Source of the DNA: Thraustochytrium aureum
Lineage: Eukaryota
Direction of reading: 5' to 3'
DNA: 47,512 nucleotides
Assembly (NCBI GenBank): GCA_012862495.1
Contig: BLSG01000006.1
Location: 1 to 47,512, forward strand
How positions within the stretch are numbered: the first letter of the stretch is position 1; every line of letters starts with the position of its first letter. This document shows positions 1 through 47,512 of this stretch, piece after piece. The translations under genes were made by a program, and so were the position numbers. The notes under the pieces are model-generated. The model saw only the letters and a list, made by a program, of their open reading frames with translations. It was not told the DNA's origin and ran no database searches.

Positions 1-520
1 AAAACAAACATACGATACAACATCCATTCAGCACAGAGGCCTTCCAAGGTGCATTCACGAAAAAACACACGTAGTCGATTCGCTTGTTCAGTTGGCGCGG
101 CCGCACTTTGCGAAAGCCCCACGGTGTTCCACGTGTTTTTTAATCCATGTGGTTGGTGTCTATTAAAAAAAGTACCTACTCCGAGTCGTAAATTGAAAAA
201 GCAATTGCTGCACCAAGCAAATTGCTGTAGAGCGATGAGTAAGGCACTCTACTACCTACAGCAGCATCAGCAAGTCTTAAAACAACAGAGCGAAGGTGGC
301 CTACGGCGCCACGCCTTGATTGGAGTGCCCCAGCTCAGGATTGAGATTAATTCCTCGCCTGCTCGTGCAACTCCGAGCACTCGCGACAGGGACACGCCGA
401 CTGTTCGCCTGAACCGGGGTGAGCGCCCTAACCTGGAAGAAGTGCCCGGTGGGAGCGCCCGCTCTGGGATACGGTCGAGATTTCTTTTGAGTGGGCGTGG
501 GCTGACGGGCGAGGTCAGCT

Positions 521-1654
521 ATGTTGAATTGGAACAAACGATGGGCCCCGGTGCCCCTGGCCATCGTCGTCTTGATGATGCTCTTTCGCTTCAACAGCAA
601 TTTGATCCAAACGTCGAACCAAGAAGAACTCGATCAAAGTCCTGAACACTGGATGCTGCGCCTAGCCTCAAGTGCTGTTGCCTCGAGGTTAGGTCCTTGC
701 AAGACTGATCCATCTCCAGAGATCGAGACTTTGCTACAGAACTTTTCGGAATACATGGAGGAACAGCACCAGCCGCACGAGCAGATGCAGAACAGCACCA
801 GTAGCTCCGAGGTTTTGGTGGCTTGGATGGCACACTATCTGGACGATTGTGGCTACGCACGGCTTGAGCATCTCGTGCGGACCACCAGATCGATGGCAAA
901 ACCTCCGCAAGTTTGGCTTCTTCATGATCATAGAGGTATGAAGGACAAGCAACGACGACTTCGCAGTATCACCCTAGCGGCGTCTATTCCTGGTCTCAAC
1001 ACTCGTCAAATAAGCAATCGTCCGTTGCCTCCCTTTGATTCAACAAGGTCGGCGAGCTCGAAATCGAGCCTTTTGCGCTTGGCGGTGGAACAGAACAGTT
1101 CATTCGCGTGGCACATCGAGTCTGACACATTTTTTACGGGGGACTGGGCAAAGTTCTTCCAGGTAAACGACAATAGTGGAAGCAACGCCTCGGTCGGTGT
1201 TGCTGACGTTCGGGCCACCATGGAGTTCAAAACAGACTTGCGTTGGTGGGCACGCAAACCTTGCGAAATCCTTATTGGGAGTGATCAAGCCATCGTGAGT
1301 TGTTCCGCATATGCCCCGATTTTGGTGCAGTGGGCAATCATTGGAGTTTCCCAGCGGTTCGCTGCCTCCCTCTTGGATTACCTCGAAGCGGACCGGTATA
1401 AATGCCACCACCCCCCCAGCGGTCACCACGAAGCGTTCACCGCAAGCGCCGCCCGGAAGCACAACTACACAATGGCCAATTTGACCCATGTCGGCCTCGT
1501 CGTGGCTGCTGATTGGGGCAGATACATCATACGAGAGAACTGCACTCTAGAGCAGTTAAACCCCTCTCCAGACAGGCTTTACCATCCTGTGAAATGCCAG
1601 GCGTACAGCACACCGGAGCGTTTGGCCTTCTTGAAGTCACAAATGCAATTGTGA
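521..1654 (+). CDS. Type II membrane protein, putative glycosyltransferase-like (DUF3405-like)
   Basis: 377-aa ATG ORF with an N-terminal hydrophobic anchor (VPLAIVVLMMLF), WHIESDTFFTGDW motif, GHHEAF and C-terminal LYHPVK. Family assignment is from recalled motif resemblance only. Confidence 0.5.
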   Translation: MLNWNKRWAPVPLAIVVLMMLFRFNSNLIQTSNQEELDQSPEHWMLRLASSAVASRLGPCKTDPSPEIETLLQNFSEYMEEQHQPHEQMQNSTSSSEVLVAWMAHYLDDCGYARLEHLVRTTRSMAKPPQVWLLHDHRGMKDKQRRLRSITLAASIPGLNTRQISNRPLPPFDSTRSASSKSSLLRLAVEQNSSFAWHIESDTFFTGDWAKFFQVNDNSGSNASVGVADVRATMEFKTDLRWWARKPCEILIGSDQAIVSCSAYAPILVQWAIIGVSQRFAASLLDYLEADRYKCHHPPSGHHEAFTASAARKHNYTMANLTHVGLVVAADWGRYIIRENCTLEQLNPSPDRLYHPVKCQAYSTPERLAFLKSQMQL

Positions 1655-1698
1655 ATCCGTTTGGCCTTCTTGAAGCCACATATGCAGCTGTGAATCCG
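1619..1698 (+). repeat. 39-bp tandem duplication spanning the stop codon of the upstream gene
   Basis: cgtttggccttcttgaagtcacaaatgcaattgtgaatc (1619-1657) followed by cgtttggccttcttgaagccacatatgcagctgtgaatc (1658-1696). Confidence 0.9.
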
Positions 1699-2648
1699 AA
1701 GGGGTTCCCTGGCCTGTTGCGACTTNNNNNNNNNNNNNNNNNNNNNNNNNNNNNNNNNNNNNNNNNNNNNNNNNNNNNNNNNNNNNNNNNNNNNNNNNNN
1801 NNNNNNNNNNNNNNNNNNNNNNNNNNNNNNNNNNNNNNNNNNNNNNNNNNNNNNNNNNNNNNNNNNNNNNNNNNNNNNNNNNNNNNNNNNNNNNNNNNNN
1901 NNNNNNNNNNNNNNNNNNNNNNNNNNNNNNNNNNNNNNNNNNNNNNNNNNNNNNNNNNNNNNNNNNNNNNNNNNNNNNNNNNNNNNNNNNNNNNNNNNNN
2001 NNNNNNNNNNNNNNNNNNNNNNNNNNNNNNNNNNNNNNNNNNNNNNNNNNNNNNNNNNNNNNNNNNNNNNNNNNNNNNNNNNNNNNNNNNNNNNNNNNNN
2101 NNNNNNNNNNNNNNNNNNNNNNNNNNNNNNNNNNNNNNNNNNNNNNNNNNNNNNNNNNNNNNNNNNNNNNNNNNNNNNNNNNNNNNNNNNNNNNNNNNNN
2201 NNNNNNNNNNNNNNNNNNNNNNNNNNNNNNNNNNNNNNNNNNNNNNNNNNNNNNNNNNNNNNNNNNNNNNNNNNNNNNNNNNNNNNNNNNNNNNNNNNNN
2301 NNNNNNNNNNNNNNNNNNNNNNNNNNNNNNNNNNNNNNNNNNNNNNNNNNNNNNNNNNNNNNNNNNNNNNNNNNNNNNNNNNNNNNNNNNNNNNNNNNNN
2401 NNNNNNNNNNNNNNNNNNNNNNNNNNNNNNNNNNNNNNNNNNNNNNNNNNNNNNNNNNNNNNNNNNNNNNNNNNNNNNNNNNNNNNNNNNNNNNNNNNNN
2501 NNNNNNNNNNNNNNNNNNNNNNNNNGTTGAGGCCAAGGTTGCTGAGATCTCGATCAAGACAGACTAGCTTCGCAAGGATACGGTCGTCCTTCAGCAGGTG
2601 AGGGTCGAGATTGAGTACGCCGAGCCAAACCTTAGCTTCGATCCGACG

Positions 2649-4238
2649 ATGCAGCCAACAAGGCTGGTGGGCTTCTTTGCAGCTGCGTTATTTCTCGCAT
2701 TGCTTTGGACATTTTGGGCGTGGGCGTACCTCTCGAACGGTGATTTCGCGTCAAACGTATTTCAGAAGGAACTGGCGTCGGCCCCAGAGCTGGACGCCAA
2801 CGGAACGGTGCAAAGTGAATTCAAAAACTTTTTGCAGCAGCTTCAGGAGCATCAAGATCAGCTCGAGAAGCTTCAGGAGAATCAGGGACAACTCCAGCAT
2901 TTTCTCAAGGACCAGCGGAAGCAGATTCAGCACCTTGTGCAGGAGCTTCATAAATCAGCAGATGGACAACATGTGTATGTCTCCGATCCATTCACATCCC
3001 GCCCTCACTGGCCACTTGGGCTCGCGAAGCCCGCATTCAAAATTTTTGTGTACATGGACGATGAGTTCAGGTACGGGCAACGGGTGCTCGCTGGGGAGTG
3101 CGGACGGAAACTGGAAGACAAAACTCGCGACTTCTACCTTGGGTACAAACACTCAAATGACCTGCATTTCTGCCTTTCGGTTTCGTCGCCACGCTTTGCC
3201 GCTCAGAATCCTGATATGATCACGGACAATCCCCTTGAGGCAGATATACTGGTTGTGCCTTTTCCCTTCTCGACGGTGCTTATGATGGCGAAAGCTGGCA
3301 TGGACGGTTCTTGTGGTTTGCAAACTCAACGTGAAATTCTTGCACGAGTCGAGAGCACCCTTTTGGGAAAACCGCATTTCAACGCTACGATGAAGAAGCA
3401 CTTTTACATTTTGGCGCACTTCGATCGTGTACCTTCAGGTTTGCCGAAAAAGCTTCACAATGCGATGCGTCGTGGTATTGGGGCTTCATACGAAGGCGGA
3501 GATCGTCCAGTCAAGTTTCGTTGCGCAGTTCCGCCACCACATGCCCCAATCCGATGCCCTTTGGTCACGACTGAACGCGATCTCACGAGTGTATGGGCAC
3601 TCAATGAAGCTTTCTCTGTTAGCCACTCTTTAACCTTCATGTTTCGAGGCCAGATCGACAAAAGATTGGCATACCAACACCGTGGAGAACTGTGCAAAGC
3701 GATGAAAGAATTGTACATCAATTCGAATGATACAAGTGCATGCAACTCTACATGCGTGTCTTCTTCACGGCCCCAAGAGTCTATTTTCCCAATGTGCGAG
3801 CAAGACTCGCAGTGCCAAGTCGCGTGCACTGTACAAGCATCTTCTTCGGAATACTGCAGCACCATCTTCAAGACGAAATTCAACATGTTCGAGGCAGGAG
3901 ATACGCCCCTAAGCACGCGGCTCTTTGACTCGTTGCGCTATGGGTCTATTCCTGTCCGACTCGACAACCGAGCGTTTGTGGACCGGCTACTTCCGCTTGC
4001 TCCTTGGGACGACCTTGTCATTCAACAGCCTGATACGAGTTTATCTCTGGTGAGGAAACTTGGGGTTGTCAGCTCTATGGCCCCTGAGGAGTTGAATCGT
4101 CGTCGGCGGGCAATGTGGCAATATTCAGCTGTTATGGACTGGCACGCATTCGATGGCATTCCTGCGTCAAAATTTCTTCTTCTCAACGCGTATACCAAAT
4201 GTATGCAGCCGCAACCCACGGCATCTCTCGGTCAATAG
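2649..4238 (+). CDS. Exostosin-family (GT47) glycosyltransferase
   Basis: ATG 2649, then a signal anchor, a Q/L coiled-coil stem, FKIFVY, 'TDNPLEADILVVPF', 'FMFRGQ' and 'AGDTPLSTRLFDSLRYGSIPV', the typical GT47 GD..S.RLFD...G.IPV motif. Confidence 0.8.
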   Translation: MQPTRLVGFFAAALFLALLWTFWAWAYLSNGDFASNVFQKELASAPELDANGTVQSEFKNFLQQLQEHQDQLEKLQENQGQLQHFLKDQRKQIQHLVQELHKSADGQHVYVSDPFTSRPHWPLGLAKPAFKIFVYMDDEFRYGQRVLAGECGRKLEDKTRDFYLGYKHSNDLHFCLSVSSPRFAAQNPDMITDNPLEADILVVPFPFSTVLMMAKAGMDGSCGLQTQREILARVESTLLGKPHFNATMKKHFYILAHFDRVPSGLPKKLHNAMRRGIGASYEGGDRPVKFRCAVPPPHAPIRCPLVTTERDLTSVWALNEAFSVSHSLTFMFRGQIDKRLAYQHRGELCKAMKELYINSNDTSACNSTCVSSSRPQESIFPMCEQDSQCQVACTVQASSSEYCSTIFKTKFNMFEAGDTPLSTRLFDSLRYGSIPVRLDNRAFVDRLLPLAPWDDLVIQQPDTSLSLVRKLGVVSSMAPEELNRRRRAMWQYSAVMDWHAFDGIPASKFLLLNAYTKCMQPQPTASLGQ

Positions 4239-5429
4239 TCGATGATACTGTTTTACGTGAATGCACCTTGGAAGACCACTTCACTCTCTATACCNNNNNN
4301 NNNNNNNNNNNNNNNNNNNNNNNNNNNNNNNNNNNNNNNNNNNNNNNNNNNNNNNNNNNNNNNNNNNNNNNNNNNNNNNNNNNNNNNNNNNNNNNNNNNN
4401 NNNNNNNNNNNNNNNNNNNNNNNNNNNNNNNNNNNNNNNNNNNNNNNNNNNNNNNNNNNNNNNNNNNNNNNNNNNNNNNNNNNNNNNNNNNNNNNNNNNN
4501 NNNNNNNNNNNNNNNNNNNNNNNNNNNNNNNNNNNNNNNNNNNNNNNNNNNNNNNNNNNNNNNNNNNNNNNNNNNNNNNNNNNNNNNNNNNNNNNNNNNN
4601 NNNNNNNNNNNNNNNNNNNNNNNNNNNNNNNNNNNNNNNNNNNNNNNNNNNNNNNNNNNNNNNNNNNNNNNNNNNNNNNNNNNNNNNNNNNNNNNNNNNN
4701 NNNNNNNNNNNNNNNNNNNNNNNNNNNNNNNNNNNNNNNNNNNNNNNNNNNNNNNNNNNNNNNNNNNNNNNNNNNNNNNNNNNNNNNNNNNNNNNNNNNN
4801 NNNNNNNNNNNNNNNNNNNNNNNNNNNNNNNNNNNNNNNNNNNNNNNNNNNNNNNNNNNNNNNNNNNNNNNNNNNNNNNNNNNNNNNNNNNNNNNNNNNN
4901 NNNNNNNNNNNNNNNNNNNNNNNNNNNNNNNNNNNNNNNNNNNNNNNNNNNNNNNNNNNNNNNNNNNNNNNNNNNNNNNNNNNNNNNNNNNNNNNNNNNN
5001 NNNNNNNNNNNNNNNNNNNNNNNNNNNNNNNNNNNNNNNNNNNNNNNNNNNNNNNNNNNNNNNNNNNNNNNNNNNNNNNNNNNNNNNNNNNNNNNNNNNN
5101 NNNNNNNNNNNNNNNNNNNNNNNNNNNNNNNNNNNNNNNNNNNNNNNNNNNNNNNNNNNNNNNNNNNNNNNNNNNNNNNNNNNNNNNNNNNNNNNNNNNN
5201 NNNNNNNNNNNNNNNNNNNNNNNNNNNNNNNNNNNNNNNNNNNNNNNNNNNNNNNNNNNNNNNNNNNNNNNNNNNNNNNNNNNNNNNNNNNAGGAACGCG
5301 GTGTGTTCGCTAAGTTCTGAGGAACGCGGTGTGCGTTTTAGGGGAACGCATTTTGCGGGCGACTGAGCAGGCAGGCGGACGCGCAGGCAGTGCCGCATTG
5401 TCGCGGTGGAGCGAGGGCAGGGAAAGGCC

Positions 5430-5657
5430 ATGGAGGAGGTGCGGTTCGTGGAGAGCAAGGAGGTGTCCGTGGAGCACGCGGCCAAGGCCCTGCGCAAGTT
5501 TATCCGATCGAGACCGGAGACCCGCGACGCGGAAGGGCTGTTCACGATGAAGACCAGCGCGGCCCTGGAGGACGCCGGCGCGCTCAGCTCCAACAAGGTC
5601 ATCCAGCTGCAGTTCATCTCGGTCGCGCTGCAGTCAGCGCAAGGTGGGGAGAGGTAG
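5430..5657 (+). CDS. Small hypothetical protein (75 aa), weak resemblance to RNA polymerase I subunit A14
   Basis: GCCATGG start context and strongly GC3-biased codons; two predicted amphipathic helices (VSVEHAAKALRKFI; NKVIQLQFISVAL). Confidence 0.5.
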   Translation: MEEVRFVESKEVSVEHAAKALRKFIRSRPETRDAEGLFTMKTSAALEDAGALSSNKVIQLQFISVALQSAQGGER

Positions 5658-5777
5658 ACGAGGCGCGATGCGTCTGCTGAGGGGCGGACGCCGCGACGGC
5701 CGCTTCGGCTCCGCCGCTCCTCCACAGAACAGGTTCAACTTTTTTGATCGGGAGAGTCACCGGCCGCGTTGACGCCA

Positions 5778-5805
5778 TCCGTCCGTCCGTCCGTCCGTCC
5801 GTCCG
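5778..5805. repeat. (TCCG)7 microsatellite
   Basis: Read directly; lies between convergent 3' ends. Confidence 0.9.
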
Positions 5806-5921
5806 AATGATTGAAAAACAGACAGGCAAACGTGCAAACAACAACAAACAAACACATACAGTTTTCGGCACTTCGCACCTGACAAACGGCGCACCCTAGC
5901 AGCCCCTCCTCGGGGACTTCG

Positions 5922-6933
5922 CTAAAAGATGTCCTCATCCGGGTGCACGGCGAGCGAGCGCGACGAGACCTGGCCAGGAAGGAAGCCGCGCACCACCGGG
6001 CTATGCACAGACTTGGCGCGCAGCTTGCCCGACCGCGCTCGTTCGCGCTGCTTGGCTTGGTCTGTAGCCGAGGCAACGCTCGTCGCGCTGATGTACCGCT
6101 TCTCCATCTTGCGCGTCTTGTCGTGGTCCTCGCCAAATATCTTCGAATAGATCCCCGTAGCGCGCTCAAAGCACTCGGCGGCCCCGACGTGGTCGCCGCG
6201 CGCCATGCGCGCGCGGCCCAGCTGGAACAGCGACATGGCCACATCCGGGTGCTCCTCGCCCAACAACGACAGGTTGGTCGCCAAGACCTTCTCGCGCAGC
6301 TCGTCGGCCTCGGCCTGCTCTGCGGAGCCCGCGCCAGGCAGCTTCGACAGCACGTAGGCCAGAAAGCTCTGCGCCTCGGCTTCCGCACTCGAACCGTTCG
6401 GCAGCGCACGCGCGGCCCGCCGCAGGCTATCGACCGCCTCCTCCCAGCGCTCGAGCTTCATATACGTTGGCCCCATCTGCGTCAACACGCGAGCCACGTC
6501 CTCGTGGTCTTCGGTGCCGTGCAGCGCCGCGTACAAGCCCCGAGCCTCGGTAAAGCGCTCCAGGGCGCCCAAAAAGTCGCGCTGCCAGTACAGGCAGTTT
6601 CCCTGCATGAACGTGTCCCGAGCCACGGCCGCGCGCAAGGCGGCCGCCTCGCTCCCGGGCGCTGTCGGGCCGCCCTCCATCGCCAGCAGCGCCTTGTCAA
6701 TGCTCAGCGCCTCCTTGAACAGCTCCAGCGCCTCGTGGAGGTCGGCGCTCTCGAACGACATCGCCTGGTCGCCCAGCAGTCGCCCAAAGTTGACCAACAC
6801 CGTGGCAAACTCGGCCGAATTCGTCATGGCGCGCCTGCGCCGCTCGACGATCAGCCGCGCGCTGTCCAGCAGCCACGACCGCAGCTGCTGCGACACTGTC
6901 AGGTTGAGGGCCTGCGAACCGCCATAGGTCTTT
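5922..6933 (-). CDS. Tetratricopeptide-repeat protein (TPR_12 / kinesin-light-chain-like), 5' end probably in gap 6934-7450
   Basis: Repeated 'HEDVARVLTQMG', 'LLGEEHPDVAMSLFQLG' and 'IFGEDHDKT' TPR_10/12 units; frame is open into the gap. Confidence 0.8.
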
Positions 6934-7458
6934 NNNNNNNNNNNNNNNNNNNNNNNNNNNNNNNNNNNNNNNNNNNNNNNNNNNNNNNNNNNNNNNNNNN
7001 NNNNNNNNNNNNNNNNNNNNNNNNNNNNNNNNNNNNNNNNNNNNNNNNNNNNNNNNNNNNNNNNNNNNNNNNNNNNNNNNNNNNNNNNNNNNNNNNNNNN
7101 NNNNNNNNNNNNNNNNNNNNNNNNNNNNNNNNNNNNNNNNNNNNNNNNNNNNNNNNNNNNNNNNNNNNNNNNNNNNNNNNNNNNNNNNNNNNNNNNNNNN
7201 NNNNNNNNNNNNNNNNNNNNNNNNNNNNNNNNNNNNNNNNNNNNNNNNNNNNNNNNNNNNNNNNNNNNNNNNNNNNNNNNNNNNNNNNNNNNNNNNNNNN
7301 NNNNNNNNNNNNNNNNNNNNNNNNNNNNNNNNNNNNNNNNNNNNNNNNNNNNNNNNNNNNNNNNNNNNNNNNNNNNNNNNNNNNNNNNNNNNNNNNNNNN
7401 NNNNNNNNNNNNNNNNNNNNNNNNNNNNNNNNNNNNNNNNNNNNNNNNNNTTCGGGGT

Positions 7459-7650
7459 CTGCTGGTGCTCTGGTGGTGTCCTGCGCGTCCTGCGTGTCCT
7501 GCTGGTGCTGGCTGTTCTTTGTGCCTGCGCGTGTCCTGCTGGTGCCTGCTGCTGGTGCTGCGCTGGCCTGCTGGTGCTGCTGGTGCTTGTGCTGGTGCTG
7601 GTCCTGCTTCTGCTGCTGGTGCTGCTGGTCTTCGTGCGCTGCTGGTCCTC
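7459..7650. repeat. Low-complexity (GCT/GGT)n-rich tract
   Basis: Degenerate gctggtgct / gtcctgc repeats adjacent to an assembly gap. Confidence 0.7.
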
Positions 7651-7853
7651 CAGCGCGCTCCGCAGCGCGACAAAACACACGACCGACCGCCACCCGCGCT
7701 CCGCGTCGCGAGCTAACGGGCTTCTGGCCGCGCTCCGCCGAGACAGTCAGACCGCGTGGCACCACGACGCGGCGTGTGAGCCTTTGATTGTGAGGCTCCA
7801 TCGCCACTGCAGGTTGGCTGTCGTGCTCGGGTTTGGGGGCTGTAGTTCCCGAG

Positions 7854-8492
7854 ATGGAGGTGGCGGCCGACGACATGAACTGCCCGCTGTGCCTGGACGT
7901 CGTGCTCGAACCGACGCGGCTCGAACCGTGCGGACATGTGTTCTGCGCTGGCTGCATCAGCGGACTCGGTCCCAGCGAGGGCCAGGTTTTATGCCCGCTG
8001 TGCAGGCAAGGCGTTGCTGCTGCTATGCTTGACGTGGCTAGACGCGAGTTGATGCAGCGCACGAGCGCGGCGTGCGAAGGATGCAAGGCGACGGTCAAGT
8101 TGGACAAAATGCGGGACCATCGCACATCGTGCGAGATGTTTGCCGCCGTAGAGGCGGGGAGGATCGGCCAAACGAAAAGGGAGACGGCAGTTCCAACAGC
8201 CAATCGCAGCACGTTTGCTTGCCCGTTTCCTGGCTGCCTGCTGACCAACATGGAGCACAAAGGACTCATACAGCACCTGGACCGGGAGCACGCGGGCTTG
8301 AGCTGCGCTGCGGTTTGTCCCATCTGCGCGAGCATGCCCTGGGGCGACGCCAACTATGTGAGTGGCGACGTGGTGGGTCACATCAAGCTGCGGCACCGCT
8401 TCGAGTACAACGAGTACGTGGACTACGGCGCCGCGGAAGACGAGGCCGCCGTGCTTGCCGCGGTGCTTCAACAATCTATGGAGCAAATGTAG
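7854..8492 (+). CDS. RNF114/RNF138/RNF166-like E3 ubiquitin ligase (RING + C2HC + Di19-type zinc fingers + UIM-like tail)
   Basis: CPLC..PCGHVFCAGC..CPLC RING; CEGC..H..SC; 'NRSTFACPFPGC', 'VCPICASMPWGD', 'HIKLRHRFEY'; terminal 'EAAVLAAVLQQSM'. Confidence 0.9.
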   Translation: MEVAADDMNCPLCLDVVLEPTRLEPCGHVFCAGCISGLGPSEGQVLCPLCRQGVAAAMLDVARRELMQRTSAACEGCKATVKLDKMRDHRTSCEMFAAVEAGRIGQTKRETAVPTANRSTFACPFPGCLLTNMEHKGLIQHLDREHAGLSCAAVCPICASMPWGDANYVSGDVVGHIKLRHRFEYNEYVDYGAAEDEAAVLAAVLQQSMEQM

Positions 8493-8906
8493 GAAGAAGA
8501 TTACGCGCCAACCGCTGTTCTCGCCCATCTGCAGGCCCACCTGCTGGGCGCTGTTCAGAATAGCATTCTTGCTTTTCAACGAGAGGCTTCTGCTCAACTC
8601 ATTCGAAAGCTGCAGGCGTTGCTGTCGTGGCGCAGCCGTTGTAGTTACTGCATAGGTCTAGCAAGAGGTTGCTTGTTGGTCGAAAACTCTGGATCCCGAC
8701 CCTCACAAGCCCAAGCAGCGGCGGTCGCGAGCGCAAGGCAGGGTCGACTGCCAGCGTACTCGTTGACAAGCGCAGCGCAGCCTCAACGACAAACCTCTCG
8801 AGGCTAGAAAATACCACTCAGAGGGACCCAGCCTCGTCGCCGTCGCTCGGGCCCTGCATCCGGCTTGCTTGATCGCCGCCTCTAGCTAGGCTAGCGACGA
8901 CAAGAC

Positions 8907-10760
8907 TTACTCGTGCTGCACCGCAGGCCCGTTCTTGCTGTGAGTGTTTGCCACCGTTGCCTCAATCGCCGAAGATGCAGCAGTCAGCCGATTAAACGAC
9001 GCGACAGTGATCATTTTCGCAGTCGCCTGGAGCGTGACGCGCGACTCGACAAGAAAGTTCATGGTCGTTAGCGAGTGCGGGTCGATAATCCGGTGCGTGA
9101 CGCTTTTTGCCAAGAAAACGATGCACGTCAGCAAAATGCCGCTCAGAGTGGACGCCGGGGTGAATTGAATCCCCGCAAAGGCAACAGCCTTGTCGGCGAT
9201 AGGGAAGGCGCCGACAAGGAGGCACGCAATGTGCGTGGTGAGAACCACAACTGCAGCTGAATGCGTAATCCGCACCAAAGACTGCATCTTTGGGTGCCAA
9301 GCATCTGTGAGGCTGAACGCCAGTGCGTTTGGCAACTGGAAGAACACGTCCACCCAAACGTGGGCCTCCCCCGCCAGCATGCCGAGAGTTAGCATGTACG
9401 AGGCAAACAGGAGAACAGCATACACGCTCTCAACCTCACGAAAAGAGCGCCGGCTAAGCTGAACGTTGCTCAGCAAATGCATGGCAGTTGTTGATATCGC
9501 GCAGATCCCCGTCACGATGCCGTCCAAGTACCAAATCGAGTCGTGCCCGGCCAGACGAAGCAAGAAAAGGAGATGGCTCACGATGTTCAATGGCGGGACC
9601 AACACCCGAAACGGCATCGTTTTGCACAGCGCAAAGACTTGGTGTCCACCGCGTTCGCCAAGCAAAGCTCGTGCGATTGTATCTCTTGGATTGATCTCAA
9701 GCACGGACTCTTGGACTGGACGCGCGATACGAATTGTGCCAGGAGTAGATTTGAGACGACGCATTTTGCGGCAACCCGGTTTCGAATCAGTTGTTGAACT
9801 TTTTCGTCGTGAGAGGATCTCTTGGTCGCACTGCTCGAGCAGTTGCGTGGTCTTCAAGTGTCGCTTCGAGAGAGCCCTTGCCAAAAGAGGGCTTGCTCGC
9901 CTAAGCCGCGTGCGCGAGGTTAGAAGGGAAAAGCAGTTTGGGTGCGTGTACGCTCTGCGGAAAATTGTGAGCAGGGTCATTGTGATGTTGCACGACGCCC
10001 CGAAAAACCGACCTTTCATGAAGCTTGCGTCCACCTCGCCGTGTCGGAGGTCTTCCAAGGCCGCTCTGAGTATCACAGTAGAGACGACTAGATGCGAACA
10101 AGACGCGGAAATGAAAAGGAATTGGTGGGCCCGACGAGCCAAAGACCTTGGAATGATGTCGGCAGAAATCGAACCGAGGAATACCGCCAGGTATATCGTG
10201 TGGCCGCAGTCAAAGAGGAGACCAGAGACTATCTCCCGAGACGACATCCACAGGAGTACACCATTGACTGCACCGAATTGGAAGGAAAACTGGCGCACAA
10301 GGTGCTGAAGAACGATCGGGTTGCAGAGCAGGAGAAGCGACACGACAGTCGGCAAATAGCCAACTGAGGCTATTGCAAGTTTTTCATCCCTCCTTGCCAA
10401 GGCTAGAGGCCATAGTACGAGCGCAGAAAAGAAGGGAATCGCGAGGAAACTAAATCCCAAGGGTCGACGAAGAAACGCAAAGAGTGCTCTGGACACCCGA
10501 GGGCCGCACAAACGCCTGCATAGCGTATCTTTGCTGTCGTAGTAGAAGGCCTCAAGTTCGGGCGTGAGCACGTACACCCAGTCTAGTTTCGCGTTGGCCC
10601 CGTTCGTTGGCTCGCCATCTCCGGAAGCCTCCTCACGAATGAGACCCTCCACGAACGCTAGGGTCGTTCGCCGCACAGGTGTCTCACTGGGCGTCGGGTT
10701 GTAGACGTTGCGCTCTGGCAACGCTATCGTATGTGCGGGATGCACAGCTGCAGAGGCCAT
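8907..10760 (-). CDS. Multi-pass membrane protein of unknown function with two internally repeated halves
   Basis: 617-aa ORF from ATG 10760; two hydrophobic blocks, each preceded by similar motifs (DTLCRRLCGPR / DTIARALLGER) and ending HPNCF / DPHSL. Confidence 0.75.
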   Translation of the reverse strand: MASAAVHPAHTIALPERNVYNPTPSETPVRRTTLAFVEGLIREEASGDGEPTNGANAKLDWVYVLTPELEAFYYDSKDTLCRRLCGPRVSRALFAFLRRPLGFSFLAIPFFSALVLWPLALARRDEKLAIASVGYLPTVVSLLLLCNPIVLQHLVRQFSFQFGAVNGVLLWMSSREIVSGLLFDCGHTIYLAVFLGSISADIIPRSLARRAHQFLFISASCSHLVVSTVILRAALEDLRHGEVDASFMKGRFFGASCNITMTLLTIFRRAYTHPNCFSLLTSRTRLRRASPLLARALSKRHLKTTQLLEQCDQEILSRRKSSTTDSKPGCRKMRRLKSTPGTIRIARPVQESVLEINPRDTIARALLGERGGHQVFALCKTMPFRVLVPPLNIVSHLLFLLRLAGHDSIWYLDGIVTGICAISTTAMHLLSNVQLSRRSFREVESVYAVLLFASYMLTLGMLAGEAHVWVDVFFQLPNALAFSLTDAWHPKMQSLVRITHSAAVVVLTTHIACLLVGAFPIADKAVAFAGIQFTPASTLSGILLTCIVFLAKSVTHRIIDPHSLTTMNFLVESRVTLQATAKMITVASFNRLTAASSAIEATVANTHSKNGPAVQHE

Positions 10761-11660
10761 GGTGCGCCGCGCCGCCGCGCCGCCGCCGCGCCTTGCCGAG
10801 TCGAGCACTGGCCGTGGCGTTATGGCATTGCCCGGGGCTAGCAGGAAGAACGACCAACTATTGACTGGCTGTCTGCCTGCCTGAAGCGGGCTTTCTCAGT
10901 CAATGCGAGGTGACATAAGAGGAAACCAAGCCGGACGCCCTCATCACACATGGCCTGCGCCCTCTCCAGCAAGCCGCCTTCGTGGCGCAGCGAGACGCCC
11001 CTCTTAGTGCTGCCTGACCTACGTATCGGTTGGACAGTGTCGTTTCTTTCACATTTCTTTTGAGGTCGCACCTCCCGCAACCCAACCACATGGAGAACAT
11101 GACACTTGTCCGTTGGCAGCCAACTAAAATCCGGTAGATCCGCTGACCCAAGGAAGCAGGCAACCGCGAGAAAGTAGGGCAAGCTCTGATTCAGTGTGGT
11201 CGGCCGGCAAACACAAGTTGGATAGGACCAAGAGCAAAGGCATGCTCGCCTCCAAGCCAGAAACACTTAGCCAGAAACACTTAATTTCTCGCCGCCATCA
11301 CATAATGGGTAGAAAGAAAGTTTGTGTTCGGTTCTTCTGGTGAGCAAGCACGTCCTTCAGGTTGCCGAACGGCTATAGCGTTGGCCGGCGATCTCTGGGA
11401 GAACTGCGTCAGCCAGATCGTAGAACCCCCTGAAGCCAGCGAGCAGTAAAAATCAGCCTGGGTGAGGGCAGCGTCGACGTGCGATGCTCGTCGGAGCGTC
11501 GTCGGAGCGTGGCTCCGATACAGAAGCCCTCTCTCGATTTCGCGGCGGAAACGGGACGGTCGAAGCGCGAGAGCGGGCCGAGCCTCTCACAGTGGACCCA
11601 CGTCGTGCGTTTGGGCGACGTAGCGGCCTCTGTGATCTACGCTCAACTCTCGGACACACT

Positions 11661-11696
11661 GCGAGATTTCCGTCGCGAGATTTCCGTCGCGAGATT
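11661..11696. repeat. 14-bp tandem repeat (GCGAGATTTCCGTC x2.5)
   Basis: Read directly, just past the 3' end of the fusion gene; another 14-bp duplication (agccagaaacactt x2) lies at 11255-11282. Confidence 0.8.
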
Positions 11697-11794
11697 CCAG
11701 TTCGCTAGTCGTTGCGCTCGTCGCGCGAGCGACCTCTCGCGGTTCGCGAGGCAGATTGGGAGCATGAAGGACAGTACATTATTCACCGAACAGA

Positions 11795-14700
11795 TCACAA
11801 GTTGGCCGTGGCCGCAGTGCCGCTTGTCGGCTCGTACTTTGCTAATGCGCGAAAGCGGTTGACGCCACCATCAGGAAACACCAAGAGGCGGAGCTGCGAC
11901 ACGCGGCGCGGCGCGGCGACGCCAAGGACCTTTGTGTTCCCCGCAAAGGCCTTCACGGCCGTCTCCGGCACAAGCGAAAACCACGACGAACCGACCTTGT
12001 CCAAGCCCTCAATCGCGACGGAACGCGGGTTGTTGTTGACGAAAAAGGTAAAGTCCAACTCGATACGGTCCACGACAGCCGGGACGCCAAGCTTGACAAC
12101 GAGCTCCTCACGGTGGCCCGCATCCCTACTGCGCGCCGATTCAAACCCATCGTGCATGCTGAGCGGAATGTATGGCGAGAACACTTGCGCAGCCGGCCCA
12201 TAGTGCTGGTTGGTGACGGAGACCAAGCTCGACCCAAACGCAAGCGAGGCAGCGTCAAAGCGCTGACCGGGTCGCAATCGCGAGAGGTTGTGTGCGACCT
12301 CTTCCGGAGAGGGCTCATAAAGGAGNNNNNNNNNNNNNNNNNNNNNNNNNNNNNNNNNNNNNNNNNNNNNNNNNNNNNNNNNNNNNNNNNNNNNNNNNNN
12401 NNNNNNNNNNNNNNNNNNNNNNNNNNNNNNNNNNNNNNNNNNNNNNNNNNNNNNNNNNNNNNNNNNNNNNNNNNNNNNNNNNNNNNNNNNNNNNNNNNNN
12501 NNNNNNNNNNNNNNNNNNNNNNNNNNNNNNNNNNNNNNNNNNNNNNNNNNNNNNNNNNNNNNNNNNNNNNNNNNNNNNNNNNNNNNNNNNNNNNNNNNNN
12601 NNNNNNNNNNNNNNNNNNNNNNNNNNNNNNNNNNNNNNNNNNNNNNNNNNNNNNNTGGAACGCGCTAAAAACGAGCGTCTTGTAACCGTAGTTGACAATC
12701 TCCTCTTGGGGGATGCTGTCGATGTCGACGGGGTCGTCAGGGAAGGCAGAGGTGTCGATGCCGTCAATGCGCAGCTCGCGAAGTACGGCCTGCATGGTCT
12801 CGGCGATGAAAAACATGGCACGGTTGTCCCCGTTGGCAAACATGACGAGGCCAGCCCCAGCGTCGGGGCCGTCAAAGCAGTGCAGGTAGACGCCGCGAAA
12901 CCCGTCGTTAGCGCCTTGGTGGACGGTGAACCGGTTCGGCCCCGCCTCGGCCACAAACACGCCGACGCCCATGAGGCACCCCATAAAGTCAAGGCAGCCC
13001 TTGTCTGTCCCATGGAGCATAAACGCAGCAGTGTCGTGCGAGATCGGGCCCGAACCCCCTGGGTCTTGGTACGCCTGGGCCAGGTGCTTGAGGAAGGCTA
13101 GCATGGCCGCAGGCGTTCCGAGCGCCCCGGCAGCAAAGCTGGGGAACATCTTGCGCGAGCCCTCCACTTCTGCGCCCATGTCATCGTACCCGTGCGCGAC
13201 GCGGAAGAGGCTCGGCGGCGGTTTGTGATCAAACGTGAGCCCTTGCGAAACGCCGAGCGCGTCCAGAAAGGGCTGTGTGACTTGGGCCACCGGGCGGCCC
13301 TCCAGCGATTCGATAAGGTACTCGAGGACCAAAAAGCCGCCCCCACTGTAGCGGAAAAACGTGCCTGGCTCGCCGAGGACCTCAATGGCTGGGTACCCGT
13401 ACTGGTCGTTTCCTTCCAGAAAGGCGTGTGCGGGTGGCATTTCGTGCGTGAGCGGCACGCCGTTCACATAGTGCATGTTTAGTGCGGCGTGGCTCATGAG
13501 GTGCCGCAGCTGAACCTTGTCGCCCCACCACGGGTGGCGAAGCCGAAACGCGCAGCCTGCTTCCTCGAGCAAGCTGTTGACGCTCGCCTCCGGGCCGACG
13601 CCGCGCGCTGCAAAGTACTCGAGGGCAAACGCAGAAGCGATCGTCTTGCTCAGCGAGGCGATCTCAAACAAGTCGCCCGGGGAAACAGCGCTCTCCCGGG
13701 ACTCCGCCTCGCCTCCTCGCACGCGGCGGCCCAGCGCAAGCGACTGTTCGTGGCCGTCCCGTGTGCTGATGCAGATCGACGCCCCAGTCACGTCGTGCTT
13801 GGCGAGCAGGGCCTCGACTTTGCCAACAAGGTTGTCTAGTGGCTCGGCACGGATCCGTTTGGCTGTGATTTGCCAGAGCGCCTCACGGGCGTTGTCCAGC
13901 TCTTGCTGGGGCGAGTTGGCAAGGCGCGACTTGAGAATCGCAAGCATCTCGGCGCCCGTCTTGCCTTGCGCCGAGACCAGAAACTTGAACCCGAACTTGT
14001 CAAGGTACTCTGCGCCGAGCGAGCGCAGCTCGGCGCGAACAGCCTCCAGGTCGACTTGTGCGCTAGCCTGCTCTGCTGTCGCAAGCTTGTCAAGCGAGGC
14101 GGCGCTTTGGCCGATGTCGCCGTGAAACCCGGCTGCAGCCTTGACCGCAGCGGCGTCAAACCCGCGAATTACGCGCTCCGCAAGGCCGAGATCTGTAGCT
14201 GTCGTCGATGCCATGGCACGCGCAAAGCTAATCTCGCCGCACCGCTCGAAAAAGTAGTGCAGGCGGCCTACATACGGAGCGAGCTCGAGCAGATCTGGAG
14301 CTGCAGTCGATAGGGCGGAGAGCGGGTCCTCTGCCGCGTGAACGGGGGGCCGGTGAAGGCGCTTAGGATGGTCTNNNNNNNNNNNNNNNNNNNNNNNNNN
14401 NNNNNNNNNNNNNNNNNNNNNNNNNNNNNNNNNNNNNNNNNNNNNNNNNNNNNNNNNNNNNNNNNNNNNNNNNNNNNNNNNNNNNNNNNNNNNNNNNNNN
14501 NNNNNNNNNNNNNNNNNNNNNNNNNNNNNNNNNNNNNNNNNNNNNNNNNNNNNNNNNNNNNNNNNNNNNNNNNNNNNNNNNNNNNNNNNNNNNNNNNNNN
14601 NNNNNNNNNNNNNNNNNNNNTTGAGAACGACCTGAAGCGCGACGGGGTACCAGCGCGCAGTGCGCGCCGTCCACTTGACCTGCACGACCTTGTTCTCGTT

Positions 14701-16479
14701 GGACATATCGCGGCGAATAAAGTTGAGCTCCTCGTGCGCGATGCGCACCAGGTCTTGAACTGGGAAGCGGCCGTGCCGAACCTCGTGCCAGACCTCCCAG
14801 CGAGAGCGCTCCACGGTGGCGAGGTCGTCCATGATTTGGACGGGCTCGCCGTCCACCGTCCCAGGCAGCGCGACGCAACCGTTGCCAGCTAGCCAGTCTG
14901 CCAGGTATTGCAGCGTCTGGAAGAGGTTGTACCGCACCTCCTCGGGGTCGTTGTTGGCCACCTGACTCGACTCCGGGACGTCCGCTACGACGAGGGCTTG
15001 CGGAAAGCCTGATGAGCCCGGGGATAAGCCCTCCAGATCTGGCCCCCATACAAAACGTAAGAGCTCGTTTTGGAGCGCCTCGCCGTTCACGAGGCCGCGC
15101 ACGAGCTGCTCCATTGCGCCGCGATCTCCGGCCTGCGCGCGCTTCCACGCGGCCACCAAGGCCATCCCAAGGCGCACAAAATCCGGGCGCGCGACCCAGA
15201 AGCCAACGAGGCCTCGCTTGAGTTGCGTGACCACGTCCCGCACAAATCCGCGCAGGGCAGCCTGGAAGGAGACAGAGCCGGGGTCGTCTGGGCGGGGCCC
15301 AGCTGGCAGCACGCCATACATGCCCCCGATTGCGAGTCCGCCGCGGCCACCCACAACTCGGGCGAGGAGCTCGTGCGAGGCCTTGACGTGCTTGATCACG
15401 ATTGTGGTGTCCGCCTTGACCGGAATCCGGTACGAGGCGTCCTCCTTGAGCAAGCGCGCCGTGCTGGCCAGGTAGTCGTGCCAGCCGAGCGACGCGCCGC
15501 AAAAGTAAGGGTGTAGCGCGTCCATAATCTCGTTGGCCCGAAAGATGGCCCGCGCATTCTCTAGAACGACAATGACCCGCACGGTGCCGAGCTGATACTC
15601 GGGGTGCGCGAGTTGGACGCGGCGCTCGCAGGCCCCAATCGCGCTGCGGAGGTAGGCGGCCTCCTCCTCGTTCTCAAGCTTGGGGAAATAAAACGTAAGG
15701 GCCTCGGCGTTGGCCCAGTGTGCGTACAAGTGCAGCGCGAGGTCGTATAGGTGCAGGGGTACAGGAGCGCCCTGATAGAGGCAAAACCCCGCCTCGAGGG
15801 CCAGGCCAGGCAGACGCTTAAATGGGTGTGCGAGCCGTGTGCCGGCGCCTTGGCTGCTTTGCTCGGCCCTGGTTTGGAAAGCTGATGCGAGGCGGGCGTT
15901 GGCGCTGGCAAACGTCTCGCGCAGCGGCGTCTGCGAGTCCTCCGCGTCCGCGCCCCACTTTGGCGCTGCACACTCGTCGACAAGCTCGCCAACAATTGGG
16001 GGCTCCCCTGGCAAGCGCGTGTCGATCGCGTACAACGCCTTCTTGCAGGCCTCCTCCGACTCTGCAAGACCAAAAACTGTAACGTGCTCACCGGCTAGGC
16101 TGGCGCTTAGGGGCGCAACTGGCGAGCCGGAGGGCACGGTGAACGTGCGGTCATCGTTGGGCCCCACCACGACTCTGCCCTCCGCGTCGCGCTGGCCGAA
16201 TACGCTGGCCCGGAAAGCGTCGCCCTTGCCTCTGCCCATCTTTGCGTTCAGCTCGCTCGTCGCGCGCACGCGTTGGTCCACAAACGCGCGGTCCTTGGCG
16301 CGCTGCGCCAGGACCTTGCGCAGTTCTCCGCAGACCTCGTCAAGAACGCGGCACATGAACGAGAGCGCATCCCTCGATTCTCCCGAGGCCGACCCGCCAA
16401 CCATAGCGAGCCCCTCAACGCCATCCACCTCCACGGCATCCTCGCGCATCAAGCGCACGACGCCAGCCGGGAGCCCCAT
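11795..16479 (-). CDS. Multidomain purine-catabolism fusion: malate synthase-like + OHCU decarboxylase + beta-lactamase-fold serine hydrolase + allantoicase (spans gaps 14375-14620 and 12326-12655)
   Basis: Malate synthase motifs: DAEDS, YFPKLE, GWHDYLAS, IGGM, WLAGNGCV, MDDLATVERSR. OHCU decarboxylase: FHGDIG, EQ, YLDKFGFKFLVSAQGK, RLANSPQQEL..ITAKRI. Serine hydrolase: SxxK (SLSK, 13645-13656), YSG, HQG. Allantoicase repeat: NQHYG, DGFESARSR, VVKLG, FVNNNP, FPDGGVNRFR. Ends ANL-stop. Confidence 0.85.
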
Positions 16480-18078
16480 CTCACGCGAGCGCGACCTCCC
16501 AACCTGCGCGCCAGAGTCTGCGCCTGCCGCGCCAGCCGTGCCAGCCGTGCCTGCTTTCCTGCCGCTCAAGCGCGCGTCTGAGCTGATCCGTGCCAGCCCA
16601 CGTTGCNNNNNNNNNNNNNNNNNNNNNNNNNNNNNNNNNNNNNNNNNNNNNNNNNNNNNNNNNNNNNNNNNNNNNNNNNNNNNNNNNNNNNNNNNNNNNN
16701 NNNNNNNNNNNNNNNNNNNNNNNNNNNNNNNNNNNNNNNNNNNNNNNNNNNNNNNNNNNNNNNNNNNNNNNNNNNNNNNNNNNNNNNNNNNNNNNNNNNN
16801 NNNNNNNNNNNNNNNNNNNNNNNNNNNNNNNNNNNNNNNNNNNNGAGTCAACTGCGATCGCAGCCTTCGGTCCGCTGCCGCTCCTCCCTCTGGCGTTCCC
16901 GCCGCGGGTTCCCACGTTCCCGGGAACTTCCTGACGTTCCCAAGCCGGTTTCCCCGACAGTAGCCATGTGGTAGGACCGGTTACGGGCGACAGAGGGGCG
17001 GGCCCTGGGCCCGGACGGGAACGCTTCTTGGAGGGAACCCGCTAGAGGGCGGTAGAGGAAGCGTTCCGCAGAGAAAGGGCCCGGCGCCGCCCCAAGTCGT
17101 AGGCGATAATTCGACGACTTTTCGCCCTTTATGGACGCTGCTGTGTGGCAAGGCTCTGCGGGCGCTTCCCATTCGTGGCGGCGAAAGCGGCCTGCGGCGG
17201 CTCGCGGCGGCTCGGCACGATGCAGCAGTTGGTGTTCTGGAGGCCAATTGATGGTCTGTTCTCACGGGAGCCGGCGCCTGCTCGTCGGGCTGCTTGCCAC
17301 TGCTCGCGCCAAGTCACGCACGCACGCACGCACGCATGCACATTCCCGAGTTGTTGTAGAGTGTCCTGCTCGCGGTCCGAAACGTCGATGTTTTGCTGAG
17401 CGCGCGCGACTCGACTGCTCGCTTATCGCCGCCGCATTGCTCTCGAGCTTAGGTCTACTAGAGAGCTCTGTCGCCGTCGTCGACTTGCTCGCCGCGACGT
17501 CGTCGGCTTGCCCCGTCAAGTTGTCCTCTTGCCGCCGAGCTGGCAGAGCCAGGCCCTGCTGCTCGTCTGTCTTGCCCGGTCGAGAATGCGAGGTCGTGGG
17601 ACGCGTCGCCAGAGCTTCCCTTCGTGTCTGTCGTTCCCGGCCAGCGGAGGGATTGATTGACCTTCAAGTTCGGGTTGAGTAAGTACAGTTAGACGAGCTT
17701 GGCTGGCTGCAGGTGTGGCTCGAGGGCCCTGGGAGGCCTCCCCGCCCGACGAGGAACAGAAACGCAGCCACCTGCCAGGATTCTCCACGGCGACCGCCGC
17801 CGCCCTCACGGGAAAGAGGAAGGTGGCAGGCCGTGTCCGCCCCGCGACGGCTTCATCGCTTCCGCAGCAGCATTGCCGCAGCAGCATTGCAAGTGAAATG
17901 GTTCAAATGGAGCAAGTACTCTACTTAGCTGGTGATTCGATTGATCGATCGATCGATCAGAGCCCAACTCGCGGCAAGCACGGCAAGCTCGGTGGACCGC
18001 GCACGCGAACCAAGACACGCTTGCTAGCGCGACGGCGGCTGCTGCCGGCTCGGGGAAGGAAGTGCGCCAGTTCGAGCC

Positions 18079-19399
18079 ATGTTCGACCTGGACGTGGTGA
18101 TCGTGGGCGGAGGGATCGCGGGCATGACGCTGGGACTGTTCCTGAAGCGCGAAGGATACAAGACGCACGTGTACGAGCGTGCTGAGAAGATCCTCCCCGT
18201 TGGCGCCGCTATCTCGGTGTGGAGCAATGGGGTCAAGGTGATGAACCGGCTTGGCCTCGGCAAAGAGATGATCAAGCTTGGCGGGCAGATGGACCGCATG
18301 ATTTACAAGTCGCACAAGGACGAGCCGCTGGTCAACATGGACCTCAACCCGGTGTACAAGGACGTGGGGGAGCGCGCGTACCCCGTCCCGCGCGGCGCCT
18401 TGCAGCAGATGCTGATGGACAAGTACGTCGAAGCTGGTGGCGACCTCACGTTGGGCCGCATTTGTGTCGACATCGAGCTCGAGGAGCCCAGCAACCCAGA
18501 TAGCCGCACGCGCGCCGTGTTTGATGACGGCTCGCGGTCCAAGTGGTGCGACCTCTTGGTCGGCGCTGACGGCATCCGCTCGCGAGTGCGCGAATACGTG
18601 CTCCAGCGCGAGACCCCGGTGGTGTNNNNNNNNNNNNNNNNNNNNNNNNNNNNNNNNNNNNNNNNNNNNNNNNNNNNNNNNNNNNNNNNNNNNNNNNNNN
18701 NNNNNNNNNNNNNNNNNNNNNNNNNNNNNNNNNNNNNNNNNNNNNNNNNNNNNNNNNNNNNNNNNCCCCGATCTGGGCGTCTCGAACGAGTGGATCATGT
18801 ACGTCGGCGAAGGCAAGCGCGCATCACTTATGCCTGTCGGGGACGGTCGCTTCTACTTTTTCATGGGCGCGCCGCTCAAGGAAGACGCCCCTGTGCCCGA
18901 GCGGGGCTCGGAGGCGATGCGCGACGAGCTCAAGGAAATCTTCAAGGGCTGGCCCGTGCAGGTGCAGCGCTTGATCGCATCGATCAACCTGTCGGGCCTC
19001 AACCGCATCCCGATTTGCGATCACGACCCGCTCCCGCTGTACGCGCGGGGAAAGGTGGTCATCATTGGCGACGCCGCACACGCGACTACACCGACGCTGG
19101 GGCAGGGCGGCTGCCAGGCGATGGAGGACGCCGAGGTGCTCGGCTCATTCTTGACGACGACCAACGTTGGCGTCCGCGACGCGCTGCGGCGCTATGAACA
19201 GCACCGCAAGGATCGAGTGCACAACATGGTGCTCAAGGCCAGGGAGCGCACGGCCACCATTTACCCTCAGAACCCGGAGGAGTGGAAGGGCACGGAGAGG
19301 TGGTACGAGGAGCTGGCCACGTCTGAAGACGTTGGGAAAAATATCTTGGCCGGCATCACGGCCAACCTGCACCAGGGGCCCTGGCCGCCGCGTCTCTAG
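18079..19399 (+). CDS. hpxO: FAD-dependent urate hydroxylase (HpxO family); spans gap 18626-18765
   Basis: GGGIAG, 'PVGAAISVWSNGVK', GADGIRS, 'VGEGKRASLMPV..GRFYFF', 'GDAAHATTPTLGQGGCQAMEDA', 'VLKARER', 'TERWYEEL'. These are collinear with Klebsiella HpxO as recalled. Ends PRL-stop. Confidence 0.9.
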
Positions 19400-19770
19400 C
19401 CGCAAGGCGGAGCGGTGGCCCGCGCCACGCATGTACGTAGTAGTTCCGTCTGCCGACCTGCACGAGCGAGGGCGCGCGGTCGCTTTCAAGCACGAAAACT
19501 TGCTTTCGATTTCTTCCAACGCTACCAACTCTGTTGCAAAAGAGACGCGGCCAGAGCCACTTGGGCCCCACGGCGGCGTCCGCGCACGGCTCCGCCGCCC
19601 TGCTCACGAGCGGCGCAGCTAGCAAGACGGCAGGAGGGGCTTTGGCGGGCGCAAAGCGAGCGCAGCTCTCGCAGGAGCCGGCCTGCCTTAGCGCGCCGGT
19701 GAAGCGATTCACTCGCCAAGGGCTGCCTTGCGCTTCAGGTCTCGTTTTTCGTGCCGATCGCGATCGTCGC

Positions 19771-20181
19771 CTAGGAGCCGCGGTAGGTGCTGTACCCGTA
19801 CGGCGCCAGGAGAAGCGGGACGTGGTAGTGGGCCGCCGGGTCCTCGATCTCAAAGACGATCTTAACGTATGGGTAAAAGCACTTCTCGCCTTTGGCGACG
19901 AAGAACGACTGGGTGTCAAAGTACATCTCGTATACTTGGCCGCGCTCCAGGGGGCCCGGCAGGAGACCGCTCACACGGCCGTCCGCGTTGGTCACGTGCT
20001 CGCTTACGGTCGTCCACTGCATATTGCCGTCGTCGCCGTCGCCAATCTTGCGCGAGAGTCTTAGCTTGAGCCCTTCCGCTGGCATCCCATTCGCCGTGTT
20101 CAGGACGTGCGTCGTGATTGGGCTGGACATGGTCGCCGATCCGCACAAGTGGCTCGACAGCCTCTCGACGCGCTTGCTCAT
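19771..20181 (-). CDS. uraH: 5-hydroxyisourate hydrolase (transthyretin-like protein) with N-terminal PTS2
   Basis: ITTHVLN..G.PA, TNADGR, FYPYV, and the diagnostic C-terminus YHVPLLLAPYGYSTYRGS; N-terminal RVERLSSHL. Confidence 0.95.
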   Translation of the reverse strand: MSKRVERLSSHLCGSATMSSPITTHVLNTANGMPAEGLKLRLSRKIGDGDDGNMQWTTVSEHVTNADGRVSGLLPGPLERGQVYEMYFDTQSFFVAKGEKCFYPYVKIVFEIEDPAAHYHVPLLLAPYGYSTYRGS

Positions 20182-20523
20182 CCACGCTTACCGACGCCGC
20201 TGCTTGCCACCCCGCGCCCGCACTCTTGCCTCTCGTTGAAGGGCGTTTGCTTCCTGTTGGGCGCCACGTCGTTCGTCGAGTATTGACTTCGCCAAAGGAC
20301 GAATTCCGGCAGGATGATGTCAAGGTGGCTGCCGCGGGTCACCGAGCGATTGCTGCTGAGGAACAGCGCGCGCGCAGCGGCAATCGACTCGCGCCTTCTG
20401 ATCCGAGCCAACCGCAAGCGTGCTGACGAGAATGCGTTTTTGTTTTGTTTTTGTACCGGTAGCTGGAGCTGAGGAAAAAGTAAATACATGCGGCGCCACC
20501 AGTTGTCCTCCGGAGGACAAGGC

Positions 20524-20885
20524 TTAGTAGATGATGCCGTTGACGACACTCCAGCGCTTGAAGACTGTCTCGCAGGCGTCAAAGCCGACGCGCGTCTCGG
20601 TGTCCATCACCTTGCGCACAACCTCGGGGTCCGCAAAGAGCTCACGGTAGTGCAAGAGTCCCTCCTCGAATCCGTACCGCGCCGCTGCGTTCTGCGAGAG
20701 GCCATAGTACAGGTTTTCGATGCGCGCCCACAGGATGCTACCAAGCGACATGACGCACGGCTCGATCGTCGAGTACATCGAGCACCCCTGAGGCAGTAGG
20801 TGCCAAGCTTTTGGCCGCCTGCGGATGGCGAGCACCTCACTGGTGGCGGTCGCGTCGCGGCGCTTGAGCACCTCGTTAACGGCCA
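20524..20885 (-). CDS. Guanine deaminase-family (GuaD / cytidine-deaminase fold) protein, visible 3' part; 5' part in gap 20886-21677
   Basis: N.V....D.TATSEV.AIR, YSTIEPCVMSLGSILWARI..YYG....AARYGFEE, terminal Tyr (NGIIY) as in GuaD/GSDA; Zn ligands are degenerate in this domain. Confidence 0.75.
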
Positions 20886-22643
20886 NNNNNNNNNNNNNNN
20901 NNNNNNNNNNNNNNNNNNNNNNNNNNNNNNNNNNNNNNNNNNNNNNNNNNNNNNNNNNNNNNNNNNNNNNNNNNNNNNNNNNNNNNNNNNNNNNNNNNNN
21001 NNNNNNNNNNNNNNNNNNNNNNNNNNNNNNNNNNNNNNNNNNNNNNNNNNNNNNNNNNNNNNNNNNNNNNNNNNNNNNNNNNNNNNNNNNNNNNNNNNNN
21101 NNNNNNNNNNNNNNNNNNNNNNNNNNNNNNNNNNNNNNNNNNNNNNNNNNNNNNNNNNNNNNNNNNNNNNNNNNNNNNNNNNNNNNNNNNNNNNNNNNNN
21201 NNNNNNNNNNNNNNNNNNNNNNNNNNNNNNNNNNNNNNNNNNNNNNNNNNNNNNNNNNNNNNNNNNNNNNNNNNNNNNNNNNNNNNNNNNNNNNNNNNNN
21301 NNNNNNNNNNNNNNNNNNNNNNNNNNNNNNNNNNNNNNNNNNNNNNNNNNNNNNNNNNNNNNNNNNNNNNNNNNNNNNNNNNNNNNNNNNNNNNNNNNNN
21401 NNNNNNNNNNNNNNNNNNNNNNNNNNNNNNNNNNNNNNNNNNNNNNNNNNNNNNNNNNNNNNNNNNNNNNNNNNNNNNNNNNNNNNNNNNNNNNNNNNNN
21501 NNNNNNNNNNNNNNNNNNNNNNNNNNNNNNNNNNNNNNNNNNNNNNNNNNNNNNNNNNNNNNNNNNNNNNNNNNNNNNNNNNNNNNNNNNNNNNNNNNNN
21601 NNNNNNNNNNNNNNNNNNNNNNNNNNNNNNNNNNNNNNNNNNNNNNNNNNNNNNNNNNNNNNNNNNNNNNNNNNNNNATGGCCCCGCGCTGCACTCGCTC
21701 TCAAGCGTGTCCGTGGTCAAGACTTGCCGGGAATGGCCTGCCTGCCCGCTGGCGCTGTCTCTCGCGCGCGGAGGAGCTTGTCTTCATGGAGCGGGGGAGA
21801 GAGAGCCGCTCCCCGGCTGCAAGAGCCGCCGCCGCTGAATCCTCATCAGGGCCTTGCGCAAGGGTTGTCCGAAAGGCCTTCGAGTTGGGTGCTTGCGGCG
21901 GCTCCCTAGCGTAGACGGCGACCCAGAGAGCCCGCCGCCACTCTTCACGGCATGCAGCGCGCGTCGCTAGCGGCTGGCCAGCCCCCCCCCCTAGCTCACC
22001 CTCCGAGGCGAGAGTCGGTTCGTCCGAGTCGCCCTGCGGGCCGGTTTGCGCCTTGTGCGCTGACGCGGGGAGCAAAGAAACCGAACGCCAACCGCTTCCG
22101 CGCAAGCCGAAATCTGCATCTCCTTGCGGCGCGCGGCTCCGAACGAACGAAAGCTCAAGGCATACTTTGCGACCAGGACTACTCAGCTAGGTATTTTGCA
22201 TGCTGCAGCCTGGCGGCCGCGCGGTGCCGAGGCGGCGAAGCTGGGCTGCGAGAAAAACGTCCTTCAACTCGATCGACCTCAGGCTCGAGCTCTGGAGGAT
22301 CTGCACTCCCACTCACATCAACTGGCACATTATTGCTGGACACTGTTGCGCAAGCCCTGGAAGCCTGAACGAGCCTGGGGGGGGCGCTCGAACGTACTAT
22401 CACGCACTGGCGGCGCTCCGCCGACGGACGCCGGTCAAGAGCGCTCGCCAGCGAGGTCAGTCGACAGATAGGCCTGCAGCAACCATTCGAGCAGAGTTTT
22501 TGCTTGGCCATTTCCTTGCATTTTGCCTCGCTTCGAGCAGAGTCGGCATCCAGACGCGCATTCCGAGCAGCAGTTGAACAACGCAGTGGCACTCCCGAGG
22601 GGCAGACGCAGCAACGCGAGCGAAGACGAGCCATCTAGAGAGA

Positions 22644-23537
22644 ATGTCCACGTCGCAGCCGGCCCCGGCGCCGAGCATGGTGCTGCCAGTGCCGGCAGGA
22701 GGCAAGCTGCACAACAGATTCGTGCAAGTCGACCTGGGGGACAGGTGCGTGCTGAGCCTGGACGACAGCGAGTTCGAGGCCAAGGTCGCAAGTAAGATCT
22801 GGGAGCATGGGATAATTTGCGTCAAGAAGCAGGACCTGAGCCCCGAGCAGCTCAAGCAGTTGGCGCAGCGCATCGGTGAGCCCACGCTGCTCCCTCCAGC
22901 GTTCTCGTTCGAGAACCGGGACCCCGAGCACCCCGAAATCGTGCGCATCGGCAACATCCTGGCGGATGGCACCGTCAAGTCGGGCGTCAACGCGGCCGAG
23001 TACTGGCACCATGACGGCAACTTTTGGGGCGTGCCCGGGTTCCAGCTGGTCAACCTCCTGCACGCCAAGATTATCCCGCCTGTCGGCGGCAACACCGGCT
23101 TCATGGACTCGACCCTCGCGCTGCACGAGCACTTTGACGCCACGCTCAAGCGCCGCCTGGAGCACTCTACCACTCTTGTGTCATGCCGGTGGATCAGCGA
23201 CTTTAAAAACGCCAAGCCGGAGGACATGCTGCCTGACGTGACGCTCCCCTGCACGCCGACACACCCCAAGACTGGCAAGGAGTGCCTGTACCTGCCGTTC
23301 ACGCCCAAGGGGCTCTATGACTACGAGGCCGATGAGCACTGGCGCCCCAACGACCAGATTTGGGCCGACATTGTCGCTGCCGGGTACACGTACGAGCACA
23401 AGTACGAGGCGGGCGACATCCTGCTCTGGGACAACCTGCAGGTAATGCACCGCTCTCTTGGCGGCTACGGTGACCACCCGCGCCTGCTCTTCCGCGCGCA
23501 GGCCCGGTATCTGCAGCCCAGCGCAGCCAAGCTCTGA
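22644..23537 (+). CDS. TauD/TfdA-family 2-oxoglutarate/Fe(II) dioxygenase (candidate xanthine dioxygenase)
   Basis: WHHDG (HxD), GGNTGFMD, HPKTGK..LY, H.YEAGDILLWDN.QVMHR, RLLFR; ends AKL-stop. Family is solid; substrate is inferred from context. Confidence 0.85.
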   Translation: MSTSQPAPAPSMVLPVPAGGKLHNRFVQVDLGDRCVLSLDDSEFEAKVASKIWEHGIICVKKQDLSPEQLKQLAQRIGEPTLLPPAFSFENRDPEHPEIVRIGNILADGTVKSGVNAAEYWHHDGNFWGVPGFQLVNLLHAKIIPPVGGNTGFMDSTLALHEHFDATLKRRLEHSTTLVSCRWISDFKNAKPEDMLPDVTLPCTPTHPKTGKECLYLPFTPKGLYDYEADEHWRPNDQIWADIVAAGYTYEHKYEAGDILLWDNLQVMHRSLGGYGDHPRLLFRAQARYLQPSAAKL

Positions 23538-24086
23538 ACCCGTTAACTTCTTTGAGAACCCTGCTACTCTTTTGCACACTGGTACGCCCAACAATCACAA
23601 GATCTCTATACCAATAATCCCCCACCATCGCCGCATCTGCGCACTTTATCGTCGCGGGCGCTGGTGGCTTGTTTTCGGCAAGCGCAAGCAGTTGAAGGGA
23701 TCGGTCGTCGGCCATGATTTGGCATGCCAACTTTTTTTGCGGAATACCAGCCATCCCAAAACCATCGAAACGAGGCTCTACGCGAGCGAGCAAGTCGCCA
23801 AAGGCCGTTGCGCTGCGACGCCGTCAAGCTCGCCAACCCGCAACGCAACGAGCACCAGGCCTTGACACAATCGTTGCTTGCTTGCAAGCCCGCGTTGCCT
23901 GGTAAAACCCTCTTGCACAAAGGATTGGTTGGCCAGCGCAGCTTTGAAATGGACGGCAAGCAGCTGGCGTCCACAGACCCTCATCCCGAGCAGCAAGCCC
24001 CGCTGCGCGAGGGAGACGGGGCCGAGGCAGACAGGCCTCGTGTCGCGCTCTGGCGCTCGGCAGGCCGCGACGAGCTGCTGCCGGGG

Positions 24087-27046
24087 ATGGGGCGGAGCAA
24101 CAACAAAAGGAAGGGAAACGCAGCCCGGGCACCGTCGCCCTGGCCAAGTGCGACCAAGAGCTCGTGGCGAGGACGCGGCAAGTGATCGAGGCGCTCGCAG
24201 CCAGCGGGGTAGCGCCTACGTCCGAGCCAGCACTGGAGGAACTGCTCAAAAGGCACCGCGAGTACGCAAGACAGCCGAAGAAAAAACTCGAGGCCATCGT
24301 GCACCAGGTCGTCGTCGAGGCTCGCAAGGCGCGCGACTCGGGCCAGGGAGAAGACTCTGACGGCGACTCTATCGAGGACGCCGAGGACTCGCACAACATG
24401 CTCAACCTCATGGTCGGCCGCGGCGGCGCGCGCAAGCGCCCTCGGTCCCCAGAGACAGCGCCAACGCTCACCGCAAGCAACACCGACGGACCCGACATCG
24501 CCTCGCCAGTGAACGGCGCTGGCGAGGTCGTCGTCGTCGAGGAGCACGACGACGCCCACGACGACCTCTTCGGCGTCATGGCCAAAGCTGCCCAAGCATC
24601 GCGCGCCTCACAGCAGCCACAAACGACCAGCCCTGCCGCGGCGGTCCCCGAGACCCCCGGATTGTCCGCCGCGCAGCGCCGCTTGCGCAAGGTGAAGCGG
24701 GCAAAGGACAGCGCGCCGCCTCCCGGCGGCGTCCCAGTCGGTGGCCCAGCGGGGCAAAAGGGACCCTCGCCTGGGGTGGGAGGCGGGATCCAGGTCGAGC
24801 GGCCAACAGTCCGGTTCAGCGACATGGGGGGCATCGAACCATGCCTCCAGGACGTGCGAGAGCTCTGTGCATACCCGCTCACACACCCTGAAATATACAA
24901 GCACCTCGGGGTCAGCCACCACGCGGCATCCTGCTGCACGGCCCGCCGGGCTGCGGCAAGCCATGATGGCGCGCGCCATCGCTGGCGAGATGGGGGGTCG
25001 CCTTCTTCAGCGTCTCGGCGCCAGAGATCGTGTCGGGCANNNNNNNNNNNNNNNNNNNNNNNNNNNNNNNNNNNNNNNNNNNNNNNNNNNNNNNNNNNNN
25101 NNNNNNNNNNNNNNNNNNNNNNNNNNNNNNNNNNNNNNNNNNNNNNNNNNNNNNNNNNNNNNNNNNNNNNNNNNNNNNNNNNNNNNNNNNNNNNNNNNNN
25201 NNNNNNNNNNNNNNNNNNNNNNNNNNNNNNNNNNNNNNNNNNNNNNNNNNNNNNNNNNNNNNNNNNNNNNNNNNNNNNNNNNNNNNNNNNNNNNNNNNNN
25301 GACAGCCTGCGCAGCGACGCGGGCGCCGACGACGAGCAACGTTCCGCAGGAGGGCCTGCGGACAACGACGACTCTCCACCTCGCAACGTGCTGGTTATCG
25401 GCGCCACAAACCGCCCTGACTCGCTTGACCCAGCTCTGCGTCGCGCCGGCCGTTTTGACCGGGAGATCTCCATGGGCATTCCGGACGGCGCAGCGCGGGC
25501 TCGCATCCTCGAGTGCATAACTTTGCGCATGCGTCTTGAAGGCGACTTTGACTTTGCCGAAATTGCTAGAATCACGCCAGGCTTCGTGGGCGCCGACTTG
25601 GACGCCCTGGCCAAGGAAGCGGCGGTCGTGGCCGTAAACCGCGTCTTTTCCGAGCTTGGCGCGGCCCCTGAAGGTACCAAGGAGCTTCCACAGGACGCGC
25701 TGCAGCACCGAACGAGTGCGAGCTTGGCGCTCAGCCGCTTCCGCGAGCCGCTGACGCGCGACCAGCTCGACCCTGTCTACGTCAAGATGCAAGACTTTGT
25801 GCTTGCCGTCTCCAAGGTGCAGCCCAGCGCCAAGCGCGAGGGCTTCGCCACGGTCCCGTCAGTCACCTGGGAGGACATCGGATCGCTCGCTTCGGTACGT
25901 TTATCCTTGTCGCCCCTCGGCCATTGCGCCTTGATTCGTTTGCTTGCATGGTGCTTTTGGCAGCGAGCGCTAAGGGCTGCGGCGGTCCTGCTATGATGAT
26001 TGAACTTGGACATACATGATCGTGAATGAGACAACCTTCACCTCCTACTCATTCTGAGCAACAACCACTGCCGTCTGCGCTCCGCTCGCTGGCCCAAGCA
26101 GAATGGCGATCAGTGACTGACGCACGTATACGCGCAGGTCCGAGAAGAGCTCTCGATGGCGATTACCGAGCCGATCAAAAACCCCGAGCGGTTCCGCAGC
26201 ATGGGGCTCACGGCCCCGGCTGGCGTTTTGCTGTACGGCCCACCCGGCTGCGGCAAGACGATGATCGCCAAGGCCATCGCGAACAGCAGCGGGTCCAACT
26301 TTATCTCCATCAAGGGGCCCGAGCTGCTCAACAAGTTTGTGGGCGAGTCGGAGCGCGCAGTTCGTCAAGTGTTTGCTCGTGCGCGATCCTCGGCGCCTTG
26401 CGTGGTCTTCTTCGACGAGCTCGATTCGCTCTGCCCGCGTCGCGGTTCGGACGGCAGCAACGGCGTCAGCGAGCGCGTTGTCAATCAACTGCTCACAGAA
26501 ATGGACGGCCTCGAAGAGCGGCGCAACGTGTTTGTGATTGCTGCTACCAACCGGCCCGACATCATCGACCCGGCCATGCTGCGACCCGGCCGCCTTGACA
26601 AGCTGCTGTACGTGCCGCTGCCGCAGCCCGAGGATCGGGTCGACATCATCAAAACCTGCGCGCGCGCGAGCCCCATCGCGCCGGACGTCGACCTCGAATC
26701 CATTGCGCGCTCGGATCGCCTCGAAGGGTTTACTGGAGCCGACCTTGCCTCGCTCATCAAGGAGGCCGCTGTGCAGGCGCTTCGCCGACTGGCCGACCCA
26801 GCAAGACCGTCCGGCCCCGACCAGATCGAGCAGGCCGACTTTGAGCACGCCATGCGCGAGGTCTTCCCTTCGGTGTCAACAAAGGACCAGCGCCTCTACA
26901 AGCGCATGACGACGCAGCTGCGCAAGGCCCGTGGCCACATCGCGCCAGCGGACGAGGCGCTCCTCGGCGCTGCGGACCAGCCCGACCCGGAGCGCGCGTC
27001 GAATCCGGCTCCGCTTGGCGCTGACCCTGACCCAGCCGTGCGTTGA
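24087..27046 (+). CDS. NVL: NVL/Rix7 double AAA+ ATPase (ribosome biogenesis); one intron, one gap, apparent indel errors
   Basis: N-terminal EYARQ..K..L...V; D1 Walker [13 protein letters not shown] (frameshifted near 24913-24990) and [39 protein letters not shown]2 [27 protein letters not shown]. Start position approximate. Confidence 0.9.
25895..26137 (+). other. Spliceosomal intron in NVL
   Basis: GTACGT donor, TGACTGAC branch site at ~26114, CGCAG acceptor; splicing joins [17 protein letters not shown] in frame. Confidence 0.9.
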
Positions 27047-27086
27047 GAGAGGGGTGCAAGATCGCGCTGGCAGCAGCGCGCCTTCG

Positions 27087-27878
27087 TCAGCACGTCAAGG
27101 CCGCAAGGGCCGCCCATGCAAACACATACGAGTCGATCCGGTCGCAGACACCTCCGTGAGGCCCGAGCAGGCTGCTAAAGTCCTTGAGGCCCATAACGCG
27201 CTTGGCTGTCGAAAAGTAGAGGTCCCCGATACAGCCTGCGAGAAAGACCAGCGCAGCCACGCGCATTTCCCAACCGTGCACGGAGCACGCATAGGCAACT
27301 GTAACAACCATACCACCAATGTACCCTTCGAGCGACTTTTTCGGCGAGATGGCCGACACCACTCTTGTGCGCCCAAAAAGGCGGCCGCATCCAAGCTGCG
27401 CCGAGTCGGAGACAAGCAGCACCACGGCGATCGCCTCCATCGACCTGACGTGGCCCGGGCAGGGCCCTTCGATACGCTCTCGCACTGCGAGCGCGGTCGG
27501 CACCGCCCAGGCCGCGAGAGCGCAGAGTGCAAGCGCAACTCGAAGGACGCCGCTAGGCTGTCCTTTTCGGGCGCTCAGCACCGCCTGGCTCTGGGCCACG
27601 CCGCGGATCCATTCGATCGCGCTCACGCCCACTGCCACGTGAAACACACGCGAGCATGCGGCGGGCCACAAGCAGATAGGCACGAACACGAACACGGTCA
27701 GCGCCACAAGCACGGCTACGCGCGGCCCCAAGTCCGCCCCAAGCCTGCTCCTGGTCGCGCCCTCCTCCGGCACAGCCGCCGCAGGCCGTGTGGGCCCGCT
27801 CGCTCCTGCGGGGACCGCGGCCCCAGCGGCCGCTCTGCGTTGTCTGGAGGGCGGCTCGGCGCGGAGAGGTTGCTGCAT
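27087..27878 (-). CDS. Phosphatidate cytidylyltransferase (CDP-diacylglycerol synthase, CTP_transf_1 family)
   Basis: SDSAQ..GR.FG, ISPKKSLEGYIGG, GDLYFS..KR..GLKDFSSLLGPHGGVCDRIDS signature. Confidence 0.85.
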   Translation of the reverse strand: MQQPLRAEPPSRQRRAAAGAAVPAGASGPTRPAAAVPEEGATRSRLGADLGPRVAVLVALTVFVFVPICLWPAACSRVFHVAVGVSAIEWIRGVAQSQAVLSARKGQPSGVLRVALALCALAAWAVPTALAVRERIEGPCPGHVRSMEAIAVVLLVSDSAQLGCGRLFGRTRVVSAISPKKSLEGYIGGMVVTVAYACSVHGWEMRVAALVFLAGCIGDLYFSTAKRVMGLKDFSSLLGPHGGVCDRIDSYVFAWAALAALTC

Positions 27879-28802
27879 CTTGCCCGACCTCCACAAAGAT
27901 GCCCAAATCGGATCCCTGCGTCACTGCCCGAGTCCTTCCCAGAGACGCTCGCTCGCAGGCACGCTCGCAGGTACGCTCGCAGGCACGCAGGCAGGCAGGC
28001 AGGCAGGCAGGCAAGCTCGCTGGCTCCCCCAGCAGGAGCCGCAGACCAGTTGGGCGACTGGTGTCGGCGCGGGGTTTTGGGGCAGGCAAGCCCAAGACCA
28101 GCTCAAGAGGCAGGTATACNNNNNNNNNNNNNNNNNNNNNNNNNNNNNNNNNNNNNNNNNNNNNNNNNNNNNNNNNNNNNNNNNNNNNNNNNNNNNNNNN
28201 NNNNNNNNNNNNNNNNNNNNNNNNNNNNNNNNNNNNNNNNNNNNNNNNNNNNNNNNNNNNNNNNNNNNNNNNNNNNNNNNNNNNNNNNNNNNNNNNNNNN
28301 NNNNNNNNNNNNNNNNNNNNNNNNNNNNNNNNNNNNNNNNNNNNNNNNNNNNNNNNNNNNNNNNNNNNNNNNNNNNNNNNNNNNNNNNNNNNNNNNNNNN
28401 NNNNNNNNNNNNNNNNNNNNNNNNNNNNNNNNNNNNNNNNNNNNNNNNNNNNNNNNNNNNNNNNNNNNNNNNNNNNNNNNNNNNNNNNNNNNNNNNNNNN
28501 NNNNNNNNNNNNNNNNNNNNNNNNNNNNNNNNNNNNNNNNNNNNNNNNNNNNNNNNNNNNNNNNNNNNNNNNNNNNNNNNNNNNNNNNNNNNNNNNNNNN
28601 NNNNNNNNNNNNNNNNNNNNNNNNNNNNNNNNNNNNNNNNNNNNNNNNNNNNNNNNNNNNNNNNNNNNNNNNNNNNNNNNNNNNNNNNNNNNNNNNNNNN
28701 NNNNNNNNNNNNNNNNNNNNNNNNNNNNNNNNNNNNNNNNNNNNNNNNNNNNNNNNNNNNNNNNNNNNNNNNNNNNNNNNNNNNNNNNNNNNNNNNNNNN
28801 NN

Positions 28803-29683
28803 CGAACTAGAGCGAGAAACGGCAGAATGCCGGTCACCTTGCGGAACGTCCCGCTCGCGGCGCCAACGGCGTCCCTGTACGTCTTGCGCATCGAGATGCT
28901 ACGCTGCTTGGCCGCGTGGAGGTCGCGGATTGCTGCAATCTCGCTCCGCTCGCCGTTGTAGAATGCAATCGACTCGGCGTTCTCGCGAACACGCGTGAGC
29001 GCGTAGCGAAAGTTGTTGGAGGCGTCTCGTTCACGCTGGTAGAGCGCTGGGAGCCGCTGGCCGATGAGGACCGTGCCCAGCGTCCCCGCGATGGCGAGCG
29101 AGACAGTGCTCTGTGACAGCCACGGCGAGGCCCGCCACAAAACCCGCGCGAAGAACACGAGGTGGATTCCTGCTTGCGCCATCTCTAGGCTCAGATCTAG
29201 GAAAAGGTCAACAAACTTGTCCACGTCTTCGGCTACGCGCTGGTCCAGATTGGACTTGCCGTCGTCGTCCGTGCGACCGGCGCTTGTCTCGCCCTGCACG
29301 CCGGAGGCACGGCCCAGCGCCACTTTGAGGTACCCGTCGAGGAGTGCGTCTGTCAAGCTCTTTGACCAGGCTTGCTTGAGCTCGCGGAGCACCCATTGAT
29401 AAACAGTGTCGAGCGGCGCGAGCATCACTAGAAATGCAACCTTCGTGGCCGCTGACCGCCACAGTCGCCGTGTGCGCCCGGCGTCTGGGCCGTCGGTGAG
29501 GGCGGAAAGTGTGCCCCTCGAGCAATCCGAAAGCAGCGTTGCAGCTTTCCCCTTGGCCACTTGGAGTGCGAGTACCGCTGCGAGCCAGGTCCAAGCCGTC
29601 GAGTTGCCCTTGGCGCCCCAGTACAGTCGCGCGAGTCTCACCGCGCCAGCCCAGCCAGGCGACAACGTGCTCACGACCTCCAT
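28803..29683 (-). CDS. ABC transporter subfamily D (ABC_membrane_2) transmembrane part; remainder in gap 28120-28802
   Basis: W...LT..LL..Y, NLDQRVAEDV, FRYALTRVRENAESIAFYNGE..E (EAA motif); nucleotide-binding domain not visible. Confidence 0.85.
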
Positions 29684-31296
29684 CGTGGGCGCGGCAAGCT
29701 AGACCAGCGGCTCGCGGTTCCCGTGCTTGTCCAGCAGCGCCTCGCGCGTTTCACGTCCCACGTCTGCGCGCTTTGGGTGCCACCACCAGCGTCGCTCGCG
29801 AGGACGCGCCTCGCCCGTGAGCGCAGAAGACTCGCGGCACGTCCGAGCCGGACCGCCGGTATCACGGCACGGATCGCACGTCGCGAGCTCGGCAGACTCG
29901 CGGCAAACCTGCGAGGCGAGCTCGGCAGACTTCGCGGCACGCCTCCGGCGCGGCACAAGCACTTGGTGAACGGAATCAATTCAGGACCGCGCCTGCGGAC
30001 CGCCTGGCAGCTCGAAGAAGACCCTCGCGCAGCTTGGGCCCGCGCCGCCGTGCGTCAATAGCCGGCCGCTAAGAGGTCCTACCGCCGCCGCCGCCTCCGC
30101 CGCCGCGCCAAGAATGGCCCAAAGCTGGAAGGACACTGCCGATCGTCAGTCCGACGATCCCTGCAGCTGCTGGGTCGGTGTTCTACAAGGTGCAAGAGGC
30201 AGCCGATGAAGTGCGGGGAAAACCGGGGAGGGAGGGCCTTGGCTCCAAGGCCGCGGCCTGCAGCGCCAAGGCCGCTCGCCCGTCGCGTGCGCGGCCGTGG
30301 GCTTGCGCCGTCAGGGGCTGCCGCTGCCCGGCTGGCTCGCCTGCCGGTGCGGTCTTCGGTGCCGCAACGGATAGTTTTTTGGGGCCGCAGTGTCTCGAAA
30401 CGGAGGGAGGGTATGATGACGTGGAAATTGACGTGAGTCTGCGGCGTCGCGAGAGTGGGGCGGAGAGGTCCGTTGGGCTGGCGTTGCGCGGCCTGGGGGT
30501 GGCGGCTGCTGGAGGCGGCGGCGGCGGCGGCGGCACGGGGAATTGCGAGAGGGATTGAGCGGCTTGCGGCCTGGTTGAGCTCGATTCATTTTCGGCGGGG
30601 CCGCTTGGGAATTTTGGCGCATTTCACCCGCTGACTTGGCGCGAATTGGAATGAATGCTCGCTTGCTTGTTCTGCGCGGCGGCGCCGCCTCGTTGACGTG
30701 AGTGGGTTTGGTTGATTACGTGACGGCTTGCGCGCGTTGACGTTTCTAGATGGGGTTGCGGTTCACTAGGAGGAGCGATCGGTTGGGAGAAAAAGGCGAT
30801 TTCCCTTCACAGAAATCGTCGCTTGCTTGCTCGCAAATCTACGCCGCCTGCTTGTTTGCACGCGGGTCTGCTGCGCTTGCATGTTGATGTAGCCATTTAC
30901 GCTTACCGGATCACTTTTCGGGTCGCTTGCTCAAGCGCGGTGAGGAGCGCAAGCAGGCTCAGCGAGGCAAGCCAGCAACGTCGCCCTGTGCGGCCGGCCC
31001 GGAGCGTGCCAAGGAGAAGCAGCGGCAGCGGCAGCGGCAGCAGCGGCGGCAGCAGTGCGAAGTGCTGTTAGCGCCAAGGTGTCGAGGGCGCTTTTGACTG
31101 AGACAGGGCTGCTCAAACGCCGAGTCGCACTCGCACTGTCCGTGCCGTGCCGCGCCAAGGCCCAAGCTACACGGCTAAAGCCCGCAAAAGGCTCGAGCCG
31201 GCGCCAGCGCGACTGAAGCAAGGGCAAGACGGGTGCGCGTCGCAAGCAGCAGGCCCGGGCGCCAAGCTAACGCGAGCCAGGCCCGCCGAAAGCAAG

Positions 31297-32013
31297 ATGT
31301 TTCGCGGGCGCCAGGCAAACCTGTGCTCCAACAAATTCCTCTATCAAAAGGACTTGGAGCACAGGCAAAAGCTGCACAAAGACAGGCTCAACAAAATGAA
31401 GCCCGCCATCGACAACACCGCCCCGAAAAAACCGACGCACCTCAGCAACAACAAGAAGCGCGAGCAGATGATGGAGGACCGCTTCGTCCGCATCGAGCGC
31501 GAAAACCGCTTATTGCTGGAAAAGATGTCCACCATCATGTCGAAAAAGGCCCTCGACAACGACAACGACAACATGCAGGCAATCAGGAGCCTCAACAAGA
31601 CCTATCGCAAACGCGAGCTCCAGCGCATCACACTCGAAAACCAAAACATCCTCCGTCGGATCCAGCAGCGCGAGCCTTACTACAACCACGCACAATGGGA
31701 AGAGGAGCGCCGGACACACGAGCAGTACCTGCGCAACATTTGCGAGTATCCGCTCGGCGCCACCGCACCGGGCAAGAAGAAAAAGTCGCGCAAGGGCCAG
31801 AGGCGCCTTATGGACGACAGCAGCCAAGGTCAGCTGGCTCACTCGCGTTCGGGCATGATTCCCTCTCTTGATGCAGAGTATCAGCGCCAGTCCCGCGAGC
31901 GCGCACAGGAACTCAACCGGGCGGCGAGCTATTCCGGGTTGGACACGGCAGGGTCGCCATCACTGCCCTCTCCAGGAGGGCGCGCAAGTCACGCGCTCGA
32001 CCCTATCTTCTAA
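31297..32013 (+). CDS. CFAP97/KIAA1430 (Hemingway)-domain cilia/flagella-associated protein
   Basis: H..RL..MKPAIDN..P, KKREQ..EDR..RIERENRLLLEKM, SLN...RKREL.RI..EN..IL.RI....PYY....W. Confidence 0.8.
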   Translation: MFRGRQANLCSNKFLYQKDLEHRQKLHKDRLNKMKPAIDNTAPKKPTHLSNNKKREQMMEDRFVRIERENRLLLEKMSTIMSKKALDNDNDNMQAIRSLNKTYRKRELQRITLENQNILRRIQQREPYYNHAQWEEERRTHEQYLRNICEYPLGATAPGKKKKSRKGQRRLMDDSSQGQLAHSRSGMIPSLDAEYQRQSRERAQELNRAASYSGLDTAGSPSLPSPGGRASHALDPIF

Positions 32014-32942
32014 CTGTTGGCCAACTGCGCGGGGATGCGAAACTGACTGGCCTCTGTGGCCCTTGCGCCCGCAGAGGCAGAGTCTTTTCGCGGCCACCTG
32101 CCTTGCGCCTGGGGCTCGCGCAAGCGCCTCTTCTCGCTCTAAGCATGTCCGGCATGGCTTCGCGGGTTCGAAAGGCATTCTGGCCACCGACAGCCTTCGG
32201 AAATCTGCCGCCTGCCATGTCCAGTAGACCGACCCGCCGCACTGCCTTCCAATCCTCTTGTTCACTTTCTATCTCCGNNNNNNNNNNNNNNNNNNNNNNN
32301 NNNNNNNNNNNNNNNNNNNNNNNNNNNNNNNNNNNNNNNNNNNNNNNNNNNNNNNNNNNNNNNNNNNNNNNNNNNNNNNNNNNNNNNNNNNNNNNNNNNN
32401 NNNNNNNNNNNNNNNNNNNNNNNNNNNNNNNNNNNNNNNNNNNNNNNNNNNNNNNNNNNNNNNNNNNNNNNNNNNNNNNNNNNNNNNNNNNNNNNNNNNN
32501 NNNNNNNNNNNNNNNNNNNNNNNNNNNNNNNNNNNNNNNNNNNNNNNNNNNNNNNNNNNNNNNNNNNNNNNNNNNNNNNNNNNNNNNNNNNNNNNNNNNN
32601 NNNNNNNNNNNNNNNNNNNNNNNNNNNNNNNNNNNNNNNNNNNNNNNNNNNNNNNNNNNNNNNNNNNNNNNNNNNNNNNNNNNNNNNNNNNNNNNNNNNN
32701 NNNNNNNNAGCACCTCGACCGCGCGAGTCCTTCACTCATGCACATGCACATCATCTCCGACATCCGACCAACATCAGCCAGTCTCCTTCTCTCCTCGCGC
32801 CTCCAACGCGAGCAGGAGCTGCGCGATAGGCGCTAGCGCAGAGTGACAAGGGGACCAAGGAGCCCCCAGCCCTGCTGCGCCTGGGAGGCGCTGGCCTTGT
32901 GCGCGCTTGGCCAAGTCCAGGATTGGCTTTCGTTGCGCGAGA

Positions 32943-33647
32943 ATGGCGGCCGAGACGCCCGCGAACGGCGCGCTGGCCGCGGAGAAGGCCGCGGATGGCG
33001 GCGTGTCGGTCGCGAGCTTGATTGATGCGCTTGGCGCTAGTCCTGGGGATGTGGGGCATTGCCAGAGGCTCGCCGAGGAGATTGAGGAAAAAAAGGGGGC
33101 GCGGACGTTCACCACGGCGGTGAGCTCCATGCTCGACGCGCTCGGCGCAAACAGCGCGGAAGGGTTTGCGAGCGCCAAGCGACTGGAGGAAATCAAGGAG
33201 CGCCGCGAGGAGACGCTATTCACGAACGCGGCGGGTTCGCTCCTGGACGCCATCGACGACGTCAAACACAGCAAGCCGTCGTTGCTCGAGGACCACCACG
33301 GGGCCGCTAGCCAGGCCGCCTCGCTCGGCAAAGGCCTCTCGGTGATCGATCAGTTCGCGCTCCGCTTGCACCACAAGCAGGCTGGGCAGGGCGCCTTTGA
33401 GGGCTCAGCGCTGGCCTCCGCCGCCTTGGTGCGCAAGCCCAAGCCGAGCGGCAATTCCGCGCTGTCGAAGAAGGCTCGGCGACGCGCTGAGCAATCAAAG
33501 GCTCGCGGAATTGCGTACGCAGAGCGAGCGCAGCTCAAGAACCCGCTCGCCAGAGGCACAGGCAAGGGCGCAGCGGGGAAGAGCACCTCTGGCCCGACCC
33601 GCCGCAACCGGTCAAGGAATCGCGACACTCGAGCGAGCCTGATTTGA
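32943..33647 (+). CDS. Hypothetical protein with basic C-terminus
   Basis: 234-aa ATG ORF with coding-like codon bias and a K/R-rich tail (LSKKARRR..KARG.AYAER); no family recognised. Confidence 0.55.
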   Translation: MAAETPANGALAAEKAADGGVSVASLIDALGASPGDVGHCQRLAEEIEEKKGARTFTTAVSSMLDALGANSAEGFASAKRLEEIKERREETLFTNAAGSLLDAIDDVKHSKPSLLEDHHGAASQAASLGKGLSVIDQFALRLHHKQAGQGAFEGSALASAALVRKPKPSGNSALSKKARRRAEQSKARGIAYAERAQLKNPLARGTGKGAAGKSTSGPTRRNRSRNRDTRASLI

Positions 33648-33706
33648 GGCGCGCGGGGTGTACTCTACGGTATACCATACAGTGTTGGTTTTACGTGCTT
33701 TGCTTA

Positions 33707-35901
33707 CTACAGCCGTCTTTGTCGTTTGACAGTCTGATCTCTTCCTACGAAGAACGAGTTGATCGTGCCCGACGCCGCAGGCTGTGTGCGCGAGGGGTCG
33801 TTCCTAGCCCGCCCACTTTGGCGCGCAGCGCTCTCTATGACCGGCGATGCGCTCTGGCCCTCGTCGATTGTGCCCGGTGCCCCAGACTGTATGCGCGAGG
33901 ACTCGCTCCCACCTCGACCACTGCTATGTGCAACGCTCTCTATGACCGACGCGTTCAGACACTCGTCGACGTGCGCGTTGAGCTCGGCGTTGCTTGCCCC
34001 AGGCAATTTCGCGTTACACACTGGGCACACCATGCACGGGTCGCAGCTTTGCGCCGCGCCTGCGCCGTCGACAGCGCTTCGCGGCCCGCGCTGGCCTGGC
34101 CCAGGGGAAATCGCCTCGCGGGCCCTTGCTGCCCCGACCGCGCGGGGCAGACGCACTTGGGCCCGCCGTACAAGCGGGCGGCGTGCTGTCGACGCATGGC
34201 TCGTCGCTGCCTCCTGTGCTGCCGCTGCTTCCTGCCCCGGACTGTTCGCGAGCGCGAATCGTGCGCTGGCTTTGGTCGCGGGACGACTGCTGCGCAAAGA
34301 GGCTCTCGATACGGGCCTGCCACTCGCGCGGCCTTGATGGCGAGCGAGTTTCTTTGTCAGCTGGCGCGTCGTGCGCTGCCGACGACGCACCGTCGTCGAG
34401 GTGGCTCAGGCGCACGCCCATGAGACGCAATGTACAGGGGAGCTCCTTTACCAAGAGCGGGTGGGCGAGTCGGAATAGCTCGTCGCCGGACGGCTCGCAC
34501 GGCAATGCGGTGCTGAAGGTGATCTGGCGCTGCCGGACGTGAAAGTCGTTCGTCTTGAGCTTGAGGGTAAAGCAGCGACCTCGAATCCCTTTCTTCACGC
34601 AGTCTTGAGCCAGCTTTCTGCAGAGGTCCTGGCACATGTCTGAAAGCTCTGCAATGTTGCCCTTGTCCCTGAAGGTCCTCTCGAGGGAGATCGACTTGCG
34701 GGAGCGCGGGTTCGACTCGAACGGCACCGCGCTTGACTCCCTATCCTCGGTGCAGCACAGGCACACGCGCAGGAACCAGTCTGCGGACCGGGGCTTGAAG
34801 AGGAACGAGCAGAGGGCGCGGTTGCGCCACAGGTCGCCGACGTTTTGCACGTTCAGCGAGTCGGAGAGCAGCTTCTCTGTGACCTTGCCAATGCCTGGCA
34901 CCTTGCGGATCGGCTGAGAGTTCGAGCGAGGCCGAGTCGCCGCCCGCGCCGTTAGCTGTCTAGGCCCCGGTGCTGCCCTGGCAGCCACGCAAGCGCCTGC
35001 TGTGCGCGAGTCAGAGAAAACTTACGAGTTCGTGGACAAATGCTCGCATCGCAGATTTGGTCGCCGGAACCATGTGCTGCCCGTTCGGTTTGTTCATGTC
35101 GCTCGCTATCTTTGCAATCATCTTGGTCGCGGCGATCCCCGCAGAGCAGGTGAGCCGCGTCTTGTTCGACACGCGGCGGCGCATCTCCTGCACGGCTGCG
35201 AAAGCAAACTGCATCCGCTCCTCCGTAGTGCGGTCAGTGCCGAACTCTCTGTCGACGAAGGGGGTCAGGTCCATGTAAGCCTCGTCGATGGACCCGCTCA
35301 GATTGGGGTCATACTGGCGCAGCACTTGGCGCACCTCCTCGCTGGCGGCGCGGTACTTGGCAAAGCTGCCGCTCCCGCCGACGAAAACCAGTTCTGGGCA
35401 CAGCTTTTTGGCGATGAAGCCAGGCATTGCGGACCGGACGCCGTACCTGCGCGCCTCGTAGTTGGCTGTGGAGATCATGCCGATGCCGCCCACTGCCACC
35501 GGTTTGCCGATCAGGCTCGGGTCGTCGCGCATCTCAACGGCCGCAAAAAACATGTCCATGTCCACCACGACAAAAATGCGGTCGAGTCGCAAGCTCGCGT
35601 CGAGGTCCTCTGCCTTGTTGTCGGCGCGAACGCGGTGGGCCTCGAGCACCGCTGGGCGCGCAAGGGCCAGTTTCTCCTTCATGGCCTTGACGCGCGCCTG
35701 CGTCTTGGCGTCCTGCCGCTGCGCGTTCTTGAAGAAGCTGGAGTCTTTGCTCATGTCGTAGATGACCTGGTTCACTTTGGCTTTGTCGACCTGGGTCATC
35801 CCGGCCTTCTCGTTGGCGAACACAAACAGATGCGCGAATTCGGACCCGGACCCATCTTCGCCAGCGAGCGCCTCTGCATCGCTTGGCCTTGGCTGCTCCA
35901 T
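33707..35901 (-). CDS. POLK: DNA polymerase kappa (DinB/Y family) with C-terminal UBZ4 zinc finger; one intron and one apparent frameshift near 34150
   Basis: KAGM N-clasp, VDMDMFFAAVE, STANYEAR.YGVRSAMPGFIAKKLCP, SIDEAY, AKIASDMNKPNGQ, PIRKVPGIGKV, RKSISLERTF, LRLMGVR, CPVC...LNAHVDECL. Confidence 0.92.
34914..35025 (-). other. Spliceosomal intron in Pol kappa
   Basis: GTAAGT donor, GCTAAC branch site, CTCTCAG acceptor on the minus strand; joins FVHEL|PIRKVPG. Confidence 0.9.
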
Positions 35902-36777
35902 GGCTGCTCCAGCGCTTCCACCTCACCCGTCCAGCCCGAGGCCCCGCAGAACCGAGCCGACCGCGAAATCCCGCCAGCACGAACTACCCTGCGAAGCGAG
36001 TGCGGAGAGAGAGAGAGAGAGAGCAGCACACCCTGAACGACAGGAAGGAGCCCGCCGCCAGCCAGACAGCGCGCACGCACGCGCGCACGCACGAGCGCAC
36101 CAAGGCGCCCACGCGCTCGTGTCTCTTGCGAGTCTGCCGCTCATGTTCATCACATTCGAACTTCAACAACAGCAGAGACGCGGAAAATTGGCAGAGGAAA
36201 ACGACGCGGGCGAATTTCGATTCCCTCCCCGCCGGCAGCGGCTGCTCCTCGCGCGCGCGGCCGCGGCGGCGGACGTCTCGCGCGTGCTGGACAGGCCCCA
36301 GCTTTGGGTTCGATTGCGCAGGTTATTGCTCCCGCAGGTCGGGTCGGTTTCGCCCCGTGGTGGTGTCCATGTCGGGTGCAAACTCTCTCGCGGTGAGCGG
36401 TTGCCTGCCAGCCAGGACGCTGGTTGCTGCAGGCTGGCGCTGGACTCCGGCGGCTCTCTGACTGGCCCAGTCGGGGCGTCTTTGCCCGTGGGTTGGCGGT
36501 CTTGCTTGCGGTGTTTCCGAGCCAAGTTCAGTGCGCGCCTCGACTCTCGACCTTCATCGTCGGGTTGAAGGGTGTCGAAGTTCTCCTCTCTCTAGCTCTA
36601 GCTAGAGAGTTTTGCGCCCGATGCTGGCGCGCCGTCGGTGCGCGCGAGCAGAGCTCAAACGATTGGCGACAAGGCTTGGGAGGCAGGCGCGGAAGCGGGC
36701 AGAGCCGATTGAATGCGAGGTGCTTGGGGCACGGGAAGCGCGCACTCGTCTGAAGCGCTCGTCGTGGGGGGTGGGCG

Positions 36778-37722
36778 ATGGCGTTGGTGAAAGACGTTGA
36801 CGGGGAGGTGCTGCAGCCGAGCGGCGACTACTTGGAGGCCGACCTGGAGCTGGTGCGGCAAAACTTGACGAGCGAGCAGCGCTTGTTAGCTGTCTACCGC
36901 ACAGACCCGCAGACCGTCAAGACCATCGCGACAGCGGCGAGGCGGCAGCTGACACTCATCCCATGCCTCTGGCCGTGTCTGCTCTGCTGTGGGTGGGCGC
37001 TTCCAAGCAGGGAGCGGTACTTGACTAACACGCTGCAAAACACCGTCTACTTTTGCACAGACAGCGGCCTCGGCCAAGTTGTGCGCAACTTTGAGCCCTG
37101 CCCAAGCCACATGCAGGGCAGCGCTGAGGCGAAGGAGATTGGTGGCCTAATCGAGTACGTTTTCCACCCGTGGAGCGACGTGCAGGGCATCCAAGCGTTC
37201 AACCCCCCAGGTGGCTTGCTCGGGCAAAGGGTCTCTGGCGTCCGCGTTGTGCTACCCGGCATTACAAGCACTGGTTGGGGTGACAACCTCAGTGTCAACC
37301 AGAATGCGATGGTTTGGCTCGTCAGCAACACCCAAGAGTGCATGAACACGCTCATGCAGCTGCGGAGGGAGACAGCAAGCCGCGGTGGCCTCGACGCAGG
37401 CGTCGTGACCGCGCTCACAGTGGACGATGAGGCTGCAAAAGCCAAGGCTGGATCGGCAAAAATCCGTGTTTTTGTCAAGCGAAGCGGGGTCGCCCCAGGC
37501 GAAAAAGCCGACGACAGTGACATCGAGGAGGCCGTCATGATGCTCGTTGCGCCAGAGTCCACCACAATGAGCGAGCTGTGCACGCAAGTCGACGACGCGC
37601 TGGGGCTCCCGAGCGGGCGCACGCCCGCCCACGCGCTCGCTCTGCGAAAAGACGGCGCCAGGGTGCGCATCACGTCGCCAGCCTTCTTGGAGTCGAACGA
37701 TGTGATCTTCGTCGACCCGTGA
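36778..37722 (+). CDS. Hypothetical protein with Cys-rich membrane-proximal segment and possible C-terminal ubiquitin-like/KHA-like domain
   Basis: 314-aa ATG ORF; LIPCLWPCLLCC; C-terminal IRVF...TMSELC.....LG.....DGARV......LESNDVIFV. Confidence 0.6.
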   Translation: MALVKDVDGEVLQPSGDYLEADLELVRQNLTSEQRLLAVYRTDPQTVKTIATAARRQLTLIPCLWPCLLCCGWALPSRERYLTNTLQNTVYFCTDSGLGQVVRNFEPCPSHMQGSAEAKEIGGLIEYVFHPWSDVQGIQAFNPPGGLLGQRVSGVRVVLPGITSTGWGDNLSVNQNAMVWLVSNTQECMNTLMQLRRETASRGGLDAGVVTALTVDDEAAKAKAGSAKIRVFVKRSGVAPGEKADDSDIEEAVMMLVAPESTTMSELCTQVDDALGLPSGRTPAHALALRKDGARVRITSPAFLESNDVIFVDP

Positions 37723-37845
37723 GCCCGTCGCCCGGGCGGGCCCACTGCGGCCACTGGTGCCGTGCTGCGTCTGTGGAACAAACCGAACGAACTTGTTCCA
37801 GCTCTTTTGCTTTTGCTTTTTTTTCATGAACAAGGCTCGAGATTG

Positions 37846-40409
37846 ATGCGATGCGAGATGAAGGAAGAGAGCTTGGGTCTCCAACGGCGCCAGCCTCGCA
37901 GCATGGAGGCGCACGAGCGGCCCCGCGACCTGCTAGAGGAGATCGAGATCAGCCCCGTGGCGCGGTGGCGGCTGTACGGCGTTTGGCCGACACGACAGCT
38001 GGCCCAGCTGGTCGTCATTGGCAGCGCCATCCTGCACGTGGCGCTCCTGGAGCACGTCCTGGCGAGCTTTTCAGCAAACTTTGAGCGCAACTGCTTCAAC
38101 CTCATCTTTGCGGGGTCGCTGCAGCATGACGCCTTTAGCCGGCACGGTGGGTTTGACTTTGACGCGGAGGACTTTCACGCGAACGAGTTTGTCGTGTTCA
38201 ACACGAGCGACGCACAGCTGCAGTTGGTCAACGTGGTGGAGAACTACTTCGCCTTGACGCAGCAGACAGTCGACTACGTGCGAGTTGCTGACGCGCTCGA
38301 CCCGGACAACCCAGTCGCTCTGCCGCGCCTGCACCTGGTCGTGTCGGACGAAAACGGCACTGACGTTTGGCTCGTGGTGTCGGCCCCGGCAGACCTCGGG
38401 CCGCTCGCCCCAAGCGAGCCAAAGGCCGCTGTGTCCAAATTTATCCACGATCTGGAGCTTATGGAGCTCTTCCTCAGCATCGAGTCGCAAAACCCCGCGC
38501 AGTGGTACCTGACGCGAGACCTGTGCGTGCTGTGGGAGTACCGATTCGCATTCGAGCGCGAGAACGGCGCCGGCCCCTTCTTTGCAACAATCCGCCAGAA
38601 GAGCGAGCAGCGCTGTGCGGCGCGAGCGGCGCCTTCTTTGACCATGCCGATTCTCTGGCTCCATGGCTGGCTCGTCGTTGCATGCATAGTCCACTTTGGG
38701 ACAGCCCTTGCGCGGGTGTGGCGCGGGGTCGCTGTGATAAAGGTTTTGCGTGGGGCTTTCTCTGCGAGGGCGAGCAAGGCCGCCGCGCGCCCTGGGGTCT
38801 TTATTGCTGGTTCTGCCCAGTGCCCTCCTGGGGCCTCGTCACTTGCAGAAGCTGCCAGCGCGCAAGTCAGCTCGGCGCGGCGGCCGCGGCTGCACTCCAA
38901 GTCGCGCCGGCTGCGCTCTGCGTCGCTCTTGGTGGCGCCCCCCCCCCCGCCCGCCCTCTCCAGCGACGCCGCTTCTCGGTAGAGGGTCCGCGCCAGCCCA
39001 CGGCCTCGACGAGGCCCCAGAGAGCCACAGAGTCGTGCAGGCGGCCGCCCGCGAATGCGACTGTTGCTGGTGGCAGTTCCGAAGCAGCTGCAGAGCCATG
39101 CGACGAGGGGCTGTCGCGCACGGGGTCGACGACGAGCTCAGAGGACTCTTCCGTTGGGGAGCCAGTTTCCTGGGGCGAGATCTGGTGGAACGACAAGCTC
39201 ACAATCATCAACTTGTGGAACCTCGTGTCCATCGCGGCAGACGGCTGCTTGCTGGCGTATTCCGCCGCCCAGGTCCTGGACTTGATGGGCGGCCACCCCC
39301 ACCTGTTTGTGAAACAAGAGTCGGGGTGGACGGCGGGAATTGTCAAGGTGCTGCTCGGGCTGGGCTGCGCTCTCCACTTGCTCGCCTTGCTCGAGTACGC
39401 CGAGTACAGTTTGGTAGACTACTTGTTCATTCAGGTCAACCGCGCCGCGCGCTCCGAAGTGGCCAAGATCATCGTCGGAGTCATCCCGATCACAATGGGG
39501 TACATCATCTTTGGCCTGTGCATGTACGGGGACCGCGTCCACCGCTTCGGGACGGTTGGCAACACTGCGGCCACGCTTTTCGCCGTCTGCATCGGCGACG
39601 AGATGTGGGCAACCTTCTTGGACGTGCAGACTGGCGACCCCACGATCCCTTTCTCGCTTCACGCCCTTTACCTGGCCTCGTTTGTGTGCATCCACCTCTA
39701 TGTCGTGGCAATGAGCATCCTGGCGGTTGTCGAGGAGGCCTTCATAACCCAGGGGCTCTGGCTGCTGGAGGCTGACGACAAAAGCGACGACGACTTTGCT
39801 GGGTCGTCTGCGCGGGCGCGGGCGATGGACGAGATCGACGCGCTGCTGTATGGAACACCATACATCGACCCGGTCGCCTCTTCACCAGGCCCGGACAGAC
39901 GGCAGCCGCTCCGCGGGCCGCCGCCGAGTCCCTTTGCGGGCGGGCTCGCCGCCGCCCGCTCGAGGTTGGGTCCGCCTCGAAATGAGAACGCCAGCCTGCA
40001 GACCACAGGGCCTTTCGGGCGAGAGAGTGAGGCGGCGTGGGGAAGCGCGCGGCGGGATGGTGGCCCCTTGGAAGCCCACGGTTCGCCTGCTTTGCTCTCG
40101 CGCAGCTTGGACAGCAGCGCGCGGTTCGGCGACTTTGCGGCTGACCGGGCGGCCACGTACACCCCGCCAGCTCCCAGCTCGCGGCGGGTTTTGCGGCAGT
40201 CGAGCGGGATCGCGCTGCACGTCTCTCGGACCGCTGCGCATATGCTAGAGCGTACATCGTGGCGGGGCAGGCGGGTGCGGCGGAGCCGAGGGAGCGCCGA
40301 GTTTGCTTCTGGCCTCTCTGACGACCAGGCGGACGACGAGCGGGCCCCGTCGCGCGGCCCTCGGGCGCGCACGAGTAGCTGCGCCAGCGCGCCGCACGAG
40401 GCCAGCTGA
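37846..40409 (+). CDS. Mucolipin/TRPML-like cation channel (frameshift at C11 run 38938-38948)
   Basis: N-terminal ISP..RW...G.WP...L.Q, large luminal loop, INLWN..SI..D, LLGLG, and pore region RFGTV..TAATLFAVCIGDEMWATF followed by S6 ..ILAVVEEAF. Confidence 0.8.
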
Positions 40410-40514
40410 AGTTGGCGGGTCTGAGCAAGGGCCAAGCCTGCACGGAGCGAGCGCGTCACGCTTTAATCGAGTAGCTAGCTAAAGTCAATCCACGTGTGGC
40501 CGCGCAACCCCAAG

Positions 40515-41219
40515 TCACGAGGAGAGGACGCCGCAGTCTATCACTCGGATTGGCGTTACCGGGGCACCTTGCACCTGGAACTCGCGAGAGACCTTCTCGA
40601 CGACGTCAAAGCCGTCCACGACCGCCCCGAAAGCCACGTTGCGGCCGTCAATGTGCGGGAGTGGCTTGAGCGAGATCATGAACACGGACGAGTTTTGGTG
40701 CACGCCGCCAGTCACCATGGAGAGGATGCCTGGCTTGCCGTGCCTGATAAAGAAGCCCTCGTCCCTGAAAAAGCGCTGGCCGAACGCCGAGTGGCCCCCC
40801 CTTCCGTTCGCCGCAAAGATGTCCCCAAGCGTGATCCAGGAATTCTTCATGATCTGGTGCACCACGGTGTCCTTGTACCCAAAGCTCGTGTCGGGCAAAG
40901 CGTCCGACTTGCCCTTGCCCTCGCACAGCTTCAGAAAATTATCGACAGTCCGGGGCAGCACGTCGCGCGCGAGCTCCACAGTGACGCGTCCAACCGGGTT
41001 CGACCCGATCGCAAAGTCCAGAAAAGCGCGTGGCCGCGGGTTGGGGCCGGCGTCCGGCACGACCGGCGGAAGCGCGGGCGCACTCTCCCAGTGTTCCGCC
41101 ACCTCGACCTTCCTCGCCCTCCGTTCATAATGCTTGAGCAGCCAGCCGGTGTTCTTCGCCCCGCGCCTCGTCACCAGCGCGGCGCGTCCGCGGCCGACGG
41201 GGCCGACGCGTCCAAGCAT
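40515..41219 (-). CDS. Cyclophilin-fold protein, probably mitochondrial, catalytically degenerate
   Basis: Arg-rich, acid-free presequence; AFLDFAIG...GRV.VEL..DVLPRTVDNF..LC.G, FRDEGF, H.KPGILSM, N.S.F.I, DGRNVAFG.VV.G. Confidence 0.85.
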   Translation of the reverse strand: MLGRVGPVGRGRAALVTRRGAKNTGWLLKHYERRARKVEVAEHWESAPALPPVVPDAGPNPRPRAFLDFAIGSNPVGRVTVELARDVLPRTVDNFLKLCEGKGKSDALPDTSFGYKDTVVHQIMKNSWITLGDIFAANGRGGHSAFGQRFFRDEGFFIRHGKPGILSMVTGGVHQNSSVFMISLKPLPHIDGRNVAFGAVVDGFDVVEKVSREFQVQGAPVTPIRVIDCGVLSS

Positions 41220-41888
41220 GGCGACCGACGGAAGGAGGAGGGCCCCGCGAGGCAACAGCAAGGCTGCAGCGACAGGCAGGGCAAGAACGCCGCAGTCGAA
41301 TCCGAAAACAGCGACAAAGACGCCCGCCCGCCCGCACGCACGCACGCACACAGCCAGCCAGCCAGCCAGGCACGCAGCCAGTCGGCCAGACAGGAACGCG
41401 CCCAGGAACGCAAGCCGCAGGCGCCGAGCCGCTCGGGCGCACTCAACAACCGCAGCCAGAAAGCGCCTCTGCTCGCCCGCTCGTCGCCCTGCATCACCAG
41501 AAACAGCGGGGCGATTGGCCCGCTATTATTTACGAAACCTAACCTTAACCTAGCAGCCCGCTCCGTGGACATCTGCAGGGCACGTCACTTCGGTACGGGT
41601 GGTGACGGGAGGCAGGATCCGGTGTTTACGGGTAGATCCGTTGTATATTGGTAGATCCATTTATATCTAAAAGATCCGTCTTTAGCGGCTATGTACGTTT
41701 CTCCCTGCTGCCCGTGATCCGTTGTTCATGGTTAGGTCCGCTGTCTCGTTAAACATCCCTTGTTAGTGGATTTATGCGCAGGTTTCCGTCTATAATGGAT
41801 AGATCCGTTGTCTCTGTTCCCTTCAAGACTCGATCTCCGTCAGCGTCACAGGACAGGCACTCGGCGAGCGAAAGGGCCCCGCCGGCGG

Positions 41889-41920
<32 letters not shown>

Positions 41921-41937
41921 TTGAGCTCTTGCGCACG

Positions 41938-43674
41938 ATGAGGGCTTCTGCCAGCGGCGCGAGCTCGACTACGAGCGGCACGGCAACGGCCGCCGCGCAG
42001 GAGGACGCCGAGGTCGGCGGCGCCGTGCCCTCGCTGCCGAATGCGTTCGCGGCGGCGGCGTGGGTCTCGTCGTTTCGCGACGCCGTCGGACTGGAGCTCG
42101 GCGCGCTCCACGTGGGCACGGAACGGGTGCAAGCCTACTCGGACGCCGTGCTGAGCATCGCGGCGACGCTGCTCGCCGTGCCGCTGCTCAAGGTGAACGA
42201 GGCGGCGAAGAAAGAGATTCTGGTCACTGGCGGGTCGCTGTTCGACGTGCTCACCTCGCCGTTCAGGCTGCAGGCGTTCGCGCGGTACTGGGTATCGTTC
42301 TGGTTTGTGTTTCTCGTGTTTGTTTGGAACGGGCGCGGGTTTCGGGGCATGGAGAGCGCCAACATCTTTTTGGTTCTTGCGAACTGGCTCGAGCTCCTGG
42401 CCACCAGCCTTCTGCCGTTCACCTCCGCGAGCGCGGCAAACGCCGACTCGGCGTCGGGCGGCCAGGGCGACGCCAGGGCATCGGTGGTGCGCCAACTTTA
42501 CGCCAACGTGCTGCTGATCACGATGGCGCACCTGGCGTTTCAGGGGCTCGCCACGTGGACGCACCGAATGTGGTTTTCGCGCCTCTATCTGGCGGAGGCC
42601 GGCGTGTTGTTCCTCATCTCGGTGGTGGCGCTCGCGGCGAGCTACGCCAACGTCGACCTCGCGATACTCTTGTACCTCCTCATGCCAGTCGTCTTGGGCG
42701 TGTTCAGCCGCAAGTTTGCCAACCTCAAGGCATCGCGTCTGGCAGACGCACGGCACGCCGCGCTGGCGCAGCAAAACTCGTCAACGCCGCCGTGTGGCCG
42801 CCACTCGCAGGACTCGCAACTCAGTGCCCCGCTGCTGGAGGGCGGCCGGGAGGACGACGCGCAGCTCTCGCCGGCGAGCCCCTCCGTCGTGGGTTCGCTT
42901 GAGCAGGAGGCCGCTCGCGAAGCTGCCGCGTTTGCGCAATTTAAAAAGCGCCTCGAGGCCTTCACAGACGGCGTTTTGGCCATCTCGGCGACGCTCATCG
43001 TGCTTGAAATCCAGCCCGTCCCGGCCTGCAAAGACTTGAACAACCTGGAAGACTGCGTGCTCCATTGGAGCGACGGGTGCAGGCCGGATCTGGACCTCAG
43101 CCAGCTCCAGTTCAGGTGCAGTTTTGACGAGGACGAGTCGCAGAGCAAGCGCAAGTGGCAGATGCTCACGTACGCGGGCTCGTTCGTGATCATCAACCTG
43201 TTGTGGACTCTGCACCACATCCTCTTCGACACGATCATTCGGCCAGAGGCGGCCTGGGACATGTGGACACGACTGCTGAACGGCCACTTTTGCATCTTTG
43301 TGTCCCTGCTGCCGAGCGCGCTCAACTTGGTAACTGACTACGCAATTGAGCCGGTGACCAAGCACAAGGTCAAGCCGTTCCAGCCCAAGGGGGGCATCGA
43401 CCCGGATGAGCAAGCTGCCGCTACGGCCTGTGCGTTCGCCGGCCTCGTCCTCTTCTTCGCTTCAGCGTGCCTGCTTGGCGCACTGGTGCACCATCAGTGG
43501 CGGGCGGCGCGCAAGATCCAGCCTCGCGATTGGCTGCGCTTCGCCATTGTGCCCTTCATCTCGCTGCTTGTTGTCGTCCTGGCCAGCACCGGCGTGAACA
43601 AGGTCGCGCTCTGGCCCTTGTTCGGAATCCCAGCGGCCTTTTTGGCCGTGCGCCTCGGCCTTGGCGGCGATTGA
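41938..43674 (+). CDS. TMEM175-like endolysosomal K+/H+ channel (two-repeat form)
   Basis: Two RxxxFSD-type helices, RVQAYSDAVLSIAATLL and RLEAFTDGVLAISATLIVLEI, each followed by several TM segments. Confidence 0.85.
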   Translation: MRASASGASSTTSGTATAAAQEDAEVGGAVPSLPNAFAAAAWVSSFRDAVGLELGALHVGTERVQAYSDAVLSIAATLLAVPLLKVNEAAKKEILVTGGSLFDVLTSPFRLQAFARYWVSFWFVFLVFVWNGRGFRGMESANIFLVLANWLELLATSLLPFTSASAANADSASGGQGDARASVVRQLYANVLLITMAHLAFQGLATWTHRMWFSRLYLAEAGVLFLISVVALAASYANVDLAILLYLLMPVVLGVFSRKFANLKASRLADARHAALAQQNSSTPPCGRHSQDSQLSAPLLEGGREDDAQLSPASPSVVGSLEQEAAREAAAFAQFKKRLEAFTDGVLAISATLIVLEIQPVPACKDLNNLEDCVLHWSDGCRPDLDLSQLQFRCSFDEDESQSKRKWQMLTYAGSFVIINLLWTLHHILFDTIIRPEAAWDMWTRLLNGHFCIFVSLLPSALNLVTDYAIEPVTKHKVKPFQPKGGIDPDEQAAATACAFAGLVLFFASACLLGALVHHQWRAARKIQPRDWLRFAIVPFISLLVVVLASTGVNKVALWPLFGIPAAFLAVRLGLGGD

Positions 43675-44217
43675 TGGAATGAAAAAAAGCGTTCTATATC
43701 GAACCTTTACCTCGCATTATTCGCCGCGAACCTGCTCCGGCAACAACTCCAGCAGCAACGGTGGCCAGCTGGCCAATCCGCTGGAGACGCGGGAAGCCGA
43801 ACAGACAGGCTTGCCACCCACCCACCCACTTTCTCGCACTGTGCGTGCGCCATTCAAGTGCTCTGCGGCGGGCTACCGGTTCGCTCGGCCGTCACGACAG
43901 CAGGACTCAGGCTGGCGCCTCCACCAGCTCGTCTCGTGGGAACAGCTCGCTCGAAATAGTTGATAGTCTTGCGTCAGGTGATCGCGCACCCCAGCAGCAA
44001 CGGCATCGCGCAGATCACTGCGCGTCGCGGTGCGCAGAGCTCGAGCGCCAGAGACGCTGACCGCGCTTGTGACACCTGCCAGCTTGAGGCAAGGCACAGG
44101 GGCCGACATCACTGGGCCTCGGCCGCCCCTGGCTTTGCCCGCCACTCGAAGAACGGCACAAAGGGCGCAAACTTGAGCCGCTTGTCGGTCGCGGCGCCCA
44201 ACTCGCCAGATTCCGCC

Positions 44218-45683
44218 TCACCCACTTTGGTGCTCTTGGCGCCCCGCATCCCTATTGAGGCGCTCCAGGAGCTGCTCGATGCGGCCCGCCTGAAGGGCGA
44301 GCGTGCGCCTGCGCTTCGAGGCGCCCCTTTTGGACGCACAGGCCTCCTCAAGACGCCGCAAGGAAGCGAGATGGCGCTGCAACTCGGAAGGCTGAAAATC
44401 GAGTCGCGCCATGTAGTGCTCCCAGCGGTCCGAGAGGAGCTGGTGCTCGAAGCAGAGAATCGACCTTTCAGTGAGCACGGGCGAGCCAGAGGGCTGAAAA
44501 ACGGGGTCAGTTGCGTCGAAATCGCCGATGCAGTCGTCGCAGATCAGCACAAAGTCCTTGCAGACCGCGCAAGCGGCGTTCTTTCGCGTCACGTTGAAGT
44601 GTTTGGCGCACTGCTGGCACCGGGCAGGTTCGTAGACCGCTGCGTTCTGGCCCTCGCCAACTTCTGGGCGCGAGAACCGGTTGTCAAATTGAAAGTTGAT
44701 GCCCTCGTAAAGGCAGGGCTCGCCGGTTCCGGGGCCCACGGGCGCCGCGCTGATCTCTGCCTTGGCAGTCAACTCTTGCGGGGTTTCGACGCAGAGCTTT
44801 TTCGTTCGGATCCCGCCGCGCTGCGCCTGCTCGCTGAACTGCTCGAGGTACGAGTGGATGCCGCCCTCGAGCTGGCTCACCTCGGATGCAATCCCCAGTT
44901 TCCGTACGTACGCGCTGGCCTTTTCGCAGCGAATGCCGCCCGTGCAGAACATGGCAATGTGCTTGCCGTGCAGGTGCTCGCGGTTGGCGTCGAGCCAGGC
45001 GGGGAACTGCGCAAAGTTGCGAATCTTGGGGTCCACCGCGTTCTTGAACGAGCCCACCGCCGTCTCGTAGTGGTTGCGCGTGTCGATGAGGACGATGTTG
45101 TCGTCCACTGCGGCGCGCTTGACGATCTCGTGAAACTCGGCCGGCTTGAGGTGGCGCCCGCCCTCTCCACCGAGCGCGGTCGGCTTGGAGCCCTTCATGG
45201 GCCCCGTTGACGTAATCTCCTTGCAGACTTTGATGGACAGCTCGCCCTCGAACGGGTCGGAGACTTTCTTGCACGAAGCCGCGCCCTTGCTGTATTTGTA
45301 CTGAATCCCGCCAAAGAGCTCGCTGGCCTCCATGAATTCCTGGTACTTTGATATCTGGGCCTCGCTGCCGAACAGCGTCCCGTTTATCCCTATCGCGCGG
45401 CCATCGTCGTCGCGCGACCACCGCGTGCCCCGCTGCAGCGTCAGCAACAGCCCAGGTCGCGCTTTGCTGCAGGTGCGGTCGGCGGCCCGTCGAGCAACTC
45501 ACCTTCTGCGGCAATCCGCATGCGACCGCTGAGTCCGAGCGCGGTGCACGTCTCTCGCTGCTGCTCCGCGGCGCTCTCGACAGCCTGATCGTCCCCTAGC
45601 TCGACGTACTTGTAGTACAGGATAACAAGGCCATCTTCGCGGCTGTCAGGCGCGACGCGCTTCTCCCCGAGTTGCTGCGCCAT
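44218..45683 (-). CDS. Rhodanese-domain TrhO/YceA-like protein (TSTD2-like)
   Basis: ILYYKYV, GRMRIAAEG|INGTL, HLKPAEFH, IDTRNHYE..VGSF, MFCTGGIRCEKAS, QLEGGIHSYLE, YEG.NF.FDNR, C-terminal Cys cluster. Confidence 0.88.
45390..45502 (-). other. Spliceosomal intron in TSTD2/TrhO-like gene
   Basis: GTGAGT donor, GCTGAC branch site, TAG acceptor; splicing restores the conserved EGINGT. Confidence 0.85.
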
Positions 45684-46187
45684 TCCGAGACGACGCCCGT
45701 GCGCGGGCCTTGTGCGTGCAGCTGCGCCAAGCCAGCCGAGCTGCGCCTGCCTTCCCGGGACGCTCCTCGACGCGCCCGCCGCCGTGGCCGCCGCTGCAGG
45801 GTTCCGGGTCTGGACCGGCTCGGATTGGGGCCACTTGCCCTCGTTTTCTGCGGTTTTTGACTGGCGGCGAGGGCCGCGACACACCCCGAAAGCCGCGACG
45901 CGAGCTGCGAGTCTGCCAGCCTCTTGGCACCCGAGGCTAGCTTGGGCACGTCGCACGAGCGCGTGCGAACCGGTCGCGTCTGCGCGGTCTGATTGGTGGC
46001 GAAGGTGGTTTTGATCAGTGGGCTGGAGGGTTGGTTTCGGGATTTTCGAGGCCCCCTCCCCGCGACCGAGCTGCGCTGCTCACGGCCGCGAGCCTGCAGG
46101 CTTGCGCCAGCGCTGGGCGACGGGCGCCGCCCCTGCTGGCTGCTGTGGACGGTGCGCTGCTAGAAGAGGCGGCCGGCGTCGGCGAGG

Positions 46188-47369
46188 ATGGAGCAAGTTG
46201 AGGAGGTGGTCTCCTTCCTGGCCTCGCCGCGCGCTGATGTTCGTGCAGAGGCGGCCAAGGTTGTCCTGTCGCTCACCGGGACCGATGGGGGCATCGTCAT
46301 GCTGAGCGCCGTTGACGGAAAGGACACCTGCACGCTACTCGCGCGCATGCTGGGCGACAGCGAGCCAGGCTCTCTCCACGCTGCAAATGCCCTCGTCAAC
46401 ATGACGACCAACGAGCGCGTTCGCGACGACCTCGCAGAGCGGCCTGCGGTGTGGTCGCACATCCTCGAGCGCCTCGGTGAGCTCCGGCAAGCCTCGTCCA
46501 AGGTCTCGCCAGTGTCGCGCACGTTGGTCAAGCTGCTCAACAACCTGACAACCACTGTTCCCGGGGCGCAGCGATTCTTGGCAGGTCGCTTGGGGCCAGA
46601 CCACCCCGGGTACGACTTGCGCATCCTACTCAATGTGTTTCTTCGGGCGCCGTCGGAGCTCCCTGAGGCTGCTATGGTGCTCACCAACATGACGCGACTC
46701 GACGAGGGCCGCGCGGTGGTGCTGGACCGCAAGCAGTCCTACCTCGCCCAACTCGTGGCGCTACTGCGCTCAGACGACTTGGCCGTGCGGCGCGGCGTGG
46801 TAGACACGGTGCGCAATTGCTGCTTTGCGATCGAGGATCATCGGCGGATGACGCGCCACACGCCAATGATCGAGAACCTCATCCTGCCTCTCGTCGGCCC
46901 GGAAGGGGTCGCGAGCCAGGACGACCTGGACGAGCTCCCAGAGCTGGTGCAAAAGGAGCTTGCGCGTGCCCAGGCGGGCGAGGTGGAGCTCCAGATTGAG
47001 CCAGACGAGGGCGTCAGGAAGGCCATCATCGACACCTTTCTGCTGCTTTGCACGACGCGCGCTGGTCGTTGCGCGCTGCGCGACAAGCACATCTACTCGA
47101 TCATCAAGGTCTACCATGCGGAGGAGACGAACGAAGACACCAACGAGGCGGTCTTCAAGCTGGTCGACTTTCTCCTTGGCGAGGAGGAAGCGGAAGAGGC
47201 GGAGGCGGAGGACGAGGACGATGAGGCTATTCCCGCCCGCGCCGACAAAGAGGGCGTTGTTGAGGCTGCCGCGGAGGCCGAACCCGCGTCCGCTGCCGCG
47301 CCGAATGCTCCACCAGGTGATGCTGCGCCTGGTGCTGCGAGCTCCGGCATCCTCTTTGAGCTGGACTAG
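46188..47369 (+). CDS. HGH1: HGH1 homolog (eEF2 chaperone; DUF383/DUF384 armadillo-like)
   Basis: E.VSFL.SPR.DVR..A, ALVNM, LLNNLT, NMT...EGR, RRGV..TVRNCCF, EPD..VR..I...LLLC.TR.GR..LR...IY.II...H, acidic tail. Confidence 0.88.
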   Translation: MEQVEEVVSFLASPRADVRAEAAKVVLSLTGTDGGIVMLSAVDGKDTCTLLARMLGDSEPGSLHAANALVNMTTNERVRDDLAERPAVWSHILERLGELRQASSKVSPVSRTLVKLLNNLTTTVPGAQRFLAGRLGPDHPGYDLRILLNVFLRAPSELPEAAMVLTNMTRLDEGRAVVLDRKQSYLAQLVALLRSDDLAVRRGVVDTVRNCCFAIEDHRRMTRHTPMIENLILPLVGPEGVASQDDLDELPELVQKELARAQAGEVELQIEPDEGVRKAIIDTFLLLCTTRAGRCALRDKHIYSIIKVYHAEETNEDTNEAVFKLVDFLLGEEEAEEAEAEDEDDEAIPARADKEGVVEAAAEAEPASAAAPNAPPGDAAPGAASSGILFELD

Positions 47370-47412
47370 GACCTTTTAAAATGAATTAAACAAGAAAGGA
47401 GGAAGCGTCTCG

Positions 47413-47477
47413 CCCAATCGCGGACCCCAATCGCAAACCCCAATCGCGAAACCCAATCGCGGACCCCAATCGCGACC
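47413..47477. repeat. Five tandem 13-bp units (CCCAATCGC plus 4 variable nt)
   Basis: cccaatcgcggac / cccaatcgcaaac / cccaatcgcgaaa / cccaatcgcggac / cccaatcgcgacc. Confidence 0.9.
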
Positions 47478-47512
47478 ATTGAAGCGGTATGCGAGCCACC
47501 AAACGGTCGTCG

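Follow-up and report, generated by a model that had tools for sequence, protein, structure and literature searches.

Which enzyme opens the ring of allantoin where OHCU decarboxylase and allantoicase are joined to a serine hydrolase and no known allantoinase lies nearby? This question is raised by a minus-strand gene in a 47,512-nucleotide stretch of the Thraustochytrium aureum assembly (GCA_012862495.1, contig BLSG01000006.1, positions 1 to 47,512), referred to here as the window. An earlier note on this DNA had proposed that the serine hydrolase, a domain of the beta-lactamase fold, is itself the missing allantoinase. The comparisons of sequences and genomes described below support this proposal, and we put the probability at about 85% that the domain is a metal-free serine-acyl allantoinase, a third class unrelated to the two known ones.

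Gene organisation

The whole gene (11795..16479, minus strand) likely encodes one four-domain protein consisting of a malate-synthase-like part, OHCU decarboxylase, the beta-lactamase fold and two allantoicase repeats, and the same order is found within one chain in relatives P0001, P0004, P0008, P0016 and P0117. Its probable ATG (16477-16479) was placed by alignment with P0004, and the open reading frame closes with a TGA (11795-11797). Two N runs interrupt the gene and leave three open pieces on the minus strand, of which 14623-16605 encodes the TIM barrel and the C-terminal domain of a malate synthase type and 11798-12325 a single allantoicase repeat. The middle piece, 12658-14373, is a single N-free open frame in which the OHCU decarboxylase (UraD) domain (13852..14184; Pfam PF09349, residues 64-174, 80 bits against a cut-off of 24) is followed after about 10 residues, without a gap, by the Pfam Beta-lactamase match (PF00144, residues 185-524, 69 bits, 12802-13821). 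The direct, gapless fusion described in the earlier note is thus borne out, the more so as contigs of two public runs bridge the junction (X1 record 13738-14303, X2 record 13775-14061). The hydrolase had been placed at 12700..13840; its position in the fusion stands, whereas its extent does not, as the conserved domain reaches at least to 12658, past 12700 (12658..13839, from the Pfam match, fold model and conservation).

The domain had further been described as lying upstream of allantoicase in one protein. This holds for the single chains of relatives, whereas in the window 330 N (12326-12655) and a one-base frame shift intervene. The N run covers the hydrolase-allantoicase join and allantoicase repeat 1, and stands where the relative from Hondaea has about 206 residues, that repeat included. 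Given the frame shift and the missing sequence, it has the look of a scaffold gap whose length is not exact, and the relatives suggest that hydrolase and allantoicase are joined across it in one chain in this organism as well. Allantoicase repeat 2 follows at 11837..12235 (Pfam PF03561, 79 bits; 66% identity to P0004 1422-1589). Hondaea fermentalgiana is the closest named relative of the window protein, at 61%, among the matches listed. The other N run (14375-14620) separates the decarboxylase from the malate-synthase-like part, with both flanks in the same frame. Across it lies a fourth domain that the earlier note did not include, namely a malate-synthase-A-like domain and candidate ureidoglycolate lyase (14623..16479; Pfam TIM barrel 15160-15807, MS_C 14722-14943).

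The other genes of the window mark it as eukaryotic; they include exostosin, TMEM175, CFAP97, RING and peroxisomal-type ABC domains. Neighbours on the plus strand are an FAD monooxygenase (18079-19399), a TauD dioxygenase (22644-23537) and a TMEM175 channel (41929-43674); on the minus strand there are a peroxisomal-type ABC transporter (28103-29683) and a Y-family polymerase in two frames (34014-35901). A scan of 49 window ORFs found no other purine gene and no canonical allantoinase, in agreement with the earlier statement that neither AllB/DAL1 nor PuuE is visible in the window.

Fold, motifs and conservation of the hydrolase domain

The hydrolase carries the motifs of the PF00144 superfamily intact, as had been reported, and their codons have been located on the minus strand. 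SLSK (13645..13656) aligns with the class C SxxK, which places the nucleophilic serine at the TCG codon 13654-13656, the very codon named in the earlier note, and the lysine at 13645-13647. YSG (13342..13350, Tyr 13348-13350), which supplies the Yxx general base, stands in the class C YxN place, opposite YSN when a class C beta-lactamase is aligned to the domain. HQG (12913..12921, His 12919-12921) stands in the KTG/HxG place as the K/H-x-G triad, as a weak match to HGG in D-aminopeptidase 1EI5 (E 0.003) suggests. In addition, the family alignment defines an MHYV motif, whose His-Tyr (13468..13473) are predicted substrate-pocket residues.

Structure prediction, one of the checks that had been proposed, gave an AlphaFold2 model with a pLDDT of 95.9 and a pTM of 0.94, which falls into the PBP/class C fold (esterase IS11 being matched with a VIA Z of 36.2 and an rmsd of 2.9 over 345 residues). 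Together with a Pfam score of 69 bits against a cut-off of 27, this places the domain in PF00144. Narrower identities were considered and rejected. A class C beta-lactamase (NF033085) is ruled out by a score of 22 bits against 415 and by YSG and HQG in place of YxN and KTG. As for the known allantoinases, NCBIfam scans gave no match of the domain to AllB/DAL1 (TIGR03178), and its modelled fold is that of PBPs; likewise there was no match to PuuE (TIGR03212), to which a different fold is assigned. A query of the ESM Atlas with the domain returned generic beta-lactamase clusters only.

Conservation was examined in 245 family members covering the domain, with ten low-scoring generic hydrolases kept out of that count and used as the outgroup. 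The SxxK lysine, the YSG tyrosine and the HQG histidine are present in all 245 and the SxxK serine in 244, while the third place of HQG is G in 148 and A in 97. The MHYV histidine is kept in 243 and its tyrosine in 242; the latter is found in none of the ten sister hydrolases, and the near-invariant Tyr124, Phe285, Met286, Val382 and Asn383 (domain numbering) are absent from them too. A quick tree sets the family apart from six of the sister hydrolases by a starred branch. One hydrolase-allantoicase fusion ending in SKL (P0307) has an Ala in place of the catalytic serine, its motifs are degenerate, and its hydrolase is likely a dead domain.

Fusion to other purine enzymes

Among longer proteins, 574 relatives were matched, and in the best 120 of these OHCU decarboxylase and allantoicase occur together in 116 and one of the two in the other 4. 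All ten relatives scanned have the order decarboxylase, hydrolase, allantoicase, in most cases with the malate-synthase-like part in front. A 1940-residue relative (P0010) has a uricase added at the N-terminus, which brings the chain to five pathway enzymes. In a protein from the dinoflagellate Polykrikos kofoidii (P0265) the hydrolase domain is followed by an AllA lyase scoring 114 bits and by an allantoicase of canonical type scoring 275 bits, and the chain ends in SKL. This transcriptome record nests among stand-alone copies in the tree and hence likely represents a second, independent fusion of the hydrolase to purine enzymes. The idea that domain order mirrors reaction order does not fit these proteins, as the candidate for the last step is N-terminal in the window protein and P0265 runs hydrolase-lyase-allantoicase. 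Related divergent fusions on record for the copepod Oithona nana and for Amoebophrya (P0278/P0365 and P0283) are sisters in the tree, and the Oithona nana record may stem from a parasite.

Bacterial loci and the missing allantoinase

A genome scan with the single window protein gave no confirmed locus; with alignment A1 as the query, 218 loci were confirmed, of which the best 80 were kept and examined. A metagenome scan for the family gave 192 loci, of which 80 were kept. In the 80 genome loci, 73 of the 81 hydrolase ORFs carry all three partner domains; of the other eight, six come from short contigs and two are the pieces of a single split gene. HIU hydrolase was found in 44, urate oxidase in 43 and xanthine dehydrogenase in 21 of the 45 loci of at least 15 kb. 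Together with the fused partners, these genes account for the steps from xanthine to allantoin and for those after allantoate, so that the allantoinase is what is missing there. That the domain replaces HIU hydrolase was rejected, since 66 of the 80 loci have a separate gene for that enzyme close by.

Several of these loci have features of their own. In many of them the operon opens with a gene for a Urate_ox_N (PuuD-type) protein (for example L036:5567-7210), which is about 545 residues long and has a carboxypeptidase-regulatory-like domain at its C-terminus. In two MAGs the fusion is split, inside the hydrolase at L067:7544-12148 and inside the malate-synthase-like part at L019:7493-12301, by either a sequencing error or a real break.

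The earlier note had asked whether genomes with this domain lack allB and puuE, and in the bacteria searched they do. Neither AllB nor PuuE was found over its cut-off in any of the 50 genomes searched out of the 80 domain-bearing ones, in searches whose controls were positive in 3 and 1 of 14 known genomes. These 50 genomes gave 68 AllB-like matches above 110 bits, 67 of which were placed in a tree, none with the 15 true AllB proteins. Nine of the matches received a best NCBIfam assignment of dihydroorotase (six) or dihydropyrimidinase (three), and, save for two long branches (L289 and L311), the matches are dihydroorotase-like or dihydropyrimidinase-like.

In an even sample of 201 genomes of Bdellovibrionota, the phylum of G024, UraD was found in 46, the beta-lactamase-fold domain in 26, AllB in 20 and PuuE in none. 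The 26 domain genomes and the 20 AllB genomes do not overlap, and together they are exactly the 46 UraD genomes. A naive Fisher test of this exclusion, which ignores kinship, gives p 2e-13. On a quick rpoB tree of the 46 genomes the state changes six times, five of them forced by starred branches; the five independent contrasts all point in the predicted direction, with a sign test p of 0.0625, five being too few to pass p 0.05. Similarly, 14 of 201 genomes of Phycisphaerae, the class of G009, have UraD, and these comprise 13 with AllB and without a family member and one, the seed genome, with the domain and without AllB. In this class AllB and PuuE were searched for in the 14 UraD genomes, and two matches from genomes without UraD, G349 (131 bits) and G402 (110 bits), were left out as sister hydrolases, family scores being 322-516. 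Most genomes in these counts are MAGs, so absence here means not found in those searched, and the evidence of exclusion covers bacteria. Within that scope it argues for the domain as the probable allantoinase. The exclusion holds between whole modules, and is thus confounded with the other swaps that distinguish them.

Assigning the remaining steps

Those swaps can be followed slot by slot. Eight AllB-type loci were sampled. Their allB, alc and uraD genes lie next to one another, and nearby are uraH, in most cases a urate oxidase gene, and either DUF6986 or AllA. For every part of the fusion there is therefore a counterpart in AllB-type loci, which pairs AllB with the beta-lactamase-fold domain. 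Among the Bdellovibrionota, 19 of the 20 AllB genomes have DUF6986 and the twentieth has AllA, while neither was found in any of the 26 fusion genomes. The modules thus differ in two slots, those of allantoinase and ureidoglycolate lyase, and two domains of the fusion await a role; since the lyase role fits the malate-synthase-like domain, the hydrolase is left for allantoin. In AllB-type urate operons DUF6986 (PF22484) follows uraH (for example L128:12071-13474), and it is a candidate for their undescribed ureidoglycolate lyase.

The malate-synthase-like domain likely splits ureidoglycolate into glyoxylate and urea. In E. coli malate synthase numbering, derived from the 3CUZ alignment, it keeps the equivalents of R166, E250, D278, W365 and D447, residues with catalytic roles in malate synthase A, while R276 is replaced by W and W277 by H. 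It is distant from malate synthase A (TIGR01344), with 99.9 bits on the N-free piece against 594.5 and GWHDY for GRWDY, and of the two substitutions, at Arg276 and Trp365, that together with loss of the acetyl-CoA site mark the UGL group, it has the one at Arg276 and retains Trp365. Malate-synthase-like proteins have been shown to be ureidoglycolate lyases, with zebrafish DrMSL as the example, which is likewise homologous to malate synthase A, is linked to allantoicase and has Arg276 replaced (PMC10120013). The window domain differs from DrMSL in having Trp rather than Ile at that place, in keeping Trp365 and in the insertion before the D447 motif, which is 8 residues long. A GPP..K..INA.N segment of malate synthase A recurs in the majority of 108 full-length relatives, bacterial copies among them; in the window's domain and its closest relatives it is altered or lost, perhaps as a further step from synthase to lyase.

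The assignment of the two slots bears on the alternative that ureidoglycolate or allantoate, rather than allantoin, is the ureide on which the hydrolase acts, while something else opens allantoin. The allantoicase of the fusion has diverged, scoring about 140-170 bits on Pfam where those of AllB-type loci reach 320-349, and the malate-synthase-like domain, with its catalytic residues kept, could be a true malate synthase, which in genomes without AllA or DUF6986 would leave the lyase slot open. Against this, a separate canonical malate synthase is present in G024 and G038, lyases of the malate-synthase-like kind are on record, and in P0265 the hydrolase sits beside an AllA lyase and an allantoicase of canonical type. 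The alternative would also leave the fusion genomes, both the 50 and the 26, without a recognised allantoinase. We therefore consider it improbable, including the variant raised in the earlier note, in which the domain acts on ureidoglycolate; that variant is weakened as other domains (malate-synthase-like, DUF6986 or AllA) fill the lyase slot.

Slightly less probable still is that a dihydroorotase or dihydropyrimidinase moonlights as the allantoinase and that the domain handles (R)-allantoin or a decay product of HIU or OHCU. Some amidohydrolase match exists in 48 of the 50 fusion genomes, and in G037 a dihydropyrimidinase lies about 5 kb from the fusion. Furthermore, 22 fusion genomes have a divergent amidohydrolase clade that scores below all NCBIfam cut-offs (L188:2524-3783 and 21 similar); a close orthologue was found in G094 and not in three AllB-type genomes. 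This clade, unlike the 15 AllB controls, all of which have HxNEPGR, has HxHxR as dihydroorotases do, its Arg being what we take as the dihydroorotase mark, and in 20 of the 22 genomes no other dihydroorotase-type match was found. The motif and the alternation with other dihydroorotases indicate that the clade is most likely the dihydroorotase of these genomes. AllB-type genomes, moreover, retain AllB despite having such amidohydrolases, and the HIU step is already occupied by its separate neighbouring hydrolase.

Least probable is that the fusion carries the domain as a passenger, an esterase or peptidase whose function lies outside purine metabolism: the fold is promiscuous and its nearest solved structures, at 14-22% identity, are esterases, a D-amino acid amidase and a DD-peptidase, but the fusion is kept across bacteria and eukaryotes with near-invariant catalytic residues, a second fusion to purine enzymes exists in another order (P0265), and the 155 Bdellovibrionota genomes without UraD, out of 201, yielded no family member.

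Proposed mechanism and relation to known enzymes

If the domain is an allantoinase, its fold suggests how it could work. The SxxK serine would attack the C4 carbonyl of the hydantoin ring of (S)-allantoin, with the lysine and the YSG tyrosine shuttling protons; the ring would open as an allantoyl-serine ester, from which water would free allantoate. The residues Tyr124, Phe285-Met286, Gln308 and Val382-Asn383, which are specific to the family, would hold the ureido group. Within the fusion the decarboxylase would supply (S)-allantoin to the hydrolase, and allantoicase would turn the allantoate into ureidoglycolate and urea. There is a parallel in another fold, as a Ser-Lys dyad is described to open the cyclic amide of a ureide-like heterocycle in cyanuric acid hydrolase and barbiturase (PMC4051656), which are unrelated to the beta-lactamase-fold domain in fold and substrate.

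The closest structural comparisons are with AmpC, R61 DD-peptidase, D-amino acid amidase, esterase IS11, ClbP and LACTB, which share the fold (Z 31-36, rmsd about 3), the SxxK serine, the Yxx tyrosine and an HxG-type triad. The domain departs from these class C/PBP-like hydrolases in its low identity, in having YSG for YxN and HQG or HQA for KTG, in its own MHYV motif and C-terminal extension, and in being fused to cytosolic or peroxisomal enzymes. PuuE has a polysaccharide-deacetylase-like fold. Like the domain it likely performs the same reaction without a metal, and PuuE/HpxB (TIGR03212) is a precedent for non-homologous replacement, though it was found in none of the 201 and none of the 50 genomes searched. 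AllB/DAL1 likely shares the reaction and the slot between UraD and allantoicase, and alternates with the domain across genomes, but it is a TIM-barrel metalloenzyme with a carbamylated lysine (PMC13751858) and has no sequence match to the domain. That 2026 review names two types of allantoinase, metal-dependent and metal-independent, and does not contain the word 'lactamase'. Among the papers listed by full-text searches of the open literature, none deals with this fusion, with an allantoinase of the beta-lactamase fold or with DUF6986.

The proposed activity would be a new reaction for the beta-lactamase fold and would fill a pathway gap in bacteria without a visible allantoinase. Several hundred proteins now named 'serine hydrolase', 'CubicO peptidase' or 'malate synthase' would have to be re-annotated, and the result would bear on purine nitrogen recovery in haptophytes, pelagophytes, chlorarachniophytes, dinoflagellates and thraustochytrids. 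With a stand-alone enzyme of 390-430 residues, a defined serine and a standard assay, the proposal is cheap to test.

Stand-alone copies and peroxisomal signals

We lean, with distinctly less confidence, towards a broader reading in which the third allantoinase class serves both many marine protists, as a stand-alone and often peroxisomal enzyme, and predatory bacteria, where a single chain would lead from OHCU to glyoxylate by way of the malate-synthase-like lyase, DUF6986 being the matching lyase of AllB-type operons. An allantoinase has been reported for Guillardia theta and Nephromyces (PMC9244630, PMC6320678), and the enzymes of urate catabolism in Guillardia theta are described as bearing peroxisomal signals (PMC9244630). 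A second search of ours gave 132 proteins of near-domain length, many of them complete and stand-alone, with named copies from Prymnesium, Amorphochlora, Aureococcus and Effrenium. An ending of the form [SAC][KRH][LM] was found in 29 of 83 stand-alone-length copies, against 0.3% expected by composition; three named algal copies (P0131, P0134 and P0224) are without a PTS1. The C-terminus of the window protein is ANL, which can serve as a weak PTS1, and its close relatives end in AKL, SNL or ANI.
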